Source: a bacterium (lineage in GTDB: Bacteria > Patescibacteriota > Minisyncoccia > Phycocordibacterales > UBA2100). Taken from it: DNA of 64,000 nt. Below are positions 1 through 64,000 of this stretch, piece by piece. Within the stretch, counting starts at the first letter, position 1. The number at the start of each line of letters is the position of its first letter. The notes beneath the pieces were generated by a model. It worked only from the letters and a program-made list of their open reading frames with translations. It was not told the DNA's origin and did not search any database. The DNA is taken from assembly GCA_030674455.1 (NCBI GenBank), contig JAUSGQ010000015.1, forward strand, positions 5,574-69,573. The letters are read 5' to 3'. The position numbers and the translations under genes are program-made.

Positions 1-1059
1 GAGGAGAATACTCTCGCGCTAACCATGCAATCCATTTTTGCGCTGCGCTATCCGCGCGACCTCCTGGAAACAATAATCGTTGACGATGGCTCAACTGATG
101 GCACACTCGCGGTCGCCAAGAAATTTGAGAGAAATGGAGTGCGTGTCCTTCAAAAGGAAAACGGCGGAAAATTCACAGCGCTGAATTTGGCTCTCGAGAA
201 CTCGGATGCAGAAATTATCGGATGCCTTGATGCGGATTCCACGGTGGGAGAAAACGCGCTTAGGCGAGCGGTTGCTGTGTTTGAGAATCCGGATATTGCA
301 GCAGTTACGCCCGGCGTTCACGTGAGAAAGCCAAAAACGGCGCTGCAACACATCCAGAATGCCGAATATGCGTTAAGCGTGTTCAATCGATTTATGTTCG
401 CCGCGCTCGGTTCTGTGTTCATCACTCCCGGCGCGTTTTCTATATATCGGGCAAAAACTATCCGGGATTTGGGCGGCTGGCGGCACGGACATTCCACAGA
501 AGACATGGAATTGGCTCTGCGCATGCAAGAAAATGGTCATAAAATCGCGAACGCCCCTACCGCCGCCGTTTTTACCGCGGCTCCGAGAACCATCGCCGGA
601 CTTTTCCACCAAAGAGTGCGGTGGACGTACGGTTTCTTGCGAAATTTGTCGGACTACAAATTTATGTTCGCTAACCGAGCATACGGCAATCTTGGATTGT
701 TCATCTTGCCGTTCGCGCTCATTTCTATCGGGACGGGAATATATTTTTTTATGCGAGTTCTTTGGTACGGGTTCGAAAATATTTATGACCTTATCGCGCG
801 GATAGAAATAACGGGAATAGCTCCGCATCCGTCATTTGATTTGTTTTACTTTAATACAAGCGCCATGCTCATGATTTCTATCGTTACGATAGCGCTCGTT
901 CTCGCTCTTATAAGCGCCGGCTCATGGCTCGGCACCGGCCGCAGAATGCCGCCGGTCGGGACGCCACTGTTTATTCTGCTCTACGGGCTTCTCGTACCTC
1001 TTTGGATAAGTACCGCTCTCTTTCGCGCTGTATTTAAAACAGGCGTGCGGTGGAGGTAA
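1..1059 (+). CDS. Family 2 glycosyltransferase (5' partial; the frame is open to the window start)
   Basis: Translation shows DDGSTDGT, DADS and QRVRW(T)YG motifs typical of GT2 (cellulose-synthase-like) enzymes, with a hydrophobic C-terminal multi-TM region. The frame continues upstream of the M at position 25 to base 1. Confidence 0.75.
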   Translation, partial: EENTLALTMQSIFALRYPRDLLETIIVDDGSTDGTLAVAKKFERNGVRVLQKENGGKFTALNLALENSDAEIIGCLDADSTVGENALRRAVAVFENPDIAAVTPGVHVRKPKTALQHIQNAEYALSVFNRFMFAALGSVFITPGAFSIYRAKTIRDLGGWRHGHSTEDMELALRMQENGHKIANAPTAAVFTAAPRTIAGLFHQRVRWTYGFLRNLSDYKFMFANRAYGNLGLFILPFALISIGTGIYFFMRVLWYGFENIYDLIARIEITGIAPHPSFDLFYFNTSAMLMISIVTIALVLALISAGSWLGTGRRMPPVGTPLFILLYGLLVPLWISTALFRAVFKTGVRWR

Positions 1060-1113
1060 GGGCTTGTCCCGCACAATCAGAGCGTAGCGAATGATTTTGT
1101 GGATGACAAACCT

Positions 1114-1191
1114 TACCCAGCACCTTTGTTTCATTGAGAAACGAAGGTGCTGGGTGTAAGATTTTCTAAACTCGTTATACTCGTTAACAAA
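1114..1191 (+). promoter_or_regulatory. Conserved hairpin (ACCCAGCACCTT...AAGGTGCTGGGT) plus conserved leader ending CTAACATG, copy 1 of 3, upstream of ORF 1199
   Basis: 13 bp perfect inverted repeat at 1114-1158 followed by TAAGATTTTCTAAACTCGTTATACTCGTTAACAAAATCTAAC-ATG. Near-identical copies in the same gene-relative orientation lie upstream of aroC (47364-47500) and trpE (52618-52694). Confidence 0.5.
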
Positions 1192-1198
1192 ATCTAAC

Positions 1199-1906
1199 AT
1201 GAACAGCCCAATCATCGGCGCGCGCGCCGCACAATTCAAGAACTACGGAATCGCGTTCGTCATCACAGCGGCGATTTTCGCGACCGCGCTGTATGCCTCC
1301 AACTATTTCAATGACCGGCGCATCGCCGAAATTCGCACGACGCAGGACAATATTTCCATAGACATTCTCTCGCTTGAAACTCAATTTGAGCTTCTTGCCG
1401 AACATTCGTGCAAAGATATTTCGGAAAATTCGGTTTTATCGAAGGAAATCCGTCCGTTGGCAGACCGTCTTTCATATCTTGAGAACCAAACTTCGGTAGA
1501 CGAGGAGGAACTGCTCCGGCTCAAGCGCTACTATTCCCTGCTTCAGATAAAAGACCTTCTACTGATGAAAAAAGTCGCTTCAAAATGCAAATTGAAATCC
1601 GTGTTCATTCTTTATTTCTATTCCAATGAAGGCGATTGCAAAGATTGCGAGAACCAAGGATACGTTTTGACTGCCCTATCCGAAAAGTACCCGCAGCTGC
1701 GCATCTATTCTTTCGACTACAATCTCGACCTCTCTGCCCTTCAAACGCTCCTCAGCATTAGCGATGTGGAAAATAAATTACCCGCGCTCTCTATCAACGA
1801 CAAGATTTATTATGGATTCAAAGGAGTGGATGATATTGAGAAAATCCTTCCGCAGCTGGCGACACTCGACAAGACAGCGACAAGTACGAAGAGCAGTTCC
1901 CGCTAG
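1199..1906 (+). CDS. Hypothetical membrane-anchored protein with a CxxC (CKDC) motif, possibly a thioredoxin-like fold
   Basis: 235 aa ORF with an N-terminal TM helix and a CKDC motif. The start codon sits in the conserved CTAACATG context. No confident family assignment. Confidence 0.45.
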   Translation: MNSPIIGARAAQFKNYGIAFVITAAIFATALYASNYFNDRRIAEIRTTQDNISIDILSLETQFELLAEHSCKDISENSVLSKEIRPLADRLSYLENQTSVDEEELLRLKRYYSLLQIKDLLLMKKVASKCKLKSVFILYFYSNEGDCKDCENQGYVLTALSEKYPQLRIYSFDYNLDLSALQTLLSISDVENKLPALSINDKIYYGFKGVDDIEKILPQLATLDKTATSTKSSSR

Positions 1907-1918
1907 CGCGCCCAACGT

Positions 1919-2368
1919 TTACTGAAACGTTATTCGAAAGTTATACATTCCCATTGAGCAGAGTCCTTGCATAGTGCCTTGGGCTTGTTCTGGGGAAATT
2001 GGGATTTCTTCCGTCCCTGTCGAACTTAAAAATTTCTGATACCGCAACTTTGGAATCACAAGACTGGCCGAGCAGTCGAATGTGCCTCTGGTGCTGACAC
2101 GAAGTAAGGTCGGCATGCCGGCTTTCGCTACTACGACGCGCGGCGAATAACCGCCCTTGGCCGAAATATCTATGAGCTGTCTGCCTCCCACAATGGAAAC
2201 CACTGATGAACTGTCGGGGCCACTTTGTCTTCCGGCAAACCAGACTGCGCCGAAGATTAGGAGCAGGCTGACGCAGATGGAAACGAGAATTGATTTGTTC
2301 ATCCCATTAGAGACATTTCGCGGTCGTGTATTATTTTGTGACGACATGGAATTTGTAACTTTATACAT
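1919..2368 (-). CDS. Hypothetical membrane-anchored secreted protein (possible cupredoxin-like domain)
   Basis: 149 aa with an N-terminal TM/signal (ILVSICVSLLLIFGAVWFAG) and Cys/Met-rich C-terminal motifs (TFDCSAS, GLCSMGMY). It is the last gene of the metal cluster. Confidence 0.4.
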   Translation of the reverse strand: MYKVTNSMSSQNNTRPRNVSNGMNKSILVSICVSLLLIFGAVWFAGRQSGPDSSSVVSIVGGRQLIDISAKGGYSPRVVVAKAGMPTLLRVSTRGTFDCSASLVIPKLRYQKFLSSTGTEEIPISPEQAQGTMQGLCSMGMYNFRITFQ

Positions 2369-2424
2369 GAAGTGAGTAATTCGATATTTTTTCGCACGAC
2401 CGCGGTCTCTAACGGGACAGGTCC

Positions 2425-3522
2425 CTAAAAATTAAAAAGTGGATTAATGATTCCGGCAGTCGCCAGTGCATTCGAAAGGTTGAGAAGCGCTAGCGCGATT
2501 ACGATGAGACCGGCTGTCTTGAAGAATATTCCTTTCCACGGCTTGTGCGCGATGTTGAGAGAGCCGAATGATAGGAGCGCCAGCATGGGAAGCGTGCCGA
2601 GAGCGAAGAATGTCATGGTGAGAGCGCCTGTCATGAAGCTGCCTGTCGAGAGCGCGTAGAGCTGCATTGATTGTGTGAATCCACACGGCAGAAAGAACGT
2701 TCCGATGCCGACGAGCACAGGGGCTAGGTAGTGATCGTGCCTGCTTCCGCGCACTACATGCCGCGAGAAAACTTTAGGGAGCGTGAACTGTAAGCGTTTT
2801 GTGAAATGGAACACGTCAAGCAGGTTAATTCCAAGAATGAGCATCACGAGAGCGACAATGACTCCAAGAACAATATTGGCCGTTAGTCCGAGATGAAGAG
2901 AATTACCGAGTATTCCCACAACGCCGCCCAAAACAAAAAAACCGGCCAATCTTCCAACATGAAATAACGATTGCGTTCTCCATGTCCCGCCTTCTTTTGC
3001 GGAACTTGCGGAAAGCGAGAGTACAAGCCCGCCCACTATCGCAAGACACGTAGAAACAGAGGCAATGAGTCCGATTACAAACGCAGTTCCATAACTCACA
3101 TCCGACGAAGTAATCAGATTGGTTAATCCGGCTTTTTGGAGTGCAAGAAATCCAACTATGATAACGAGCGCTATGGGAAATGCGTAGGCAAAATCTCCCC
3201 AGCCGGCATTCTTCTTAGCTTTTTCCAAAGAAAGCGTATAGCCGTGGCCTTTAACAAGCTTCGTCAGCTCTTCGGCTATCAACTCCGGCGCTTTGGCAAA
3301 CTCTCCCGCAATCGTTACCTGATGGCTTGCGAGCGAGGCCTCCACACGGGAAACATTCGGCAACTCCTTAAACGTCTCCTCAATGAGGAGCGTGCAGGAG
3401 GCGCAATGCATTCCGTGTACGTGAAAGGTGTAAGTCTGTTGTTGCGCTTCTGAGCCTATGAGTCCGACATCGGCACCTGTAGACGGACCGACCGATCCAT
3501 GGTCGGCATCTGTAGACGACAT
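2425..3522 (-). CDS. HMA (heavy-metal-associated) domain fused to a multi-TM DsbD_2/CcdA-like membrane domain
   Basis: GMHCASC metal-binding motif in a ferredoxin-like HMA domain, followed by about 8 TM helices with LPCGFT and STCLAIVGG motifs. The N-terminal 20 aa (MSSTDADHGSVGPSTGADVG) are encoded by a copy of the GTCTACAG palindromic element. Confidence 0.7.
   Translation of the reverse strand: MSSTDADHGSVGPSTGADVGLIGSEAQQQTYTFHVHGMHCASCTLLIEETFKELPNVSRVEASLASHQVTIAGEFAKAPELIAEELTKLVKGHGYTLSLEKAKKNAGWGDFAYAFPIALVIIVGFLALQKAGLTNLITSSDVSYGTAFVIGLIASVSTCLAIVGGLVLSLSASSAKEGGTWRTQSLFHVGRLAGFFVLGGVVGILGNSLHLGLTANIVLGVIVALVMLILGINLLDVFHFTKRLQFTLPKVFSRHVVRGSRHDHYLAPVLVGIGTFFLPCGFTQSMQLYALSTGSFMTGALTMTFFALGTLPMLALLSFGSLNIAHKPWKGIFFKTAGLIVIALALLNLSNALATAGIINPLFNF
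3470..3519 (-). repeat. In-frame copy of the GTCTACAG(A/G)TGCCGA palindromic element (doubled) encoding the HMA protein N-terminus
   Basis: On the coding strand the sequence is ATGTCGTCTACAGATGCCGACCATGGATCGGTCGGTCCGTCTACAGGTGCCGAC, which matches the intergenic element in repeats R1, R5 and R6. Confidence 0.6.
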
Positions 3523-3551
3523 AAGGCACCATCTTATCATGCCAGCATTCT

Positions 3552-3806
3552 TCACGCCTTAATTTTGTTGGACAGTATCGCGTACAAACCGACAGCCAAG
3601 TATGCAATCACATTCCAGATCACGAGACCGGTGATAAATGTCGTGAGCGTTGCGACGTTCTCGCCCACGTTTGCATTTGTGTGGAGACCGTAATACATAA
3701 ACGCTGACACGATGTTCGGAAACAAAGCTACTCCGAGATAACAAACCGCATACACGATGCTTATCCACGCCGCAGTAACCTTCAAAAGATGTTTTGTGTT
3801 TATCAT
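3552..3806 (-). CDS. Small hypothetical membrane protein (2-3 TM)
   Basis: 84 aa hydrophobic ORF in the co-directional metal cluster. Confidence 0.4.
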   Translation of the reverse strand: MINTKHLLKVTAAWISIVYAVCYLGVALFPNIVSAFMYYGLHTNANVGENVATLTTFITGLVIWNVIAYLAVGLYAILSNKIKA

Positions 3807-3864
3807 AAATATTAAATTTCATTCTAATAATAGACGCTAATAAATATCGACCTTTTTGTTGATG

Positions 3865-4347
3865 CTATTTGAGGGTCCATGTGAAATTCCTTTCGGGGAC
3901 GTCAATGTTGAGGATTTTTAGCTGTACCTGTTTCGGCACAGAAGTGCTTGTCATAAACGACAGAACGCCCTCGCGGTGGTGTCCGCCGGGAGGCGCTCCG
4001 TCCCATTTCGTGGGACGATATATCCTGTTGCTGTCGTCAACGAGAACCGCAGTTGTGAGCATGTCTTGGTCCAATGAACCGGAATGCACATCGAGTACCA
4101 CCTTGAATTTCCACACCGAGTCCGCGGCAGAAAGCTGGAATGGGGTAACCGTTACGGCGACTATTCCTTGCGAATCGGTTATTTCCTCATATCCCGCGCC
4201 CACTGAACTTTGTGCGGGCGGTTCGGGAGGAAAGCCGGAACTGGAACCAGGCTGCGGTTGACTGTTTTGTCCGTAAGCGAGAAACAGAGCAACGATAATA
4301 GCGCCTCCGATAACGAGAAGTGGTACGTTGTTTTTTGTTTTTTCCAT
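3865..4347 (-). CDS. Hypothetical secreted / membrane-anchored protein
   Basis: 160 aa with an N-terminal TM, a Gln/Pro/Ser-rich linker and a beta-rich C-terminal domain with a GGHH motif. Part of the metal cluster. Confidence 0.5.
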   Translation of the reverse strand: MEKTKNNVPLLVIGGAIIVALFLAYGQNSQPQPGSSSGFPPEPPAQSSVGAGYEEITDSQGIVAVTVTPFQLSAADSVWKFKVVLDVHSGSLDQDMLTTAVLVDDSNRIYRPTKWDGAPPGGHHREGVLSFMTSTSVPKQVQLKILNIDVPERNFTWTLK

Positions 4348-4355
4348 ATATTTTC

Positions 4356-4829
4356 TTATCTACTGATTTGCATAGCGTAAACTTTTCTTATGCTATTAAG
4401 TATGAAGGCAATCCCCGCAAGATTGAAGAGCAAGCCGACCCAGAATAATTCTACCTGATATTGCGTCACAAAGGTTACGGCTCCCGAAATACCGAGAATT
4501 GGAAGCAAATTCGCAAGATAATGAGTGCAGCACGAAATCATCGCGGCGGTAGAGGTTGTGCCGGTTACTCCCAAGACTTTCCCACTTCCTCCCCCGCCTG
4601 CGGTGAGCGGCGTCGAACTGCCGTGAACAAGATTGCGCAGATAGATAAAAAGGCCGATCTGTATTCCGAATCCAATCGCAAGAGCAACGACGAAGTACCA
4701 GAAGTCCAAGAACTGGTCGACGGTGAAACTCCAGCCGGAAACAAACGTCAGAGCAAGAAAATAGACAGCAAGCAGAATGAGAGATGCTCCGAGCCCAAAG
4801 ACGATTGATTTTGCTATTGTATTTCTCAT
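4356..4829 (-). CDS. MerT-like heavy-metal transport membrane protein (CC motif)
   Basis: 4 TM helices. ISCCTHYLANLLPILGISGA resembles the MerT signature SACCLGPLVLIALGFSGA. The upstream Arg-rich extension in the ORF track looks non-coding, so the start was taken at MRNTIAKS. Confidence 0.45.
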   Translation of the reverse strand: MRNTIAKSIVFGLGASLILLAVYFLALTFVSGWSFTVDQFLDFWYFVVALAIGFGIQIGLFIYLRNLVHGSSTPLTAGGGGSGKVLGVTGTTSTAAMISCCTHYLANLLPILGISGAVTFVTQYQVELFWVGLLFNLAGIAFILNSIRKVYAMQISR

Positions 4830-4861
4830 ATCATTCAACCATCCGAGAACTTTTACACGTT

Positions 4862-5134
4862 TCAATGGCAGCATCCGCCTTTCTCGTGGCTTTCCGTATC
4901 TGCCTGTTCGGATGCGGCGGCTTTGCTGTTTCCGTCGAAACCGCGTCCTCCATGTCCTTTCCACATCATCCAGACATGAGGCACAACGCAGACACCAAGG
5001 ATAATCAGCCACAGATATCCGGAGGAAAATAATTTCTCTCCGCCAAAAAATAGGAATCCGATAAGTAACAGACATGGGACCATCATCCAGAGCATGGCTT
5101 TGTGCCCGCCGTACTTGTTATTGTAATTGTGCAT
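4862..5134 (-). CDS. Small 2-TM membrane protein ending in ...GGCCH (putative metal-binding tail)
   Basis: 90 aa ORF in a different frame from the spurious N-terminal extension of the MerT-like ORF, with two clear TM helices and a C-terminal Cys-Cys-His. Confidence 0.4.
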   Translation of the reverse strand: MHNYNNKYGGHKAMLWMMVPCLLLIGFLFFGGEKLFSSGYLWLIILGVCVVPHVWMMWKGHGGRGFDGNSKAAASEQADTESHEKGGCCH

Positions 5135-5169
5135 AATGAATTAAATTGTGAATTAATTGCCATTCCCAA

Positions 5170-5197
5170 CGTTTTGCCTGCCCGCGCAGGCAAAACG
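5170..5197. promoter_or_regulatory. Perfect 28 bp palindrome CGTTTTGCCTGCCCGCGCAGGCAAAACG
   Basis: Read directly from the sequence. It lies between the His-rich protein gene and the small CCH protein gene and has no T tract, so it looks more like an operator than a terminator. Confidence 0.4.
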
Positions 5198-5216
5198 TCA
5201 AGTGTGCCACAATTGC

Positions 5217-6338
5217 CTAGATACCGCAGCCGCTTTGCTGGCGAGGCTGCGCAGACGCACCGCCGGCTTCTACGCCGCAGCCGCTGCCGCCTCCGCCCTG
5301 CGCGGGAGCGCTCACTTGCGATAGAATGTTCCGAAATCCTGCCGCACTTGAATAATTCACTCCTAGCATCTCGCGCGGAGAGACTTTTTTCCAATCAATT
5401 CCCTTGCCTTGCATGTATTCCGCCATGGTGAGATACGTGTCCGGGAACCAGTATGAGTTGACCTTTAGAGCATACTTGTACATATTCTCCTCGCTCATGC
5501 CTTGAGCAGCCATGAGTTCCAATAGCCCGAGCATCGCCATGCCGTGATTGCAGTCGGGGAAATGCGTGGAATTTCCGCAGCACGGCCGATAAATGTTTCG
5601 CGACACGCGGTCGACAAGTTCCTGCTGCTCTTCAGTCAACGCCACGAGCGCGTGCTTGCCGTAGTGTTCCATTGCGCCGCCTTTCGCAATTGTCCATCCG
5701 CCGGTTGAGGCAAAATTCCCGGCTCCGCCGTATGCCGGATTCATCATTTCCGTTTTGTCGCCCAGTATCGGATTTTCATTGGCAAGTCCGAATGCCCAGA
5801 GCAAATTCAAGAGATATCCGGCGTTATTTCCATCGATTGTAAGCTCACCATTGGTACGCCCTGAAAGAAGTTTTTCGTACTCGGAAGGGAACGAGCCGCC
5901 GGTTGTGGCGGCAGGCCAAGCCACGAAATCTGCTGATTCGCCTGTAGACGGACCGCGCGACTCGTAAACTTGTTTGAGCGCGACGGGGTCAATGGCACCG
6001 GCTTCAACCAGCCGCGCGCCCAAATCGCCCCACACAACCGGCAGCTTGACGCCTTTCGCCGGAAGAACCGCCTCTTCAATCGCAGAAGGACCGGAAGCAC
6101 TTCCTGTTTTTGCAAACAGATTCGCGATGCTTCCCCATTGCGAGCCGGGCATTGCGCTCGCGATAATAATTCCCGCGATAATGATACTGACCGGAGTTCC
6201 GTACTCTTGGTAAAGCGCTTTCCAGTTTACTCCTTTAGACGCGGAATGTTCCGAGTGATGATGCTGGCAGCACGAATGTGTGGCATGTTCCTGATGCGTG
6301 CCGGAATGATGTATATTATTCGACGAATGATTTTCCAT
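5217..6338 (-). CDS. His/Cys-rich membrane-anchored protein (putative metal-binding), novel
   Basis: N-terminus HHSGTHQEHATHSCCQHHHSEHS, one TM, then a large extracytoplasmic domain with CCGNSTHFPDCNHGM and a C-terminal GGGGSGCG...SGCGI. Contains an in-frame GTCTACAGG fragment (GPSTGES). Confidence 0.5.
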   Translation of the reverse strand: MENHSSNNIHHSGTHQEHATHSCCQHHHSEHSASKGVNWKALYQEYGTPVSIIIAGIIIASAMPGSQWGSIANLFAKTGSASGPSAIEEAVLPAKGVKLPVVWGDLGARLVEAGAIDPVALKQVYESRGPSTGESADFVAWPAATTGGSFPSEYEKLLSGRTNGELTIDGNNAGYLLNLLWAFGLANENPILGDKTEMMNPAYGGAGNFASTGGWTIAKGGAMEHYGKHALVALTEEQQELVDRVSRNIYRPCCGNSTHFPDCNHGMAMLGLLELMAAQGMSEENMYKYALKVNSYWFPDTYLTMAEYMQGKGIDWKKVSPREMLGVNYSSAAGFRNILSQVSAPAQGGGGSGCGVEAGGASAQPRQQSGCGI

Positions 6339-6363
6339 AGTTAAGTGATAATTAATTAATAAT

Positions 6364-6807
6364 CTAACAGCAATCTTTCATCTTCTGCTCGATTTCCGCG
6401 ACGGTTCCTTCACGCGGTTTTACTCGCGAAGACAAAAATAGGAACGATACCAGCACGAGAAATGCAAGAGCAAGAAACGCCGCCGCCCATAGCTCAGCAA
6501 GAATTCCATAAGCAGCGACGAATCCAGCCGGAATAAAGAGGATTTTAAGGAGGAGACGAGATTGCTGGGACGAGCCCGCAAGCATCTTCTCCATCTGGTA
6601 AGCGATGCCGACAACCGAACCGCCCATTAGAAGCGCCGGGATTATTAGAGTTATTTCGTAGCCCAGGAAGTGAGCGGCAAGAAGCCCTGCCCACGTGACA
6701 AACACGCCGGAACAAATCGGGCAAACCTGAACCGGCAGTATTTTGTTTGCCACCCACGTCAACCCCGTGATGATGAGGATTGAGACAACTGTGATTGTTA
6801 TGAGCAT
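6364..6807 (-). CDS. Membrane protein with CPIC (CxxC) in TM1 and a C-terminal CC
   Basis: 147 aa, 4 predicted TM helices, Cys motifs. Co-operonic with the metal cluster. Confidence 0.5.
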   Translation of the reverse strand: MLITITVVSILIITGLTWVANKILPVQVCPICSGVFVTWAGLLAAHFLGYEITLIIPALLMGGSVVGIAYQMEKMLAGSSQQSRLLLKILFIPAGFVAAYGILAELWAAAFLALAFLVLVSFLFLSSRVKPREGTVAEIEQKMKDCC

Positions 6808-6822
6808 ACTTGTTCGAGCTGA

Positions 6823-7602
6823 TCAGAATACGAGGATAAGAGTTCCCAATACTATCATGGCAATTCCGGCGATAAGGCGGACCCGGTCGATATGGTCGCG
6901 CTTCCATCCCTGCATTTTTTCTACGACTCCTTTATCCGCTGCAAACCAAAGCACCAAGACGAGCGGAACTATCAGCACGAGATTGTAGAGCAAGAGATAC
7001 CAGAATCCCGCGAAATAGGTTACCTGGTCGCGCAAGAGACCTATGACCATAAGGTATGGCCCGCCCATGCAGGGGAACTGGCAAATTCCCACAAGAAGTC
7101 CGAGGCCGAAAGCCGCTATAATGGAGGTCTTTTCCAACAGCTTCGCCATCGGTTTATGCGCTATTGCAGGCATCTTGAGCTTGAGGGGAATGTTCGGGAA
7201 GAATCTGTTCAGGAGATTGATGATGCCGAAGAGAATGAGAATTGATGCGCCAAGCTTGCCCATGAAGTGCGGCGTGTTGAAGAGGTGCAATACTTTCAAG
7301 AGTCCGAGCCCTATCAAGAGATAAGAGGCGAAAATGCCTGCAATGTATACGCCTCCTATCTGCAAGATTTTCTCCCGCGTCAACTGTAATCCGAACAGGA
7401 ATGCTATCGTGATGAGGAGAATCGAGAACGAGCATGGATGCACGCTATCGAGGAGCGAAGAGATGAGTACAAGCGGAAGAAGCCACGCGCCGCCTTGGCT
7501 TATGTTCCAGATTATCTCCGAAGTAGCCGGACTGAATTTAAGGATGAGTATCGCGAGAATGAACGTGCCAATAACGCCAGCGATGATTAGAAGCCGTTGC
7601 AT
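6823..7602 (-). CDS. Cytochrome c biogenesis CcdA / DsbD transmembrane-domain-like protein
   Basis: Multi-TM with conserved Cys in TM helices (HPCSF, CQFPC), typical of the DsbD/CcdA thiol-disulfide transporter family. Start taken at MQRLLIIAG to abut the DUF1573 gene stop. Confidence 0.6.
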   Translation of the reverse strand: MQRLLIIAGVIGTFILAILILKFSPATSEIIWNISQGGAWLLPLVLISSLLDSVHPCSFSILLITIAFLFGLQLTREKILQIGGVYIAGIFASYLLIGLGLLKVLHLFNTPHFMGKLGASILILFGIINLLNRFFPNIPLKLKMPAIAHKPMAKLLEKTSIIAAFGLGLLVGICQFPCMGGPYLMVIGLLRDQVTYFAGFWYLLLYNLVLIVPLVLVLWFAADKGVVEKMQGWKRDHIDRVRLIAGIAMIVLGTLILVF

Positions 7603-7603
7603 A

Positions 7604-8128
7604 CTAAGGTGTAACGAGTGCCTTGATATCAAGCTGAAGAACGCCGCCGGCTTCATCGGTGAGCGTCACGAACCGGTCGATTTGGCCGACGCCGGCAGGG
7701 CCGTGAGCATTGGGGTCATAGACTACGCGCACGGTTCGGCTTTCTCCCGGCTTCAACGTTTCGTTTGCGGGCGGAATGTAGCCCATGCCAGGCATTCGAA
7801 ACGGCCCTTTCACACTCCCCTCGGCAGTGAGGAGGTAGGCGGTAGTACACATGCAGGATGTGAACATGCTGCTAACTGTAATGTCTTTTTCGGTCGGATT
7901 CGTTACGCTGAATTCTTTGTACACGAGCCCATTCTTCATGGAGATAGTGCCAAAGTCGTAAAGAATTTCCGGAGCGGCAAGTTCGCTTTTTTGGCCGCCG
8001 GTCGTGGCGGCACCTGTAGACGGTCCTCCGCTTGCTTGCGCCGGCAGAGGCGCTTGATTGGTGCGGCCCCACCACATGAGGCCGAATCCGACGAGAACGA
8101 CAGCCGCGACTGTAAGTATTGTTTTCAT
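7604..8128 (-). CDS. DUF1573-like membrane-anchored protein
   Basis: N-terminal TM, Gly/Thr linker (containing in-frame GPSTGA from a GTCTACAGG fragment), then an Ig-like domain with an SCMCT motif, as in DUF1573 proteins. Confidence 0.6.
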   Translation of the reverse strand: MKTILTVAAVVLVGFGLMWWGRTNQAPLPAQASGGPSTGAATTGGQKSELAAPEILYDFGTISMKNGLVYKEFSVTNPTEKDITVSSMFTSCMCTTAYLLTAEGSVKGPFRMPGMGYIPPANETLKPGESRTVRVVYDPNAHGPAGVGQIDRFVTLTDEAGGVLQLDIKALVTP

Positions 8129-8162
8129 GTTGTTTAGGATTGATGTTCGTAATGGCAAACAC

Positions 8163-8218
8163 AAAACTCGCGTGTAAACGCGAGCGAGAGCGCAAAAAAA
8201 GCCCGGCTTTTTTTGCGC
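8163..8218 (-). terminator. Tandem hairpins (GCGCAAAAAAAGCC-CGG-GCTTTTTTTGCGC and CTCGCGTGTAAACGCGAG) followed by a T run on the minus strand
   Basis: Read from the sequence. Positioned just 3' of the 8221-8640 minus-strand gene. Confidence 0.6.
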
Positions 8219-8220
8219 TC

Positions 8221-8640
8221 TTAAAATGCGGACGGGCTATTTTCAAATAACGAGAGCCATCTTTTGGCCTCTCTATTCTGCGGAGAGGAAACGGGATGCC
8301 GCGAGTATCGTAAGAGCCCGGGCGAAAGTGCGGGCGGAGGAATCGTGAACAAGAAGAATCCGCACGCTAAGAGAAGTAGCGCAATAATAAAAATAATCGT
8401 ATTGATGACAACAGGCGCAGCCGTAAGCGATTGATATGCCGAGATATGATGAACGGCCGCCGCAACTAGATCTTGAGGGCAGAGCGGCTCTCCCATAACG
8501 GAGAACGGGCAATCGCTCTCTATGCCCGTGTCGGCGTGGGCCATTGTCGCAAAACTAAAAAATACGATTGCAAGAAGCGACACAAGCATGAACGCCGCGG
8601 CGATTCTTTTTTGCAGAGATGCATGATGTACTGTTTTCAT
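8221..8640 (-). CDS. Hypothetical membrane protein
   Basis: 139 aa with a signal/TM, a DCPF...PLCPQD motif and two further TM helices. Confidence 0.45.
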   Translation of the reverse strand: MKTVHHASLQKRIAAAFMLVSLLAIVFFSFATMAHADTGIESDCPFSVMGEPLCPQDLVAAAVHHISAYQSLTAAPVVINTIIFIIALLLLACGFFLFTIPPPALSPGLLRYSRHPVSSPQNREAKRWLSLFENSPSAF

Positions 8641-8804
8641 AAATACGGAGTGTCAGCCCTTACAGCATGACTGATAATTTCCAAATTGCAACTTTTGTGT
8701 TCCTTGCACCACGCCTCGCATCTCTTTTTCCACTCCTCCTCTTTGTAAGCTGATCCGCATTCGCTGCAAACGTATACGAGCGGCGTTATTTTAGATGTTG
8801 CCAT
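8637..8804 (-). CDS. Small Cys-rich (CxxC...CxxxC...C) zinc-ribbon-like protein, 56 aa, absent from the ORF track
   Basis: Manual translation gives MATSKITPLVYVCSECGSAYKEEEWKKRCEAWCKEHKSCNLEIISHAVRADTPYL*. Its stop overlaps the ATG of the downstream gene (ATGA). Confidence 0.35.
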   Translation of the reverse strand: MATSKITPLVYVCSECGSAYKEEEWKKRCEAWCKEHKSCNLEIISHAVRADTPYL

Positions 8805-8808
8805 GGTT

Positions 8809-11223
8809 TTAGAGCCGCTTCGCTTTCAAACGAAGCGAGTTCCCGACGACGGATACGCTTGAGAACGCCATGGCAAGCCCCGCGAACACGGGACTTAGCA
8901 GCCAGCCGAATAGTGGGAAGAATATTCCGGTCGCAAGAGGAATTCCCACGATATTGTATATGAATGCCCAGAAAAGATTCTGTTTGATGCCGCGCATCGT
9001 CAGTTTGGAAAGCCGGATGGCTTTCACCAGTTTTGAAATATCGCCGTGCAGGAGCGTGATACCCGCAGACTCAATGGCGACATCTGTTCCTGTCGCCATG
9101 GCGATGCCAACGTCGGCCTGTGCGAGGGCCGGTGCGTCGTTGACGCCGTCTCCCGCCATGGCTACTACCAGCCGCTGGCTGGAATTTTCAATTTTTAATT
9201 TCCAATTTTCAAATTTCCCAGACTGCAAATCTTTAATCAGATTAAGTTTATCTTCGGGCAGGACTTCGGCCACAACTTCGTCTATTCCCGCTTGCTCAGC
9301 AATGAATGCGGCGGTGCGTTTGTCGTCGCCCGTCAGCATGACCACTTTGATTCCGAGCGCGTGCAAATCCTTGACCGCAGCAACAGCTTCCGGTTTGATT
9401 TGGTCGGCTATCATCGCAACCGCAAGAACCGTATTTTCTGCAACAAGTATGACCGGGGTTTTTCCTTCCGATGTGTCCTTCTCAACCATGTCCCGCAACT
9501 TGGCGGTTGAACCGCCAAGTTGGTCGATACCTTTGATACTGCCGACAAAGTACTTTACGCCGCCGATACTGCCACCAATCCCCTTGCCTTTTACACTCTC
9601 AAATTCCTCAACGGGCAACAGCGTGATATTTTTCTCTTTTGCATTCGAAACAACCGCGTGCGCAATCGGATGCTCCGATTTATTTTCAAGCGAAGCAAGA
9701 ATCGCGATAATTTCCGCATCGCTTTTCCTCGATAGATTTTGCAGAGAAACCAATTCGGGCTTGCCTTTCGTAATCGTCCCGGTCTTATCCATTAAGACAA
9801 CGCTGACTTTGTGCAATTTCTCGAGAGTGGCCGCGTCTTTTACCAGTATCCCTTCACGCGCTCCCTTTCCGACTCCTACGATTATTGCTGTCGGTGTGGC
9901 GAGACCAAGTGCGCATGGGCATGCGATTACCAATATTCCCACGAACGAGACAAGACCGAATGAAAGTGCTTGAGAAAATCCGAGATATTGAGACCCGATT
10001 GCGAGCCACGCTCCCAGAGAAACGAACGCGATGACCAGTACAATGGGCACAAAAACGGCCGAAATTTTGTCCGCAAGCGCTTGTATGGGCGCGCGGCTTC
10101 CCTGCGCCTCCTCAACCATTTTCACTATGTGTGCAAGCATGGTTTCTTGGCCGACTTTCGTCGCTTTGAACGTAAATGAACCGCTCGTGTTTATTGTTCC
10201 GGCTACGACTGAATCACCGACGGCTTTTTTGACCGGCATCGGCTCGCCCGTCACCATTGATTCGTCCACGTGCGAGGAACCTTCCGTCAAAATTCCATCA
10301 ACGGGGATTTTACCCGCCGGTTTTACGACAACAATATCTCCCACGACCACTTGATCAATTGGGATTTCAATCTCTTGCCCTTCGAAGCCCTTGGGCGAAG
10401 TAGGGTCTTTTCCCTCCCGTATTACCAATGCGGTTTTTGCCTGCAAGTTCAAAAGTTTCTCTATCGCGTCCCCCGTCTTTACTTTCGCGCGGGCTTCAAG
10501 ATATTTTCCGAGAGCAATGAAAGTAATAACGATTATTGTTACGTCAAAGTACGTGGCGTCTATATTTATGAAGCGGCTTAAAGATGCTCCAAAAAACAGG
10601 ATGGCTAAACTGTATACATATGCGACGGAGGTTCCAAGTCCTATAAGCGTATCCATATTGGCCTTCCCATAGCGCAAAAAACGATAAAAACCCAAAAGGT
10701 ACGGTTTTCCAACGACAAAAAGTACGTAAGTCGCCATGAGCGGAAGCAAATAATTTATGGGAACTTTCAGCACGGATGGAATCGGGCCGACAGTGCCAAA
10801 TTGAGATAGAACATCCCACCCCAAAATGAGTGCGCTTATAATTGAGAGCGGTACAGCTGAAACTACCTTCCATTTCAAATCGGCGATTTCAGCGAGCTTT
10901 TCTTCCTTTGATTGGTTAAGCCCAAGATGAGCCGCGTGCTCATCCTCCGACATTCCCATTTCACTCGCACTGAGCGAAGTCGAAGTGTGCGCCGACATCC
11001 CCTCTCTTGCTTTCGGCTGAATGAAAGAGTATCCGAGCGGCTTTATTTTTTCCGAAAGATGATGCGGATTTGTTTTTACCTCGTCGTATGAGATTTTCGC
11101 CGCCTCGGTGCCGTAATTAACTTCCACGGATTGCACGCCTTCGACTTTCTTTAGCGTCTTTTCGATAATCGCCGCACAGCTGGCGCAATGCATGCCCCTT
11201 ATGTTAAGCGTCTTATTGATCAT
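8809..11223 (-). CDS. copA: Copper-translocating P1B-type ATPase CopA
   Basis: N-terminal HMA domain ([15 protein letters not shown]), [20 protein letters not shown] and 8 TM helices. Start taken at [10 protein letters not shown]; the longer ORF in the track overlaps csoR. Confidence 0.9.
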
Positions 11224-11267
11224 AAAATTGAAGCGCAACCTGCCCCGTAGCTCCGCTGGAGGCGGAT

Positions 11268-11291
11268 GGTACCGGGGTGCATTCCCCGGAG
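11268..11291. promoter_or_regulatory. GC-rich inverted repeat GGTACCGGGGTGCATTCCCCGGAG between csoR and copA (possible second CsoR site)
   Basis: Read from the sequence. The adjacent CTGGAGGCGGATGG resembles the GGATCC-linker palindromic element. Confidence 0.3.
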
Positions 11292-11361
11292 TTTGAAAGT
11301 ATTTGATTTCATGACTTGCATTTAGTATTTTTGCTGGAACCTGTAACCTGACACCTGACAC

Positions 11362-11616
11362 CTATTTCCTCTTGAGCTTATAAACATTGATAATTTCTCC
11401 GACCGCCTTTTTCGCGCTGCCGTTTTTTATCTGCTTCACCAAGCAGGTTGATAAGTGGTCCTGCAGTATCAAGTCTTCCACATTTGACAATCCCTGCTTT
11501 ACCGCTGAACTCTGCGTGATGACATCGATACAATACGCATCTTTTTCTATCATCTCGCGAAGTCCTCTCACCTGGCCCTCGATTATATTCAATCGCCGCA
11601 CAGTGTCCGTTTTCAT
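11362..11616 (-). CDS. csoR: CsoR/RcnR-family metal-sensing transcriptional repressor
   Basis: 84 aa with the DUF156 fold hallmarks: conserved C (YCIDV) and an H...C pair (HLSTC). Sits immediately upstream of copA. Confidence 0.8.
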   Translation of the reverse strand: MKTDTVRRLNIIEGQVRGLREMIEKDAYCIDVITQSSAVKQGLSNVEDLILQDHLSTCLVKQIKNGSAKKAVGEIINVYKLKRK

Positions 11617-11622
11617 ACTTGG

Positions 11623-11862
11623 TTATGCGTGAATATCCTTTTTCATGCTTTCAAACTGTTCCCTCGTAATCTCGCCCTTCGCATAGCGAGTCTTTAGGAT
11701 GTCGAGAGCCGACTCACGCGAAGTACCATTGCCGGTATTGGTGTTGCGCACAAGCCAAACGATGCCCGCGATGACGAGAGCCCAGAACGCGAGCATTCCG
11801 ATAAAACCCAAGAAATGAAACGGAAAGAATCCGCCATCGTAATTTCCGTAGTAGTACATCAT
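11623..11862 (-). CDS. SHOCT-domain membrane protein
   Basis: 79 aa with an N-terminal TM and a C-terminal ILKTRYAKGEITREQFESMKKDI, the SHOCT motif. Confidence 0.7.
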   Translation of the reverse strand: MMYYYGNYDGGFFPFHFLGFIGMLAFWALVIAGIVWLVRNTNTGNGTSRESALDILKTRYAKGEITREQFESMKKDIHA

Positions 11863-11941
11863 AGAGATAGGTAGCAGGTTATAGGTTACAGGTAGTAGTT
11901 AGTAGAGGATGCGAAACTAATGTGCCAATAATAGCGCTAGT

Positions 11942-11959
11942 ATACCCCCCAGGGGGTAT
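11942..11959. promoter_or_regulatory. CsoR-type operator ATACCCCCCAGGGGGTAT upstream of the SHOCT-csoR-copA operon
   Basis: GC-tract pseudo-palindrome matching the known CsoR operator architecture (ATACCC-N-GGGTAT), about 80 bp upstream of the first gene of the operon. Confidence 0.6.
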
Positions 11960-11993
11960 CTGTCAATGTGGATGTGGAAAACTCGCAACCCCC

Positions 11994-14471
11994 CTACATA
12001 ACCCCAATCGGCGCCGGCGGGGTTGGCATATCCCCGCCCATGCTGTTTTCCGCGCGAGGAGTGCCTGAAATCGTATTGCCTGACGCGTCTGTTTCAGCGG
12101 AAGCCGCCGTACTTATGCCTCTATGCCAATTGTCCGCGGTCGCATCACCCGGATTCGAATCGCGCTCCATGGTCATCGGATTAATTAAATCAGGGGCGAA
12201 AATAGCGCCAGAGACTCCGGAACACCAGCCCCCGCACAGGGAAACTGCGGGCGTGCCGTCAACTGTGGTCGTCGCGCTTCCGCTTCCCCACTCCAGCCGC
12301 AACTCTTCGCCGTCGTTTGAAAGTTCATCAAAGGCAAGGATAATATTTCCAGCGACACTTGTCGCTTCTTCACGCCGCTCAATAAGATAATATCCGCCTT
12401 GCGTAATCGCGCCGGAGAGCTGTATGTATGATGGAGACCCATCCGCGGAAACAAGCGCAAAGCGCGAAAGCGCAAGCGCGTACAGCGAGTTGTTTTTTAA
12501 TTCTATCCATTCATCGCTCGCTTCTGCTTGCGTTCCCGCCCACGCAATTTCATTGATTATTAACGGCTGTGTCGCGACGTAGACATCCACGGGGGTAGAG
12601 GTCGCGGCATTTCCCGCCGCGTTGTACGCACCAACAGAGAGAGTGGTTGAAGCGTTCGCGGCCAAGGAGAGCGCGACATTCGTTCCTGATGTAGTCGCCA
12701 CGGTCGCGCCGTTCACCGCGTACGCGTAATACTCTGTGCCTGCGACAGGCGACCAAGCGAGTGTCGCGCTGGTGGTTGGTATGAGACAAAACAGCGTTGA
12801 TAGAGACGCCGAGCATTCAGAAACAAACGCGGAGGGCGCCGTGCCAACGATAACCGTACGCGTAATCGCATCGGATGTGTTTCCCGCGCCATCGGCCGCG
12901 ACCACGCCGATTGAAATTGTCCCTTCCGGCAACGAGAGAGCTATGGACCAATCGCCGCCCGAATCGGCAACGGTTGCCACTGTTCCGCCCGCGTATGAAG
13001 CGACTACCGAGTAGCCGGAATTCGTCGTGCCGGAAAACGTAACTGGTGATGTCGCGAAAAACGCCCCTTCGAGGGGCGCTTGGACAGCGAGTGGAACGGA
13101 AACGGATACCGGCGCCGCGACCGGACTTGGAGCCGCGCCTCCCCCGCCTCCCCCGAAGCCGGGAGAAACACCGATGAGCGGCAACCCCGACCCCAGCGGA
13201 ACAATCATTTTCGGCTGGCTCGGTGAAGGCGCGGGCGGTGGCGAAACTGGCGGAGGCGGTGGCGGTGGCGGTGGCGAAGCCGGAGCTTTGGGCGTTATTG
13301 GAGCAACGACTGCGACTGTTTTTGGAGTTGGCGGCGCGGGGGCAACAGTGGGCGCGGGTTTAGCAGGGGCCGGCGCCGGAGGCGGCGAAGACATCTTGAG
13401 TAATGCGGGAGAGATCGCGGCGACTTGGCTCGCCGCGCCTGCTTTGCCGGCGGCCGAAGTCGCGGTTGCGAACACTTTTCTTATTTGGGCGGCCGCGTAT
13501 GCCGCGGCCGCGGCCGCTTTCTGCGCCGCGACTACGACTGCATTTGTTACAACATTAGCCGTATAAACGATTGCTTTTCCTGTAATAATTATTCCGGTAC
13601 CGAGGGCGCGGCCAGTCGCGGAAGCCGCTCCATCAATCGCGTTTACAACAGCAACGTCGGCGGTTTTTATCGCTTGCGCGACAGGGTCAGCGATAGCAAA
13701 CACGACAGCTTTCGTTTTGTGCGCGATAGTCTTAGGAGGCGGATTAAAGCATCCCTCGGAAACAGTGGAAGCGCTGGTTTTTAAGTTTCCGAGCGCGCGT
13801 GAAATGTCGGCGACGATTCTATCGGGTTCACCGGCAAGATAACTGCTACTAAAATGATGTCCGCCAGCTTTTTCGCTTATTTCATTTGGTGGAAGAGGAA
13901 TGGTTATGTTCGCTGGAAGCGGCGCCGGTGCGCCTGCCTTAGCCATCCATGGGCGAATTCCGTTAATCACTCTGTCGTTCGTAGAAGTGAGATACGCGCC
14001 TCCGCCTTCTACGCGGTCGGCCGGAGTAGCAAGATTGTATACGGCCAGCGATTCTACCGGCACTCCGTTATTGAGAAAATACTGATAGAGCGCATTGGTG
14101 TAGAAAGTCCCCTGCGAATGTCCGAGAAGAAGTATTTTGCGAGTGGAAACCTGCGGATGAATTTGCATCAAGATGGTATCGCGGTCAAAATCCGAGATTG
14201 AATTGCCGAAAGCTTGAGCTATTGATTGAAGCGTATCTCCAAAACCGCCGATGTGGGGTGGATTGTAGCCGTTAATAAATTGAACATCAGTTTCTTTACC
14301 TTTCTTTTCAAACTGTTTTGTGAGCGCATAAGTATCTTTATCAGCATCTTCTTTATTGGTCCAGATACCATTTACATACACAACCGTTGTTCCATTCGGC
14401 TCGCAAACAGCAAAAACATATGACGGAGTCAAAACAACAAGAAATACAAGAGTTAATGTCACTTTCTTCAC
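11994..14471 (-). CDS. Secreted multidomain protein: N-terminal alpha/beta-hydrolase (lipase-like, GHSQG), Pro-rich linker, Ig-like repeats, C-terminal lamin-tail domain (LTD)
   Basis: Signal peptide, nucleophile elbow LLLGHSQGT, a PPPPPPPP linker, and a C-terminus IINEIAWAGT...EWIELKN...YYLIERREEA typical of LTD (PF00932). Confidence 0.7.
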   Translation of the reverse strand: MKKVTLTLVFLVVLTPSYVFAVCEPNGTTVVYVNGIWTNKEDADKDTYALTKQFEKKGKETDVQFINGYNPPHIGGFGDTLQSIAQAFGNSISDFDRDTILMQIHPQVSTRKILLLGHSQGTFYTNALYQYFLNNGVPVESLAVYNLATPADRVEGGGAYLTSTNDRVINGIRPWMAKAGAPAPLPANITIPLPPNEISEKAGGHHFSSSYLAGEPDRIVADISRALGNLKTSASTVSEGCFNPPPKTIAHKTKAVVFAIADPVAQAIKTADVAVVNAIDGAASATGRALGTGIIITGKAIVYTANVVTNAVVVAAQKAAAAAAYAAAQIRKVFATATSAAGKAGAASQVAAISPALLKMSSPPPAPAPAKPAPTVAPAPPTPKTVAVVAPITPKAPASPPPPPPPPPVSPPPAPSPSQPKMIVPLGSGLPLIGVSPGFGGGGGGAAPSPVAAPVSVSVPLAVQAPLEGAFFATSPVTFSGTTNSGYSVVASYAGGTVATVADSGGDWSIALSLPEGTISIGVVAADGAGNTSDAITRTVIVGTAPSAFVSECSASLSTLFCLIPTTSATLAWSPVAGTEYYAYAVNGATVATTSGTNVALSLAANASTTLSVGAYNAAGNAATSTPVDVYVATQPLIINEIAWAGTQAEASDEWIELKNNSLYALALSRFALVSADGSPSYIQLSGAITQGGYYLIERREEATSVAGNIILAFDELSNDGEELRLEWGSGSATTTVDGTPAVSLCGGWCSGVSGAIFAPDLINPMTMERDSNPGDATADNWHRGISTAASAETDASGNTISGTPRAENSMGGDMPTPPAPIGVM

Positions 14472-14478
14472 ACCAATA

Positions 14479-15177
14479 TTACGTCCCTACGTCACAATCT
14501 TGTCCTGACAGAACCTTGAAAGACGTCCGGTACGCATCGAGGTTGGAATATTTCTGTTTTCGGTCCTTCGTGTTCCTAACCAAATCTTCCACCTCCGTTA
14601 CTTTTTTAGAATAATCCGTATTTCCATCCAAGGCATCAAACACACAACCAAAACCTTGTCCCCTCTTTTGTGCAACAGCTACCCAAGTCTCCGAATTAAA
14701 CACCTGCGTTAATTCCATCTGCAACGCCTTAGCATACTGCAACTCGGCGGCGCGGATTTTTGCCTCGTTAGGATATTTCTTAAAAATCGCAAGTTCGACA
14801 TCGTCGCGGATGCCGTTTCCGTTTGCGTCTATTCCCTCAACAGTCGCGTCAACTTGCGCGGGGTCGGGCGGCGGCGGGAGATTCTCGCCCATTACGTCTG
14901 CGAGCGTGAGTTTTTGCGCGTGAATTTGCGCGACTACTTCTTGTGTTTTTTCTTGCTCCAATACAAAAGGAAGGCGATAAATAAGCAGGGCGACAAAAAG
15001 CCAGAACGGCACGGCAATAACCCAAAACCACCACTTGCGATAAATGGAGCGGCGGGCTACCGAAATCAAGGGTTCCCCCTGATTCTCTTCATTCCCAGGG
15101 CTGCTCATATTTGAGATTGTAGCACCGTCTCTTTTCTTAACCTCATCACTATCCACAACCCTAGAAAAAACAAACAT
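14479..15177 (-). CDS. Hypothetical membrane protein
   Basis: 232 aa with one TM (WWFWVIAVPFWLFVALLIY). No family recognised. Confidence 0.45.
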   Translation of the reverse strand: MFVFSRVVDSDEVKKRDGATISNMSSPGNEENQGEPLISVARRSIYRKWWFWVIAVPFWLFVALLIYRLPFVLEQEKTQEVVAQIHAQKLTLADVMGENLPPPPDPAQVDATVEGIDANGNGIRDDVELAIFKKYPNEAKIRAAELQYAKALQMELTQVFNSETWVAVAQKRGQGFGCVFDALDGNTDYSKKVTEVEDLVRNTKDRKQKYSNLDAYRTSFKVLSGQDCDVGT

Positions 15178-15211
15178 CCCTATCTTGCGCGGTAGCGTAA
15201 GATAGGGATGT
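15174..15211. promoter_or_regulatory. 38 bp palindrome ACATCCCTATCTTGCGC-GGTA-GCGTAAGATAGGGATGT overlapping the start codon of the PaaX-like gene
   Basis: Read from the sequence. A second copy lies at 15866-15902, immediately downstream of the same gene. Confidence 0.6.
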
Positions 15212-15791
15212 GGGACAGATTGAGGAGAAATCCCGAAAACGCCGAAAGAAGGAGAACATTCAGCAGGCAGTTCTTGCCGCGATAGGAATCGCGGGCATTC
15301 TTGCCGTGACTATGATTGCGCCAAATATCTTTCAGGCGGTTCCCGGTCTCATGGGAAGAAAGCGATACAAACTGGCCTTTCAAGCTCGCACTGCCTCTTC
15401 TCGTCTCGCCATAAAGGGCTACGTGCGATTCATTTTGAAAAATGGAAAGAAATGGATTGAGATTACTGATGCTGGAAGACGCGCTCTGTTGCTCGAGCAT
15501 GAAAAAGCGCGACTCGATGTCATACAGGGCAAACGGTGGGACAAGCGTTACAGACTGGTCATGTTTGACATCCCGCAGAAACGCAAAAACACGAGGGACA
15601 GTGTAAGACGGTTGTTGCGCGAGTGCGGGTTCCTTCGATTGCAGGACAGCGTGTGGGTATTTCCCTACGACTGCGAGGAGTTGATTGTTCTAATTAAGTC
15701 GGATATGCGGCTCGGCAAGGATTTACTGTATGTCATTGTTGATTCGATAGAGAACGACGGTTGGATAAAAAAACACTTCGGCTTGGGATGA
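15210..15791 (+). CDS. PaaX-like transcriptional regulator (N-terminal TM, winged HTH, WDxRW...FDIP central domain); paralog 1
   Basis: RWDKRYRLVMFDIPQKRKNTRDSVRRLLRECGFLRLQDSVWVFPYD resembles the PaaX central/C-terminal (Cas2-like fold) region WDGKWLLLL, and GYVRFILKNGKKWIEITDAGRRALL resembles the PaaX wHTH. GTG start. A paralog lies at 58173-58748. Confidence 0.55.
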   Translation: MGQIEEKSRKRRKKENIQQAVLAAIGIAGILAVTMIAPNIFQAVPGLMGRKRYKLAFQARTASSRLAIKGYVRFILKNGKKWIEITDAGRRALLLEHEKARLDVIQGKRWDKRYRLVMFDIPQKRKNTRDSVRRLLRECGFLRLQDSVWVFPYDCEELIVLIKSDMRLGKDLLYVIVDSIENDGWIKKHFGLG

Positions 15792-15865
15792 TGCGAGAGA
15801 TAGAAATGCGATTGATTCATTTTTGCCCTTTAGCTTTCGATGTCCATTGCATTTCACATTTCCCA

Positions 15866-15902
15866 ACATCCCTATCTCGCGCTACCGCGCAAGATAGGGA
15901 TG
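15866..15902. promoter_or_regulatory. Second copy of the ACATCCCTATCTCGCGC-tacc-GCGCAAGATAGGGATGT palindrome, 3' of the PaaX-like gene
   Basis: Read from the sequence. Together with 15174-15211 it brackets the gene. Confidence 0.6.
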
Positions 15903-15958
15903 TTTGAATGGTTGAGCGTGTAAAACTGTAAAATCGCGAATTACAGAGTCCGAGGGCG

Positions 15959-16183
15959 CTACTCCGCTACAGATAACATCTTTGACGGGGCGTGATGCCC
16001 GCTTATTATTCGCACTTTTTTCGCTGGGACGCCGAGCTTCTCCGCTATTATTTTTATTACTCTAGCGTTCGCGGAATTTCTTTCCGCTTTTTCTTTTACC
16101 GCAATCTTAAAAACATCTCTCGAAATAAGTTCAATGCTCTCCTTTTTCTGCCCCGTTTTCACCCGCGCCTTTATGTACACCAT
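15959..16183 (-). CDS. DUF167 (YggU) family protein
   Basis: 74 aa, MVYIKARVKTGQKKESIEL...IKIIAEKLGVPAKKVRIISG, typical of DUF167. Confidence 0.65.
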   Translation of the reverse strand: MVYIKARVKTGQKKESIELISRDVFKIAVKEKAERNSANARVIKIIAEKLGVPAKKVRIISGHHAPSKMLSVAE

Positions 16184-16396
16184 GTGAGATACGGCATCAT
16201 ATACCCATGCTAAGAATACCGAAAATATCGAACTCCTCCGCCCAGATTTTCATCCCTAAATTATATCAACAATTTCTTTGAGCCGCCTCCGCAGACATCT
16301 GGGAAACTCTCGGTTTTCCCAATCCTTCCGACACGAGGAACTCCCGTTCCCCGACCCCCTCCCAGTCTGGGAGTCGTCTCTTACGCTTCGCCTTAG

Positions 16397-16469
16397 AGCC
16401 GCCTCCCAGACTCGAACTGGGGACCTTCACTTTACAAAAGTGTTGCTCTACCAACTGAGCTAAGGCGGC
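16397..16469 (-). tRNA. tRNA-Thr (anticodon UGU)
   Basis: Reverse complement GCCGCCTTAGCTCAGTTGGTAGAGCAACACTTTTGTAAAGTGAAGGTCCCCAGTTCGAGTCTGGGAGGCGGCT gives a 7 bp acceptor stem, D arm, anticodon loop TTTGTAA, and T arm CCCAG-TTCGAGT-CTGGG. CCA is not encoded. The ORF 16266-16454 is therefore spurious. Confidence 0.85.
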
Positions 16470-16645
16470 TTATCTAATATCTAAAGAACAATCTTTTACT
16501 ACCAAAGCCGACGCTTCGGTCGGCTCCCCGACCCCACAGGGCGTCGGAGCTGAGCTAAGGCGGCATTCACCATCTTACTGAGTCCCGACGTTTCAGTCGG
16601 GATCCCGACCGCTTTACGCGTCGGGACTAAGGCGGCGTGAGACTA
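16470..16645 (-). repeat. Two partial duplicates of the tRNA-Thr 5' end (GCCGCCTTAG...), each fused to GC-rich hairpins (GCCGAC-CGAAGC-GTCGGC and CCCGAC-TGAAAC-GTCGGG)
   Basis: Read from the sequence. On the minus strand, GCCGCCTTAGCTCAG and GCCGCCTTAGTCCC copies begin near 16568 and 16640. Confidence 0.5.
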
Positions 16646-17068
16646 CTATAATCTTTCCGCGCCGTTCTGACCACTGTTCGCGCCAGAATCCTTGCCATTG
16701 CGTAATGGATGCTCGCTCACCTGCTTCAAGAATTCCGAGTGTGTTTCCTTCTTTTCGAAATTGTGTTTGTGGGAAACGAGGTCTGCCAAACGATGTGCCT
16801 GCGTTTCAAGGTATCGCGCGAATCGCGCCGCCTCGAGCGCGCCCCAGTGTATAGCCATGCGGGACAAAAGCAAAAGAATGCCGGGGAGTTTTGATAGCTC
16901 TTCCCTTTTTTCCAGAATGCGCTCCTTAAGTTCTATTGCTTTTTCGTCTGCTATTTTGCGTAAGTTGGGAGAAAGCACCTTTTGACTGCGTTCCTCAAAC
17001 TGCTTCACGACGAACAGGCCGACGATTCCGAGCAGTGACAGAAAAAAGATTACGGATGCGAAAAGCAT
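16646..17068 (-). CDS. Hypothetical membrane protein
   Basis: Start taken at MLFASVIFF. The upstream 20 aa of the ORF (MSVFYSQLFVDWNSFVDW) are read-through into repeat R1 and are repeated verbatim at the sufD ORF. Confidence 0.45.
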   Translation of the reverse strand: MLFASVIFFLSLLGIVGLFVVKQFEERSQKVLSPNLRKIADEKAIELKERILEKREELSKLPGILLLLSRMAIHWGALEAARFARYLETQAHRLADLVSHKHNFEKKETHSEFLKQVSEHPLRNGKDSGANSGQNGAERL

Positions 17069-17071
17069 AAA

Positions 17072-17207
17072 GTGCCAATCAACGAATGAATTCCAATCTA
17101 CAAATAACTGCGAATAAAATACGCTCACCGTCTACAGGTGCCGACCAATGACCGGTCGGCCATTTGTAGCCATTTGTAGTATTCGGATGATTTGTATATT
17201 GGGACAT
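17072..17207. repeat. MITE-like intercistronic element R1 (ends GTGCCAATCAACGAATGAATTCCAATCTACAAAT ... ATTTGTATATTGGGAC), carrying the nested GTCTACAGGTGCCGACCAATGACCGGTCGGC palindrome
   Basis: Shares more than 100 bp with R5 (35290-35459) and R6 (37475-37640). Confidence 0.8.
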
Positions 17208-17210
17208 AGG

Positions 17211-17795
17211 TTATTTCACTGAAAGACGTTCGAATCTGACTACTTCTATCTTCTCGCCGAATTTCTGAATGGCTGAATCTATGAGCCCGCGAATCGTTAT
17301 CGTCGGGTCTTTTACATACGACTGTTCCAGAAGTATGCGTTCTTTGAGGTAGCTCTCGATCTTGCCCTCAACCGCGCGCACTCGCACCGCCTCGGGAAGA
17401 CTCTCGGCTTCTTTTTCAAACACTTCCAGAGCCGCCCGCTTGTCTGCATCTTTCACGTCCGCGCGCGACCTGAACTGCGGGTTCATCGCTGCGACATGCA
17501 TCGCGATTCCGTATGCCAATTTCGCAAATTCCTCGTTCTTCGCGACGAAGTCGGTCTCGCACGCGAGAACGACCGCTCCGACGACGCTTCCGCCGGCATG
17601 CGTGTAGGCGCTCGCGACCCCAGCGCCGAGCGCGCGGCCGGATTTCTTCGACGCTATCGAGGAACTCTGTTTGCGAAGAATTACTTTCGCCTTCTCCATG
17701 TCGCCACCAGCCTCCTGCAGAGCTTTCTTGCACTGCATGACTGAAACGCCGGTCTCATCTCGTAAAGATTTAATGAGTTCAGTAGTTATTTCCAT
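17211..17795 (-). CDS. tsf: Elongation factor Ts
   Basis: N-terminal UBA-like ITTELIKSLRDETGVSVMQCKKALQEAGGDMEKA and the dimerisation domain. Start taken at MEITTE; the longer ORF reads into repeat R2. Confidence 0.9.
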   Translation of the reverse strand: MEITTELIKSLRDETGVSVMQCKKALQEAGGDMEKAKVILRKQSSSIASKKSGRALGAGVASAYTHAGGSVVGAVVLACETDFVAKNEEFAKLAYGIAMHVAAMNPQFRSRADVKDADKRAALEVFEKEAESLPEAVRVRAVEGKIESYLKERILLEQSYVKDPTITIRGLIDSAIQKFGEKIEVVRFERLSVK

Positions 17796-17901
17796 AAGAT
17801 GTTCCAATCTACAAATACATTCCAATCTACAAATTACCACGAATATGACGTGGTGTTATTTGTGGATATTTGTAGCATTCGCATCATTCGCAGATTGGGA
17901 C
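17794..17901. repeat. MITE-like element R2 between rpsB and tsf; it encodes the last 14 aa and the stop codon of rpsB
   Basis: CATAAGATGTTCCAATCTACAAAT...GCAGATTGGGAC. The rpsB C-terminus SQSANDANATNIHK* lies inside the element. Confidence 0.75.
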
Positions 17902-18644
17902 TTCCCCTTCTCGTATGCCTCCGCAATCGCGTTCACCACGAGCCGGATACTGCGCACGGATGTGTCGTTCGCCGGCACCGGATACTGCACTTGAGAAAAG
18001 TCGCAGTCCGAGCTTGAAAGGCCGATGACTGGAATTCCCAACTGGTTCGCCTCGCGTACCGCTGTAAACTCACGCTTCGTATCTACGATGAAAAGCGCCG
18101 CCGGAAGGTCAAGCATTTTCACCAATCCGCCAAAGCGCGCAAGAAGCTCTGTTATCTCCCGGTCAATGAGAAGGCGTTCTTTTTTCGTGTACTTCTCAAG
18201 CTCGCCCGAGTCACGTTCGCTCATAAGCTTTTCCAAACGGTCGATTCGCTTTCGGATATTCTTGAAATTCGTGAGCGAGCCCCCTATCCAGCGTCCGGCA
18301 ACATACGGCGCGCCAATACGCAGGGCGACTTCCTTAACGATATCAACCGCCTCATTCTTGCCGCCGACGAAGAGAAGCTGTTTTGAACTCACAGACTTCG
18401 CACCAGCTTGCGGAGCGCCAACAGCGGGAGTATTACCCGCGATAGAACGCGCGAATTCGCAAGCCGCCTCGAGGCGCTTCTGGGTTTGCTCAAGGTCAAA
18501 AATGTCGTTGCGGTCTTTAGTGCCGAAAATGAAAGGCGAAGCTGTTGGGTGGCGGCGCGTGCGCGAATAGCCAAAATGTGCGCCTGCATCAAACAGAGTT
18601 TTAATGTCTTGTGTTCCTGCGGTCACCCCATTAGAAGTTATCAT
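17856..18644 (-). CDS. rpsB: 30S ribosomal protein S2
   Basis: HFGYSRTRRHPTASPFIFG...and a conserved S2 core. An alternative start lies at 18680. Confidence 0.9.
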   Translation of the reverse strand: MITSNGVTAGTQDIKTLFDAGAHFGYSRTRRHPTASPFIFGTKDRNDIFDLEQTQKRLEAACEFARSIAGNTPAVGAPQAGAKSVSSKQLLFVGGKNEAVDIVKEVALRIGAPYVAGRWIGGSLTNFKNIRKRIDRLEKLMSERDSGELEKYTKKERLLIDREITELLARFGGLVKMLDLPAALFIVDTKREFTAVREANQLGIPVIGLSSSDCDFSQVQYPVPANDTSVRSIRLVVNAIAEAYEKGKSQSANDANATNIHK

Positions 18645-18845
18645 GGTTGTATGTGATTGTTTTTTGGATTCTTTAAGCACCCCCTCGTCGCATTAAAACC
18701 ACGCGTTTTCTGAACTTCAAACGGGGCAGGTGTCGCGCGAGTGTATCACAGGCAATAGGCACTAGGCAAATGACCGTACAGTCCGTAACCAGCAGTTACT
18801 AGTTAGTTGTCAATGTACCAAGGGGCGCCCTTGCCGCTTCTTTGT

Positions 18846-18883
18846 ATTGCTTTAGCAAATGCGGCCGCATTTTCTAAAGCAAT
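18846..18883. promoter_or_regulatory. Palindrome ATTGCTTTAGCAAATGCGGCCGCATTTTCTAAAGCAAT (core ATGCGGCCGCAT) in the rpsB upstream region
   Basis: One of three ATGCGGCCGCAT-centred long palindromes in the window; the others are at 20989-21028 and 40015-40056. Confidence 0.6.
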
Positions 18884-19006
18884 ATGCAGTCATACCAACA
18901 TTTTCAGTATCCGATACTTAGTTATAGACCTAAGTATCTGGATGCAAAAATCGCGAGACGCTCTGGACACTTTCGCCACTTTGTACTTATTGGTATCGTA
19001 TAGGTT

Positions 19007-19348
19007 ATGGGAAAACGCATGATAGTCCGGCGTCGGAACATACCCTGCTCGATATGCGAGAGGGTCATGCACGTTGTTTTCTACAGAGACCGTAGCTATC
19101 GCGGCGGACATTATTTTGGAAAAATTCCGATGTATCGGAAATCGGAGTTGGACAAAATGAGGCATCGCGGGCTCCACAAATCAAACATCACTCCAACGTG
19201 GACAGTCGATGTCTACAATTATGACCCCAAGCCATATGCTCATTTCGAGTATTGGGAGTGTCCGGAATGCTACTGGCATCCGAGAGTAAGAATCAACGAG
19301 ATACGCGCTTCTCGGGTCAAGGTTGCAGTGAAAAAGAAGAGGTGCTAA
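19007..19348 (+). CDS. Hypothetical Cys-rich (CxxC...CxxC) zinc-ribbon protein
   Basis: 113 aa with PCSICERV and ECPECYW motifs. Basic. Confidence 0.45.
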   Translation: MGKRMIVRRRNIPCSICERVMHVVFYRDRSYRGGHYFGKIPMYRKSELDKMRHRGLHKSNITPTWTVDVYNYDPKPYAHFEYWECPECYWHPRVRINEIRASRVKVAVKKKRC

Positions 19349-19382
19349 AAGCGTCTACTAAATCGCTGGATTCTACAAGTGC

Positions 19383-19420
19383 TTGCACAATTTTGTACAT
19401 TTTGTACAATGTGTGCATGA
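19383..19420. promoter_or_regulatory. Nested inverted repeat GCTTGCACAA-TTTTGTACATTTTGTACAA-TGTGTGCATG overlapping the phd start (candidate toxin-antitoxin operator)
   Basis: Read from the sequence. A TTGTACA direct/inverted repeat flanked by TGCACAA/TTGTGCA. Confidence 0.5.
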
Positions 19421-19668
19421 AGATTCTCACAACAACCAGCGCGCGCAAGCACATCGGAGACATTGTGAATCGCGCGAAATACCGCGGTGAGGTTTTTGCG
19501 ATCGGCAGGCGCGACTCGATTGATGCGGTTCTCATTGGATTCCCCAGATTCTACAATGCGGCGCTGGACGACATAACGAATGTGAACGCGTATTCCAGAA
19601 GCTTCGATTTTTTGGAGAACGAGCCCGATATCTATTCCGCTTCCGATTTGAAGGAGCGCTATGTCTAA
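19417..19668 (+). CDS. Phd/YefM-family antitoxin
   Basis: MKILTTTSARKHIGDIVNRAKYRGEVFAIGRR... is a typical Phd/YefM N-terminus. The stop overlaps the toxin start. Start taken at the internal M. Confidence 0.7.
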   Translation: MKILTTTSARKHIGDIVNRAKYRGEVFAIGRRDSIDAVLIGFPRFYNAALDDITNVNAYSRSFDFLENEPDIYSASDLKERYV

Positions 19669-19981
19669 AGGGCGCATTGTCCTCATTCCATTCCCTTTCA
19701 CCGACCTCTCGGGACAGAAAGTTCGTCCCGCGCTTATACTGCACGTATCGCGCGGCGATGATTGCATCGTCGCATTCATTTCTTCGCGAGCCGAGCAGAA
19801 AAGTCCTTTTGATGTTCGCATCTCCGCGACACATGCGAACGGCCTCAAAATAAATTCGGTCATAAAAGTCGATAAGCTCGCGACACTGCAAAAGAAGATT
19901 GTTATCGGTGAGCTAGGCGTTGCAGAACATCCGGTGCGTCGCGCCGTGGACGCGGCACTGCGGAAATTACTCCGCGTATGA
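19661..19981 (+). CDS. MazF/PemK-family toxin (type II toxin-antitoxin endoribonuclease)
   Basis: KGRIVLIPFPFTDLSGQKVRPALILH is the MazF/PemK signature. 8 bp overlap with the antitoxin gene. Confidence 0.75.
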   Translation: MSKGRIVLIPFPFTDLSGQKVRPALILHVSRGDDCIVAFISSRAEQKSPFDVRISATHANGLKINSVIKVDKLATLQKKIVIGELGVAEHPVRRAVDAALRKLLRV

Positions 19982-20019
19982 ACGTGTGGACGCAGACGAG
20001 GTAAATTCATGATAAAGTA

Positions 20020-20631
20020 GTGCTTATGAATAAACACAGCAAAGAACGCACGCTCGTTATCATCAAGCCCGATGGCATCCAGCGCTCGCTCATCGGCGAA
20101 ATAATGGTGCGATACGAACGGCTCGGCCTCAAGTTGGTTGGCCTCAAAATGGTCATCCCTACCACAGAGCAAATCGAGGGCCACTACACACTAGACCCGA
20201 ATTGGCGGCGCGTAACGGGCGAAAAGACGATTAAGAGCTACCGCGACCGGGGGCTTCCCCCACCGTCGGAAGACCCGCTCGCGATTACGGCGGTAATTCT
20301 CAAAAATCTCAAAAAGTACATGACAGCCGGCCCCGTCATCTGCATGGTGTGGGAGGGCGCGCACGCGGTAGAGCTCGTCCGCAAGATTACAGGCGGCACG
20401 GAACCGCGCTCGGCGCAAGTTGGAACCATCCGCGGAGACTTCGTGCTGGATTCCTACATAATGTCAGACCAAGACGACAGGGCCGTACGCAATCTCATCC
20501 ACGCTTCCGGTTCTGTTCCCGAAGCGGAAATGGAAATCCCCCACTGGTTCGAAAAAGAAGAGCTTATTGATTACAAAGTCTCGCACGAAGATATCATTTA
20601 CGGAAAAGAGTTGGAGGGAATTCTTCCTTGA
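20020..20631 (+). CDS. ndk: Nucleoside diphosphate kinase (long form with insert)
   Basis: ERTLVIIKPDGIQRSLIGEIMVRYERLGLKLVGLKM and the NLIHASGS active-site region. Confidence 0.85.
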   Translation: MLMNKHSKERTLVIIKPDGIQRSLIGEIMVRYERLGLKLVGLKMVIPTTEQIEGHYTLDPNWRRVTGEKTIKSYRDRGLPPPSEDPLAITAVILKNLKKYMTAGPVICMVWEGAHAVELVRKITGGTEPRSAQVGTIRGDFVLDSYIMSDQDDRAVRNLIHASGSVPEAEMEIPHWFEKEELIDYKVSHEDIIYGKELEGILP

Positions 20632-20942
20632 CCAAACGCGAGTGTATCTTGCATTAAGTATCTGTGAACAACTTCCTTTACAAATTTTTATGTCGCGGGA
20701 TACTTAACCCAGCGACAGGTATCACACCTGCTGGTACAACTTAGGGAGCTCGAATCGCTTCATGCTTTTGGTGTGAATGCTGAGAGCACCCACCTGGTAA
20801 AACCCAGGCTTGCCGTGCCTGCCGCGCCTTGCCGCCCCGCTAACTGCGGGGCGCTAGAGCGTAAGGGTAATCTAAAGACTGAAAGACAAACTCGAGAGCG
20901 TGCCGCAAGATGGAAAGGGCGTTTTCGGGGCCGCCCATAGAA

Positions 20943-20972
20943 ACTCCGCATCCGCGGGGTTTTTGTGTTTTA
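20943..20972 (+). terminator. Rho-independent terminator module CTCCGCATCCGCGGGG-TTTTTGTGTTTT (copy 1)
   Basis: GC hairpin plus a T run. The identical 32 bp module ATAGAAACTCCGCATCCGCGGGGTTTTTGTGT recurs at 21650-21684 after relE. Confidence 0.6.
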
Positions 20973-20988
20973 GGGAGTGCGGATGCGG

Positions 20989-21028
20989 TATCATCGTAGC
21001 CGATGCGGCCGCATCGGCTATGATGATA
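20989..21028. promoter_or_regulatory. Palindrome TATCATCGTAGCCGATGCGGCCGCATCGGCTATGATGATA (ATGCGGCCGCAT core) abutting the relBE -35 TTGACA (21034-21039)
   Basis: Read from the sequence. Operator-like position immediately upstream of the TTGACA...TATA(T/A)A promoter, 30 bp before the relB ATG. Confidence 0.6.
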
Positions 21029-21068
21029 CGGTCTTGACATATGTTTAAGCTATATATAAACTATACGC

Positions 21069-21335
21069 ATGACTACACAGGTGGTATTTAATATAGACTC
21101 GAAGGTAAAGGCGCGCGCAATGGAACGAGCCAAGCGCGAGGGTATTCCCTTTGCTTCAGTGTTGAAGCTCGCCACAAAAGCTTTTGCCGAGGGGCAATTC
21201 TCCATTGGAATCGTTGATGAAATTCTTCCTCAAAAGATGCGGCTGCTTGAGCGTGAGTCAAAATTGCTTGACAAAGGAAAAGGCCGTCGTTTTTCTTCTG
21301 TGAAAGACGCTCTCGCTTTTGTGGAGCATCTATAA
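21069..21335 (+). CDS. RelB/DinJ-like antitoxin
   Basis: 88 aa with a ribbon-helix-helix-like N-terminus (VVFNIDSKVKARAMERAKREG). Immediately upstream of the RelE-like toxin. Confidence 0.55.
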   Translation: MTTQVVFNIDSKVKARAMERAKREGIPFASVLKLATKAFAEGQFSIGIVDEILPQKMRLLERESKLLDKGKGRRFSSVKDALAFVEHL

Positions 21336-21338
21336 TAT

Positions 21339-21620
21339 ATGCGCGAGCGAGAACCGAATCGGCTGACTTTCTCGCCTTGGTTCGAGAAGGTGCTTCGGTC
21401 CTTAAAACGAAAGAATCCGAATCTGGTTCGCGCGTTTGCAAAACACCTGCCAAAAATTGTTGCGAATCCAGAACTGGGCAAGCCGTTACGACATTCTCTT
21501 CGAAACTATCGTCGCATTCATATTGAAGGTTCATTTGTCCTTTTGTATGAGATACGAGAACGCGAGGTATACCTTATTGACCTCGACCACCACGATAAGG
21601 TATACAAAAAATACTCGTAG
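21339..21620 (+). CDS. RelE/ParE-family toxin
   Basis: 93 aa with ...LRNYRRIHIEGSFVLLYEIREREVYLIDLDHH typical of RelE/YoeB-like mRNA interferases. Confidence 0.65.
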   Translation: MREREPNRLTFSPWFEKVLRSLKRKNPNLVRAFAKHLPKIVANPELGKPLRHSLRNYRRIHIEGSFVLLYEIREREVYLIDLDHHDKVYKKYS

Positions 21621-21659
21621 TCGGACTCAAAGGGCTACCCTTGGAATGGTTCATAGAAA

Positions 21660-21684
21660 CTCCGCATCCGCGGGGTTTTTGTGT
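21660..21684 (+). terminator. Rho-independent terminator module (copy 2) after relE
   Basis: CTCCGCATCCGCGGGG-TTTTTGTGT. Confidence 0.65.
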
Positions 21685-21688
21685 AATA

Positions 21689-22186
21689 CTATTGTCCTCT
21701 TGTCGTTCTTTCAATCATTTTATTGAGATCATCTAAATACGGACCCTGGCAATTGGCTAATTTAAAGAAGGTTATATACCCACTTATAACTGCACCCTTG
21801 GCAAATCCTTGCGCTGTGTCTTTTTCATAATCTCTGACGTCAACGATACAGTTCATCCCAAGCATCCTTGTTCCATCGGTTAGAGAAGGTCCTTCCAAAT
21901 AAATCTCACAGTTACTTATTGACCCGCCCTTAATTACCGTAGCGCCACCGCCGACTTTTGCGGGCGTACACGTTTTATAGTTTCTCGTAAAGCAGTTTTG
22001 ATCAGTGCCACAGTCAATAGCGTTGTTAGTTGCTGAAGTTGAGGGTTGCGTAGTAACTTGACTAGTAACCTGTGTCGCTGGTGTGTTTGATGTAGATTTT
22101 GATTGTTGATTTTTATTAAAGTAAAAATAACCAAAACCCGCAACTACCAGTAGAACAATCAAATCGATTATAATTTTTTTACTCAT
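21689..22186 (-). CDS. Hypothetical secreted protein (TM anchor, Thr/Ser-rich linker, Cys-containing globular domain)
   Basis: 165 aa ORF. No family recognised. Confidence 0.45.
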   Translation of the reverse strand: MSKKIIIDLIVLLVVAGFGYFYFNKNQQSKSTSNTPATQVTSQVTTQPSTSATNNAIDCGTDQNCFTRNYKTCTPAKVGGGATVIKGGSISNCEIYLEGPSLTDGTRMLGMNCIVDVRDYEKDTAQGFAKGAVISGYITFFKLANCQGPYLDDLNKMIERTTRGQ

Positions 22187-22330
22187 ATCATTTAATAATC
22201 ATTTCTTTTTATTTCTAATGCCGTAATGCTACCCCCCCCTCAAGATACGCAAGCGACAAAAAAGGAAAGGTCCTCGGAAGTTCACCTCCGTGTTTGAAGG
22301 GGACACCTTGACGCTCCCAGCTTCAACGAG

Positions 22331-22388
22331 AAGGTACGAGGTTTTTTGACGGTACGGGTTCATCTTCCGTCAAAAAACCTCGTACCTT
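22331..22388. other. Long perfect hairpin (22 nt arms AAGGTACGAGGTTTTTTGACGG / CCGTCAAAAAACCTCGTACCTT)
   Basis: Read from the sequence. Lies upstream of the leuC promoter motif. Confidence 0.6.
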
Positions 22389-22398
22389 TGAGCCCCTC

Positions 22399-22436
22399 CC
22401 TCTCGCAAGAGAGGCCAGGTTTGTTATATTAGTAAG
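22399..22436 (+). promoter_or_regulatory. Conserved promoter-like motif CTCTCGCAAGAGAGGCCAGGTTTGTTATATTAGTAAG (-10 TATATT 22425-22430) upstream of leuC
   Basis: An almost identical motif sits upstream of leuA (25269-25306). Confidence 0.55.
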
Positions 22437-22449
22437 TACAACTAAATGT

Positions 22450-23907
22450 ATGGCAAAAGCAAAAACTGAAACAACAAGCAAGGCGACAAAAAAGACCCTG
22501 TACGAAAAGCTGTGGGATGCGCATGTGGTGCGCGAAGCAAAGGGCGAACCTACTATATTGTATATAGACCTGCATCTAATCCACGAGGTTACTACGCCGC
22601 AGGCATTCACCGGATTGCACAACCGCAAACTGCCTGTTCGCCGTACCGACCTCACCATCGCGACCATGGACCATTCGGTGCCTTCCGCAAATCGCAAGAA
22701 GCTCCCGTGGCCCGACGTCATGGCGCAAAAGCAAGTAGAGATGCTGGCGAAGAACTGCAAGAAGCATGGCATCACGCTCTACGGTCTCGACAGCGAGCAT
22801 CAGGGTATCGTACACGTCATCGGGCCGGAACTTGGTATCACACAACCGGGAAAAACAATCGTCTGCGGAGACAGCCACACATCCACGCACGGCGCTTTCG
22901 GTGCGCTTGCCTTCGGCATCGGCACGTCGGAAGTCGAGCACGTACTCGCCACACAGTGCCTGCTTCAGAACAAAACAAAAACGATGGCAATCACCGTAAA
23001 CGGCTCGCTCAAGCCCGGCGTCTATTCCAAAGACATTATCCTGCGCATCATCCACGAGCTCGGCATCGGCGGAGGAACCGGCTATACCTTTGAATATCGC
23101 GGGAGCGCCATCCGCGCCCTCTCGATGGAAGCGCGCATGTCGATCTGCAATATGAGTATCGAAGCCGGCGCGCGCGCGGGAATAATAGCTCCCGACCAGA
23201 CCACAATTGATTACCTCGAAAAGCGCGTGAAATTCAAAAATGATGGCCGTCTACAGGTGCCGACCATGGACCGGTCGGCCGAAAAAAAGCAGGCCATCGC
23301 GAAGTGGCTCTCATGGCAATCCGATGAAGGCGCAAAATTCGACGAAGAACTCATCATTGATGCGGCTACTATTGAGCCGATGGTCACATGGGGTACGAAC
23401 CCGGGCATGTCTGTCGGCATCAGCCAAAAAATCCCAAAAGAAGAAAACGAGGACATCAAAAAAGCACTGGAGTATATGGGGCTCAAGGGAGGCCAAATGA
23501 TGCGCGGGCAAAAAATTGATTACGTATTTTTCGGCAGCTGCACCAACTCCCGCATTGAAGACCTGCGCATAGAAGCGAATATCCTCAAAGGCAAAAAAAT
23601 CGCTCCCGGCGTCACCGTCTTCGCGGTTCCCGGCTCATTCGAGGTCAAAAAGCAGGCCGAAGCCGAGGGACTCCACAAAATATTTCTCGATGCCGGGTGT
23701 GAGTGGCGCGAAGCTGGCTGCTCAATGTGCATCGGCATGAATGGCGACCTTGTGCCTTCGGGAAAATACTGCGCTTCCACTTCAAACCGCAACTTCATCG
23801 GCCGCCAAGGCCGAGGAGCCCGCACGCTCCTCATGTCGCCCGCGATGGCCGCGGTCGCCGCAATTCTAGGCGCTGTCGGCGATTCCCGCGACTACATAAA
23901 GATATGA
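22450..23907 (+). CDS. leuC: 3-isopropylmalate dehydratase large subunit
   Basis: Aconitase-family motifs (GDSHT, SCTNSRIEDL, CIGMNGD). Contains a roughly 12 aa in-frame insertion RLQVPTMDRSAE encoded by the GTCTACAGG palindromic element at 23248-23280. Confidence 0.9.
   Translation: MAKAKTETTSKATKKTLYEKLWDAHVVREAKGEPTILYIDLHLIHEVTTPQAFTGLHNRKLPVRRTDLTIATMDHSVPSANRKKLPWPDVMAQKQVEMLAKNCKKHGITLYGLDSEHQGIVHVIGPELGITQPGKTIVCGDSHTSTHGAFGALAFGIGTSEVEHVLATQCLLQNKTKTMAITVNGSLKPGVYSKDIILRIIHELGIGGGTGYTFEYRGSAIRALSMEARMSICNMSIEAGARAGIIAPDQTTIDYLEKRVKFKNDGRLQVPTMDRSAEKKQAIAKWLSWQSDEGAKFDEELIIDAATIEPMVTWGTNPGMSVGISQKIPKEENEDIKKALEYMGLKGGQMMRGQKIDYVFFGSCTNSRIEDLRIEANILKGKKIAPGVTVFAVPGSFEVKKQAEAEGLHKIFLDAGCEWREAGCSMCIGMNGDLVPSGKYCASTSNRNFIGRQGRGARTLLMSPAMAAVAAILGAVGDSRDYIKI
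23248..23280 (+). repeat. In-frame copy of the palindromic element CGTCTACAGGTGCCGACCATGGACCGGTCGGCC within leuC
   Basis: Identical core to the intergenic copies in R1, R5 and R6. E. coli LeuC lacks these roughly 12 residues at this position. Confidence 0.75.
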
Positions 23908-24040
23908 AGTCCCAATCTACAAATGATACGAATACTACCTGCCCGCCGAAGCCTCGGCGCAGGCGGGCGAATGGCTACGAATACACGTGGTTTAACATTT
24001 GTAGTTATTTGTAGATTGGAATAAATTTGTAGATTGGTAC
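23908..24040. repeat. MITE-like intercistronic element R3, filling the leuC stop to leuD start gap
   Basis: AGTCCCAATCTACAAAT...ATTTGTAGATTGGTACACCT-ATG, with a nested GC hairpin module CCTGCCCGCCGAAGCCTCGGCGCAGGCGGGCG. Confidence 0.8.
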
Positions 24041-24044
24041 ACCT

Positions 24045-24644
24045 ATGAAATCATCTCAATTCAAAGACCTCACATCCACGCTCGCACCCCTGATGCGCGA
24101 CAATGTCGACACCGACCAGATAATTCCGGCGCGCTTTCTCACGGCAACCGACAAAAAGGGATTCGGCATGCGCCTCTTCATGGATTTGCGCTACGAGGAT
24201 GACGGCTTCACGCCCAAGCCCGATTTCGTCCTGAACCAAAAGAAATACAAGAGCGCAAAAATCCTTCTCGCGCATGAAAATTTCGGCTGCGGTTCCTCAC
24301 GCGAACACGCGCCCTGGGCCATCATCGGCGCAGGCTTTACTGCCGTCATCGCGGTCTCATTCGCCGACATATTCAAAAATAATTCGGCAAAAAATGGCTT
24401 GCTCCTCGTCGAACTGCCCCGAGAAGTGATAGACGCGATGCATGCCGACGTCGAAAAAAACCCTAAAGAGAAAGCAAGTATAAATTTGGAAAAGCAAACG
24501 CTCACGTGGAAAAAGCAGGCGCACACATTCGCAATCAACCCGTTCGTTAAGAAGTGCCTTATGGAAGGCCTTGATGACATCGGATACACTTTAAGCTTCG
24601 CTAAGGAAATCAAATCGTTCGAAAACACAAGAGATCAGGCATAA
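24045..24644 (+). CDS. leuD: 3-isopropylmalate dehydratase small subunit
   Basis: LMRDNVDTDQIIPARFL... is a typical LeuD sequence. Confidence 0.9.
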   Translation: MKSSQFKDLTSTLAPLMRDNVDTDQIIPARFLTATDKKGFGMRLFMDLRYEDDGFTPKPDFVLNQKKYKSAKILLAHENFGCGSSREHAPWAIIGAGFTAVIAVSFADIFKNNSAKNGLLLVELPREVIDAMHADVEKNPKEKASINLEKQTLTWKKQAHTFAINPFVKKCLMEGLDDIGYTLSFAKEIKSFENTRDQA

Positions 24645-24754
24645 ATGCTCGGGGCATGCGACCTTTCATTGACGATTCATGGATGTGCCTATATGAGCAA
24701 TGTGCCTGTGGGCGGAAGCCCCTTTTCGGCTAAGGATTCCCAAAGCTGAAGACA

Positions 24755-24797
24755 GGCGCACCAAAGAGCGCCACCATACGGTGGTGTTTTTTGTTTT
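24755..24797 (+). terminator. Rho-independent terminator after leuD (CCACC-ATAC-GGTGG followed by TGTTTTTTGTTTTC)
   Basis: Read from the sequence. Confidence 0.7.
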
Positions 24798-24870
24798 CTA
24801 ATCTAACCACTGCTAGCAAAACCATTTTTGCTTTCAATTCTCACCTCGCTCCCACATTTTCTAACCATTC

Positions 24871-25161
24871 TCATTCTAACATTTTGCAAAATGTTAGAAC
24901 GTGAACTGCACGGGCGGTTAGCTTATGCCTTACGCTCCTCGCGTCGTAGCGTTTCAGAATGAGTCCTGCAATTGCCATCTTGCGCAGGTGGTCGGATGCA
25001 TTCTCGTACCCGATGTTCAATCGCTCGGCGATATCCTCAACCGAAAGCTCCGGCTCTTTGTGCAACAGGTTAAGAATTTCGAGCCGCCGGTGATTCGCAA
25101 AACCTTTTACCACCCTCTCAAGCCGCCGATAGTTAGTTGGATTGTTAGTCGCTCCTGTCAT
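24871..25161 (-). CDS. ArsR/SmtB-family HTH transcriptional regulator (paralog 1)
   Basis: 96 aa with ...RRLEILNLLHKEPELSVEDIAERLNIGYENASDHLRKMAIAGLI... (wHTH). The C-terminal ...VLTFCKMLE is encoded by the 3' palindrome. Confidence 0.75.
   Translation of the reverse strand: MTGATNNPTNYRRLERVVKGFANHRRLEILNLLHKEPELSVEDIAERLNIGYENASDHLRKMAIAGLILKRYDARSVRHKLTARAVHVLTFCKMLE
24874..24899. promoter_or_regulatory. Palindrome TTCTAACATTTTGCAAAATGTTAGAA overlapping the 3' end (C-terminal codons) of ArsR paralog 1
   Basis: Read from the sequence. Same core as the 44 bp palindrome upstream of the gene. Confidence 0.65.
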
Positions 25162-25170
25162 GCTTGCATG

Positions 25171-25214
25171 TTATCCACATTCTAACATTTTGCAAAATGT
25201 TAGAATGTGGATAA
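25171..25214. promoter_or_regulatory. Perfect 44 bp palindrome TTATCCACATTCTAACATTTTGCAAAATGTTAGAATGTGGATAA between the ArsR gene (divergent) and leuA
   Basis: Read from the sequence. 10 bp upstream of the ArsR start codon. Confidence 0.7.
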
Positions 25215-25268
25215 CCGAATGAGCGGAGAGATGAAATCTCGATGAGAAAACGGTCGAGACGTAGCCGC

Positions 25269-25306
25269 GCCTCTCGCAAGAAAAGCCAGTTCTGCTATAT
25301 TAGTGA
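25269..25306 (+). promoter_or_regulatory. Conserved promoter-like motif CCTCTCGCAAGAAAAGCCAGTTCTGCTATATTAGTGAG (-10 TATATT 25285-25290) upstream of leuA
   Basis: Paralogous to the motif at 22399-22436 upstream of leuC. Confidence 0.55.
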
Positions 25307-25318
25307 GACCAAAACAAT

Positions 25319-27049
25319 ATGCGTAATTCAGCAAAAAAATACCGTTCGTTTCCGCCCGTCGGCCTCAAAGACCGGACGTGGCCAAACAAGACCATAACCA
25401 AAGCGCCTCGCTGGTGCTCTGTCGATTTGCGCGACGGCAATCAGGCGCTCATAACGCCGATGAACCTTGAGCAGAAACTCAACATGTTCAAACTGCTCGT
25501 GGACATAGGATTCAAGGAAATCGAGGTGGGCTTCCCTTCCGCTTCGCAGGTGGAATTTGATTTTGTCCGCACGCTTATCGAGCGCAAGTTGATTCCGGCC
25601 GACGTTACCATCCAAGTGCTGACGCAAGCGCGCGAACACCTCATCGAAACCACGTGCCGCTCGCTCGTGGGAGCTAAGCGCGCGCTCATTCACGTGTACA
25701 ACTCCACTTCGGAACTCCAGCGCCGCGTCGTATTCCGAATGGGCAAGAAGGAGGTAAAAGAGCTGGCCGTCAAAGGAACCGCATGGACGCGCCAGTACAG
25801 CGAGAAATATCTTAATGGCACGGATGTCTTCTACGAATACAGTCCCGAAAGCTTCATGGGAACAGAGCTGGATTTCGCAGTTGAGGTGTGCGACGCAGTC
25901 GTCGATGAATGGAAACCGAAAGCTGGAGAAAGGGTCATCATCAATTTGCCCAACACGGTTGAACTCGCAACCCCCAATATTTACGCCGACCAAATCGAGT
26001 GGTTCTGCCGACACTTCAAATCACGCGACAAAGCGATTATCAGTCTTCACTGCCACAACGACCGCGGGAGCGCAGTTGCTGCGTCCGAGCTCGGCATCAT
26101 GGCCGGCGCCGAACGCGTGGAAGGCACGCTCTTCGGCAACGGCGAGCGCACCGGCAATGTCGACATCATCACGCTCGCGCTCAATCTCCACACACAGGGC
26201 ATCGACCCGGGACTCGACCTGCACGATATGGACCACTGCATTGAAGTCTACGAATCATGCACCGACCTCACCGTCCCCCCGCGCCATCCATACGCGGGCG
26301 AATTGGTCTTTACCGCATTTTCCGGCTCGCATCAAGACGCGATAGACAAGGGCTTCCGTGCGATGAAAGATTCCGGGAAAACTCTCTGGGAAGTTCCCTA
26401 CATCCCGATGGACCCCAAAGATGTCGGCCACACCTACGAGGCGGTCATCCGCATCAACAGCCAGTCCGGCAAGGGAGGCGTTGCGCACATTCTGCGCGTC
26501 GAGTTCGGCTACAACACACCGAAGGCGATGCACCCCGAGTTGGGCAAGATGATCCAACGCATTTCCGACGCGACCGGCCAAGAAGTACTGCCAGGAGTAA
26601 TCCGAAAAGCGTTTGAGGATGAATATCTGAATCGTTCGAGCCCAGTCTCGCTCGAGAGTTTCAAGATCAGCGACCAGAGCGGCCTAAATGGCGACGTCAC
26701 CTCAATTTCTGCAGTCATCAAAAAGGACGGGAAAAAGCGCACGGTTAAAGACACCGGCAACGGCCCTATCGATGCCTTCAGCAAAGCACTCAAGCGCGCT
26801 GGCGCTGGCCACTACACGTTCCTCTCATACGAGGAACACGCGCTCGGCAAAGGCGAAGACGCGCGCGCCGTCGCCTACATTCAAATAGCCGATGAACATG
26901 GCAAAGCATATTTCGGCGTCGGCACCGATTTCAACATTGTCGGCGCATCTCTGCGCGCTCTTTTGAGCGCACTGAATCGTTCGGAACAATCTAAAACCGA
27001 CAAATCAAAACAGAAAGCATCCGCCACCGGCGCAAAGAAACACACATGA
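25319..27049 (+). CDS. leuA: 2-isopropylmalate synthase (long form with C-terminal regulatory domain)
   Basis: DLRDGNQ, HCHND and a LeuA dimer/regulatory C-terminal domain. 576 aa. Confidence 0.9.
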   Translation: MRNSAKKYRSFPPVGLKDRTWPNKTITKAPRWCSVDLRDGNQALITPMNLEQKLNMFKLLVDIGFKEIEVGFPSASQVEFDFVRTLIERKLIPADVTIQVLTQAREHLIETTCRSLVGAKRALIHVYNSTSELQRRVVFRMGKKEVKELAVKGTAWTRQYSEKYLNGTDVFYEYSPESFMGTELDFAVEVCDAVVDEWKPKAGERVIINLPNTVELATPNIYADQIEWFCRHFKSRDKAIISLHCHNDRGSAVAASELGIMAGAERVEGTLFGNGERTGNVDIITLALNLHTQGIDPGLDLHDMDHCIEVYESCTDLTVPPRHPYAGELVFTAFSGSHQDAIDKGFRAMKDSGKTLWEVPYIPMDPKDVGHTYEAVIRINSQSGKGGVAHILRVEFGYNTPKAMHPELGKMIQRISDATGQEVLPGVIRKAFEDEYLNRSSPVSLESFKISDQSGLNGDVTSISAVIKKDGKKRTVKDTGNGPIDAFSKALKRAGAGHYTFLSYEEHALGKGEDARAVAYIQIADEHGKAYFGVGTDFNIVGASLRALLSALNRSEQSKTDKSKQKASATGAKKHT

Positions 27050-28140
27050 GCAAGACCGGCACCATAGCAGTCCTGCCGGGCGACGGCATCGGCCCCGAGA
27101 TAATGGCCTCAGCAATCAAGGTCTTGGACGCAGTCAGCGCGAAATGCGGCCACACATTTGAGACAAAAGAAGGATTAACCGGCGGCCTCGCGTACGACAA
27201 ATTCGGCGTCCACCTGCCGGAAGAGACAATAAAAATCTGTGAAGCTTCCGACGCAATCCTCTTCGGCGCCGTCGGCGGTCATGTTTCCGACCAGGAATCC
27301 CCGCGCTGGAAAGATGCCGAAAAGAACGTCATCCTTGGGCTTCGCAAGAAATTCAATCTGTTCGCCAACCTGCGCCCGCTCAAAGTCTGGCCCGGAACGG
27401 AATCTTTTAGCCCGCTTCAGGAGCGCTTCATCAAAGGCACCGACGTTTTAATCGTGCGCGAACTTATCGCCGGTCTCTACTTCGGCCCGATGCGCCGCTT
27501 TGAAGAGAATGGAGAAATTACAGCGGAAGAAACGAGCCGCTACACATGGAAACAAATCGAGAACGTCGTGCGCATCGCGTTTCAGGCCGCGCAAAAGAGA
27601 AAAAAGAAACTCACCGTCGTCGACAAAGCGAATGTGCTGGAAACGTCGCGTCTCTGGCGCGAAGTCGCGCGCAAAATCCAGCTCGAGTTCCTTGATGTCG
27701 CCATGGATTTTATGTTCGTCGACAACGCGGCCCAACAGCTCGTTCGCTCACCCGCTTCGTTTGATGTCATTGCGACAGACAACATGTTCGGCGACATTTT
27801 AAGCGACCTCGGCGGCGCCGTCGTCGGCTCTCTCGGCTTGGTACCTTCCGCCAGCATATCCGCCAAAGGCGGAGAAAAGAAATTCGGCCTTTACGAACCC
27901 GCCCACGGCTCCGCGCCTGACATTGCAGGGAAAGGAATCGCGAACCCGACCGCGCAAATCCTCTCGCTCGCGATGCTCCTGCGCTACACCTACGAGCTAG
28001 ACAAAGAGGCGCAGGCAATTGAGGAAGCGGTGCTCGCAGCATGGAAAGCAGGCAAGAAAACGAAAGACCTCGCGGCCCCGGGCGAAGCGAGTCTTTCTAC
28101 CGATGAGTTCACATCTTGCGTCATCGAGAGATTGAAGTAA
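27046..28140 (+). CDS. leuB: 3-isopropylmalate dehydrogenase
   Basis: MSKTGTIAVLPGDGIGPEIM..., NMFGDILSDLGG, GSAPDIAGKG. Confidence 0.9.
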   Translation: MSKTGTIAVLPGDGIGPEIMASAIKVLDAVSAKCGHTFETKEGLTGGLAYDKFGVHLPEETIKICEASDAILFGAVGGHVSDQESPRWKDAEKNVILGLRKKFNLFANLRPLKVWPGTESFSPLQERFIKGTDVLIVRELIAGLYFGPMRRFEENGEITAEETSRYTWKQIENVVRIAFQAAQKRKKKLTVVDKANVLETSRLWREVARKIQLEFLDVAMDFMFVDNAAQQLVRSPASFDVIATDNMFGDILSDLGGAVVGSLGLVPSASISAKGGEKKFGLYEPAHGSAPDIAGKGIANPTAQILSLAMLLRYTYELDKEAQAIEEAVLAAWKAGKKTKDLAAPGEASLSTDEFTSCVIERLK

Positions 28141-28156
28141 TAATCAGGTGACTATG

Positions 28157-28260
28157 AAGTCCCAATCTGCAAATGATACGAATACTACGAATGGCTACAA
28201 ATATTACACATCTTACATTTGTAGTTATTTGTAGATTGGGATAGATTCGTAGATTGGTAC
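28157..28260. repeat. MITE-like intercistronic element R4, filling the leuB stop to ilvE start gap
   Basis: GAAGTCCCAATCTGCAAATGATACGAATAC...ATTTGTAGATTGGGATAGATTCGTAGATTGGTACAC. Confidence 0.8.
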
Positions 28261-28265
28261 ACTCT

Positions 28266-29204
28266 ATGCAAGCGACAAAATACATCTGGTTTAATGGGAA
28301 GCTCGTTCCATGGAAGAGCGCAAAAATCCATGTGCTATCGCACTCGCTCCACTATGGTACTGCTGCTTTCGAGGGCATCCGCATGTACGACACAAAAAAA
28401 GGTCCTGCCATCTTCCACCTGAAACGACACATGGAACGCCTCATCTTCTCGGCCAAAAGTCTCGGGATGGATTTGCCGTATACACTCCCCCAGCTCATGC
28501 AGGCCGCGGTAGACACGGTGAGCAAGAATAAATTGAAGTCGTGCTACATCCGCCCCATCGCCTACTACGGTTTCGGCGAAGTGCGCGTGCTCCCCACCAA
28601 CTGCCCTATCGAAGTCGCTATCGCCGCATGGCCGTGGGGCGCCTACTTGGGCGACGAGCCGGCTCGCATCACAGTGGTAAAGACGCTCCGCATCCATCCG
28701 CAAACGCTCCGCGTGAAAGCGAAAATCAGCGGCCACTATGTGAACTCCATGCTCGCTGGCCGCGAGGCCACAGACCGCGGATTCACCGAAGCGCTTCAAC
28801 TAGACTACAAGGGCAATATCGCCGAAGGCCCGGGCGAAAATTTCTTTATCGTTAAGGGAAAGACCCTTACGACGCCGGCACTCGGCTCGATTCTCCCCGG
28901 CATTACTCGCGAATCTGTCATCACCCTCGCGCGCGACTTGGGCTACAAAGTGGTGGAGCGTGCGGTAACGGTTAAAGACGCGCTTTCTGCCGACGAATGT
29001 TTCTTCACCGGCACCGCCGCGGAAGTGACGGCCATCGCCTCGATAGACAATAAGAAAATGAAAACCGCTAGTGGTTCGTCTACAGATGCCGATGCCTACT
29101 CCATCGGCCCAGTCACTAAACAAATCCGCGAAGAATTCCTCAAAATAACGAGAGGCGAAAATCCAAAGTACAAAAAGTGGCTGACGTTTGTAAAAGAATA
29201 CTAG
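28266..29204 (+). CDS. ilvE: Branched-chain amino acid aminotransferase (class IV)
   Basis: YIWFNGKLVPW, a C-terminal EGPGENFF...GTAAEV motif region. ATG at 28266; the track's TTG start at 28254 lies inside R4. Contains an in-frame palindromic element (SSTDADAYS) at 29077-29108. Confidence 0.85.
   Translation: MQATKYIWFNGKLVPWKSAKIHVLSHSLHYGTAAFEGIRMYDTKKGPAIFHLKRHMERLIFSAKSLGMDLPYTLPQLMQAAVDTVSKNKLKSCYIRPIAYYGFGEVRVLPTNCPIEVAIAAWPWGAYLGDEPARITVVKTLRIHPQTLRVKAKISGHYVNSMLAGREATDRGFTEALQLDYKGNIAEGPGENFFIVKGKTLTTPALGSILPGITRESVITLARDLGYKVVERAVTVKDALSADECFFTGTAAEVTAIASIDNKKMKTASGSSTDADAYSIGPVTKQIREEFLKITRGENPKYKKWLTFVKEY
29077..29108 (+). repeat. In-frame copy of the type-B palindromic element CGTCTACAGATGCCGATGCCTACTCCATCGGC within ilvE
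   Basis: The same element occurs intergenically at 36767-36799 and at the purD 3' end at 56746-56778. E. coli IlvE is about 10 aa shorter at this position. Confidence 0.7.
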
Positions 29205-29312
29205 CGGTTCCCATCGTATTCTCGAGGTGACTCCTGCCTTAACTTCGGACTCACCGAGGTGACTCCTTGGCATTTGCAAGGTGTCTCCTCGGGTTCGACC
29301 TCTCGCTTTCGC

Positions 29313-29708
29313 TCATCTATTCAAAATAGTTACCGTCAGCTGCAAAATTGTCGCAAAAGAAACCCAGAGAAGATACGGGATTTGAATGTACGTAATCCAG
29401 CGCGCAAAGGGATATATGGCGAGCATCGCCCAAATAAGCGTCGCGAGCACTAGAACAACGTCCACCGCAGCAAGCTCATTATTTTTCAGGCCGAATTGGA
29501 TCCACGTGAACGCGAAATTGAAGACAAGATTCAGAAGAAATGGCAGAGCAACCAGGAACGGAATTTCTTTTTGCCAGGCCATAAAAAACACTTTCCCGAA
29601 CGAAACCGCAATCAATATATACAGCACGCTCCACACCGGTCCGAATATCCAGCCGGGCGGCGCCCACGATGGCTTGATGAGGGTCTGGTATGAGGCGTAT
29701 GAATCCAT
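29313..29708 (-). CDS. TspO/MBR (tryptophan-rich sensory protein) family membrane protein
   Basis: LIKPSWAPPGWIFGPVWSVLYILIAVSFG matches the TspO signature PxWxPPxWxFGPVWxxLY. 131 aa, 4-5 TM. Confidence 0.6.
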   Translation of the reverse strand: MDSYASYQTLIKPSWAPPGWIFGPVWSVLYILIAVSFGKVFFMAWQKEIPFLVALPFLLNLVFNFAFTWIQFGLKNNELAAVDVVLVLATLIWAMLAIYPFARWITYIQIPYLLWVSFATILQLTVTILNR

Positions 29709-29731
29709 AACTGCTCCCGCATTATAACCCG

Positions 29732-30001
29732 CTAATCTTCCCTCAAGTGCTTATTGCGCGACTTTTTCATGCTCTCCATCCTGCCCTTCATGAGCGTAGA
29801 CCAGCCCAAAATCCCAATGGCCGACCGCACCGCCTCCGCCTCATCATCGCTAAGCGGATACTTACTAATCAGCTTTGTTAACACATCAATCGCCGTCTTA
29901 TCTTCCATCCCAAAATTATACCAAACCACCAACCGCCAATCCCAACCCGTCTCCAATGACACTCTCACATTCTTGAGAATGTGAGAATGTTCATAAGACA
30001 A
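29732..30001 (-). CDS. Hypothetical small protein
   Basis: 89 aa ORF preceded by the palindrome TCTCACATTCTTGAGAATGTGAGA (29958-29981). Start uncertain. Confidence 0.3.
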   Translation of the reverse strand: MSYEHSHILKNVRVSLETGWDWRLVVWYNFGMEDKTAIDVLTKLISKYPLSDDEAEAVRSAIGILGWSTLMKGRMESMKKSRNKHLRED

Positions 30002-30025
30002 GCCGTACCGATATTGCTTTCTTTT

Positions 30026-31177
30026 TTAGCGCCAGCTTTTTGCACCCTCAAAAACAATCTTCGCGGAAGAACCGAGAACAATCAGAACTAGTACGAATTT
30101 AGCGAGACCGCCGAGCACGGGGATAAGTCCGAGCAACGTGTAGATAAGCACGCCGAGCAGTATCGTCTGCCATGTGAGCTGATATTCCGCTTGTTTGTAG
30201 AATTTCTTATACACGTATGCGCCGAGAAGCACCGCCGCCCACGCCGAAGCCGTGAGCATAAGCGCCCCGAAGAGGAGGAGCCCCAGCACGCCGAATGGAA
30301 TGCCGATGAGCGTTACAAGCGCAATGACAGAAGCTATCGGAAGAACAATAAGTACGATGAATCCTCGGCCAATTTCTTGGAACGGATGTGCCGCTGCGCT
30401 CGCGACAACCGCGAACGCAAAGCGTTTGAATAAGAGTCCGAGTACGAGTGCGAAGAGAAGCGCAGCCAGGAACTTACCGAGGAAGAGAGCGGACAGAATC
30501 GCGATTATGCCCTCTTTTGTAATCGGACTTTTTGCAGGACTCGTTAGCTGCGTGAAGGTCGTCTTCCCTTTCACCACAGCGCCGGTTTCAATAGTGGCTT
30601 CCGATGCCGCTGCGTAATCCAGATTGCCGTCGATAACAGCATCTTTGCCCAGTGTAAGTTTGTTGCCGGTGAATATTACATTTCCGCTCACATGAGAATT
30701 GATGACGACTTCGCCGCCCTTTAACTGCATCTTTCCTCCCACCGGAGCGTTTACCGCGAGAGCACCGCCTGCCCATACCACATCTCTGCCGACACTGCCG
30801 GAAATTTGCGTTTGTCCGCCCGCCACTACGATATCTTTTCCGACTTTACCGGCAATAGAAATGTTACCGCCCGCTACGCGCAAATCATCGCCAACATCCG
30901 AAAGAATAGCAATCGAGCCGCCGCCGATGAGAGCATCCTGCGAGACCGGACCATTAACTGAAACATTGCCTCCGCCGATAACAAGATCGCCGACCACCGT
31001 GCCGCCGCTTGAGATATTGCCGCCGAGGAGATAGAGGTCGTTATTTACCGTTTCTGTCGCGGAAAGCGTTGGCGACTCGCCCGTGCGAATCTCCGCCGCT
31101 ATCGCAGCTACCGGAATAATAAGCGTACTAATGATAATTGCCGCCCACGCCCACGAACCCTTTAAAGAGTTGCTCAT
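30026..31177 (-). CDS. Bactofilin-like polymer-forming protein with a C-terminal multi-TM domain
   Basis: Signal/TM, then degenerate beta-helix repeats (GGNIS.GG, GDLVIGGGNVSVNG, VAGGNISIAG, as in bactofilin/CcmA) and 4-5 C-terminal TM helices. Confidence 0.55.
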   Translation of the reverse strand: MSNSLKGSWAWAAIIISTLIIPVAAIAAEIRTGESPTLSATETVNNDLYLLGGNISSGGTVVGDLVIGGGNVSVNGPVSQDALIGGGSIAILSDVGDDLRVAGGNISIAGKVGKDIVVAGGQTQISGSVGRDVVWAGGALAVNAPVGGKMQLKGGEVVINSHVSGNVIFTGNKLTLGKDAVIDGNLDYAAASEATIETGAVVKGKTTFTQLTSPAKSPITKEGIIAILSALFLGKFLAALLFALVLGLLFKRFAFAVVASAAAHPFQEIGRGFIVLIVLPIASVIALVTLIGIPFGVLGLLLFGALMLTASAWAAVLLGAYVYKKFYKQAEYQLTWQTILLGVLIYTLLGLIPVLGGLAKFVLVLIVLGSSAKIVFEGAKSWR

Positions 31178-31212
31178 GAATAAATGATACCCCCTCCCAC
31201 AGGCTTTTCAAC

Positions 31213-31255
31213 TCCCTTATCAACCCCCTTTTCAACCCCCTTTTCAACCCCTATT
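31213..31255. repeat. Short tandem repeat (TTCAACCCCCTT)x3
   Basis: Read from the sequence. It creates the STPFSTPFSTP spurious ORF. Confidence 0.7.
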
Positions 31256-31257
31256 TT

Positions 31258-31291
31258 CTTATTGCAGTGTTTTGCAAAACACTGCAATAAG
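31258..31291. promoter_or_regulatory. Perfect 34 bp palindrome CTTATTGCAGTGTTTTGCAAAACACTGCAATAAG
   Basis: Read from the sequence. Related copies lie at 31356-31387 and 31652-31683, flanking ArsR paralog 2. Confidence 0.65.
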
Positions 31292-31355
31292 ATACTGAAA
31301 GAAAAAATCGGCGCTATCGTTTTTACACTTTATCGCCCCGTCACTCAATTTCTCG

Positions 31356-31637
31356 CTATTGCAGTCTTTTGCAAAACACTAGAATAGACTCCCCGCGCGG
31401 CGTTAGTTTGTGTCGGACACTGGGTCCCTCGTTTCGCTTCAGCACAAGACCTGCAATCGCAAGTTTGCGAACATGGTCGGACGCATTTTCGTATCCAATA
31501 TCCAACCTTTCGGAAATATCCTCTACTGATAACTCCGGTTCGCGCTTCAGCAAATCCATAATCTGAACGCGCCGGTGATTAGCGAACCCCTTCACGATTC
31601 GTTCGATATTTCTGTACTGACTACTATCTACCGCCAT
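31356..31637 (-). CDS. ArsR/SmtB-family HTH transcriptional regulator (paralog 2)
   Basis: 93 aa, about 60% identical to paralog 1 (RVQIMDLLKREPELSVEDISERLDIGYENASDHVRKLAIAGLVLKR). The C-terminal ILVFCKRLQ is encoded by the palindrome at 31356-31387. Confidence 0.75.
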   Translation of the reverse strand: MAVDSSQYRNIERIVKGFANHRRVQIMDLLKREPELSVEDISERLDIGYENASDHVRKLAIAGLVLKRNEGPSVRHKLTPRGESILVFCKRLQ

Positions 31638-31651
31638 GCTCCCATTTTACC

Positions 31652-31683
31652 CTATTGCAGTGTTTTGCAAAACACTGGAATAG
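31652..31683. promoter_or_regulatory. Palindrome CTATTGCAGTGTTTTGCAAAACACTGGAATAG, 15 bp upstream of the ArsR paralog 2 start
   Basis: Read from the sequence. Confidence 0.65.
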
Positions 31684-31746
31684 AGAAAACTGTTTATAAC
31701 CGTGTACAGACAGTACAGACGAGGTGTGCGCTCCGTCGGAAACTGG

Positions 31747-32061
31747 CTAGTATGAATACGTAATTTCCCTAATTTGCGGCAATACCTTTTTTATCTTTTC
31801 ATCCATGCTTACGCCGAAGTGAAGGTCTGCCAATCCGCATCCTTGGCAATTTCCGACCAAGCGCAAGATAACCGAATCCGACTCCACGGCAACGAGTTCC
31901 GCGCCCCCTCCGTGTTCCGTGAACATGGGCTCAAATTCTTTCAAAACTGCCTCAACCGCGGCGATGATTTGTTTTGTGGTCTTCTTTTTAGTTGGTTTTG
32001 TGCTCTTTTTCCCTGCCCCACTAGAGACAGTTCGCGCTCGTATGTCTTTCTTTATAGTCAT
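31747..32061 (-). CDS. NifU-like (Nfu) Fe-S cluster carrier domain protein
   Basis: C-terminal ...LRLVGNCQGCGLADLHF... (CxxC Nfu motif), with an N-terminal Lys/Thr-rich tail. Confidence 0.55.
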   Translation of the reverse strand: MTIKKDIRARTVSSGAGKKSTKPTKKKTTKQIIAAVEAVLKEFEPMFTEHGGGAELVAVESDSVILRLVGNCQGCGLADLHFGVSMDEKIKKVLPQIREITYSY

Positions 32062-32132
32062 AGGTCATTTAGTGTATCAAAAACCAGCAAACATTCGATA
32101 TTTTTTTCTCTAATGGAGAACTTTTGAGTTGT

Positions 32133-33032
32133 TCACTTTGATTCACCAATTCCGATCAGAGTGTCTCCGATTCGCACGATGCGAATTTCATCATTATCCA
32201 TTTCACACACCAGCCCCGTAAAATTGCTGCGTACAAAGTTTCTTGTTCTATCGGAAATCATCTCTCCTACTACATCCCCTTTCAAGATTTTTTTGCCGAG
32301 AGCAAGCTGTTTGTTTTTAATAAACTCTCCTGTTTTTTCTGATTTGATAAGATTTATTACAACATGGGGAATTTCATCAAATTCAATTGCTTTGAAATTA
32401 TTTTTATTTTCACGACCCTGCAGATAAGCAATTAATCCAGATACGATTCGGTCTATCTGCTCTCGACTCACTTTATGCTCAACTGGTACTTCGAGAAGAA
32501 TGTATGGGATGCGCGATTCTTTTAAATACTGCGCCAATGTTCCGGTCTTTCGGTTCTTATGCTCCGCGGGTGAGGAGCGGACCACATCTGGATCGAAGAG
32601 GGTCGCTACCTGATCTGCACGGCCAACATGATTAGAGACAACTTGAATCAAGCCCGCGGTAGTGAAATTGTGCAGGTCAATAACGCAATCATGTTGTTTT
32701 GCAATACTGATAATCTTTCTGATGATTCCATGCGCGAGACCCTCATCAACTGCGTCAAAGAAATGTCTGTTCAGATCGAGACCAGAGGTACTTTCCTGGC
32801 GAGAATTTGCCAGAAAACCTGTGGGATTTGCGATCGGCAGGATAGTTAATGTGCCAATAAATGTCGGCAATTTCTGCATTAATTCGCCAATGATAATCTG
32901 TCCCGATTTTTCATTACCATGTATGCCGGATATCAATAATGTTTTCGGCGCACCCCCACCAAATGAAAGACAATCAAGGAAAATCGGTTCATCCGGGTTG
33001 GGAATCGAGAGTTTGCTTTTTACAAAATCCAT
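32133..33032 (-). CDS. Succinylglutamate desuccinylase / aspartoacylase (AstE/AspA) family zinc hydrolase
   Basis: ISGIHGNEKSG and the ...DLHN... motifs typical of AstE_AspA. 299 aa. Confidence 0.55.
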   Translation of the reverse strand: MDFVKSKLSIPNPDEPIFLDCLSFGGGAPKTLLISGIHGNEKSGQIIIGELMQKLPTFIGTLTILPIANPTGFLANSRQESTSGLDLNRHFFDAVDEGLAHGIIRKIISIAKQHDCVIDLHNFTTAGLIQVVSNHVGRADQVATLFDPDVVRSSPAEHKNRKTGTLAQYLKESRIPYILLEVPVEHKVSREQIDRIVSGLIAYLQGRENKNNFKAIEFDEIPHVVINLIKSEKTGEFIKNKQLALGKKILKGDVVGEMISDRTRNFVRSNFTGLVCEMDNDEIRIVRIGDTLIGIGESK

Positions 33033-33106
33033 CGGAATGGCGCAGCCAGAACTACTGAACGCACTTTTTAACGATATTTTTTAACTTTCAACTACAGGCG
33101 AATGGG

Positions 33107-34711
33107 TTACTGGTTGAGAGCCGCGCGGGTACTCGGGCCGACATAGCCGGCCGCTTTAATGCCTTTCGCGTTTTGGAATTTCTTGACTGCGGCTTCTGTC
33201 ACTTTCCCGAAGTATCCGGTCGCCGAGCCCGAGAAAAATCCAAGCCCGGCGAGGCGCTTCTGGAGTTCAAGAACGTCCGTCCCAGTGTCGCGCAGGCCGA
33301 TGAAATTCTTGAAGACGTACGCATCTCCCGCCGTCGTGCTCGCGCCCCCACTTGCGTTCGCCGCTCCGGAGGAACTCTGTGGCAGCGCATTGAGAGCCGC
33401 GCGAGTCGCGGGACCGACGATACCGACCGCCTGCAATCCGTTCGCCTTTTGGAATTTCTTGACGGCGGCGGTCGTGGCCGGCCCGAAGTGGCCATTCGGA
33501 ACGGCCGTTAGGAATCCTTGCTCCGCGAGTACTTTTTGCAATTGTAAAACGATATCGCTCGTTTGCCCTGGGCGCAGAGTTGCGCTGAAGATGCCGACGG
33601 AAGAAGGCGCGGGATTCGCGGCGCTTGCTGGAGTCGATAGAGTGGCGATTTGAGCCTGAACTTTGGCGACTTGGTCCAGCAGAGCGGAAAGCGCCGTACT
33701 GCTCGCGGTGCCTGATGTGGAACTGGCGACACTAGCGGAACTGGAAGCGGAAACTGCCGACGAGGGGTCAACTCCGCCGGGGCCCAGAACGACGATGGTC
33801 TGCGTCGTTGAAGCGGATTGTCCGTATGAGCCTATCGTTCCGATGACTTTGATGACATGCGTTCCGAAATCGCTCGCGAGCGGCGTCCACGAGAAGAGCC
33901 CCGACGCGTTAATGTTGCTGTTCGTTATGGATGATGTTGTACCGGTGAACGCGTCGGAGACGGAAAAGGTAGTGGGCCAATAACCCGCAGCGCTCGTCGT
34001 AAATGTAACGGTCTGACCGGGGGTAATGTTTCCCGATGGAGAGACGGACGGGATAGTGAGCGTCGGGTCCGCGCCCACGCGCAATGTTTTACTGACTGAG
34101 GCACTGCGGCCTAAAGAATCGCGGGCATATACCGTGAGAAGGTGTTCGCCTTGCTGATCCACATCCGGAGTCCAAGAGAAATTCCCCGCTGCATCAATGT
34201 TTGTATCCCTGATACTTGTCCCAGCGGTTCCGCCGAACGAATCACCGAGGGAAAAAATCGGGTTGGTGAATCCCGATGTAGTCGCGGTAAACGTAAGTTT
34301 TGCGGCGGATAAAACGGTTGTTCCGGGGGATAGTGATTGGATCGAAATCGAGGGCGGCGGAATTACGACAATCGTCGCGGTCGTACTCGCCGCATTGCCA
34401 ATATTATCAGAGGCGCTGATAGTGAGCGGGTGAGTGCCTACGTCGCTTACTGCCGGAGTCCAAGAGAACTCACCGACGACGCTGAAGTTGCTATTTGATA
34501 CAGTTGATGTGCCAAAGGCATCCGATATTACGTATATGCGCGAGGTGAAACCAGTGGGCACGATAGTGAATGCGATAGTTGTGCCGGCAGGTACCGCACC
34601 CGTTGGAGAAAGCGATTGGACGGCAATCGACAGTGTGTCTGCGAATGCAAAAGGGGCTACGAAGAGTACGCACCCGAATACCGCCGCGACAAGATGCTTA
34701 AGCGATTTCAT
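33107..34711 (-). CDS. Secreted protein with Ig-like repeats and two C-terminal peptidoglycan-binding (PG_binding_1) domains
   Basis: Signal peptide, four roughly 90 aa beta-rich repeats, then 2x ...LQKVLAEQGF...GHFGPATTAAVKKFQKANGL.... Confidence 0.65.
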   Translation of the reverse strand: MKSLKHLVAAVFGCVLFVAPFAFADTLSIAVQSLSPTGAVPAGTTIAFTIVPTGFTSRIYVISDAFGTSTVSNSNFSVVGEFSWTPAVSDVGTHPLTISASDNIGNAASTTATIVVIPPPSISIQSLSPGTTVLSAAKLTFTATTSGFTNPIFSLGDSFGGTAGTSIRDTNIDAAGNFSWTPDVDQQGEHLLTVYARDSLGRSASVSKTLRVGADPTLTIPSVSPSGNITPGQTVTFTTSAAGYWPTTFSVSDAFTGTTSSITNSNINASGLFSWTPLASDFGTHVIKVIGTIGSYGQSASTTQTIVVLGPGGVDPSSAVSASSSASVASSTSGTASSTALSALLDQVAKVQAQIATLSTPASAANPAPSSVGIFSATLRPGQTSDIVLQLQKVLAEQGFLTAVPNGHFGPATTAAVKKFQKANGLQAVGIVGPATRAALNALPQSSSGAANASGGASTTAGDAYVFKNFIGLRDTGTDVLELQKRLAGLGFFSGSATGYFGKVTEAAVKKFQNAKGIKAAGYVGPSTRAALNQ

Positions 34712-34775
34712 TAGCTTTAATTATACGCCAGAGCTGAAAACGTACCAGTCCAGCTTGGGTGCGCATCTTGCGTCA

Positions 34776-34900
34776 TTGCGAGCGGAGCGGAGCAAGCCAG
34801 AATCCTTCCCCAAGGTGAGACCTTAGGAGTGACTCTTTAAGGTCTCACCTTAAGAATTCAAATTTCCTGGATTGCTTCGCATAGCTCACAATGACAATTC
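34776..34900. repeat. Palindromic repeat R11 (TTGCGAGCGGAGCGGAGCAAGCCAG ... GGATTGCTTCGCATAGCTCACAATGACAATTC) with an inserted AAGGTGAGACCTT hairpin
   Basis: A shorter relative, R10, lies at 36805-36882. Confidence 0.6.
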
Positions 34901-34914
34901 AAGGGTATGGGTGA

Positions 34915-35289
34915 CTACTCTCCAGCTACCGCCTTTTGAAGTGCATATAGCGAAAGAAGCATGCAGGGTAACCTGGCCGGTCCTATTTTGGCGCGCATTA
35001 ATTCTTGAATCTGGTCGGGGCCGGTGGATTTTAGTTTTTTGACAGTTTTGCCAACCATCCATTCGGTAAATTGAGAGCTGGACGCAACGGAAAGCGCACA
35101 CCCCGAACCGCTGAAACGCACTTTCTCAACGACACCTTTCTTGTTCACCTTTAACTGTAAACGAATTTTGTCGCCGCACAATGGATTTACCGCTTCCGCT
35201 TCATACGTTGGATTTTTCATCACGCCGAAATTTTGCGGATTTCGGTAATGCTCCATTATTTCCTCTCTGTAGATGTCATTATTATCCAT
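34915..35289 (-). CDS. sufU: SufU/IscU-like Fe-S cluster assembly scaffold (sulfur acceptor)
   Basis: NPLCGDKIRL...GSGCALSVASSS...ARLPCMLL. Start taken at MDNND. Confidence 0.75.
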   Translation of the reverse strand: MDNNDIYREEIMEHYRNPQNFGVMKNPTYEAEAVNPLCGDKIRLQLKVNKKGVVEKVRFSGSGCALSVASSSQFTEWMVGKTVKKLKSTGPDQIQELMRAKIGPARLPCMLLSLYALQKAVAGE

Positions 35290-35459
35290 ACTTGTACCAA
35301 TCAACGAATGAATTCCAATCTACAAATAACTGCGAATGAACAACTCGCACCGTCTACAGGTGCCGACCAATGACCGGTCGGCCATTTGTAGCCATTCGCC
35401 CGCCTGCGCCGAGGCTTCGGCGGGCAGGTAGTATTCGGATGATTTGTAGATTGGGACAT
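35290..35459. repeat. MITE-like intercistronic element R5 (sufS-sufU junction) with nested GTCTACAGG and GC-hairpin modules
   Basis: Near-identical to R6 over about 165 bp. Confidence 0.85.
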
Positions 35460-35467
35460 ATAGTTTT

Positions 35468-36718
35468 TTATTGAAATTTCCTTTGAATCGTAACGAGCGC
35501 ACTCACCAATCGGTCAACCTCTTCGGCGGTATTGTAAATACAAAGACTAGCTCTCACCGATGCATCAAGCGAAAGGCTCTCGTGCAAAATCTGCGCGCAG
35601 TGGTGGCCGGCGCGAACGGCAATCCCCTCTCTATCAAGCAGGGTCGCAATATCGTGCGCGTGAATTCCTTTGATCGTAAAACTGAATATCGGCGCTCTCG
35701 CCTTCGTTGTCGCGGGGCCGAGCAGTGCGAGGCCGGGAACATTTTTGAGTGCGCGGAGCGCGTAGGCAGTCAGACTGCCTTCATATTTCGCAATGTTATT
35801 CAATCCGATACTTTGCAGAAATGAAATCGCCGCGCCCAAGCCGATAACTTCGGCAACGGGCGGCGTCCCGCCTTCAAATTTCTCGGGCAAGGGCGCGTAG
35901 GTAGTCTTTGTGCGCGTGACTTCTGCTATCATGTGGCCGCCGAATTTATGAGGCGGCAATTTCTCCAACAGTTCTTTTTTACCGTACAAAACGCCAATCC
36001 CCGTCGGACCGTACATTTTATGGCCGGAAAAGGCCAAGAAATCGCACCCGAGCGCCTGCACGTCAACCGCGCCGTGCGCTATTGATTGCGCCGCGTCCAC
36101 CAGCACCAACGCGCCTGCCTTGTGCGCGAGTGAGATCATCTCCCGAACAGGATTCTCAGTTCCCAGTACGTTTGAAACATGAGTAACGCCGACAAACTTC
36201 GGCTTGTGCTTCGCCAATAATTTCTTGAAAGCGCCAATATCAATTCTTCCCTCGCTATTGAGCGGAACAAAATCTAGTTTCAATTTCTTCCGCGCGGTCG
36301 ACCGATCAATGGTCGACACCTGTAGACGGGCTGCGGCCTGCCACGGCACAATCATCGCGTGATGCTCCATGTCTGATAGCAAAATCCGGTCTCCACGTTT
36401 CAAAAAAGCCTCGGATAATCCGGCAACGACGACATTGATGCTCTCGGTTGCTCCCGAAGTAAATATGATTTCTTCGCGATGCTTTGCGTTTACAAATTCT
36501 TTTACCTGGTCGCGAACTTTCTCGTACGCTGCAGTCGCGCCTTCGGCAAGCGCGTACACGCCGCGATGAACCGGCGCATTCTGCGAGCGGTAAAATTTGT
36601 CCATCGCTTCAATAACCGTAGCGGGCTTCTGCGTCGTCGCCGCGTTGTCCAAATACGCCAGGGGCTTCAGGCCTCGCTTTTGAAATATGGGAAATTGATT
36701 GCGGATTTTGGGAATCAT
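35468..36718 (-). CDS. sufS: Cysteine desulfurase SufS
   Basis: Class V aminotransferase, PLP-lysine region ...FLAFSGHKMYGPTGIG..., and a C-terminal ...RAGHHCAQ.... Contains an in-frame palindromic element (RLQVSTIDRST) at 36296-36329. Confidence 0.9.
   Translation of the reverse strand: MIPKIRNQFPIFQKRGLKPLAYLDNAATTQKPATVIEAMDKFYRSQNAPVHRGVYALAEGATAAYEKVRDQVKEFVNAKHREEIIFTSGATESINVVVAGLSEAFLKRGDRILLSDMEHHAMIVPWQAAARLQVSTIDRSTARKKLKLDFVPLNSEGRIDIGAFKKLLAKHKPKFVGVTHVSNVLGTENPVREMISLAHKAGALVLVDAAQSIAHGAVDVQALGCDFLAFSGHKMYGPTGIGVLYGKKELLEKLPPHKFGGHMIAEVTRTKTTYAPLPEKFEGGTPPVAEVIGLGAAISFLQSIGLNNIAKYEGSLTAYALRALKNVPGLALLGPATTKARAPIFSFTIKGIHAHDIATLLDREGIAVRAGHHCAQILHESLSLDASVRASLCIYNTAEEVDRLVSALVTIQRKFQ
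36296..36329 (-). repeat. In-frame copy of GTCTACAGGTGTCGACCATTGATCGGTCGACC within sufS
   Basis: On the coding strand this gives CGTCTACAGGTGTCGACCATTGATCGGTCG. E. coli SufS is about 11 aa shorter here. Confidence 0.7.
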
Positions 36719-36766
36719 ATAGGACCTACGCAAGAACCTCAAAAAACAGCGCAAAACCGAGCTTCT

Positions 36767-36799
36767 CGTCTACAGATGCCGATGCATACCCCATCGGCC
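36767..36799. repeat. Intergenic type-B palindromic element CGTCTACAGATGCCGATGCATACCCCATCGGCC
   Basis: Read from the sequence. Confidence 0.7.
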
Positions 36800-36804
36800 T
36801 GTCT

Positions 36805-36882
36805 TTGCGAGCGGAGCGAAGCAATCCAGGTTCTATGGCTCTAATCCTAGATTGCTTCGGCAAAGCCTCGCAATAACGATTC
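36805..36882. repeat. Palindromic repeat R10 (TTGCGAGCGGAGCGAAGCAATCCAGG...CCTAGATTGCTTCGGCAAAGCCTCGCAA)
   Basis: Related to R11 at 34776-34900. Confidence 0.6.
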
Positions 36883-36901
36883 AGATGTTGCGTAAGTCCT
36901 T

Positions 36902-37468
36902 TCATAGTTTTAATAATGCGGAACGGATTTCTTTTGATTCCGCGGGAGGAAACTCATCCACAAACGACTCCAGAAATCCGCGCACAATCATTTTCTTCGC
37001 CTCTTTGCGGGAAAGTCCTCGAGTCGCGAGATAAAACAGTTCCTCCTCGCCGACTTTTCCCACCGTGGCGCCGTGTCCGGCCTTGACTTCATTTTCCAAG
37101 ACTTCGAGCCGCGGAATTGCACCCGCGCGCGCGCCCTGCGAAAGCAAAATTGCGTGTTCATTCAAATCCGCGTCCGCGTTTTTCGCTCCCTTCTTGATAA
37201 CGACGAGCCCTTCGTAGTTTGCAACAGCGTCTCCATCCAGCACGCCTTTGACGAGAGTTCGGGAAAAAGTGTTAGGTGCGTCGTGAATAACCTCGGTCTC
37301 CAATTTGAACATGCCCTTTTTCGCAAAGAAAATGCAAAGTACCTTGACCGACCCGCCGGGCGCATCCATTAGAATCCGTGCTTTTACATGGCGGTCGCCA
37401 CGGCCCAACCATACGATAGGAACAATTCTTTTTTCGTCGACTCCTACATGTACGTCAATAGTTTCCAT
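36902..37468 (-). CDS. sufD: SufD-like Fe-S assembly protein (short form)
   Basis: Beta-helix core and a C-terminal helical region similar to SufB/SufD. Start taken at METIDV; the track's upstream extension reads into R6. Confidence 0.7.
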   Translation of the reverse strand: METIDVHVGVDEKRIVPIVWLGRGDRHVKARILMDAPGGSVKVLCIFFAKKGMFKLETEVIHDAPNTFSRTLVKGVLDGDAVANYEGLVVIKKGAKNADADLNEHAILLSQGARAGAIPRLEVLENEVKAGHGATVGKVGEEELFYLATRGLSRKEAKKMIVRGFLESFVDEFPPAESKEIRSALLKL

Positions 37469-37474
37469 AGTTAT

Positions 37475-37640
37475 GTGCCAATCAACGAATGAATTCCAAT
37501 CTACAAATAACTGCGAATAAAATACGCTCACCGTCTACAGGTGCCGACCAATGACCGGTCGGCCATTTGTAGCCATTCGCCCGCCTGCGCCGAGGCTTCG
37601 GCGGGCAGGTAGTATTCGGATGATTTGTAGATTGGGACAT
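37475..37640. repeat. MITE-like intercistronic element R6 (sufB-sufD junction)
   Basis: TGTGCCAATCAACGAATGAATTCCAATCTACAAAT...GATTTGTAGATTGGGACAT. About 97% identical to R5. Confidence 0.85.
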
Positions 37641-37647
37641 ACGATAT

Positions 37648-39072
37648 TCATCCAAGGGAGCCTTCCATTTCGAGCTGGATAAGCCGGTTCAATTCAACGG
37701 CATATTCGAGCGGAAGCGTTTTTATAACCGGCTCCATAAACCCTTGTACTACAAGGTTAATAGCCTCCTCTTCGGTAAGCCCGCGGCTCATTAGATAAAA
37801 CACCTGCTCTTCGGAAATTCTGCCGATTTTCGCCTCGTGTCCGATAGTCACGTCCTCTTCGTCGACAGTTATATACGGCACAGTATTGGAGACTGAAATG
37901 TTGTCGGGCATCAGAGCGTCGCACTGCACGTGCGAGGTGGCACCCTTCGCACCTTTCACGATTTTGAGCTGGCCTCGATATGTGGAGATGCCGCCGCCGA
38001 AACTGATGCTTTTTGAGATAACGGTTGAAGATGTCTGCGGAGCCAGATGAATGACTTTCGCGCCAGTGTCTTTGTGCTGACCGGGGCCCGCGACCGCGAT
38101 GTTCAGATGCTCGGCGCGCGCGCCGCGGCCTTGCAGAATCGAGCACGGATAGAGCATTGTCGTCTTGCTTCCCATGCTCCCTCCAACCCATTCTTGAATC
38201 CCATCTTCTTCCACAATTGAGCGCTTCGTATTCAGGTTGTAAACATCCTTGCTCCAATTCTGAATCGTCGTGTATCGGCATCGCGCTCCCTTTTTTACGA
38301 AAATCTCTACAACCGCCGCATGAAGCGACGAAGTATTGTACATTGGCGCAGTGCATCCTTCTATGTACTGTACCGAGGCACCCTCATCGACAATTATTAA
38401 CGTGTGTTCAAATTGGCCAGACGCACGCGCGTTCATGCGGAAATATGTTTGGAGAGGCATGTCTACATGCACGCCATTCGGCACATACAAGAAACTCCCG
38501 CCCGACCACACGGCCCCATGGAGAGCCGCAAGCTTGTGCTCGCTGGTCTTCACGCACTTCGTCATAAAATATTCTTTTACCAATTCGGGATATTTCTGGA
38601 CCGCAGTATCAGTGTCGCAAAAGATAACGCCTTTATCTTCCCATTTCGGGCGCAACTTTTGATAGAAGCCTTCGGATTCGTACTGGCCGATGACGCCGGC
38701 GAGAAAAGCGCGCTCGGCTTGAGGTACGCCGATTTTTTCAAACGTATTTTTAATATCGGCTGGCACATCATCCCAGCTTTTGTATCTCCCTTCTTCAGTA
38801 CGTTGGTAGTATGTAATCTCATCGAAATGGAGACCGCTCAAATCCGGCCCCCATGTGGGAACCGGCAGGCGCATAAATTCCTCGAATGACTTGAGCCGCA
38901 ATTCCCGCATCCACGCCGGCTCATTTTTGATTGTTGAAATTTCCTCAACAACCTCGCGCGTAATCCCCTTTTTAGCGCGATAGAGGAAGCGATCCGGAAT
39001 GGCTGTTGCTCCGCCGTCTTTTGTTTGTTCTCCGATAGGTGCTTGGGTTTGGGTCTTCATAGCATGTGCCAA
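37648..39072 (-). CDS. sufB: Fe-S cluster assembly protein SufB
   Basis: Highly conserved SufB (..FYQKLRPKWEDKG..., C-terminal ...LMSRGLTEEEA...). The track uses a TTG start at 39072; an ATG lies at 39060. Confidence 0.9.
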   Translation of the reverse strand: MAHAMKTQTQAPIGEQTKDGGATAIPDRFLYRAKKGITREVVEEISTIKNEPAWMRELRLKSFEEFMRLPVPTWGPDLSGLHFDEITYYQRTEEGRYKSWDDVPADIKNTFEKIGVPQAERAFLAGVIGQYESEGFYQKLRPKWEDKGVIFCDTDTAVQKYPELVKEYFMTKCVKTSEHKLAALHGAVWSGGSFLYVPNGVHVDMPLQTYFRMNARASGQFEHTLIIVDEGASVQYIEGCTAPMYNTSSLHAAVVEIFVKKGARCRYTTIQNWSKDVYNLNTKRSIVEEDGIQEWVGGSMGSKTTMLYPCSILQGRGARAEHLNIAVAGPGQHKDTGAKVIHLAPQTSSTVISKSISFGGGISTYRGQLKIVKGAKGATSHVQCDALMPDNISVSNTVPYITVDEEDVTIGHEAKIGRISEEQVFYLMSRGLTEEEAINLVVQGFMEPVIKTLPLEYAVELNRLIQLEMEGSLG

Positions 39073-39168
39073 TTTACGAATGATGCGAATACTACAAATG
39101 GCTACAAATATAAGAAGCCTGGTATTCGTAGTTATTCGTAGATTGGAATAAATTTGTAGATTGGGACT
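39066..39168. repeat. MITE-like intercistronic element R7 (sufC-sufB junction)
   Basis: GTGCCAATTTACGAATGATGCGAATAC...ATTCGTAGATTGGAATAAATTTGTAGATTGGGAC. Confidence 0.8.
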
Positions 39169-39179
39169 TCATATATTTT

Positions 39180-39950
39180 CTAGATGTAATCGCTATATCC
39201 ATTTTTCTCGATGTCTTTTGCGAGCGCCTGCGTGCCGGATTTAATAATCTTTCCTTTGTGCAAAATGTGCACTCTGTCGGCCTTTATCCACCGCAGTATG
39301 CGGTTGTAGTGCGTGATGATAATGATGGAGACGCCGCGCGCGCGAAGTTTCGTGATTTGTTTGGCAACAAGCTTTAGAGCGTCGATATCCAGCCCCGAAT
39401 CTATCTCGTCAATTATGACGCATTTGGCGGGCAAGAGTGACAACTGCAGAATTTCCATTTTCTTTTTTTCTCCTCCCGAAAACCCATCGTTTAGGGAGCG
39501 CGAGAGAAACTCGTCCTGTATGTGGAGAGCTTTCGCGGTCTCTTTTATATCGTTGCGAAAATGCGCCATTTTGAAATCCTTCCGTTTCACAGAAAATTTC
39601 CGTATAGCAATCGTGAGCAGATTCGTGACTGAAACTCCCGAGACTGCCTGAGGATGCTGGAGAGCGAGCAAGACGCCCGCGCGCGCGATTTCGTCGGTCT
39701 TCATCGAAGAAAGCTTGTTTTTGCCGAACGCTATTGTGCCTCTCGCTATCTTGCAGCTTGGATGCCGAAGTATTGTGTTGCCAAGCGTAGATTTGCCCGA
39801 GCCGTTCGGACCCATAATCACATGCGTCTTGCCCTGCGGCAAAATCAAATTGATGCCGTTCAAAATCGGCTTAGCTTCAAGCGTAACGTGCAGATTCTTG
39901 ATGGTGAGTGTGGACATAATGTTCATTTGCCCGCCTAAACGGCTACGCAT
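39180..39950 (-). CDS. sufC: Fe-S cluster assembly ATPase SufC
   Basis: Walker A GPNGSGKST, ABC signature LSGGEKKK, Walker B IIDEIDSGLD. Start possibly at 39920 (MNIMSTL). Confidence 0.9.
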   Translation of the reverse strand: MRSRLGGQMNIMSTLTIKNLHVTLEAKPILNGINLILPQGKTHVIMGPNGSGKSTLGNTILRHPSCKIARGTIAFGKNKLSSMKTDEIARAGVLLALQHPQAVSGVSVTNLLTIAIRKFSVKRKDFKMAHFRNDIKETAKALHIQDEFLSRSLNDGFSGGEKKKMEILQLSLLPAKCVIIDEIDSGLDIDALKLVAKQITKLRARGVSIIIITHYNRILRWIKADRVHILHKGKIIKSGTQALAKDIEKNGYSDYI

Positions 39951-40014
39951 TATGGGGCTGGATTAGCTCTCGAGCAATAGCACGCGAGGGTCGGATATAA
40001 ACTCGACTTCTAGC

Positions 40015-40056
40015 ATATTGCTGTAGCAAATGCGGCCGCATTTGCTACAGCAATAT
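40015..40056. promoter_or_regulatory. Perfect 42 bp palindrome ATATTGCTGTAGCAAATGCGGCCGCATTTGCTACAGCAATAT upstream of the suf operon
   Basis: Read from the sequence. Same ATGCGGCCGCAT core and near-identical arms to 18846-18883. Confidence 0.65.
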
Positions 40057-40083
40057 GCAACTGGAATCATTTCTCCAAATTCG

Positions 40084-41373
40084 CTAAATAATAAATTTAA
40101 AGACGGGGCTGTCAGTCTTCAAAAGCTCATACGACATGCCGATAGCGTCCATTCGCTTCAGCAATGGCTTTAGGTCTTCTTTTTTCGCGAGTTCGATTCC
40201 CACGAGCGCCGGACCGCTTTCGCGATTATTCTTCTTCGTGTACTCAAAAAGAGTAATGTCATCCGTTGGCCCGAGTGCCTCGTTTAAGTATCGGCGAAGA
40301 GCGCCGGGCCTCTGGGAGAAATTTATGATGAAGTAATGTTTCAGCCCCTGGTGTACAAGGCTGCGTTCTATTATTTCGGGATATCGGCTGATGTCGTTGT
40401 TACCGCCGGAGAGAATACACACGACTGTTTTTCCCTTTCCGCCGGAGGCGGATCCTCCTCCGGAGGACAATTCTCCTTTAAGCTGTTCGAGCGCGGCAAT
40501 AGAAAGCGCGCCCGCCGGCTCCGCGACAATGCCATCGCGCTGGTAGAGAGAAATCATCGTCTCGCACACCTTGCCTTCCGGCACTAAAAGTAATTTATCA
40601 AGAACCTTCTTGCAGAGTTGAAACGTGAGATCGCCAACAGTTCGCACCGCCGCTCCGTCAACGAACGTGTCCAGTTTTTCGAGCGTTACAACCTTGCCTG
40701 CTTTCAGCGCTTTGTCCATTGAGGGCGCACCGGCAGGTTCCGCTCCGATTATTTTTACCGAAGGATTCTTCGATTTGAGATACGAGCCGATGCCCGCGCA
40801 CAATCCGCCGCCGCCGATTGGCACAACAACTGTATCAACTTTCTCGATGCCGGCAGCAGACAACTGTTCAATTATTTCCGCGCCCACCGTTCCTTGTCCG
40901 GCAATTACATACGGGTCGTTGAATGGGTGCACCAAAACCATTCCCTTCTTTTTCGACACACTCTGTGCTTCCGCAAACGATTCATCGAACGTGTCGCCAT
41001 AAAGTTCAATGGTGACGTATGAGCCGCCGAGGGTGCGCACGCGGTCAATCTTTTGCTTTGGGGTGTTCTGCGGCATGTAAATCACGCCTTGGGTTTTCAG
41101 GGCTTTGCAGCTAAATGCCACGCCCTGCGCATGATTTCCGGCGCTTGCGCACACGATGCCGCGCTTTTTCTCCGCCTCGGTGAGTAGGCGCATTCTGTTG
41201 TATGCCCCGCGCAGTTTGTATGAACGAACGACCTGCAAATCTTCCCGCTTCAAATAAATCTTCGCGCCATACCTTTCCGAAAGCGGTTTGTGCAATTGGA
41301 GAGGCGTTTCTTTCACCACATCGCGCAAATGTTCGCGCGCTTCTTCCACCATTTTTACATCAAATTGTTTCAT
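40084..41373 (-). CDS. ilvA: Threonine dehydratase (biosynthetic, with C-terminal regulatory domain)
   Basis: PLP-lysine region (..SYKLRGAYN..), GNHAQGVA, a Gly-rich loop, SGGNND. Contains an inserted SSGGGSASGG linker encoded by a GGATCC palindrome (40439-40467). Confidence 0.9.
   Translation of the reverse strand: MKQFDVKMVEEAREHLRDVVKETPLQLHKPLSERYGAKIYLKREDLQVVRSYKLRGAYNRMRLLTEAEKKRGIVCASAGNHAQGVAFSCKALKTQGVIYMPQNTPKQKIDRVRTLGGSYVTIELYGDTFDESFAEAQSVSKKKGMVLVHPFNDPYVIAGQGTVGAEIIEQLSAAGIEKVDTVVVPIGGGGLCAGIGSYLKSKNPSVKIIGAEPAGAPSMDKALKAGKVVTLEKLDTFVDGAAVRTVGDLTFQLCKKVLDKLLLVPEGKVCETMISLYQRDGIVAEPAGALSIAALEQLKGELSSGGGSASGGKGKTVVCILSGGNNDISRYPEIIERSLVHQGLKHYFIINFSQRPGALRRYLNEALGPTDDITLFEYTKKNNRESGPALVGIELAKKEDLKPLLKRMDAIGMSYELLKTDSPVFKFII
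40439..40467. repeat. GGATCC-centred palindromic element TCCGCCGGAGGCGGATCCTCCTCCGGAGGA, in-frame within ilvA
   Basis: The 18 nt TCCGCCGGAGGCGGATCC stretch is identical in trpA (45499-45527) and aroC (46892-46920). Confidence 0.7.
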
Positions 41374-41379
41374 ATGAAT

Positions 41380-41500
41380 TGGAGTTTATCTGCGTTAATG
41401 TGCGTTAGTTCTGCGTAAATCTGCATGTATTTTGTATTTGCGTTAATCTGCGTTAGTTCTGCGTAAATTTGCGTGTATTTTTTATCTGCGTAAATCTGCG
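41380..41500. repeat. About 48 bp tandem direct repeat (2.5 copies) made of phased CTGCGT(T/A)A units at roughly 10.5 bp spacing
   Basis: ATCTGCGTTAATGTGCGTTAGTTCTGCGTAAATCTGCATGTATTTTGTAT / TTGCGTTAATCTGCGTTAGTTCTGCGTAAATTTGCGTGTATTTTTTAT / CTGCGTAAATCTGCG, between the ilvA start and the ridA stop. Confidence 0.7.
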
Positions 41501-41506
41501 AGGTCT

Positions 41507-41932
41507 TTAGCCGACAAGGCCGGTGTCGGCACCTGTAGACGGTTTGCGTGAATCTGCGACTCGTAGGGCGATGCACGAAACTTCTATGCGCGCATTCTTC
41601 GGCAGAGAAGATACGCCGACCGTAGCCCGCGCCGGTTTATGCTCGCCAAAAACAGCCGCATACACTTCGTTCATGTCTTTAAAATCATTCATGTCGCGAA
41701 GATACACATTGACGCTCGCGACCGAGGCAAAGCCAACGCCGGCGGCGCGAAGAACTTCTCCAAGATTCTTGAATATCTGCTCGGTTTGCTCCCTTATTCC
41801 TCCTTTTACGAATTCTCCTGTAGCCGGGTCAATTGCAATCTGCCCCGAGCAAAATATCGTATCCCCCGCCACAGTGGCCTGCGAATACGGACCGATTGCC
41901 TTGGGTGCCTTCTCTGTCTGAACTGTGTGCAT
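41507..41932 (-). CDS. ridA: RidA (YjgF/TdcF) family reactive-intermediate deaminase
   Basis: PKAIGPYSQA..., ...ARATVGVSSLPKNARIEV.... The 13 aa C-terminal extension ...RKPSTGADTGLVG is encoded by a GTCTACAGG element copy (41526-41543). Confidence 0.8.
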   Translation of the reverse strand: MHTVQTEKAPKAIGPYSQATVAGDTIFCSGQIAIDPATGEFVKGGIREQTEQIFKNLGEVLRAAGVGFASVASVNVYLRDMNDFKDMNEVYAAVFGEHKPARATVGVSSLPKNARIEVSCIALRVADSRKPSTGADTGLVG

Positions 41933-41963
41933 AAAGATAGATTGTTACATCATTTTTAATATT

Positions 41964-42005
41964 AAACCAGCCTCCCGATGGGAGGCTGGTTTGCTGGTCT
42001 TTGTT
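41964..42005. terminator. Hairpin AAACCAGCCTCCC-GAT-GGGAGGCTGGTTT followed by a U-rich tract on the + strand; gene assignment ambiguous
   Basis: Read from the sequence. Lies between the ridA start and the trpF stop, which are both minus-strand genes. Confidence 0.4.
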
Positions 42006-42130
42006 TGGAACAACGGCGTGCAAATCAAACCCCCATCGTGGGTCGAATGATAATGCGAATCGCTATGGCCGTTGCCGCTCCTTTCATGCGTTTAATCTTA
42101 ACCATTAAGTGACAGTCTGTCAATACCTGG

Positions 42131-42781
42131 CTATAGGTTAGACTTTCTCGCCCAATTAACAAACAACTTCACTTTCTCCAAATCTTTTGTTCCATCCGCA
42201 TTTGATACTCCAGAATTTACATCGACGCCGTATGGGCGGACTTTTTCCACCGCATCGGCTACGTTATCGGGATTCAAGCCGCCGGCCAAAATTATCGGAA
42301 GCTTGATTGATTCCACAATTCTTTTGCTGATGTTCCAATCGTGAGTCTTCCCCGTTCCACCCTTCTGCCCATTCTCCTTAATTCCAGAGTCAAGAACGAG
42401 CCCGTCTGCCGCACCCTCATAGCTCTTCGCTTCCTCAATCGCGCTTTCGTCGTACACATTGACCACTTTAAATAATTTGATGTTCGGAAGTACTGATTTG
42501 ATTTTGTGCATTCCATCTACGTCTGCATGCGTTTGAACGGCTTTGACCCCCGTTTTTTTAACAAGCCCAATAAGTTCTTCCGGGTCAGTAACCGATGTCA
42601 CCAAAACCGGCGTAGAATCTTTCGGCAATTGCGAAATAATGTCGGCTGCTTTCTCGATGGTGATAGGATTCCTCGCGTGCTTGAGCTCGATGTGAAAACC
42701 GAGCATATCTGCTCCGCGCGCGAGCACCGCACGAGCAGTTTCGATATCCATGATTCCGCAGATTTTCACGAGAGCATTCAT
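42131..42781 (-). CDS. trpF: Phosphoribosylanthranilate isomerase
   Basis: VKICGI...ARGADMLGFHIE... is the PRAI TIM-barrel signature. Divergent from trpCBA. Confidence 0.85.
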   Translation of the reverse strand: MNALVKICGIMDIETARAVLARGADMLGFHIELKHARNPITIEKAADIISQLPKDSTPVLVTSVTDPEELIGLVKKTGVKAVQTHADVDGMHKIKSVLPNIKLFKVVNVYDESAIEEAKSYEGAADGLVLDSGIKENGQKGGTGKTHDWNISKRIVESIKLPIILAGGLNPDNVADAVEKVRPYGVDVNSGVSNADGTKDLEKVKLFVNWARKSNL

Positions 42782-42884
42782 ACCAATATACAAATGTATT
42801 CCAATCTACAAATAACTACAAATGTAAAGCAATGTAATATTTGTAGCCATTCGTAGTATTCGTATCATTTGCAGATTGGGACAT
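42782..42884. repeat. MITE-like element R8 in the divergent trpF/trpC promoter region
   Basis: TACCAATATACAAATGTATTCCAATCTACAAATAACTACAAATG...ATTTGCAGATTGGGACAT. Confidence 0.75.
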
Positions 42885-42912
42885 GGTACTTAGAAGACTC
42901 TTAAAATCATAG

Positions 42913-43710
42913 ATGTATAATGACACGGTGAGCATACTAGACGAAATAGTGAACAACAAGAAAATCGAGGTCGAGGCCTTAAAGGCTGTTCGGCCGCTTG
43001 AAATTTTGCAAGAAGAGGCCGCCGAGGTAACTATCAAAAAGCGTCCGTTTCGCGAACTTTTTAAGAAGGGCCCCGTATTGATTGCCGAGATTAAGCCCCA
43101 CTCTCCTTCCATGGGAGAAATCATGGATGAGTCTCCGCTTGAAATGGCAGACCTCTACTCAAAAAGCGATGCCGATGTGATCTCTGTTCTCACCGATTCC
43201 GAATATTTCGGTGGCAGCAACGAACTGCTTCGGGATGTTCGCGGGCGCGTCCCACAAGCAATCCTGCGCAAAGATTTCATTATCGACGAATATCAGGTCT
43301 ACGAAACGCTCCTTCTACCGGCTGACGCATTCTTATTGATTGCATCCATTCTGACAGAGAGCGAACTCGCGAATTTGCTTAAGCTCGGGAGCAAACTAGG
43401 CCTTGATGCGCTCGTTGAGGTTCACGACGAGGAAGACATCGAAAAAGCGCTCCGCGCGGGAGCAAAAATCATGGGAATAAATAATCGCGACTTAAAGACT
43501 TTCAAAACCGACATTGCCGTTACTGAAAAACTAATGGCAAAAATTCCCAAAGGAACCTTCGTCGTGAGCGAATCAGGAATTGGGTCTGCAGACGACGTAA
43601 AAAAGGTGCGCCGAAGCGGCATTAGCGGTATTCTGGTAGGTACATCGGTTCTGCAAGCCACTGACCCAATTGCAAAAATAAATGAATTGAAACAGGCACT
43701 AAACTCATGA
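42913..43710 (+). CDS. trpC: Indole-3-glycerol phosphate synthase
   Basis: ...LIAEIKPHSPSMGEI..., ...INNRDLKTF... are IGPS motifs. Confidence 0.9.
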   Translation: MYNDTVSILDEIVNNKKIEVEALKAVRPLEILQEEAAEVTIKKRPFRELFKKGPVLIAEIKPHSPSMGEIMDESPLEMADLYSKSDADVISVLTDSEYFGGSNELLRDVRGRVPQAILRKDFIIDEYQVYETLLLPADAFLLIASILTESELANLLKLGSKLGLDALVEVHDEEDIEKALRAGAKIMGINNRDLKTFKTDIAVTEKLMAKIPKGTFVVSESGIGSADDVKKVRRSGISGILVGTSVLQATDPIAKINELKQALNS

Positions 43711-44933
43711 ATAAAGAAATTAAATACGGCGGTGCATACGTTCCTGAAATGTTATGGGATACGTTGAGGAAGCTCACCGAAGAATTTGAGCGCGCAAAAA
43801 AAGACGAAGCGTTTCAAAGCGAATTCCAAGACCTTCTTCGCAATTTCTCCGGCCGTCCGACGCCGCTCATTTTCGCCGCGCGTGCGACAGCCGACCTCGG
43901 CGGACTGACCGGCCAGGGCGCAAAAGTCTATCTCAAAAATGAGGGCGCAAATCACACGGGCGCGCACAAAATAACGCACTGCCTCGGGCAAGGGCTTCTT
44001 GCAAAACGCCTCGGGAAATCGATGCTCATTGCCGAAACTGGCGCAGGCCAACATGGCGTTGCCACCGCCACTGCGGCCGCCAAATTAGGGCTTGAATGCG
44101 TCGTTTTTATGGGCAGCCATGACATCAAGCGGCAACGCCCCAACGTGTTCCTTATGGAGCGCTTGGGCGCAAAAGTCGTACCCGTGGAATACGGAAGCAA
44201 AACGCTCAAAGATGCCGTGAATGAGGCGCTCAAATTCTGGATGGAACATTTAGACGAAGCGCACTACTGTATCGGCTCGGTCTTGGGGCCGGCGCCCTAC
44301 CCCGAGATGAACCGATACTTCCAGTCTGTCATCGGGCGGGAGATTCGCGCGGAGCTTTCAGAACGAGAAAATAAACTTCCAGACGCAATCGTCGCATGCG
44401 TCGGCGGAGGCTCAAATGCAATGGGAAGTTTTTATGATTTCATTCCCGAAAAGTCGGTGCGTCTTATCGGCGTCGAAGCCGGAGGAGTCGGAAAGAAAAT
44501 GGGAGAACATGCGTCGCGCAAAATTGCCGGAGAGCTCGGCATTTTCCAGGGTTACAAATCTCTTTTCTTGCAAACGGATGAGGGGCAAATCGCGCCCACA
44601 CATTCCATCTCTGCCGGTCTGGATTACCCGGGGGTCGGCCCCGAGCTTGCAGAGCTTTACACCAGTGGCCGTGTCGAGCTGACATATGCCACTGATGCGG
44701 AAGCGGTTTCTGCCGTGGATTATTTCGCCAAGCTTGAAGGCGTTATTTCCGCGCTTGAGAGCGCGCACGCGCTCGCGGAAGTGCGCAAAATCGCACCCAA
44801 AATGCCAAAGAATTCCATAGTGGTCGCAACTCTCTCCGGCCGCGGCGACAAAGACCTATTCAACTTCGCCCGCGCGTTCAAAGATGAAAGCTTCCGCGAA
44901 TTTTTGAAGGACGAGTACAATCGGTATGAGTAA
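43707..44933 (+). CDS. trpB: Tryptophan synthase beta chain
   Basis: FSGRPTPL, GAKVYLKNEGANHTGAHKI, GGGSNAMG. Confidence 0.9.
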   Translation: MNKEIKYGGAYVPEMLWDTLRKLTEEFERAKKDEAFQSEFQDLLRNFSGRPTPLIFAARATADLGGLTGQGAKVYLKNEGANHTGAHKITHCLGQGLLAKRLGKSMLIAETGAGQHGVATATAAAKLGLECVVFMGSHDIKRQRPNVFLMERLGAKVVPVEYGSKTLKDAVNEALKFWMEHLDEAHYCIGSVLGPAPYPEMNRYFQSVIGREIRAELSERENKLPDAIVACVGGGSNAMGSFYDFIPEKSVRLIGVEAGGVGKKMGEHASRKIAGELGIFQGYKSLFLQTDEGQIAPTHSISAGLDYPGVGPELAELYTSGRVELTYATDAEAVSAVDYFAKLEGVISALESAHALAEVRKIAPKMPKNSIVVATLSGRGDKDLFNFARAFKDESFREFLKDEYNRYE

Positions 44934-44953
44934 TTACTCTGCGTCGCATCAAG

Positions 44954-45796
44954 GTGACTCCTTGCGTGCAAGGTGTCTCCTTGATGCATTTCACCACCAT
45001 GAATAACCTTGGAACACTACTTTCGGAATCTAGAGGCAAAAAACCTCTCTTCATGGCGCATATGATTGCCGGATACCCCACAATTGAGGATTCGGAAAAA
45101 GTGGCGGAAGCTCTTGTAAAAGGCGGAGCGGATATTATTGAACTGCAAATTCCTTTTTCCGACCCCATGGCCGATGGTCCGGCAATCGCGGTTGCGAGCG
45201 AAGAAGCAATAAAGGCAGGCGCGACGGTTGCAAAATCTCTTTCCCTTCTGAAAAAGGTGGCGGCTCTTGGAAAGCCGGTTGCAGTGATGACATACGTAAA
45301 TATTCCTTTCAGATACGGAATTCCCAAATTCGTAAAATCTATTGCGGATGCGGGCGCAAGCGCCCTAATAGTCCCGGACTGCCCGTTCGATACTCAAGAA
45401 GGTCAGACCTTCTTCGACAGTTGCAAAGAATGTGGCGTGTATTTTGTTCCCGTCGTTTCGCCCGGTGTGCCAAAGGAACGGCTGGAACAACTAGCATCCG
45501 CCGGAGGCGGATCCTCCTCTGGAGGAAAAGATTCAAGAGGATTCGTCTATTGCACCTCGCGCCAAGGAATCACGGGAGCAAACAGCAAATTCGCGAAAGA
45601 ACTGTTTGATTTCGTGAAAGAATTGAAACAAATTTTCAAGCTCCCCATAGCCGTCGGCTTCGGCGTTAAATCAAAGGAAGATGTCGCCGAGCTGGCACAA
45701 GTAGCCGATATAGTCATCGCCGGCAGTGTTTTTGTGAATGCAATTAAGAATTCCGGCATTGGACATGTTGAACCTCTGGTGCGAACGCTGATGTAA
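44954..45796 (+). CDS. trpA: Tryptophan synthase alpha chain
   Basis: ...MIAGYPT..., ...IIELQIPFSDPMADGP.... Contains an inserted AGGGSSSGG linker from the GGATCC palindrome (45499-45527). Start uncertain (44954, 44978 or 44993). Confidence 0.85.
   Translation: MTPCVQGVSLMHFTTMNNLGTLLSESRGKKPLFMAHMIAGYPTIEDSEKVAEALVKGGADIIELQIPFSDPMADGPAIAVASEEAIKAGATVAKSLSLLKKVAALGKPVAVMTYVNIPFRYGIPKFVKSIADAGASALIVPDCPFDTQEGQTFFDSCKECGVYFVPVVSPGVPKERLEQLASAGGGSSSGGKDSRGFVYCTSRQGITGANSKFAKELFDFVKELKQIFKLPIAVGFGVKSKEDVAELAQVADIVIAGSVFVNAIKNSGIGHVEPLVRTLM
45499..45527. repeat. GGATCC-centred palindromic element TCCGCCGGAGGCGGATCCTCCTCTGGAGGA, in-frame within trpA
   Basis: Shares an identical 18 nt half with the ilvA and aroC copies. 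Confidence 0.7.
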
Positions 45797-45872
45797 CGGA
45801 ACACCCAATATAGAATGAACTAGCATCATATTTGTCGAAATTTGTACCCCATTTTTATTTTCCCGTAAGTGA

Positions 45873-46259
45873 TTAGGATTGTCCAACATTATCAAACCCT
45901 TGTAAGGGCTCATTATGCTCCCAATCATCTGTAAAACGTGTTTTTATTAGATCCCCCCATTTAGATACTTTTACTAACAATTCCATTGCATCTCGTACAG
46001 ATTCCGAGGTTGTCGTTCCAGCATGCAGCGAATCCGCATGCGCAAATCCCACAGCTCGAGGGAAGTTAGGGTGCGTGTCTAGATATTTCGCGAAGTTAGC
46101 TGCATATCTTGCAACTTCTCTTTTATGAGCGTCCATACAATTATCCAAATATTCGTGCCAAATTTGCTGATTTTTAACCTCGAAAGATGGCAGAGCCGCG
46201 CGCCAATTTTTTAGAACTTCCGTGCCCTGACGGTTGAGATGCTTATCCATTTTGGGCAC
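45873..46259 (-). CDS. Hypothetical protein
   Basis: 128 aa, overlaps aroC by 17 nt, co-directional with aroC and aroAK. No family recognised. Confidence 0.4.
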
Positions 46260-47355
46260 GATTGCGCAAAAAGTGATCCATGATGACGAGTGCTGACATC
46301 GCGTCTACTATCGGAACTGCGCGCGGAAGAACACACGGGTCGTGGCGGCCGGAGGCCTCAAGCTTCGTCGCTTCGCCTCCTATTTTCACCGTTTCTTGTT
46401 CCTTGCGTATCGTTGAAACCGGCTTGAAAACAACGCGGAAGTGAATTGTTTCTCCGTTCGAAATCCCGCCTATGGTGCCGCCGGCGTTGTTCGTTTTTGT
46501 GTGTATGTTGCCGTTTTTATCGGTGTAAAACGGGTCGTTGTGTTCGCTTCCGCGCATGCCGACGCTTCGAAAGCCGAGACCGATGTCGAATCCCTTAACC
46601 GCGTTGATTGAGAGCATGGCACGCCCTAGGTCTGAATTGAGTTTGTCGAACACAGGCTCGCCCAGACCGGCGGGTACGTTTCGGATGACACCCTGAATGA
46701 TGCCACCGATAGAATCGCCGTCTTTTCGCACCTCGTCAACAAGCTCGATCATCTTCTCGGCAACTTTTTGGTCGGGACAGCGGATGATATTTGATTCAAT
46801 GTCTTCCGCCTTCACCGCATTGAAATCCACTTCGGCCTTGATATCGCCCACCTGGGTCACGTAGCTCAATATTTCGACGCCGGAATGTTTTCCGCCGGAG
46901 GCGGATCCGCCTATGGCGGACAGATATTTCTGCGCGATAGCGCCAGCGGCAACGCGCGCGAGAGTTTCCCGCGCCGAAGCGCGGCCGGACCCCCTCCAAT
47001 CACGAGTCCCGTATTTCGCTTCGTAAGTGTAATCGGCATGCGATGGGCGATATAAATCTTTGAGAGCCAGATAATCCTCCGGCTTCGCGTCTTCGTTGAG
47101 TACCATCATGAGAATCGGCGTACCCGTCGTCTTCCCCTCAAAGTAACCAGAAAGAATGTGAATTTTGTCGGACTCTTTTCTCGGAGTCGTTATTTTACTT
47201 TGCCCCGGTCGCCGTCTATCAAGCGCCACCTGGATTTCCTCTTCCGTGATTTCAATACCCGGCGGGCATCCGTCTACCACAACGCCCACAGCCCCGCCGT
47301 GCGACTCGCCGAATGTCGTTATGCGAAAAAGTTGTCCGAATGAATTTCCTGCCAT
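46243..47355 (-). CDS. aroC: Chorismate synthase
   Basis: [33 protein letters not shown]... is the canonical AroC N-terminus. Contains an inserted IGGSASGG linker from the GGATCC palindrome (46892-46920). Confidence 0.9.
46892..46920. repeat. GGATCC-centred palindromic element TCCGCCGGAGGCGGATCCGCCTATGGCGGA, in-frame within aroC
   Basis: Shares an identical 18 nt half with the ilvA and trpA copies. Confidence 0.7.
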
Positions 47356-47363
47356 GTTAGATT

Positions 47364-47500
47364 TTGTTACGAGTAATTACGAGTTAGAAAATCTTACACC
47401 CAGCACCTTTCACGCTCATTCTACCATTTAATCGGCGAGTGACATCTGTTGTTTGTGGTTTACAAATGTAACTAATTCCACATTAAAGGTGCTGGGTTAT
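47364..47500 (-). promoter_or_regulatory. Hairpin (ACCCAGCACCTT / AAGGTGCTGGGT, with a roughly 70 nt loop) plus conserved leader ...TAACAAAATCTAACATG upstream of aroC (copy 2)
   Basis: Same element and orientation relative to the gene start as 1114-1191 and 52618-52694. Confidence 0.5.
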
Positions 47501-47543
47501 AGAAAATGTAGTCACTTCGTTTCTTATTTTCTTATAATAACCC

Positions 47544-49391
47544 TTATTTTTCTACAATACCGCGTCTTTCTAATCGCTCGAGCACTTCCTCTGTTTTCTG
47601 CTCCAGCGTCAGATTGGTGTCCATAACAATCTCATCTGCTGCAGCCTCATAGAGCTTTTTGCGCTCGGCGAGAACCGTCTCAATCTCTTCGCGCGTGCTT
47701 GCTGCATTCGTAAGAGCCGGCCTTCCGGGGTCGTGCTCAATTCGCTCCGCCAGGATATCCGCCGGCGCATTCAGGAAGATGAGAATGCCGTTCTCCTTCA
47801 AAACAGCGACATTTTCCGGACGCTCTATCACGCCTCCGCCGGTGGAAATGATAGTGTCTTTCTGCTTGCCAACTTCCGATACAATCTCTGATTCCCGGTC
47901 CCTGAAATATTCCCAACCGCGCTTCTGCACTGTCTCCGCTATCTTCATCCCCTCGCGCTCTTCTATTAGGTCGTCTATATCTATGAGCTCTTTATTGAGT
48001 TTCTGCGCAAGCAAGCGCCCCACCGTGGTCTTGCCGCCGCCGCGCATACCGATAAGAATGATGTTCGGATGCTCGTAGCTGATGGAGAATGGGGCGCCGG
48101 CGAGCGCAAGCGATTTCCAAAAACGCGGGAAGGTCTTCGTGACGACATCAGGATCTACGATCTCCATGCCGGGCAATTTTGCGGCGGCAACCGCGAACGC
48201 CATCGCCATGCGGTGGTCGCCGTACGTGTCTATGCGGGCTGGCTTTGGTTTGCCGCCGTACACGGTGAGCGTGTCCTGCGTCGATTCGGCACGTATACCC
48301 ATCTTCTTGAGCTCTGTTTCGATGGCGGCGACGCGTTCGGTTTCTTTGACGCGGAGCGACTGCACGCCTCTTATGGTCGTTGTTCCATCCGCAAACGCAG
48401 CGAGCACAGAAAGAGTCTGCGCCTGATCGGGACAGTCTTGCATGTCAACGGAAACTGCTTTCACGCCTTTGCCCGTAATGGTTATTGAGTGCTCTCCATA
48501 GGTGACTTCGTTCCCCATATCCTCAAGGATTTTCAAGAAGCGAATGTCGGCTTGATAGGTTTTCGGATTGAGATTGGTGAGCGTCAGGGTTGAACGTGTC
48601 AAAGCTGCAATGGCGAAGAAGTAGGCGGCGCTCGAAAAATCACCCTCTACCGTATGTTCAGTAGCGCGATACGCCTGTCCGGCAGGCACGAAGTAGTGCT
48701 TGTAACCATCGTTCTCTACCGATACGCCGAACGAGCGCATGGCGTCGATTGTCATATCGATATACGGCTTGGATATCTGATTACCCACTATGTCAATGCG
48801 AAGCTCGCCGATCAAGGGCGCGATCATAAGAATGGCCGAAAGAAATTGGCTCGAGACCGTGCCTTTTATCTTCACAACTCCGGACTCAAGATGCGAAGAA
48901 AGAACCTTGACCGGCGGATAGCCGTGCTTGTCTACATATTCTATGCGCGCGCCGAGCTGCTCGAGGGATTCCACGAGATGTGCGATCGGACGCTCGTTGA
49001 GGCGGCCGCGGCCGCGTATGATTTTGATACCCGGAACAATCGCGGAAAGCGCGAGAACAAAACGGATAGCTGTTCCAGAGAGATTGGCGTTGAGATGGTA
49101 CTCGCCTTCTCGTATCGCGCTTATGTCGGAAGTAACTATTAGAGAACCGGGCTGCCGCGCGATGTCTTCCGGAGCAAGCATGTCATCCTTAAAAGCGAAG
49201 TGTATCCCCAATTCCCGCAAGCACGCTATCATCGCGTGCGTATCGTCTGAAACGAGCGGGTTGTTGATGGTGACTGTGCCTTTTGTGAGAGCGGCGAGAA
49301 GAAGTGCCCTGTTGGTATAGCTTTTCGAACCCGGAATGGCGATGGTCGCAGTCACCGGCTTATTGAACGGGGTTATCCGGACGGTTTTCAT
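47544..49391 (-). CDS. aroA: Bifunctional 3-phosphoshikimate 1-carboxyvinyltransferase / shikimate kinase (AroA-AroK fusion)
   Basis: N-terminal EPSP synthase (about 430 aa), then a C-terminal shikimate kinase (GMRGGGKTT Walker A, ...DIDDLIEEREGM...). Confidence 0.85.
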   Translation of the reverse strand: MKTVRITPFNKPVTATIAIPGSKSYTNRALLLAALTKGTVTINNPLVSDDTHAMIACLRELGIHFAFKDDMLAPEDIARQPGSLIVTSDISAIREGEYHLNANLSGTAIRFVLALSAIVPGIKIIRGRGRLNERPIAHLVESLEQLGARIEYVDKHGYPPVKVLSSHLESGVVKIKGTVSSQFLSAILMIAPLIGELRIDIVGNQISKPYIDMTIDAMRSFGVSVENDGYKHYFVPAGQAYRATEHTVEGDFSSAAYFFAIAALTRSTLTLTNLNPKTYQADIRFLKILEDMGNEVTYGEHSITITGKGVKAVSVDMQDCPDQAQTLSVLAAFADGTTTIRGVQSLRVKETERVAAIETELKKMGIRAESTQDTLTVYGGKPKPARIDTYGDHRMAMAFAVAAAKLPGMEIVDPDVVTKTFPRFWKSLALAGAPFSISYEHPNIILIGMRGGGKTTVGRLLAQKLNKELIDIDDLIEEREGMKIAETVQKRGWEYFRDRESEIVSEVGKQKDTIISTGGGVIERPENVAVLKENGILIFLNAPADILAERIEHDPGRPALTNAASTREEIETVLAERKKLYEAAADEIVMDTNLTLEQKTEEVLERLERRGIVEK

Positions 49392-49619
49392 CCCGTTAGA
49401 AGCCCGCCTGCCATCGCCTGAAGCCGCGATAGTAAGATGGCTTGGTTAGTTAATAAATACATAGCATTCATTTCTATCATTGATTCCCCCGCTCTGGCTT
49501 TGGCGGGCAGGTAGGAAGCTCACGCTTCCGACTCGGAAGTTATTGCTTGTAAGCATACGACCAATGTTAAACATATAGAGAATGTACCACATGTGAACTT
49601 CCGCGACTTCTAACGGGAT

Positions 49620-50630
49620 TCATACGGAATTGCTCTCTTTTATGAGGCGCTCAAGCGCTTCTCGGGCAGTGCCGGAATCCAATGAACGCTCCGCAAGTTC
49701 GATTCCCTCTTTCGGCGTCTTTGCTATACCAGCGACGTAAAGGCCGAGCGCGGCGTTCAGAACCACAATGTCGCGCTTCGGCCCTTTCTCACCGTTCAAA
49801 ATTGCGCGAATCATCGCAGCATTTTCTTCAGGTCCGCCGCTTTGAAGCTCCAAAATGGATGCCTTTTTAAATCCAAGCTTTGCCGGATCAATCGCGTACT
49901 TTTTTACATGCCGTTCGGTAATCTCAAAAACGTGCGTCGGGGCGCTGATGCTGACCTCATCCATGCCGTCCTCGCTCGTCACTATGAGCAAATGTTTGTA
50001 TTCGAGCTCGCGCGCCACCTCGGCCAACTTTTCCGCAAGTGCAAGATTCGGCACGCCGACAAGCTGCCGCTTGGTGCTCGCCGGATTTGAGAACGGCCCT
50101 AAAACATTGAAAATCGTGCGAATTTTGAGTTCCTTGCGCACCAAAACAACTTGCTTCATTGATGGATGGTAGAGGGGCGCGAACAAAAAGACCATGCCTA
50201 CATTTCTAAATACGTCTTCCGCCTGTGTAGGCGTAAGTACTATTCGCACGCCGAGAGCTTCAAGTACATCGGCACTCCCGCATTTACTGCTCGCCGCGCG
50301 ATTCCCGTGCTTCGCAATTTTCGCACCCGCACCGCAGGCAACGAATGCGGCGGCCGTTGAAATATTAAATGTGCCGGTCCCGTCGCCACCCGTGCCGACG
50401 ACATCAATCGCATCCTTTGCGCGCACCGTAAGCATTTTCTCGCGCATGCCCTCTATCAATCCTTTCACTTCGGCAACGCTTTCCCCTTTCATGCGGAATG
50501 CAGTCAAGATTGCTCCCGTTTGCACGGGGGAAATCACTCCTTCCATCACATCAAGAAGAAACTGCCTCGCATCGGCAGATGTGAGATCCTTCTTTTCAAC
50601 CAGTGTGTTCAAGATTTCTGTAGCATTCAT
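49620..50630 (-). CDS. trpD: Anthranilate phosphoribosyltransferase
   Basis: GTGGDGTGTFNISTAAAFVACGAG...KHGNRAASSKCGSADVLEALG. Confidence 0.9.
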   Translation of the reverse strand: MNATEILNTLVEKKDLTSADARQFLLDVMEGVISPVQTGAILTAFRMKGESVAEVKGLIEGMREKMLTVRAKDAIDVVGTGGDGTGTFNISTAAAFVACGAGAKIAKHGNRAASSKCGSADVLEALGVRIVLTPTQAEDVFRNVGMVFLFAPLYHPSMKQVVLVRKELKIRTIFNVLGPFSNPASTKRQLVGVPNLALAEKLAEVARELEYKHLLIVTSEDGMDEVSISAPTHVFEITERHVKKYAIDPAKLGFKKASILELQSGGPEENAAMIRAILNGEKGPKRDIVVLNAALGLYVAGIAKTPKEGIELAERSLDSGTAREALERLIKESNSV

Positions 50631-50647
50631 ACGTAGAGTCTATCCTA

Positions 50648-51244
50648 TTATCGCGCAATGAAATTCGCGAGCAATTGTTTTCCGCCTTCCGTCGCAAACG
50701 ACTCAGGATGGAATTGGATTCCTTCTATCGGATATTCCAAATGCCGCAAGCCCATGATCTCTCCAGTATCCAGCGATGTCGCGGTTACCGCAAGACATGA
50801 GGGCAACGTGGCTCTTTCAGCGATAAGCGAATGATAACGCATCACCTCCAATTTTTGTGGCAAACCCTTGAACACGCCCTTGCCGTCATGTTCGATAATA
50901 CTGGTTTTTCCATGCATCGGTTTTTGTGCGCGCACAACACCTCCGCCAAAGCAGTATGCTATTCCCTGCATTCCAAGGCACACGCCGAGAACCGGAGTGG
51001 TCTTCCCTATTTTTGTAATGACATCCGCGCATACGCCGAAATATTTTGGGTCGCGCGGGTCTCCGGGGCCGGGAGAAATAATTATTTTGTCGTACTTCCG
51101 TTTTTCTATTTCCGCGAGCGTTATTTCGTCGTTCCGCACGACATCCAATGTGAACTTCTCTCCGTTCTCGGAAAGTATCTCTCCCACGTACTGGTAGAGA
51201 TTGAATGTGAACGAATCGTAATTATCTATTATTAGGACTTTCAT
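50648..51244 (-). CDS. trpG: Anthranilate synthase component II (glutamine amidotransferase)
   Basis: MKVLIIDNYDSFTFNLYQY..., a catalytic Cys in GVCLGMQ, and the HPES motif. Start taken at MKVLII; 4 nt overlap with trpE. Confidence 0.85.
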   Translation of the reverse strand: MKVLIIDNYDSFTFNLYQYVGEILSENGEKFTLDVVRNDEITLAEIEKRKYDKIIISPGPGDPRDPKYFGVCADVITKIGKTTPVLGVCLGMQGIAYCFGGGVVRAQKPMHGKTSIIEHDGKGVFKGLPQKLEVMRYHSLIAERATLPSCLAVTATSLDTGEIMGLRHLEYPIEGIQFHPESFATEGGKQLLANFIAR

Positions 51245-52608
51245 ACTTTTTTTGCGGAAACGCCAAGCACCTCTTTCATCGCGGCGGATTTGTTTTGAAT
51301 CTCCTCGTACTCTTTTTTCGGAACGGAGTCGTATACGATGCCTCCGCATGTTTGAGTATACGCATCTTCGCCGGTAATGAAAACCGAGCGCAGGGCGAGC
51401 GCGAATGTGCAGTCGCCGTTGAACCCAAAATGCCCAACTCCTCCGCCATACGGTCCGCGCGCCTCTTTTTCGTTAGCATCTATAATTTTTATGGTCTCTA
51501 TCTTCGGCGTCCCGCACACCGTTCCCATCGGAAATTGGCTCGCAAAACCGGAAAACATGTCTTCCTCGGGGCGAATCGTGCCAACAACCTCGCTCGAAAT
51601 GTGCTGTACATGGCTGAACTTCTTAACGGTCATAAGGTCGCGGATTTTCACCGTGCCGAATTTGGCCACTTTTCCGAGGTCATTTCTGTGCAGGTCCACG
51701 AGCATGTTGTGCTCGGCGCGCTCTTTTTCGTCGTTCACAAGTTCGCGCGCGAGCTTCTGGTCTTCCTTCTCATCGGCGCCTCGACGGATCGTTCCCGCGA
51801 GCGGCCGCGTCGTCATTTCCCCATCGCGCAATGAGAACAATAATTCCGGACTCGCGCCGATAATTCTTTTTCCTTGGAATTTGAGGTAGTACATGAACGG
51901 CGACGGGTTTATTTCTCTCAATCGTTCATAGATTTTCACCGTATCGCCTTTAATCTTGTATTTCGTCTTGAATCCGACTTCGCACTGAAATGTTTTCCCT
52001 TCTCTGATTTTCTCCTTCACATCCTCCACGATTTTCGCGTGTTCAGTTTCCGAAAGTCCTTCGTCGACGCACTGCGCACTGAAAGGCTCCGCGCTGATTT
52101 CGGAAGCAATTATTTCCTTCAGTATCGCGCTTCTATCAGTTTCGTAATAAAAATATGTCAGTTCATCGGTCTGCTTGTCCATTATTAATCCGTCCGTATA
52201 GGCCCCAAAAAGGAACTGGTCGAACGTGTCGTGCACTTTGACGTGGAGAGAGGGTTCCATAAGATTAATCGCCTCATAGCTTAAGTATCCGACGAGCCCT
52301 CCGTCGTAATTTCTCCCGATAGTGCGCGCGGGCATGGTATCGCGCAGGGCGTAGTATGGATTCGCAACGGAATAATCTTTTCCATCAACGGTCAAAGTTT
52401 TTTCCCTGCCGCTAATCAGATGTGCAGGCTCAAAACCCAATATTGAGTAGCGGGCGAATTTTCCTTCGTCTCCCAATGATTCAAAAATAAAACAGGTATC
52501 AAATCGCCGTTCGATTTTCCTGAACAATTCGAAGAAGTCCACTCCGTCCGCAAGTTTGACGTATGTCGGTTTCTGCGAAATCTTGATTTTTGGAATTTCT
52601 TTTGTCAT
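51241..52608 (-). CDS. trpE: Anthranilate synthase component I (chorismate-binding)
   Basis: Chorismate-binding enzyme C-terminal motifs (..GAYTDGLIMD.., ..RGPYGGGVGHFGFNGD..). Assigned as TrpE rather than PabB from the trpG-trpD context. Confidence 0.8.
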   Translation of the reverse strand: MTKEIPKIKISQKPTYVKLADGVDFFELFRKIERRFDTCFIFESLGDEGKFARYSILGFEPAHLISGREKTLTVDGKDYSVANPYYALRDTMPARTIGRNYDGGLVGYLSYEAINLMEPSLHVKVHDTFDQFLFGAYTDGLIMDKQTDELTYFYYETDRSAILKEIIASEISAEPFSAQCVDEGLSETEHAKIVEDVKEKIREGKTFQCEVGFKTKYKIKGDTVKIYERLREINPSPFMYYLKFQGKRIIGASPELLFSLRDGEMTTRPLAGTIRRGADEKEDQKLARELVNDEKERAEHNMLVDLHRNDLGKVAKFGTVKIRDLMTVKKFSHVQHISSEVVGTIRPEEDMFSGFASQFPMGTVCGTPKIETIKIIDANEKEARGPYGGGVGHFGFNGDCTFALALRSVFITGEDAYTQTCGGIVYDSVPKKEYEEIQNKSAAMKEVLGVSAKKV

Positions 52609-52617
52609 GTTAGTTTT

Positions 52618-52694
52618 TCTTAACGAGTTTACGAGTTTAGAAACAGCTTACACCCAGCACCTTTGTTTCAGTAAGAAACGAAGGTGCTGGGTTA
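52618..52694 (-). promoter_or_regulatory. Hairpin ACCCAGCACCTT-TGTTTCAGTAAGAAACG-AAGGTGCTGGGT plus conserved leader ...TTAAGAAAAACTAACATG upstream of trpE (copy 3)
   Basis: See 1114-1191 and 47364-47500. Confidence 0.5.
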
Positions 52695-52727
52695 GGAATA
52701 TGTAATTCGCTTCGCTCATAACACTTC

Positions 52728-52781
52728 CTAAAAATAAAAACCGCCCTCACCGCACAAGTATACCTTGTGCTGTAAGGGCGG
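52728..52781 (-). terminator. Strong rho-independent terminator on the minus strand (CCGCCCTTACAGCACAAGG-TATAC-TTGTGCGGTGAGGGCGG followed by TTTTTATTTTT)
   Basis: Read from the sequence. It ends the candidate ncRNA. Confidence 0.7.
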
Positions 52782-52993
52782 ATTTCCGCGGTACCACCTT
52801 ATTTCGGATAGTTTACAGTTGACAGTGAACAGTCTACAGAAACATCCATCTCATCCCGATGCGGGATTGCTCTGTTACGGGAGAACCCGGACCCGCACAC
52901 GCCTTTCGATAAACTCAGGACAAGCACGAGTCGCTGTTGTCATTTCCGAGCCCAATCTCTTGCTTTTACAAGAGACCCGGACAGCGTTAACTA
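52741..52993 (-). ncRNA. Candidate structured ncRNA (about 250 nt) between a sigma70-like promoter (TCGACA-16 bp-TATAAT at 53027-53000) and a strong intrinsic terminator; class unassigned
   Basis: No credible ORF. Promoter and terminator were read from the sequence. The internal hairpins UCUCUUG-UAAAAG-CAAGAGA and CCCG-CAU-CGGG and the segment GCGUGUGCGGGUCCGGG...AACAGAGCAAUCCCGC loosely resemble SRP/RNase P conserved regions but do not match either fully. Confidence 0.4.
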
Positions 52994-53008
52994 TTGGTAA
53001 TTATACCA

Positions 53009-53893
53009 CTAATCTTCTACCTGTCGAGACGCAGATATTTTCATCACCAGGAAAAACGAAGGCAACCGGCATAATCCGTATCGGCTAAATACATACCTCT
53101 CACTGCGTATTATTCTTTGTAATGAAATACTCTTATTCTGTACGCTGGCAATTTGCATTAAAGCCCGGAAAACAAGTTCTATATCTTCGCACGCGTCTTT
53201 GCCCTTTGTAAGAAAATTGAGATGTTTCCTATCAGCTGCAGGAACTCCAAAAGGATATGCGGGAAATTTCCCTTCCAAAATAATTTCTCCGTTTGGTTTG
53301 GTGATACGAACTGCCTCTTCGAATGTCTTTTCCTGATCTGTATCGAAGTCTAGGAAATACGACAGAAATGCCAGATCAAAATGATTTGTCGGGAAGCCTA
53401 GGTGTTCTATCCTTCCCGTATATCCGTGGAAACCATTCGCGCGAATTATCGCGGTACTTGCCGGACTTATGTCTGTACCATGTAATTGACGGCTGTTAAC
53501 GCCAAACTGGTGGTGTAAAAAACGGAGGAGTTCGTTGCTTCCCGCTCCAATATCGATAATTTGTAAATCATTGAGTTTAGGCGCCGCAATGCCGGTTATT
53601 TTATTAAATTGCTCCGGGAAAAGGAGTGCATTCAAATACATATAGTTTGGTCGGTTGCCCTGGTATTCGATATCGTAGATAGAGGCAATAACCTGTTCCG
53701 AACCGGAACTCATCTTATAGGCATGTTTCGCGAGCCTTTGCACTGCATAAAGCCCCGCCATGCGCTTTAATGCCTCGAATCTAAATGCCCAAAGCGGGCG
53801 GCAAAAAAGTCCTGATAGACCGGACAGGGTTTTGATGTGCACGTATTTCGCGCCAAACGAATTTGCGAAGCGAAGTAGTTTGCCGTCTTGCAT
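53009..53893 (-). CDS. Class I SAM-dependent methyltransferase
   Basis: Motif I IIDIGAGSNELL and post-I acidic D (HGTDIS). No DPPY/NPPY, so probably not a DNA methyltransferase. Confidence 0.6.
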   Translation of the reverse strand: MQDGKLLRFANSFGAKYVHIKTLSGLSGLFCRPLWAFRFEALKRMAGLYAVQRLAKHAYKMSSGSEQVIASIYDIEYQGNRPNYMYLNALLFPEQFNKITGIAAPKLNDLQIIDIGAGSNELLRFLHHQFGVNSRQLHGTDISPASTAIIRANGFHGYTGRIEHLGFPTNHFDLAFLSYFLDFDTDQEKTFEEAVRITKPNGEIILEGKFPAYPFGVPAADRKHLNFLTKGKDACEDIELVFRALMQIASVQNKSISLQRIIRSERYVFSRYGLCRLPSFFLVMKISASRQVED

Positions 53894-53905
53894 ACATTTC
53901 AGCTA

Positions 53906-56725
53906 TCACTGAAACGGCTGCATCATGGGGTCGGCAGGTTTCTCCTCGACATATCGCGCGCGAATATCGGCCTCTATCTCTTCCCTGTCTTTTCCGTATG
54001 TCAGATATGAAAGTTCTTTGAGCGCTGGCACTTTGCTGGAATCCGAAACCTCCGGCTTCACCGTCTGTATAGTGAACGGCCGCGCCGGTACCCCGTTTAC
54101 AAGGAGTGACATCACAGCGTTGTAGTTAGGGAGATTTTCCAAATCGGGCGCGGTGAAACCCGGTTCAAATTGCTTTGCAAGGAATTCGGCATCGGTTGTG
54201 CCTACGCGGAATGCCGCTTTCGTACCGACGTTGCCGATGACGGCATCGCGTATTTTCTCGTCTAACTGCGCGATGAACTGGTGCGCGATGATGAGCGAGA
54301 GTTTGTATTTTCGCGCCTCGGAAAGAATAGTTCCGATAGAGGGTGTCGCAAAGTTCTGGAATTCGTCGATGTAGAGATAGAACACCGGAAGATTGCCGCC
54401 TACCGAATCAATGCGTGAGAATGCGGCCTGGAGGAATTTGGAAACCAGAACAAGCCCCAGGAGCGAAGTGTTCCTGTCGCCTAAACGCCCCTTTGAGAGG
54501 TTCGCGAGGAAGATTTTCTTGTCGTCCATGATTTTTCGGAAGTCGAACGCGGATTTTTCCTGCGCGACGATAGGCCGCATGATGTCGTTGGCGAGAAAGA
54601 CGTCGAATTTGCTGGAAATGTACGGTGTCACGTTCTCGAGCGAAGCATCTCCGCCAGCCGCTTCGGCGATTTTCCGCCAGAATTGGATGATGACCGGATT
54701 TTTGCACTTCGAGATCTTGAGGTCGCGGAATGTGGGGTCGGCAAATACGCGCGGAACTTCGAGGAACGTGGAACCCGATTCCGGGTCTTCGACGACGAGT
54801 TGAACGGCGTTGCGATAGTATTGCTCGAACATCGGGCCGAAGGCTTCAGGAACATCCGCATAGAGCTTACGGAAAATCCCATACACTTCATCCACCACGA
54901 ATGTTTTCATTTCCGGCTTTGAGCGGTCGTATTCCAGCATGTTGAGGCCCATCGGGCGTGCTGTGTAGGCAGGGTCAAAGTAGATGACATCGTTCATTCG
55001 CTCCGGAGGAATTGCCGCGAGAATGTCTTCGATGTCGTTTCCGTGCGGGTCTATGAACGCGACCCCTTCCCCGTTCTTGATGTCCTGAATAATCATGTTC
55101 TTGATAAGCGTCGTTTTTCCTGTACCCGTCTGCCCGATGACGTAGCAATGACGCATGCGGTCGGCTGGTGCGAATCGAACCGGAGTTTCCGTAGCACCGT
55201 ATCGATTGATACCAAGAACAACACCTTCCGAAGCCATTGCGACGGGCGCCGGCATCTGCTTGGCAAACGCCCGCTTGAGTTCGCGCGAGGTCGTAACGCG
55301 TTCGGCGGTAAAGTGGAACATAGTCGTCACCTCCGCAAGACTAAGCGGCATCGTAATTGACCGGTCGAAAGCGCGATATATGTAATCGCGCAAAAAACTC
55401 TGCAGGCTCCAACTGCTTACTTCTTTAAAGCCCATGTGATTCCCCTTTGGGTCGTCGTATTGGTTGAACGGCGCCATCAAATTCTGGAGAATATCCTGCG
55501 CGCGTTTTTTATCAGGCGCCGAAGCCACAAGACGGATAAGCACGGGGGCAATGCGACTCTTAATTTTGCGTCCGATGACTTCCGTTGCGACTTGATCTGT
55601 GGCGCGCCTATATTCCTTGTCTTTTTCTTCTTTGTAAAGTTCCGGCATGAAAATTGCCCTTCCAAGTTCAGAGGCAAAATCTCCAATAACGGTTTCCGGA
55701 ACTTGGAGCGCCCGAGAAATATGCCAACCCTTTTCTATCACGCGGATCATTTTCTTATAGTGTCTGTTGTATCTGTCGCCTTCATTGCCTACGACAAACT
55801 GGATAGCAGCGCCTTCCCCATGCTTAGCGAGCTTTGCAAACGCGGAAAGCAATACGTTCATAGGGTCGTGCTCGAACATCTCGGCAGTCTTCAGAGGAAA
55901 GGCGGGGTGGTCGGCAAGCTTCCCTATCGCGCCGGCGTTTTCCCCTTCATAATTAAAAATATTGTAGTCGCCGCGGCTCTCGGAAATACGCGCGTTCGGA
56001 AATACTGATGAAATTAAGCGCTCGGCGAGGACTTGCTTGGCGCGCGGAACACCGAGATAGAGGGAAGCTTCCTCGGACCCGTTCGGAACCGCGATTTCAA
56101 GAGAGAACCCTTCGTCCCGAGATATGAGCGACGTGAGACCCGCATAGAGTTGTTCGGAGGATGAAAGAATTTGCTCCAATTTCATCTGCCCCATCTGCTT
56201 CTCATCTTTTTCCCCATGCGCCTGCGGTTGTATCTCAAAAAGAACCATGTGAAGCGCGCGCTTCACTTTTTCCGGCGGCGCAAATCCTTTTTCAGGAAGC
56301 CCTTCGGCAATGTAGCGCACCAGCATCCTGTGCAAATCGTCTTCCAAATGCGGATTTTTCATGCGAGCCGCCACCGAAAGTGCGTTGCGTATACCATGTT
56401 CGGCGACAATCTTGAGAAGCCCGTCCATTTGCGCATCGTGCTCTTCCGGTTCAAGGTTCAGCGCGTGCCGGATCGTGTCATGCTCCGGCATGACTGCCTC
56501 CTCGTGGAGAACTGCGTGCGCGGGCGTCGCCGCGTACGCGGCGATTTCGCGTTTTGCAATTCGGTCCTTCTCGATGCGATTTTCTGCGGTTTCTAATTCC
56601 CCCGTCTTTTCTTTTACCTGCTCGCGTAAATAAGCAAGCTCCTCTTGCGGAGATTTGAATTTTTCCGCCGTCTTAGTGATACGCTCTGCAATAAAGCGCG
56701 GTTCGTGTGTAGCCAATGCCACCAT
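53906..56725 (-). CDS. Large P-loop ATPase with a VirD4/TraG/TraD (T4SS coupling protein)-like C-terminal half and a unique roughly 480 aa N-terminal domain; no TM segments
   Basis: Walker A VIGQTGTGKTT, FIDPHGND (as in DPKGE of VirD4), Walker B-like YLYIDEFQNF, followed by a TraM-recognition-like region. Confidence 0.55.
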   Translation of the reverse strand: MVALATHEPRFIAERITKTAEKFKSPQEELAYLREQVKEKTGELETAENRIEKDRIAKREIAAYAATPAHAVLHEEAVMPEHDTIRHALNLEPEEHDAQMDGLLKIVAEHGIRNALSVAARMKNPHLEDDLHRMLVRYIAEGLPEKGFAPPEKVKRALHMVLFEIQPQAHGEKDEKQMGQMKLEQILSSSEQLYAGLTSLISRDEGFSLEIAVPNGSEEASLYLGVPRAKQVLAERLISSVFPNARISESRGDYNIFNYEGENAGAIGKLADHPAFPLKTAEMFEHDPMNVLLSAFAKLAKHGEGAAIQFVVGNEGDRYNRHYKKMIRVIEKGWHISRALQVPETVIGDFASELGRAIFMPELYKEEKDKEYRRATDQVATEVIGRKIKSRIAPVLIRLVASAPDKKRAQDILQNLMAPFNQYDDPKGNHMGFKEVSSWSLQSFLRDYIYRAFDRSITMPLSLAEVTTMFHFTAERVTTSRELKRAFAKQMPAPVAMASEGVVLGINRYGATETPVRFAPADRMRHCYVIGQTGTGKTTLIKNMIIQDIKNGEGVAFIDPHGNDIEDILAAIPPERMNDVIYFDPAYTARPMGLNMLEYDRSKPEMKTFVVDEVYGIFRKLYADVPEAFGPMFEQYYRNAVQLVVEDPESGSTFLEVPRVFADPTFRDLKISKCKNPVIIQFWRKIAEAAGGDASLENVTPYISSKFDVFLANDIMRPIVAQEKSAFDFRKIMDDKKIFLANLSKGRLGDRNTSLLGLVLVSKFLQAAFSRIDSVGGNLPVFYLYIDEFQNFATPSIGTILSEARKYKLSLIIAHQFIAQLDEKIRDAVIGNVGTKAAFRVGTTDAEFLAKQFEPGFTAPDLENLPNYNAVMSLLVNGVPARPFTIQTVKPEVSDSSKVPALKELSYLTYGKDREEIEADIRARYVEEKPADPMMQPFQ

Positions 56726-56745
56726 CGTTGAATTATATCATCACT

Positions 56746-56778
56746 CCGTCCACAGATGCCGATACCTACCTCATCGGC
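56746..56778. repeat. Type-B palindromic element CCGTCCACAGATGCCGATACCTACCTCATCGGC forming the purD C-terminus (..ALAMPMR*) and 3' flank
   Basis: Read from the sequence. Confidence 0.6.
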
Positions 56779-58046
56779 ATAGCAAGCGCCTTCCTGCCGA
56801 TATCGCGGCGGAAATATTTTCCCTCAAAATGAATCAGCTCTACGGCCTCGTACGCTCGCGCAAGTGCCTCCTTGAGCGTGTCGCCCACGGCAGAAACTCC
56901 AAGTACGCGTCCCCCCGCCGTAATCAAGGACTCCCCTTGATTTGAGGTGCCGGAGTGAAATACGACAACACCCGGGACTTTTTCTGCTTCCTCTATTCCC
57001 GTTATTGGGAATCCTTTTTTGTAAGCATCGGGATATCCGCCGGAAGCAAGAACAATATTTACCGCGAATCCCGAATTCCACTCAATTTTTGCACTGCCTA
57101 GTTTGCCATCGGCAGACGCTTCCAAAGCATCTAGCAAGTCTGTCTTTAAGAGACGCGTGTAAACTTGGCACTCCGGGTCGCCAAAGCGCGCGTTAAATTC
57201 AAGGACTTTGTGTCCCTGCGACGACATTTTGAGACCCGGATACAAAATCCCGACAAACGGCGCACCGTGTTCCGCAAGCGCGCGAAGCGTGGGGCGCACT
57301 ACGCGCGTTTCTATATCTTTCAGAGCTTCCGCTCCAACCCACGGGACGGGGACTATTGCGCCCATGCCACCCGTATTTTTTCCAGTATCATTTTCGCCTA
57401 TCTGCTTGTGGTCCTGCGATGGCGGAAATAGTACAAAATCCTTTCCATCCGAAAGCGCGTGAATGGAGATTTCCTGTCCATCGAGATATTCCTCGATGAC
57501 AACCTCGTCGCCCGCATCTTTAAAAACGCGTTCTACCATAATTTCATTGAGAGCGGCTTCAGCTTCCGCAAGAGTCGAACAGACATACACCCCCTTCCCC
57601 AAGGAAAGCCCGCTCGCTTTGATAACGATGGGCGCTCCGCGCTCTCGCACATACGAGAGCGCATCGTCGTGATTCGAGAAAACCTCGAATTCTGCGGTAG
57701 GCACGCCCGCCTCTCTCATCAAGCGCTTCGCAAATGCCTTTGAACCTTCAATGTGCGCTGCAGCTTTCACCGGCCCCCACACTCGCAACCCGCGCTGTTT
57801 GAAAAAATCGACAATGCCTTCGCCCAATGGATTGTCGGGACCCACAACTGTGAAAGCTATATTTTTCTCTTTTGCAAATTTCGCGAGACCTTCAAAATCC
57901 ATCGCATCAATCAGTACGTTTTCACCCACGAGCCGTGTACCGCCATTTCCCGGCGCAATGTAGAGCTTCCCGATGCGTGGAGACTGCTTAAGTTTCCACG
58001 CGAGAGAATGTTCTCTCCCCCCAGAACCAATAACCAAAACATCCAT
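56766..58046 (-). CDS. purD: Phosphoribosylamine--glycine ligase
   Basis: MDVLVIGSGGREHSLAWKL..., ATP-grasp motifs. Confidence 0.9.
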   Translation of the reverse strand: MDVLVIGSGGREHSLAWKLKQSPRIGKLYIAPGNGGTRLVGENVLIDAMDFEGLAKFAKEKNIAFTVVGPDNPLGEGIVDFFKQRGLRVWGPVKAAAHIEGSKAFAKRLMREAGVPTAEFEVFSNHDDALSYVRERGAPIVIKASGLSLGKGVYVCSTLAEAEAALNEIMVERVFKDAGDEVVIEEYLDGQEISIHALSDGKDFVLFPPSQDHKQIGENDTGKNTGGMGAIVPVPWVGAEALKDIETRVVRPTLRALAEHGAPFVGILYPGLKMSSQGHKVLEFNARFGDPECQVYTRLLKTDLLDALEASADGKLGSAKIEWNSGFAVNIVLASGGYPDAYKKGFPITGIEEAEKVPGVVVFHSGTSNQGESLITAGGRVLGVSAVGDTLKEALARAYEAVELIHFEGKYFRRDIGRKALAMPMR

Positions 58047-58124
58047 GATTAGATTATATACGAGAATTCAAAAAAAGGTTCTTGTGTACGTGCCCTCTTA
58101 TCCTTATTAACTTATTATTTGCAT

Positions 58125-58160
58125 GGTACAATCAATCAACAGGTGTTGATGGATTGTACC
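58125..58160. promoter_or_regulatory. Palindrome GGTACAATCAATCAACAGGTGTTGATGGATTGTACC, 12 bp upstream of PaaX-like paralog 2
   Basis: Read from the sequence. A second copy lies 3' of the gene at 58764-58797. Confidence 0.6.
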
Positions 58161-58172
58161 TGACGCACCGTA

Positions 58173-58748
58173 ATGATAACGCCCAATATAAAAACTCTAA
58201 ATAATAAAAGTCGGCGCGAGCGAACTGTGCAAGTCTTAAAGATGATAGCCATCGGCGCACTTATTATTGGTATCGGTGCCGTGCCATCTCCGCGAGCAAT
58301 GAGTAAACTTCTTTCTGAATTGGCACTTGGAGATAACCAAAGAAATAGAAAGTATGCGGGCCGAAAAATCCGTGAACTGAAGAAGCGAGGATATCTTGAG
58401 GAGCATGGAGTTAGATATGCTGTCAGCGACAAAGGCCAGGAAATACTTTCTCGCGAACACATTACGAATCTTGTAATACCAAGGCCACGCAAGTGGAACG
58501 GGAAGTGGCATTTTATCATGTTTGACATTCCGCTAACAGATTCGTATGCACGTCAGGCCCTGAATAAGATTCTACTCGGCATGGGTCTGGTGCAGTATCA
58601 GCAGTCGGTTCTTATATACCCGTATCCAATCAAAGAAACTGTTCTGCATGTCTGCAGGTTTTACAAAGTCGCCCGTTATGTATCGTTCGTTACCGCGGAA
58701 GATATTGATGGCTTTGATAAACTCAAAAGACAGTTCGGCTTAACATGA
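58173..58748 (+). CDS. PaaX-like transcriptional regulator (paralog 2)
   Basis: N-terminal TM (IAIGALIIGIGAV), wHTH (HGVRYAVSDKGQEIL), and RKWNGKWHFIMFDIPLTDSYARQALNKILLGMGLVQYQQSVLIYPY, paralogous to 15210-15791. Confidence 0.55.
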   Translation: MITPNIKTLNNKSRRERTVQVLKMIAIGALIIGIGAVPSPRAMSKLLSELALGDNQRNRKYAGRKIRELKKRGYLEEHGVRYAVSDKGQEILSREHITNLVIPRPRKWNGKWHFIMFDIPLTDSYARQALNKILLGMGLVQYQQSVLIYPYPIKETVLHVCRFYKVARYVSFVTAEDIDGFDKLKRQFGLT

Positions 58749-58763
58749 AATTGCTCTGCGGTA

Positions 58764-58797
58764 GGACAATCAATCGACACCTGTTGATTGATTGTCC
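58764..58797. promoter_or_regulatory. Palindrome GGACAATCAATCGACACCTGTTGATTGATTGTCC, 3' of PaaX-like paralog 2
   Basis: Read from the sequence. Confidence 0.6.
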
Positions 58798-58820
58798 TTT
58801 GTCCTCTTGTCATGTCGTAA

Positions 58821-59354
58821 CTATTTGTGATTCTTCTCGATATACCCTATCGCTTCTTCCGGTGTATCGGCAAAATACACAAGTTCTTTGAGCGAAAAAG
58901 GTAAAAATCCTTCTTCATCCATTTTTGCAAGTTGAATTTTAAGCCCTTCGTAGAAATTGTCAGTGTTCAGTATAACTACGAGCTTTTGGTGCATTTTGTG
59001 TTTTTTTAGTTCAAGAATTTCTGTCACTTCGTCCAAGGTACCAACTCCACCAACCAGCACGATTATTACGTCTGCTCGTTTAAGCAACGTTTCCTTCCGC
59101 TCCTTAATGTCTTTCGTGATTATCATCTCGTCCGCATTTTTGCGCGCGTGGTCTTTCAAGAATTCAACCGATATCCCTACGACTTTACCGTTGGCTCTTT
59201 GAACGCCATTGGCTAGAACCTTGAGTAATCCCCTATCAGAACCACCATATATCAAGGTATGGCCGTTCTCTCCGATCAATTTCGCGAGTCCAGCCGTAGC
59301 TTGTGCGTACTTCTTTTCTACATCGTTTACAGAACCAAAGACACAGATGTTCAT
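58821..59354 (-). CDS. LOG-family protein (TIGR00730; cytokinin riboside 5'-monophosphate phosphoribohydrolase-like)
   Basis: ...IYGGSDRGLL..., ...LVGGVGTLDEV... (PGGxGTxxE-like). Confidence 0.75.
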   Translation of the reverse strand: MNICVFGSVNDVEKKYAQATAGLAKLIGENGHTLIYGGSDRGLLKVLANGVQRANGKVVGISVEFLKDHARKNADEMIITKDIKERKETLLKRADVIIVLVGGVGTLDEVTEILELKKHKMHQKLVVILNTDNFYEGLKIQLAKMDEEGFLPFSLKELVYFADTPEEAIGYIEKNHK

Positions 59355-59368
59355 TCGGTTATTCTAAC

Positions 59369-60139
59369 CTATTCTTTGGTCAAAATCTCCGGGCCGTTTT
59401 TGGTTACGATTATCGTGTGTTCACAGTGCGCCGTGCGCGAGCCGTCTTTTGTGCGATACGAGTGGCCGTCTTTATCGACATAAAGGTCGCCCGAGCCGAG
59501 CGTCATCATTGGCTCGATAGCAATCACTAATCCTTCTTCGAGTTTTACGCCGCTTCCTGGAGCCCCAAAATTCGGTACATGCGGTTCTTCGTGAACCCGA
59601 AGTCCCACGCCATGCCCGGAAAGATTTCGCGGGAATCCAAACTGGTATTTCTTTGCTACACGCTCCACGGCATAACCGATGTCTCCAGTCGTGTTCCCGA
59701 TCATAGCCCTCGCAATGCCGGCTGCGAGCGCTTCCTGCGTGCCCTTGAGCAAGCGTACATCCTCCGGGTCGCGCTTCGTGCCCGCTATTACCGTAACCGC
59801 GGAATCGGTAAAGAATCCTTCGTGCCTGATGCCGAAGTCCAGACAAACGATATCGCCATTGAGTATCGCGGTATGGTTCAGTGCGGCGGGGCTGTGTACG
59901 ATGATGTCGTTAACAGAAACGCACAGGCCAGACGGATAGGGTTCCTCATTTTTGCCTGTCTTGTAACCTAAAAAAGCCAGGTCATCGCCGTCTTTTGCGA
60001 CCATTTCCTGGGCATTGTCCTCAAGCTCTTTCGGCGTAATCCCCGGCTCAACCATTTCACTCAATATTCGAAGGTGCTTCGCCAGGCGACGGCCTCCCTC
60101 GCGCAACGCTGATATTTCTTTTTCAGTTCTGGCAATCAT
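59369..60139 (-). CDS. map: Type I methionine aminopeptidase
   Basis: Pita-bread fold metal ligands (..DIVCLDFG.., ..GHGVGL..HE.., ..EPMM..). Confidence 0.9.
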   Translation of the reverse strand: MIARTEKEISALREGGRRLAKHLRILSEMVEPGITPKELEDNAQEMVAKDGDDLAFLGYKTGKNEEPYPSGLCVSVNDIIVHSPAALNHTAILNGDIVCLDFGIRHEGFFTDSAVTVIAGTKRDPEDVRLLKGTQEALAAGIARAMIGNTTGDIGYAVERVAKKYQFGFPRNLSGHGVGLRVHEEPHVPNFGAPGSGVKLEEGLVIAIEPMMTLGSGDLYVDKDGHSYRTKDGSRTAHCEHTIIVTKNGPEILTKE

Positions 60140-60311
60140 ATTAGAGATTCTTAGTGAGCATAGCGAGCTTAGAAACTCTTATATCCGCCCAAATTTTTGA
60201 CTTCGGAAACTTTGTGGCAAAATGCTCAAAATTCGGCATGTGATTGATGTTTAGCATAACTCCGGCACGGCCAAAAATTTAGGCGGATCGTTAAAAACAT
60301 ATTCGCTTCGC

Positions 60312-60911
60312 TCATTGTTTTAGCCCAAGGGCAACGAGAATAGACTTGTGTATAACGGCCACCTCCGGCTCTCCGTTAATTTCATGGATAACGCGGCCGC
60401 GGCTTTTAAGAAGATCGAGCTGCGGCAGCACATCTGTCTTCGTCCATGCGAGTCGCCTGCGAATTCCCTCCTCGGTGTCGTCATTGCGCCCGCGGCTTAT
60501 TAATCGCTTCACCGCAGTGTCGTCGGAAATGACGAGATTGACAACCTGCAGATTATCGCGCTTGAAAAATTTCATCATGTCGTCGAACGCGCGCGTCTGG
60601 TCGTCACCGCGTGCAAGCCCATCAGCAATAATGTGTTCCTCGCCTGTAAAACTATCTATGAGCAATTTGGTTTGAAGATAAATGGCCATGAAATCATAGA
60701 TGCGGATTCCGTTGTCTATTATCTCGCCCGTTAATTTGCCCGCGTACGTTCCCGTATCGCGCAACTTGCGAAGTTCGTGGCCCATGTCAATACGAATAAC
60801 TTTTCGGTCAGATTTGGTCTTCAAGTAATCCGCAAGCAGCTGCACCTGGGTGCCTTTGCCGGCGCCTTGTGAGCCAAAGAAAAGCAGCGTGACAGGCTTG
60901 GATAGAGTCAT
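60312..60911 (-). CDS. adk: Adenylate kinase
   Basis: P-loop FFGSQGAGKGTQ, AMP-binding and LID segments. Confidence 0.85.
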   Translation of the reverse strand: MTLSKPVTLLFFGSQGAGKGTQVQLLADYLKTKSDRKVIRIDMGHELRKLRDTGTYAGKLTGEIIDNGIRIYDFMAIYLQTKLLIDSFTGEEHIIADGLARGDDQTRAFDDMMKFFKRDNLQVVNLVISDDTAVKRLISRGRNDDTEEGIRRRLAWTKTDVLPQLDLLKSRGRVIHEINGEPEVAVIHKSILVALGLKQ

Positions 60912-60975
60912 ATTTTAAGAGTATACCTTTTACTATACGTTGATGAAAGTGTTTTCTTTATTTATTTTCTGTTAT

Positions 60976-61560
60976 TTATTTGAGATCGTATCCTTCTTTT
61001 CTAAGAATCGCCACTACCTGCTCAACCGCTTCGTTTAATTTTCCGTCTGCATTCACTACGGTGTAATCGTAAAAAGACTTTTCATCTTTCATTTCCGCTT
61101 CCGCATTCTCTCGACGCTTCGCAATGTCTGCGTCTGCAAGTTCAGGATTCCTCTGTCTAAGACGGCGCTCTATGGTCTCAATATTCTCCGGCACGATAAA
61201 AATAGTTGCCGCGCTAAAATTAGCCTTGTAGTATTTTGCACCGACAATGTCGGGATTTACTATTACTATCTTTTGAGAATCGATTTTTTCTTTCAGATCA
61301 GATGCATAAGTGCCGTAATATGTATTCCTGTTCGGAATGTACGTTGACTCCAAAATGGCGCCATTTTGCTTATACCGTAAAAATTCGTCCTGCGTAATAA
61401 AATAGTAATCTTTACCATTCCTTTCATCCGCTCTTGGTTTGCGAGTTGTCGCTGTTACGAGCCGGCTCGCCGTACCGGGGAAACGCTTAACGATTTCGTT
61501 CGTGATTGTTGTTTCCCCGCTCCCGGTTGGACCGGCAATAACCACTACTTGTTTAGGCAT
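60976..61560 (-). CDS. gmk: Guanylate kinase
   Basis: AGPTGSGETT P-loop and ATTRKPRADERNGKDYYFITQDEF (GMP-binding TTRxPRxGE..G.dY.F). Start taken at MPKQVVV. Confidence 0.75.
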   Translation of the reverse strand: MPKQVVVIAGPTGSGETTITNEIVKRFPGTASRLVTATTRKPRADERNGKDYYFITQDEFLRYKQNGAILESTYIPNRNTYYGTYASDLKEKIDSQKIVIVNPDIVGAKYYKANFSAATIFIVPENIETIERRLRQRNPELADADIAKRRENAEAEMKDEKSFYDYTVVNADGKLNEAVEQVVAILRKEGYDLK

Positions 61561-61704
61561 AGCACAGTATACGATGCGATAAACAATTTTCAATTTGCAA
61601 TTTTCAATCAATTTTCAAATTTTAATGACCAAAAGCGTCCGCCTGAAAATTGGGTCTTGAAAATTCAATGCAAATTGAGAATTAAAAATTAAAAATTCCG
61701 CGAG

Positions 61705-62985
61705 TTAGTACTCGCGGATAGAAGTTTGCGCATCAACTTTCTTAACGACATCCAAAACTACGGACACAACGATCAAAAGCGCCGTGCCGCCGATAGTAAC
61801 CGCTGTAATTCCTGTAACTCCCTGCAAAATAATAGGCAAAATAGCCAGGAATCCGAGGAAGAGCGCACCCACGAGCGTGATGCGCGTAATGATATTGCCG
61901 AGATATTCCGAGGTCATCACTCCCGGACGTACTCCGGGAATAAATGCTCCGTTCTTTTGCAGATTTTTAGCGATTTGTGTTGGCTCGAACGTGATAGCCG
62001 TATAGAAGTATGTGAACAAAAACACCATTACGAAATACAACGCTCCATATATCCACTGGTTCGCCAAAACCGCGACTATCCACGATGCAACGGCGGCAAC
62101 AATTGCTATTGAGCTTTGTGCGAGGAACGACGCGATCATTTGCGGGAAAAGCAGGATTGAGAGCGCGAAAATTATCGGCATGACTCCCGCTTGATTGACG
62201 CGGATAGGCAAATATGTGGAGACGCCTCCCATGACCTTCATACCGCGTATGCGCTTCGCGTAGGTAACGGGGATAGGCCTTTCCGCTTCCGTCACGTAGA
62301 CGACTCCTGCCACAATGACGAGAGCAACGGCCGCAAATCCCAAATATGCGGGCAATTGGGAAATATCAAAGGTGAAAATAAATTGCGATATGGCGTTGGG
62401 AATTCCCGCTACTATTCCCGCAAATATCAGTAGCGAGATTCCGTTACCGACGCCGAATTCAGTAATCAGTTCCCCTATCCACATGAGCAGGATCGCTCCT
62501 GCGGCAATCACGACCACGTTAGTGAGGGTGTGAATAAAATCCATCTGCGGAACAATGCCATTCTGGCGTAAAAGAACAAGAAAACCGAATGCCTGTATAA
62601 AGGCGAGCGGTACGGTAAGATATCGCGAATACTGCGTGAAGCGCATTCTTCCGGAGTCTCCTTCTTCCTGATACATGGCTTTGAGCGAGGGAGAAAGAAC
62701 CGACATCAGCTGCATAACAATTGACGCAGTAATGAATGGAGAAACTCCAATCATCATTATGGAAAGGTTTGAGAATCCGCCGCCGGAAAATACGTTCAGC
62801 AATCCTAAGAATTGTCCGGCACTTCCGGAAAAGAATCTCTCCAATGCCCCTGCATCAACGCCCGGAATAGGAATCGCCGCAAGCAAGCGGAACACGACAA
62901 GAGCGCCCAACACGAACAAAATTCGATTGCGAAGTGTCTCGTCGGTGACGATGAGTTTGAGCTTGCGAATGAAGGTATCGAACAT
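61705..62985 (-). CDS. secY: Preprotein translocase subunit SecY
   Basis: 10 TM, ...LAAIPIPGV..., a plug and lateral gate regions typical of SecY. Confidence 0.9.
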   Translation of the reverse strand: MFDTFIRKLKLIVTDETLRNRILFVLGALVVFRLLAAIPIPGVDAGALERFFSGSAGQFLGLLNVFSGGGFSNLSIMMIGVSPFITASIVMQLMSVLSPSLKAMYQEEGDSGRMRFTQYSRYLTVPLAFIQAFGFLVLLRQNGIVPQMDFIHTLTNVVVIAAGAILLMWIGELITEFGVGNGISLLIFAGIVAGIPNAISQFIFTFDISQLPAYLGFAAVALVIVAGVVYVTEAERPIPVTYAKRIRGMKVMGGVSTYLPIRVNQAGVMPIIFALSILLFPQMIASFLAQSSIAIVAAVASWIVAVLANQWIYGALYFVMVFLFTYFYTAITFEPTQIAKNLQKNGAFIPGVRPGVMTSEYLGNIITRITLVGALFLGFLAILPIILQGVTGITAVTIGGTALLIVVSVVLDVVKKVDAQTSIREY

Positions 62986-63093
62986 AAGATATGTACCAAT
63001 CTACGAATTTATTCCAATCTACGAATGACTACGAATAAGAAACACGAGTATTTGTAGCCATTTGTAATATTCTTATCATTTGTAGATTGGGAC
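62986..63093. repeat. MITE-like intercistronic element R9, filling the rplO stop to secY start gap exactly
   Basis: AAGATATGTACCAATCTACGAAT...ATCATTTGTAGATTGGGAC. Confidence 0.8.
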
Positions 63094-63094
63094 T

Positions 63095-63544
63095 TCATAT
63101 GGTTATTGTTCCACCAGCTTTTTCAATTGCTGCGCGTGCTGTAGCGGAAACCGCGCATCCTTTGAAATTCAATTTCTTGCTTATCGAGCCGCCCATTATT
63201 TTGACCGGCGGAAAGAGCGGGCCGCGCGCGCGAATAATCCTCTTTTCATTCAAACCCTTCGGTGTAACTTCCGCTCCGTCTTCAAAATGCGACTGGAGAA
63301 CCGCGAGTGAAACCGGGATGGCGTCTTTGCGTGAGGGATTGACTGTGCGTCCGCGATTCTTGCCGTACCCGCGGCGTTTCGGAAGCTTTTTGATGATGTC
63401 GCGCATCTCGGGGCGCTTCTTTCGGCCCGCGCGCGCGTTCTGACCCTTTGTGCCGCGTCCGGCAGTTTTTCCGCGCTTTCCGCCGCGACCAACTCGCTTG
63501 CGCGAACGCGCCGCAATTCTTTTGAGCATGTGTAATCCGGACAT
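63095..63544 (-). CDS. rplO: 50S ribosomal protein L15
   Basis: MLKRIAARSRKRVGRGGKRGKTAGRGTKGQNARAG... Start taken at MSGLHML. Confidence 0.85.
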   Translation of the reverse strand: MSGLHMLKRIAARSRKRVGRGGKRGKTAGRGTKGQNARAGRKKRPEMRDIIKKLPKRRGYGKNRGRTVNPSRKDAIPVSLAVLQSHFEDGAEVTPKGLNEKRIIRARGPLFPPVKIMGGSISKKLNFKGCAVSATARAAIEKAGGTITI

Positions 63545-63599
63545 AAAGTAGGTTATAGGTGTTAGGTTATAGGTTACAGTAAAAAATACAGATAAAAAA

Positions 63600-64000
63600 T
63601 CATTTCTTAGATACTGCTTTAAGCGCCTCCATCGCTGCGCGCGCATTGTTAAGCGGATTCTTGCTTCGCGAAAGAAGTTTCGCCGTAACGTCGGAAATTC
63701 CCGCCAACTCCAACACCGCACGCACCGATGAACCGGCGACAAGACCGCGGCCCGGGCTCGGCCTGATTTCAACGACTGAAGCGCAGTATTTTGCTTCAAT
63801 GTTGCGCGGAATGCTTCTCGTTTTTGTCAGATTTACCGTTAACATACCGCGTTTCGCCGCGCGCGTGGCCTTCTCGATGGCAAGCGCAGTGTCGGCGGCT
63901 TTACCCAAACCAACGCCGACTCGTCCCTTTTTGTCGCCCAACACGAGCGCCGCGCTGAAGTTAAATCGGCGTCCGCCTGCCATGACACGCGCAACGCGGC
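63600..64000 (-). CDS. rpsE: 30S ribosomal protein S5 (N-terminus beyond the window end)
   Basis: ...GRRFNFSAALVLGDKKGRVGVGLGKAADTALAIEKA... is S5. No L30 gene lies between rpsE and rplO. Confidence 0.8.
   Translation of the reverse strand, partial: RVARVMAGGRRFNFSAALVLGDKKGRVGVGLGKAADTALAIEKATRAAKRGMLTVNLTKTRSIPRNIEAKYCASVVEIRPSPGRGLVAGSSVRAVLELAGISDVTAKLLSRSKNPLNNARAAMEALKAVSKK

What the first reader, a model, noticed from the sequence alone, without database searches (positions are those of the whole stretch)
31258..31683. Second ArsR paralog with the same architecture but divergent palindrome arms: a paired repressor/operator specificity switch
ArsR paralog 2 (31356-31637) is flanked by three copies of ATTGCAGTGTTTTGCAAAACACTGCAAT, at 31258-31291 (perfect), 31356-31387 (encoding the C-terminus ILVFCKRLQ*) and 31652-31683 (upstream). 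Both paralogs' palindromes share the centre TTTTGCAAAA, which in the coding copies reads F-C-K, but they have different arms: TTCTAACA versus TTGCAGTG. This looks like co-diverged protein-DNA specificity pairs. Because the operator half is embedded in the coding sequence, protein and site are constrained to co-evolve.
Basis: partly seen in the sequence, partly recalled or inferred. Interest (0 to 1): 0.6.

Follow-up and report, generated by a model that had tools for sequence, protein, structure and literature searches.

The report
Repressor gene encoding its own operator
A small DNA-binding regulator of uncultivated Parcubacteria carries one copy of its presumed binding site over its own promoter and a second copy written into its last nine codons. 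This layout is conserved in the 82 family genes examined (over 1000 protein homologues exist) and recurs in a second, distant subfamily, and it appears undescribed.

Summary
Three copies of ATTGCAGTGTTTTGCAAAACACTGCAAT surround the 93-aa ArsR-fold gene at 31356-31637 (-). Paralog 1 (24871-25161) has the same layout with different arms.

The layout is family-wide in 80 related genomes:
- 76 of 82 genes have a TTTTG|CAAAA-centred palindrome upstream, most often 30 nt before the ATG. It overlaps a leaderless promoter.
- All 82 carry a second copy in the codons I-L-V/T-F-C-K-x-L-x-stop.
- Synonymous sites in that copy are frozen (Leu CTA 80/82 against an 8% background).
- The coding copy evolves in concert with the upstream copy.

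A second ArsR-like subfamily (39% identical) has the same two-site layout with an unrelated palindrome in 7 of 7 loci.

The paralog-specific arms track a wing-tip residue, not the recognition helix, which is invariant. K/R goes with A at operator position 8.

About 55% of such palindromes lie away from any family gene, some between convergent gene ends.

Best reading: these are cognate operators at both gene boundaries. The upstream one gives autorepression. The 3' one most likely acts as a roadblock or downstream gate (inferred). This is a new variant of a known kind. No binding has been tested.

The parts
31356..31637 (-). Paralog 2: a 93-aa ArsR/SmtB-fold winged-helix gene
   Evidence: ORF. 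Pfam HTH_5 scores 28.2 bits against a cut-off of 22. The AF2 model has pLDDT 84.7 and the order a1-a2-a3-aR-b1-b2-a5. Foldseek best matches are SqrR, CadC, HlyU and SmtB at TM about 0.75-0.8. More than 1000 homologues were found.
31652..31683 (.). Upstream palindrome (presumed operator), centred 30 nt before the ATG
   Evidence: In the family the modal position is -30, seen in 25 of 76 genes.
31644..31671 (-). Promoter-like site TTTGCA-16-TAAAAT. The -10 hexamer ends 6 nt before the ATG, which implies a leaderless mRNA. The -35 hexamer lies on the palindrome centre.
   Evidence: In the family, TAnnnT starts at -12 in 48 of 82 genes and SD-like motifs are absent.
31356..31387 (.). Coding copy of the palindrome. 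It encodes ILVFCKRLQ plus the stop, which forms the end of helix alpha5.
   Evidence: Codons are frozen across 82 genes. As RNA it folds no better than shuffled sequence (z = 0.23).
31257..31292 (.). Third copy, a perfect 36-bp palindrome. It lies 64 nt after the stop of paralog 2, and its centre is 97 nt before the next gene's ATG.
   Evidence: Comparable extra downstream copies occur in L001, L016, L020, L050 and L080.
31204..31251 (.). Tandem repeat of 12 nt, 4 copies (GGGGTTGAAAAG on the minus strand). It supplies the -35 hexamer of the downstream promoter-like site.
31184..31211 (-). Promoter-like site TTGAAA-16-TATCAT, followed by 6 nt and then the ATG at 31177
30026..31177 (-). Downstream gene of 383 aa with a Gly-rich repeat and hydrophobic C-terminal stretches. 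It has no Pfam match and is a possible target.
24871..25161 (-). Paralog 1: a 96-aa ArsR-fold gene lying between leuD and leuA
25170..25215 (.). Upstream palindrome of paralog 1 (perfect, 46 bp), centred 31 nt before the ATG. TAACAT lies at -12.
24868..24905 (.). Coding copy of paralog 1, encoding VLTFCKMLE plus the stop
   Evidence: 14 of 15 positions complementary.

Best explanation
Paralogs 1 and 2 are small ArsR/SmtB-fold winged-helix proteins of a Kaiserbacteria-like Parcubacterium. They have no recognisable metal site. Each most likely binds, as a dimer, its own palindrome of about 30 bp centred on TTTTG|CAAAA.

The upstream copy covers the -35 and spacer of the gene's leaderless promoter. 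Binding there should repress the gene, giving negative autoregulation.

A second copy is written into the last nine codons, at the end of helix alpha5. Selection at synonymous sites keeps it there. I infer that it is a second operator at the 3' boundary of the gene. A bound dimer there would block RNA polymerase crossing the boundary in either direction, much as LacI does at O3 and C.Kpn2I does inside its own gene. Where a gene abuts downstream, the same site would also gate that gene's promoter.

Further copies, such as 31257-31292, extend this control to other intergenic sites.

The two paralogs recognise different arms, at positions 6-8 and 10-11 from the dyad. The likely discriminator is the wing tip (R in paralog 1, P in paralog 2), not the recognition helix.

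Shown: the anatomy, its conservation, the codon freeze, the concerted evolution, the promoter geometry and the covariation. Inferred: binding itself, repression, and the roadblock role.
For: - The palindrome goes with the gene in 76 of 82 loci upstream and 82 of 82 in the last codons.
- Promoter geometry: the -10 TAnnnT starts at -12 in 48 of 82 genes, there is no SD motif, and the palindrome centre lies at -30.
- Codon freeze in the coding copy (P values). Leu CTA 80/82 against 8% background (P = 5e-85). Arg AGA 27/27 against 7%. Phe TTT 82/82. Lys AAA 81/82. Glu GAA 37/37.
- Compensatory synonymous changes keep the arms paired. The second Leu is TTA when the residue before Phe is Thr (ACA), and CTN when it is Val.
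- Within a locus the coding and upstream copies share 26.1 of 30 positions. Shuffled pairings share 23.8 +/- 0.2, with none of 2000 shuffles reaching the observed value.
- A second subfamily, 39% identical and with an unrelated palindrome, has the same two-site layout in 7 of 7 loci. The dyad there sits on the stop codon.
- Wing-tip K/R covaries with position 8 (Fisher P = 4e-22). An independent set agrees.
- The invariant recognition helix matches the invariant core of +/-5 bp.
- The ArsR fold is supported.
- Roadblock autoregulation at an operator inside a repressor's own gene is documented for LacI O3 (PMC3711431) and C.Kpn2I (PMC6237814).
Against: - No binding data exist.
- In a palindrome-first sample, 92 of 166 sites are not at a family gene. 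About 15 of 66 intergenic sites lie between convergent gene ends, where there is no promoter to repress.
- The arms stay complementary at low-information positions 6, 12 and 16-19. Intergenic copies also reproduce the asymmetry that coding forces on the 3' copy (31 loci against 11). Both features also fit copying or gene conversion.
- Spacing between the two sites ranges from 283 to 340 bp with no helical periodicity, which argues against a phased loop.
- The covariation statistics are not corrected for phylogeny.
Confidence: 0.6

Rival explanations
1. The 3' copy is only the operator of whatever promoter lies downstream. In compact genomes that promoter overlaps the regulator's last codons. 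On this view the copy has no role in autoregulation or insulation.
For: In about a third of main-family loci a co-oriented gene starts within 60 nt of the stop. Several of these show -10 + 6 nt + ATG with the coding copy about 40 nt upstream (L032, L049, L051, L057, L063, L065). In subfamily 2 a co-oriented downstream gene starts 5-42 nt after the stop in five of the seven loci.
Against: Paralog 1 faces the convergent leuD, with an intrinsic terminator in between. The next start after paralog 2 is 178 nt away and has its own palindrome copy and promoter. The coding copy is kept in all 82 genes whatever lies downstream.
Confidence: 0.2
2. The palindromes are a dispersed, self-propagating or recombination-homogenised repeat, similar to REP or MITE elements. 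Their similarity reflects copying. The protein is at most a domesticated binder.
For: The sites are dispersed across all intergenic contexts: co-directional 41, convergent 15, divergent 10. Copies within one genome are nearly identical, including shared asymmetries (L012, L014, L001). Arms are complementary without sequence conservation at positions 6, 12 and 16-19. Other long palindrome families occur in the same window.
Against: The central 10 bp is invariant across distant lineages and matches an invariant recognition helix. The geometry relative to the -10 and the ATG is fixed. There is a one-to-one pairing between regulator subfamily and palindrome type. Wing-tip covariation holds. No transposase is associated. 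No copy was found in viral contigs.
Confidence: 0.1
3. The palindromes act as RNA hairpins, either as terminators or as stabilisers of mRNA 3' ends.
For: Perfect copies would fold strongly as RNA: -21.7 to -32 kcal/mol, z = -4 to -9. Many sites lie just after stop codons.
Against: The coding copy of paralog 2 folds no better than shuffled sequence (-11.1 kcal/mol, z = 0.23), yet its codons are frozen. Coding copies with only 9-12 of 15 pairs are common (41 of 82 genes). No T-run follows the palindromes and the scan found no terminator-like site. The flanks are mostly purine-rich after the palindrome on both strands. The loop-equivalent centre is the most conserved part. A canonical terminator exists elsewhere in the window.
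Confidence: 0.05
4. The protein and its sites organise the chromosome or mark boundaries, as centromere-binding AspA does or as ParB does at parS. They would not regulate individual genes.
For: AspA, a centromere-binding winged-helix protein, is among the sequence and structure matches. The sites are dispersed and include convergent gene ends. The protein is unusually conserved (about 65-90% identity, mostly 70-88%) across the Parcubacteria lineages sampled.
Against: The AspA match is weak (E = 3e-4) and no better than the matches to ordinary ArsR repressors. No par genes lie nearby. The promoter-overlap geometry points to transcription control.
Confidence: 0.08

Closest known systems
ArsR/SmtB-family autorepressors (SmtB, CzrA, CadC, HlyU, SqrR)
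   Same: The fold is the same: a1-a2-a3-aR-wing-a5. The proteins are small, and an inverted repeat overlaps the gene's own promoter.
   Different: There is no a3N or a5 metal-ligand set and no Cys pair, only one invariant Cys. The operator is about 30 bp or more and centred on TTTTGCAAAA. A second operator copy is encoded in the a5 codons. The mRNA is leaderless.
LacI auxiliary operator O3 in the 3' end of lacI (roadblock, truncated mRNA, SsrA tagging; PMC3711431 and Abo et al. 2000 as cited there)
   Same: An operator for the repressor lies at the 3' end of its own coding region and can lower its own expression by blocking elongation.
   Different: O3 is a weak auxiliary site of one gene in one lineage and acts through a tetramer loop to O1. 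Here the site is near-consensus, spans the last nine codons and the stop, and is conserved with frozen codons across a whole family and in a second subfamily.
C.Kpn2I controller protein (PMC6237814)
   Same: A small HTH regulator whose binding site lies inside its own coding region and acts as an elongation roadblock.
   Different: The fold is different (Xre-type C-protein), the setting is a restriction-modification system, and the site is not at the stop codon. No paired promoter copy of the same site is described in the abstract I read.
parS inside spo0J/parB of Bacillus subtilis (from my own knowledge, not checked here)
   Same: The cognate palindrome of a DNA-binding protein lies inside that protein's own gene, and further copies are dispersed in the genome.
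   Different: ParB is a CTP-dependent partition protein that spreads along DNA. No par context is present here.

Membership tests
ArsR/SmtB superfamily (fold) | Winged helix-turn-helix with the order a1-a2-a3-aR-b1-b2-a5 | tested here: met
   The AF2 model has H5-18, H21-32, H38-45, H49-61, E65-70, E73-78 and H80-92. Foldseek matches SqrR, CadC, HlyU, SmtB and CzrA at TM 0.75-0.83.
ArsR/SmtB superfamily (sequence models) | Score above the curated family cut-off | tested here: inconclusive
   Pfam HTH_5 scores 28.2 and 32.4 bits against a cut-off of 22, so it is met. NCBIfam HTH_metalloreg scores 50.3 and 53.8 against a cut-off of 55, just below.
Metal- or persulfide-sensing ArsR/SmtB regulators | An a3N CXC site, an a5 Asp/His/Glu ligand set, or a Cys pair as in SqrR and BigR | tested here: not met
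   Read directly from the alignment. Helix a3 (SVEDISERL) has no Cys. Helix a5 (PRAESILVFCKRLQ) has no His/Asp ligand set. Only one Cys is invariant (C89).
Autoregulated repressor with a promoter operator | Inverted repeat overlapping the core promoter of its own gene | tested here: met
   The palindrome centre lies at -30 and the -10 at -12 to -7. Binding itself cannot be tested with these tools.
Roadblock autoregulation of the LacI-O3 / C.Kpn2I type | Cognate operator inside the regulator's own coding region | tested here: met
   The coding copy is present in 82 of 82 genes and its codons are frozen.
Roadblock autoregulation of the LacI-O3 / C.Kpn2I type | Truncated transcripts that end at the occupied operator | not testable with these tools
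   This needs in vitro transcription or mapping of RNA 3' ends.
Intrinsic terminator | G+C-rich stem followed by a T-run | tested here: not met
   The scan found no terminator-like site in 31100-31800. The RNA fold of the paralog 2 coding copy gives z = 0.23.
REP/RAYT-type dispersed palindromes | A Y1 (HUH) transposase gene flanked by the repeats | tested here: not met
   The flanked gene is a 93-aa winged-helix protein. No transposase lies nearby in the window.

The most novel reading that the evidence does not exclude
Patescibacteria may use families of small winged-helix proteins, each with its own long palindrome, as general boundary elements. These would be protein roadblocks placed at gene ends, including between convergent genes. 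Each regulator would insulate its own gene by writing one copy of the site into its final codons. Changes in the coding sequence of helix a5 and changes in the genome-wide site set would then be forced to evolve together.
Probability: 0.2. Interest if true: 0.8.

Novelty: new variant of a known kind. Interest (0 to 1): 0.62.

Why it matters
Almost nothing is known about gene regulation in the uncultivated Patescibacteria (CPR). This analysis yields a testable regulator and site pair. It also gives a clear promoter model, a -10 hexamer followed by 6 nt and then the ATG, which implies leaderless transcripts.

The case is also an unusually clean example of dual coding. The same 30 bp specify a protein helix and the presumed binding site of that protein. 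Codon-level evidence shows that both constraints act.

The co-resident paralogs, with arms that track one wing-tip residue, offer a natural system for studying how regulators become insulated from one another.

Tried and rejected
- Rfam scan of 24000-33000. It returned only sub-threshold miRNA-hairpin matches, so no known RNA family is present.
- Viral contigs. The palindrome was not found, so there is no phage link.
- RNA-hairpin or terminator reading. Rejected for the coding copy.
- Phased DNA loop. Not favoured, because the spacing of 283-340 bp shows no periodicity.
- Conserved regulon. Clustering the genes next to sites gave only the family gene itself plus a weak TspO signal. Spurious antisense ORFs dominated the rest, so the result is inconclusive.
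- Exact-sequence look-up of the paralog 2 protein to recover its contig. It is not on record.
- Literature searches for the motif, for CPR regulators and for leaderless Parcubacteria genes. Nothing relevant was found.
- My first wing-tip regular expression was wrong, so one search gave no data. One search is the corrected run.
- I first took the downstream 383-aa gene to be bactofilin-like. Pfam gives no match, so I dropped the label.

Full report
**Observation**

ATTGCAGTGTTTTGCAAAACACTGCAAT occurs at three places.
- 31261-31288, with 0 mismatches.
- 31358-31385, with 3 mismatches.
- 31654-31681, with 1 mismatch.

No shuffle gave any match. The first copy sits in a perfect 36-bp palindrome at 31257-31292.

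The second copy, read on the minus strand, is ATT CTA GTG TTT TGC AAA AGA CTG CAA TAG. That is the C-terminus ILVFCKRLQ* of the 93-aa ORF at 31356-31637. The third copy is centred 30 nt before that ORF's ATG.

TTTTGCAAAA occurs five times in the window against 0.31 expected. All five lie at this gene or at paralog 1.

Paralog 1 (24871-25161, minus strand, 96 aa) is 67% identical to paralog 2. It has a perfect 46-bp palindrome at 25170-25215, centred 31 nt before its ATG. Its coding copy at 24868-24905 encodes VLTFCKMLE*.

**What the proteins are**

Both proteins pass the Pfam HTH_5 cut-off. Both fall just short of the NCBIfam ArsR/SmtB cut-off.

An AlphaFold model built on a 47-sequence alignment has pLDDT 84.7. 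It shows the ArsR/SmtB order a1-a2-a3-aR-b1-b2-a5. Its best structural matches are SqrR, CadC, HlyU, SmtB and CzrA at TM about 0.75-0.8.

The palindrome-encoded residues form the end of helix a5, which is the dimerisation helix in this superfamily (established knowledge of ArsR/SmtB structures).

No canonical metal or Cys-pair site is present. One Cys is invariant, and its TGC codon lies exactly on the dyad of the coding copy.

**The layout is family-wide**

A protein search gave more than 1000 homologues, the best 120 of them 76-100% identical. The named ones come mostly from Kaiserbacteria, Paceibacterota and Parcubacteria metagenome-assembled genomes.

I fetched eighty genome loci.
- 76 of 82 genes (the 80 loci plus the two window paralogs) have a TTTGCAAA-centred palindrome upstream. 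The modal centre is 30 nt before the ATG.
- All 82 have the coding copy, reading I/V-L-V/T/A/M-F-C-K-x-L-x-stop.

*Promoter.* A TAnnnT hexamer starts at -12 in 48 of 82 genes. That leaves 6 nt before the ATG, and SD-like motifs are absent. The consensus scan independently reports TTTGCA-16-TAAAAT for paralog 2. The gene is therefore most likely transcribed as a leaderless mRNA from a promoter whose -35 and spacer are covered by the palindrome. That position is typical of a repressor site.

**The coding copy is a nucleic-acid element, not a by-product of protein conservation**

Synonymous positions in the last nine codons are almost invariant (P values).

| Codon | Observed | Background in the rest of the same genes |
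|---|---|---|
| Leu CTA | 80/82 (P = 5e-85) | 8% |
| Arg AGA | 27/27 | 7% |
| Phe TTT | 82/82 | 55% |
| Lys AAA | 81/82 | 52% |
| Glu GAA | 37/37 | 47% |
| Gln CAA | 30/31 | 42% |
| Thr ACA | 10/10 | 25% |
| Ile ATC | 0/66 | 29% |

Pairs that depend on synonymous choices also covary. The second Leu is TTA when the residue before Phe is Thr (ACA), and CTN when it is Val (GTN). The third base of the Val codon tends to pair with the second base of the x codon. Examples are GTC with AGA in L014, GTT with AAA in L024 and GTG with ACA in L009.

**Concerted evolution**

Within a locus, the coding and upstream copies share 26.1 of 30 positions. When loci are shuffled they share 23.8 +/- 0.2, and none of 2000 shuffles reaches the observed value.

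Asymmetries that coding forces on the 3' copy reappear in intergenic copies in the same orientation. An example is G/G at position 6 with Val GTG and Arg AGA. Another is CTGCAA for Leu-Gln. Same-orientation identity exceeds flipped identity in 31 loci against 11 (P = 0.003). L012 carries three identical asymmetric 30-mers.

In the window, the GCAG arms of the intergenic paralog 2 copies equal the Leu-Gln half of the coding copy. It fits gene conversion equally well.

**Specificity of the paralogs**

The recognition helix GYENASDH[VIL]RK[LM]AIAGL is the same in both operator classes. This fits the invariant +/-5 bp core.

What tracks the class is the wing tip, the sixth residue in KRxx[G/A]X.
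- With K/R, 23 of 24 upstream half-sites have A at position 8.
- With any other residue, 4 of 128 do (Fisher P = 4e-22).
- In 28 further genes from metagenome contigs the rule held in 4 of 4 and 52 of 52 half-sites.

Paralog 1 has R (YDARS) and AC-type arms. Paralog 2 has P (NEGPS) and GT-type arms.

Three other genomes with two paralogs carry a GT-class or Met-type gene beside an AC-class one: L001/L056, L007/L067 and L016/L076. The other four pairs are both GT-class and differ more subtly. Both site classes occur dispersed on single contigs such as L099, L115 and L148. These statistics are not corrected for phylogeny.

**A second, independent case of the same design**

L072 also encodes a distant ArsR-like protein, 39% identical and ending KTFSHS*. 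It has a different palindrome, AACATTCTCACATTCTT|AAGAATGTGAGAATGTT. One copy is centred 35 nt before the ATG, and one has its dyad on the stop codon.

This subfamily has 635 homologues across Taylor-, Sung-, Portnoy-, Buchanan- and Wolfebacteria. Six further loci all show an upstream copy and a 3' copy or half-site.
- Five of the six keep a palindrome on the stop codon.
- L206, whose protein is extended, keeps only the coding half-site.
- In L204 a Ser-to-Gln change in the coding copy tracks the variant upstream site.

A third subfamily, ending ISNSLE*, repeats its upstream ATTCGC-type motif at its 3' end. Each subfamily is thus paired with its own palindrome, and in all three the second copy sits at the 3' end of the gene. 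These two facts are the strongest arguments that the sites are cognate and that the 3' copy is functional.

**Dispersed copies**

Of 166 sites, 55 are at a family gene and 92 are clearly elsewhere. By crude gene calls the elsewhere sites fall into four contexts.
- 41 in co-directional intergenic regions.
- 15 in convergent intergenic regions.
- 10 in divergent intergenic regions.
- 13 inside ORFs.

I checked five of the convergent cases. Three are short gaps between long ORFs that look like metA, pdxT, an ornithine carbamoyltransferase gene and miaA by sequence inspection. The sites are therefore not only promoter operators.

The arms stay complementary at low-information positions. At position 6 the observed fraction is 0.76 against 0.42 expected, and at position 12 it is 0.88 against 0.43. 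At positions 16-19 it ranges from 0.63 to 0.42 against 0.40 to 0.30.

**Mechanism**

The best-supported chain runs as follows.
1. The palindromes are cognate dimer sites.
2. The upstream site represses the leaderless promoter, giving autoregulation.
3. The 3' site is a second operator at the gene boundary.

For step 3, I favour a roadblock or gate. It would stop polymerases crossing the boundary in either direction. It would also control an abutting downstream promoter where one exists. Several loci place the coding copy about 40 nt before a -10 + 6 nt + ATG start. The documented analogues are LacI at O3 (PMC3711431) and C.Kpn2I (PMC6237814).

A phased loop is not favoured, because spacing of 283-340 bp shows no periodicity.

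An RNA hairpin is not favoured either.
- The paralog 2 coding copy folds no better than shuffled sequence (z = 0.23).
- No T-runs follow the palindromes.
- The centre is the most conserved part.
- A canonical terminator exists elsewhere in the window.

**Verdict**

There are co-diverged regulator and palindrome pairs, and a real coupling between coding sequence and site. However, the discriminator is the wing tip and a5 region rather than the recognition helix, and the sites form a dispersed set.

I found no description of this system in the searchable literature. I rate it a new variant of a known kind.

Noticed in passing
L072 1138-1480; L201-L206 (gene at 801 to about 1085 in each): A second ArsR-like subfamily (ending KTFSHS*, 39% identical, 635 homologues) has its own palindrome, AACATTCTCACATTCTT|AAGAATGTGAGAATGTT. 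One copy lies about 34 nt upstream of the ATG (-64 in L201) and one has its dyad on the stop codon.
   Followed up: yes
window 29959-29990: A palindrome of the subfamily-2 type (2 mismatches) lies 66 nt upstream of a 58-aa ORF (29732-29908, minus strand) that has TATAAT + 6 nt + ATG. No subfamily-2 gene lies in the window, so its regulator would be elsewhere in the genome.
   Followed up: partly
window 40013-40058 and 18845-18884: Another long palindrome family centred on GCGGCCGC (TATTGCTnTAGCAAATGCGGC|...). One copy lies between an apparent ilvA (threonine dehydratase-like) stop and an apparent sufC start. The other lies 165 nt upstream of an apparent rpsB. These gene names are my reading of the ORFs and were not checked against family models.
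   Followed up: partly
window 31204-31251: A 12-nt unit (GGGGTTGAAAAG on the minus strand) is repeated four times in tandem. Each unit carries a -35-like TTGAAA. The last one is used in the promoter-like site TTGAAA-16-TATCAT of the 383-aa gene.
   Followed up: partly
L031 5111-5374; L136; L170: A third small ArsR-like subfamily (ending ISNSLE*) repeats its upstream ATTCGC-type motif at its own 3' end.
   Followed up: partly
family loci L001-L080 and neighbouring genes: The arrangement -10 hexamer + 6-7 nt + ATG, with no SD motif, recurs at many genes. This suggests that leaderless transcription is common in these Parcubacteria.
   Followed up: partly
window 24045-27049: Paralog 1 lies on the opposite strand between leuD and leuA, interrupting a leuC-leuD-leuA run (leuC named by inspection only). 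A canonical intrinsic terminator (24762-24803, plus strand) follows leuD.
   Followed up: no
L056, upstream of the gene (centre -30): This operator is a hybrid, with an AC-type left half and a GT-type right half. Its genome also has a GT-type paralog (L001). This may indicate cross-regulation or a heterodimer.
   Followed up: no
window 29313-29708; L013, L049, L054, L095: A TspO/MBR gene is a recurrent neighbour of family genes or sites. YdeI-like, DUF1905-like, YchF-like and GIY-YIG-like genes also appear to recur downstream; these labels and the TspO calls outside the window are by sequence inspection, not family models.
   Followed up: partly
3' flanks of family genes in L002, L010, L019, L023, L026, L028: Long purine-rich (G/A) tracts follow the stop codon in many Kaiserbacteria loci. 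They are unexplained.
   Followed up: no

What the first reader, a model, noticed from the sequence alone, without database searches (positions are those of the whole stretch)
35290..39168. MITE-like elements occupy every intercistronic gap of the suf operon and other operons, abutting stop and start codons exactly
- Elements 100-170 bp long with inverted ends GTCCCAATCTACAAAT...ATTTGTAGATTGGGAC, and internal TTTGTAG/TTCGTAG iterations, fill these gaps precisely: sufC-sufB (R7), sufB-sufD (R6), sufS-sufU (R5), leuC-leuD (R3), leuB-ilvE (R4), rplO-secY (R9) and rpsB-tsf (R2). R8 sits in the trpF/trpC divergent region and R1 lies upstream of tsf.
- R5 and R6 are about 97% identical, which implies recent spread.
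- Their ends provide a conserved start-proximal leader, AGATTGG(T/A)ACA(n3-6)ATG, for the downstream cistron.
- R2 even supplies the last 14 codons and the stop of rpsB.
- Their position inside operons suggests that they are co-transcribed and may act as RNA processing sites, mRNA stability elements or translation-initiation elements, comparable to REP/BIME or Correia elements, rather than inert selfish DNA.
Basis: seen in the sequence. Interest (0 to 1): 0.75.

Follow-up and report, generated by a model that had tools for sequence, protein, structure and literature searches.

The report
Palindromic mobile repeats filling operon junctions
A roughly 101-base hairpin-forming repeat, new to the little-studied Kaiserbacteria-like candidate-phylum bacteria, sits almost only in the tiny spacers between co-transcribed genes just before the next start codon; it behaves like a miniature transposon kept uniform by copy-to-copy recombination, and no RNA function could be shown.

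Summary
The window holds nine copies of one repeat family with a 101-103 nt core, longer where smaller repeats are nested. Eight lie between co-directional genes and one lies in the trpF/trpC divergent spacer. Sixty-five non-redundant copies from related groundwater genomes show the same placement. One end lies 0-16 nt (median 5) upstream of a start codon; the other lies a few nt past the upstream stop.

I read it as a MITE-like, non-coding palindromic mobile element of Kaiserbacteria-like CPR bacteria.
- Orthologous junctions are filled in some genomes and empty in others, where the genes overlap or lie 1-7 nt apart.
- Copies appear to be overwritten and flipped in place by gene conversion.
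- The stems show anti-covariation, not compensatory change, so selection for an RNA hairpin is not supported.
- The start-proximal terminus almost never restores pairing (G in 3 of 60 copies). That fits selection to keep the initiation region open.

No target-site duplication, transposase, promoter, terminator or Rfam match was found. Its RNA-processing and translation ideas remain untested. Verdict: a new member of a known kind, of moderate interest.

The parts
17072..17205 (-). R1, 134 nt. Core element with a nested 33-nt CGTC-tagged mini-repeat at 17128-17161. It lies between tsf (stop 5 nt away) and a 140-aa ORF (ATG 3 nt away).
   Evidence: The junction is empty (4-nt gap) in L123.
17801..17901 (-). 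R2, 101 nt, at the rpsB-tsf junction. The rpsB frame runs 46 nt into the element, giving the last 14 codons and a TAA stop. The tsf ATG is 5 nt beyond the double end.
   Evidence: The orthologous copy in L123 has the same read-in.
23909..24040 (+). R3, 132 nt, at the leuC-leuD junction. It carries a nested 30-nt GC hairpin at 23939-23968. The leuC stop TGA ends 1 nt before the element and the leuD ATG is 4 nt after it.
   Evidence: L143 has a different repeat family at this junction.
28159..28260 (+). R4, 102 nt, a plain core copy at the leuB-ilvE junction. The stop is 18 nt upstream and the ilvE ATG 5 nt downstream.
35294..35457 (-). R5, 164 nt, at the sufS-sufU junction. Core plus nested mini-repeat (35350-35383) and GC hairpin (about 35398-35427). 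The sufU ATG is 4 nt from the double end and the sufS stop 10 nt from the single end.
   Evidence: Plain orthologues occur in L143 and L163. L090 has an unrelated insert at this junction.
37475..37638 (-). R6, 164 nt, at the sufB-sufD junction. It is 96% identical to R5, including both nested inserts (37531-37564 and about 37579-37608).
   Evidence: The orthologue in L090 (5308-5409) is a plain 102-nt copy of the other subfamily, which points to gene conversion.
39066..39167 (+). R7, 102 nt, at the sufC-sufB junction. It is internally flipped relative to transcription (the genes are on the minus strand), yet it keeps GGGAC next to the stop side and GGCAC next to the sufB ATG.
   Evidence: The junction is empty (1-nt gap) in L090.
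42780..42882 (-). R8, 103 nt, in the trpF/trpC divergent spacer. The trpF ATG overlaps the double end (GGTATGAATG) and the trpC ATG is 30 nt from the single end.
   Evidence: An orthologue occurs in L135.
62993..63093 (-). R9, 101 nt, at the rplO-secY junction. The rplO stop TGA ends 1 nt before the element and the secY ATG is 7 nt after it.
   Evidence: The junction is empty (3-20 nt) in six other Kaiserbacteria-like genomes and is filled by other families in L130 and L141.
36728..36900 (.). A different palindromic repeat (ends AGGACYTACGCAA...TTGCGTAAGTCCT) fills the sufD-sufS junction and also carries the mini-repeat (36767-36799). It is not a member of the family but is part of the same phenomenon.
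   Evidence: L090 has an ATGA overlap at this junction.

Best explanation
This is a family of non-coding, imperfectly palindromic mobile repeats, like a MITE in form. The core is about 101 nt. One end carries one copy of the 16-mer CCAATCTRCRAAT-type motif. The other end carries two copies 18 nt apart. It is confined to a sub-clade of Kaiserbacteria-like Parcubacteria (candidate phyla radiation). Copies enter the very short spacers between co-transcribed genes, where relatives without the element have overlapping genes or gaps of 1-7 nt. They stay there for a long time.

Shown: the copy number; the placement next to stop and start codons; presence or absence of the element at orthologous junctions; nesting of smaller repeats; the hairpin potential of the transcript. 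Also shown is that the same junction holds copies with identical outermost termini and flanks but inverted, differing interiors.

Inferred: copies are kept close to the family consensus mainly by gene conversion between copies. Because the arms are inverted repeats, conversion can act in either orientation and so flips the interior in place. The elements are transcribed within the operon mRNA. They are tolerated rather than needed. Selection acts mainly to keep the start-proximal terminus mismatched, so that the few bases before the next AUG stay unpaired in an organism that uses no Shine-Dalgarno sequence. The transposase and the insertion chemistry are unknown.
For: Repeat family and enrichment: (75 full copies in 44 loci, 63-65 non-redundant).

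Placement: 40 copies have the double end 0-11 nt upstream of a co-directional ATG, 20 are internally flipped, and 5 are unclear. The median spacer is 5 nt to the start and 6 nt to the stop. In the window, 8 of 9 copies lie in short junctions that hold about 4.8% of the non-coding DNA (P = 2e-10).

Mobility:
- R7 is present in the window, while L090 has a 1-nt gap.
- R1 is present in the window, while L123 has a 4-nt gap.
- R9 is present in the window, while six genomes sampled without bias have gaps of 3-20 nt.
- Only one copy occurs in 137 kb of those genomes.

Gene conversion and in-place flips: L129_1037 (forward) and L124_9360/L131_5829 (flipped) share the termini GTGCC/GGAAC and homologous flanks, but they differ in orientation and loop type. 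R5 and R6 are 96% identical with the same two nested inserts, whereas their orthologues are plain and that of R6 is of another subfamily. Orthologous pairs fall into three groups: loops identical, intermediate or unrelated.

No RNA-level optimisation: anti-covariation at a13-f4 (A.C 22, G.T 14, A-T 8, G-C 3) and at c5-d4 (24, 16, 3, 3). The G.U/A.C asymmetry follows the element's own orientation in both classes.

Terminus: the base third from the start-proximal end is G in 3 of 60 copies, while the base third from the stop-proximal end is C in 41 of 60 (Fisher 1e-13). Restoring that pair lowers the predicted unpaired fraction of positions -9..+3 from 0.47 to 0.36 (Wilcoxon 1e-7).

Hairpin: -30 to -45 kcal/mol with z of -3 to -7 for forward copies.

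Genes in the window lack Shine-Dalgarno motifs. No promoter-like or terminator-like sites lie in the elements. No Rfam family matches.
Against: - No target-site duplication could be shown. The flanks continue the palindrome as (T)AT|GTCCC...GGNAC|AT(A), and the frequent left flank TATGAA does not track the downstream start context.
- No autonomous partner or transposase was found, though only about 0.5 Mb of related DNA was available.
- Long intergenic regions should be neutral landing sites, yet they hold no copies. That needs either strong target specificity or retention by function.
- At orthologous junctions the arms are 91-96% identical, while flanking coding DNA is 70-80% identical and loops are 65%. 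Orthologous arms are also more alike than non-orthologous ones (96% against 89%). Purifying selection would produce this just as gene conversion would.
- Orientation is biased 40:20 towards the strand that folds better as RNA.
- The accessibility effect of the terminal mismatch is modest, and any added pair lowers accessibility almost by construction.
Confidence: 0.6

Rival explanations
1. The element has been taken over by the host as an intercistronic RNA element. The hairpin in the operon transcript would act as a processing site, a stability element or an insulator that sets the relative expression of the two flanking cistrons, as reported for REP/BIME, ERIC and Correia elements.
For: - Stable hairpins are predicted in forward-oriented transcripts.
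- Location is near-exclusive to operon junctions and the elements are absent from long intergenic DNA.
- Arms are far more conserved than flanking coding DNA at orthologous sites.
- Orientation is biased 2:1 towards the better-folding strand.
- Unrelated palindromic families occupy the same junctions in sister genomes.
- The start-proximal terminus depends on its position relative to the gene.
Against: - There is no compensatory covariation. Mismatches are kept as A.C or G.T.
- In the mRNA sense the outer stem carries more A.C than G.U.
- A third of copies are flipped and fold weakly, e.g. R7 at -24 kcal/mol with z of -2.1.
- The same junctions work without any element in relatives, with overlaps or gaps of 1-7 nt.
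- No RNA-level data are available.
Confidence: 0.22
2. The element is a translated relay. It carries a sense-strand ATG beside the upstream stop, a 5' half free of stop codons and a 3' half rich in TAG. Ribosomes leaving the upstream gene would restart, melt the hairpin by translating a 22-52 codon mini-ORF, and stop 8-42 nt before the next AUG. That would preserve translational coupling in an organism without Shine-Dalgarno sequences.
For: - 35 of 40 forward copies have ATG at the 5' boundary, always in the one frame that stays open into the 3' arm.
- The two left-flank variants, TATG|TCC and TATGAAG|TCC, differ by 3 nt.
- Nested inserts of 30 and 33 nt keep the frame open.
- The rpsB frame uses the same frame to read into R2.
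- In an unrelated junction-filling family, at least 7 of 32 copies have 35-41 codon ORFs that run from 7-10 nt after the upstream stop to a TAA 1-3 nt before the next ATG.
Against: - The ATG follows from the palindromic terminus ...ACAT/ATGT..., and the open frame is a property of the inherited consensus, so the copies are not independent evidence.
- Only about 5 of 20 flipped copies have such an ORF.
- Variable sites are not concentrated at third codon positions (read by eye from the alignment).
- Loop length varies by 1-2 nt.
- The mini-ORF ends tens of nt before the next start, not at it.
Confidence: 0.1
3. The element is a REPIN-type unit: a doublet of REP-like sequences moved by a RAYT (Y1/HUH) transposase through single-stranded DNA, rather than a MITE derived from a DDE insertion sequence.
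For: - GTAG occurs three times per arm (ATTYGTAG), and REP superfamilies are tagged by GTAG or CGTC (PMC3733652).
- No target-site duplication was found, which fits Y1 transposition.
- The size, about 100 nt forming a long hairpin, is like that of REPINs (PMC3116915, abstract only).
- The same genomes carry a CGTC-tagged REP-like mini-repeat.
Against: - The arms are not themselves short palindromes, and no GTAG sits as an unpaired tag at the foot of a stem.
- The arms are built of direct 8-18 nt iterations, which looks more like multiple transposase-binding sites.
- No RAYT gene was seen, although none was searched for systematically.
Confidence: 0.12
4. The elements are integron attC-like recombination sites or programmed invertible switches.
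For: They are imperfect palindromes that directly follow ORFs in co-oriented arrays. The interiors are found in both orientations at one site.
Against: - The flanking genes are housekeeping genes in conserved order: suf, leu, trp and ribosomal operons.
- No GTTRRRY core sites are visible in the aligned copies.
- No integrase or invertase gene was noted among the genes examined.
- The flips are differences between species, not variation shown within a population.
Confidence: 0.02

Closest known systems
Bacterial MITEs in general, e.g. Correia/CREE of Neisseria (PMC2649163, PMC10969869)
   Same: - About 100 nt, non-coding, with inverted ends and many copies.
- Presence or absence differs between relatives.
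- Found inside transcription units, where they can form RNA hairpins and can supply codons to neighbouring genes.
   Different: - No sequence similarity.
- No TA or other target-site duplication was detected.
- No promoter-like hexamers.
- The ends are asymmetric, with one 16-mer at one end and two at the other.
- Confinement to stop/start junctions is almost complete.
- The host is a candidate-phylum bacterium, a group for which no such element was found in the searched literature.
ERIC/IRU and related enterobacterial repeats (RU-1/2/3; PMC2759123)
   Same: - Imperfect palindromes of 100-170 nt.
- Often inside operons and co-transcribed.
- Found in both orientations.
- Can carry open reading frames or extend neighbouring ORFs.
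   Different: - The sequence is unrelated.
- ERIC copies are not concentrated within a dozen nt of start codons.
- The orientation-dependent effects on mRNA reported for ERIC (my recollection of De Gregorio et al. 2005, not checked here) have not been tested for this family.
REP/BIME and REPINs moved by RAYT transposases (PMC3116915, PMC3733652)
   Same: - High-copy palindromic repeats between co-directional or convergent genes.
- GTAG motifs are present.
- The hairpin unit is about 100 nt.
- No target-site duplication.
- Evolution within the genome keeps copies alike.
   Different: - The arms are not REP-type short GC-rich hairpins carrying an unpaired GTAG tag.
- The composition is AT-rich.
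- Copies lie next to start codons, whereas REPs lie mostly downstream of genes.
- No RAYT has been identified.
Rickettsia palindromic elements (RPE) and CGTC-tagged REPs (PMC3733652)
   Same: The resemblance applies to the 33-nt mini-repeat nested in R1, R5 and R6. It has a CGTC head and a short GC stem-loop, and it is inserted in frame in protein genes. Exact 11-residue indels occur in SufS and SufU.
   Different: The main 101-nt element was not seen interrupting a gene; at most an upstream frame ends inside it (rpsB in R2 and L123). The mini-repeat has a 7-bp stem and 7-nt loop, against 8-9 bp and 4-5 nt in the described CGTC families.

Membership tests
MITE (miniature inverted-repeat transposable element) | Small (about 50-300 bp), without coding capacity, many copies | tested here: met
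   The core is 100-105 nt. There are nine copies in 64 kb and 75 in 44 related loci. The only open frame is 22-52 codons, with no sign of third-position constraint (positions read by eye).
MITE (miniature inverted-repeat transposable element) | Terminal inverted repeats | tested here: met
   The 16-nt termini are complementary except at the third base pair. The palindrome extends into (T)AT/AT(A), and further complementary 8-mers lie inside.
MITE (miniature inverted-repeat transposable element) | Target-site duplication flanking each copy | tested here: not met
   No direct repeat was found beyond what the family-wide flank consensus explains. TATGAA on the left does not predict ATGAA on the right. 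Empty sites in L090, L123, L112 and L165-L167 are too diverged to define one. Old insertions may have lost it.
MITE (miniature inverted-repeat transposable element) | Evidence of mobility: filled and empty orthologous sites | tested here: met
   R7 against L090 (1-nt gap), R1 against L123 (4-nt gap), R9 against six genomes (3-20 nt gaps), and the L124/L129/L131 junction against L112.
MITE (miniature inverted-repeat transposable element) | A related autonomous IS with the same termini | not testable with these tools
   None was seen among the isolated ends in about 0.5 Mb of related loci. No complete genome of the lineage could be scanned, and there was no match in the plasmid or phage collections.
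REP / REPIN (moved by RAYT) | Each unit is a short imperfect palindrome with an unpaired GTAG (or CGTC) tag at one end; REPIN = two such units inverted | tested here: not met
   The arms are direct iterations of ATTYGTAG(ATTGGNAY), not self-complementary units. The GTAGs lie inside the paired region.
REP / REPIN (moved by RAYT) | A RAYT (Y1/HUH) gene flanked by the repeats | not tested
Correia / CREE | 26-bp Correia inverted repeat, TA duplication, IHF site, promoter-forming ends | tested here: not met
   The sequence is unrelated. There is no consistent TA on both flanks (and inspection of the flanks). No promoter-like hexamers lie in the elements.
Any Rfam RNA family | Score at or above the family's gathering threshold | tested here: not met
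   Only a tRNA in the whole window reached threshold. In 35200-39250 the best hit was a chance miRNA-type hairpin at E = 0.42.
Structured functional RNA (generic) | Compensatory base changes that keep the helix in the transcribed strand | tested here: not met
   There is anti-covariation at the variable pairs. The G.U/A.C asymmetry follows the element's orientation, not transcription.
Integron attC site | Core sites R''/R' (GTTRRRY), cassette genes, nearby integrase | tested here: not met
   No such core is visible in the aligned copies. The flanking genes are conserved housekeeping operons.

The most novel reading that the evidence does not exclude
In these bacteria, which lack Shine-Dalgarno sequences, several unrelated families of junction-filling palindromes may be built to be translated through. 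Each would have a start codon beside the upstream stop, a 5' half free of stops, and stops just before the next AUG. Ribosomes would then unwind the hairpin and be handed on to the next cistron. Such a 'translational relay' would make insertion into an operon harmless, or would even set the degree of coupling between neighbouring genes.
Probability: 0.1. Interest if true: 0.8.

Novelty: new member of a known kind. Interest (0 to 1): 0.45.

Why it matters
Candidate-phyla-radiation bacteria have small, streamlined genomes and are not known for interspersed repeats. Here one family alone takes up about 1.7% of a 64-kb stretch, and several other families fill further operon junctions.

The family is an unusually clean case of a mobile element restricted to stop/start junctions. 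It also shows in-place flipping and overwriting of copies. That is a warning against reading high identity between copies as recent transposition, and against reading conservation as RNA function.

If the elements affect expression, they would bear on an open question: how internal cistrons are initiated in bacteria that lack Shine-Dalgarno sequences. They are also useful markers for binning and strain tracking of Kaiserbacteria in groundwater metagenomes.

Tried and rejected
- **Genome-collection scan with the 16-mer ATTYGYAGATTGGGAC.** Most of the 117 stretches were chance matches in unrelated phyla. Only nine loci held true copies.
- **Outward promoter in the double end (TTGTAG-17-TAAATT).** It did not pass the consensus scan, and the region held fewer promoter-like sites than shuffles.
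- **Terminator role.** No T-run follows the hairpin.
- **Target-site duplication of TATGAA or an ATGA overlap.** The idea was attractive because empty junctions are ATGA overlaps and seven upstream genes stop at the TGA of TATGAA. However, the right-hand start context does not track the left flank.
- **TA duplication with TGT...ACA termini.** The right flank is not consistently TA.
- **G.U excess as evidence for RNA selection.** The excess follows the element's orientation in both classes.
- **"Arms conserved, loop diverged, so purifying selection."** The mean hides three kinds of orthologous pair, and gene conversion explains them equally well.
- **"This junction is always filled."** Unbiased loci around secY show it is usually empty.
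- **Flipped copies as a separate subfamily.** Their nearest relatives are often forward copies.
- **Rfam, plasmid and phage searches.** They gave nothing.
- **Regular-expression search for the second ("leader") family.** It was too strict. The replacement script mis-scores copies whose downstream gene starts with ATGA, so its count of bridging ORFs is a lower bound.

Full report
**What is there**

The terminal 16-mer GTCCCAATCTACAAAT, allowing three mismatches, occurs 27 times against 0.57 expected from shuffles. The repeat finder groups the copies into families.

The core is 101-103 nt (R2, R4, R7, R8, R9). Longer copies carry nested inserts:
- a 30-nt GC hairpin in R3, R5 and R6;
- a 33-nt mini-repeat in R1, R5 and R6.

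The element is an imperfect palindrome with unequal ends. One end has a single 16-mer (GTCCCAATCTRCRAAT). The other has two 16-mers 18 nt apart (ATTTGTAGATTGGRAT nn ATTYGTWGATTGGNAC). Further CTACRAAT/ATTYGTAG 8-mers lie inside, around a variable loop of about 14 nt.

NCBIfam confirms the neighbouring genes: sufC, sufB, a short sufD, sufS, sufU, leuC, leuD, leuB, ilvE, rpsB, tsf, trpF, trpC, rplO and secY.

Three details of the finding need correction. R1 is downstream of tsf, not upstream. The sufD-sufS gap holds a different palindromic repeat. 'Exact' abutment means 1-18 nt from the upstream stop and 3-7 nt from the next ATG, with R8 overlapping the trpF ATG. R2 does encode the last 14 codons and the stop of S2, as does its orthologue in L123.

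**Whose genome**

The SecY of the window is 78-86% identical to proteins named Candidatus Kaiserbacteria and Parcubacteria group bacterium GW2011_GWA2_51_10. True copies of the repeat occur in those and a few unnamed MAGs, and in 46 groundwater metagenome contigs. Genes in the window have no Shine-Dalgarno motif; their upstream regions are A/T-rich. Searches of the open literature for such repeats in this group returned nothing relevant.

**Placement across the family**

A profile search gave 75 full copies, of which 63-65 are non-redundant.
- In 40 copies the double end lies 0-11 nt upstream of the ATG of a co-directional gene.
- In 20 copies the interior is reversed, and it is the single end that abuts the ATG.
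- Five copies are unclear.

The median spacer is 5 nt to the start and 6 nt to the upstream stop. By the mechanical test, 57 of 58 copies have a co-directional ORF ending at the other end, but about six of those are spurious frames, so roughly 50 is the safer figure. Seven upstream genes stop at the TGA of the flank TATGAA, and two (rpsB in two species) stop inside the element.

In the window, subtracting the elements leaves spacers of 5-28 nt, and an overlap for R2. Such short junctions make up about 4.8% of the non-coding DNA yet hold 8 of the 9 copies (P about 2e-10).

**Mobility and turnover**

Orthologous junctions differ between relatives.
- L090 has a 1-nt gap where the window has R7.
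- L090 has an ATGA overlap where the window has the other family.
- L123 has a 4-nt gap where the window has R1.

Loci fetched through SecY, and so not selected for the repeat, show rplO-secY gaps of 3, 6, 3, 20, 7 and 3 nt. Only one copy of the family occurs in that 137 kb. In two closer relatives the same junction holds two other palindromic families. In L169 the ribosomal-protein operon has at least seven junctions filled by a second family. The junctions therefore work without any element. They are repeatedly colonised in a sub-clade where several such families are active.

**How copies evolve**

At nine orthologous junctions between diverged genomes, identities are as follows:

| Region | Orthologous pairs | Non-orthologous pairs |
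|---|---|---|
| Flanking coding DNA | 70-82% | not measured |
| Arms | 89-96% | 84-91% |
| Loop | 65% | 39% |

The mean for the loop hides three kinds of pair: loops identical, intermediate or unrelated.

Two cases show copies being overwritten.
- One junction, upstream of a gene that begins MSKTVFVGLSGGV, carries a forward copy in L129 and flipped copies in L124 and L131. All three have the same unusual termini (GTGCC...GGAAC) and homologous flanks, but they differ in loop type.
- R5 and R6 are 96% identical and share both nested inserts. Yet the orthologues of R5 (L143, L163) and of R6 (L090) are plain, and the L090 copy belongs to the other subfamily.

Gene conversion between copies is the most economical account. 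Because the arms are inverted repeats, conversion can pair in either orientation, which also explains R7. A caveat is that the mini-repeat sits at the same position in copies from several genomes, so it may target that site. Shared nesting alone is therefore weaker evidence than the subfamily switch.

**Is an RNA structure selected?**

Forward transcripts fold into long hairpins of -30 to -45 kcal/mol (z of -3 to -7). Two registers are possible, with the 5' arm paired to the outer or to the inner 16-mer; mean pairing probabilities are 0.60 and 0.29. Three results argue against selection on the transcript.
- The excess of G.U over A.C is about 2:1 on the element's own single-to-double strand, both in forward copies (120 against 57) and in flipped copies (68 against 30). 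It therefore follows the element, not transcription.
- The variable stem pairs show anti-covariation. Pair a13-f4 is A.C in 22 copies, G.T in 14, A-T in 8 and G-C in 3. Pair c5-d4 is 24, 16, 3 and 3. These states read as orientation markers of flipped segments.
- The flipped R7 folds weakly as mRNA, at -24 kcal/mol with z of -2.1.

No promoter-like or terminator-like site lies in the elements, and no Rfam family matches.

**The one position-dependent signal**

The base third from the start-proximal end is G in only 3 of 60 copies. A G there would complete the terminal helix. The base varies freely among A, T and C. The stop-proximal end has the complementary C in 41 of 60 copies (Fisher 1e-13). 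The single end reads GTCCC in 34 of 40 forward copies but in only 3 of 20 flipped ones (2e-7). Flipped copies are not a separate lineage.

Part of this pattern follows from in-place flips that leave the termini untouched. The near absence of G at a position that is otherwise free to vary suggests selection against closing the helix next to the AUG. In silico, restoring the pair lowers the unpaired fraction of positions -9..+3 from 0.47 to 0.36 (p = 1e-7) and adds 3-7 kcal/mol of stability. The effect is modest, and any added pair lowers accessibility almost by construction.

**Boundaries and insertion chemistry**

The flanks continue the palindrome as (T)AT|GTCCC...GGNAC|AT(A), where N is A, T or C. 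About half of the forward copies have TATGAA on the left. I found no target-site duplication and no autonomous partner. There is no match in the plasmid or phage collections.

**A lead I could not settle**

In 35 of 40 forward copies, an ATG at the 5' boundary opens the one frame that stays open for 22-52 codons, including through the 30-nt and 33-nt nested inserts. The frame closes 8-42 nt before the next ATG in most copies. In the second family, at least 7 of 32 copies have 35-41 codon frames that run from just after the upstream stop to a TAA 1-3 nt before the next ATG.

This could mean that the elements are translated through. It could equally be a by-product of the palindromic terminus (ACAT/ATGT) and of a consensus whose 5' half (CTACAAAT) lacks stops while its 3' half (ATTTGTAG) is full of them. 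Variable sites show no third-position bias, and flipped copies mostly lack the frame.

**Verdict**

The element is best filed as a new family of bacterial MITE-like palindromic repeats. It is notable for three things: a candidate-phylum host, near-total restriction to stop/start junctions, and evolution by in-place gene conversion and flipping.

Noticed in passing
window 3471, 3504, 8008, 17129, 23248, 29077, 35351, 36314, 36767, 37532, 41527, 56747 (start of the 15-mer): A 33-34 nt mini-repeat (CGTCTACAG[G/A]TGCCG plus a short GC stem-loop) occurs 12 times. Seven copies lie inside ORFs, all on the sense strand and in frame. SufS of the window has an exact 11-residue insert (RLQVSTIDRST) that is absent from L090 and from B. 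subtilis SufS. SufU of L090 has GSSTDADHGPV, which is absent from the window. This resembles CGTC-tagged REPs and Rickettsia RPEs (PMC3733652). In copies of the main element from several genomes it always sits right after CTACAAAT at the start of the loop.
   Followed up: partly
window 36728-36900: A second palindromic repeat (ends AGGACYTACGCAA / TTGCGTAAGTCCT) fills the sufD-sufS junction. L090 has an ATGA overlap at this junction.
   Followed up: partly
window 1111-1198, 47356-47440, 52609-52696, 60140-60311; L169 320-453, 808-937, 3298-3432, 7491-7730, 8632-8768, 9399-9534; L143 1810-1941; L130 3180-3370; L166 3350-3509: A third 'leader' family has a GC-flanked hairpin followed by a conserved 40-nt tail (AGATTTTCTAAACTCG...AAAATCTAAC) that ends directly at the ATG of the next gene. 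It fills many junctions of the ribosomal-protein operon in L169. It also occupies rplO-secY and leuC-leuD in relatives where the window has R9 and R3. Many copies contain a 35-41 codon frame that bridges the upstream stop and the downstream start.
   Followed up: partly
L141 1250-1390: A fourth palindromic family, built of CAAAAT-type iterations, fills rplO-secY in this relative. Other junctions in L141 and L159 hold iterated TAGTTAG or AGTTTTA motifs.
   Followed up: no
window, all gene starts: No Shine-Dalgarno-like motif precedes the genes; the leaders are A/T-rich. leuA and leuC share an upstream GYTATATTAGTRAG motif about 20 nt before the ATG, possibly a -10 box with a very short leader.
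   Followed up: no
window 41387-41482; 18845-18888 and 40016-40059; 15173-15224 and 15865-15916; 24867-24903 and 25173-25209; 31248-31289, 31345-31386 and 31641-31682: Further small repeat families occur in intergenic DNA. There is a 48-nt tandem duplication rich in CTGCGTTA, and several palindromes are present in two or three copies.
   Followed up: no
window 36902-37468: SufD is only 188 residues and matches just the C-terminal half of the SufD/SufB models. The same short form occurs in L090.
   Followed up: no
L121 951-1051 against L132 753-853: The elements are identical and the right flanks 99% identical, but the left flanks are only 80% identical. The element marks a recombination or rearrangement breakpoint between two populations.
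   Followed up: no
L118 1520-1555, L151 11292-11327, L161 6326-6361; L147 about 1290-1310; L146 about 7060-7085: Partial extra copies of the double-end 16-mer lie directly beside full copies, as tandem partial duplications or as remnants of earlier insertions.
   Followed up: no
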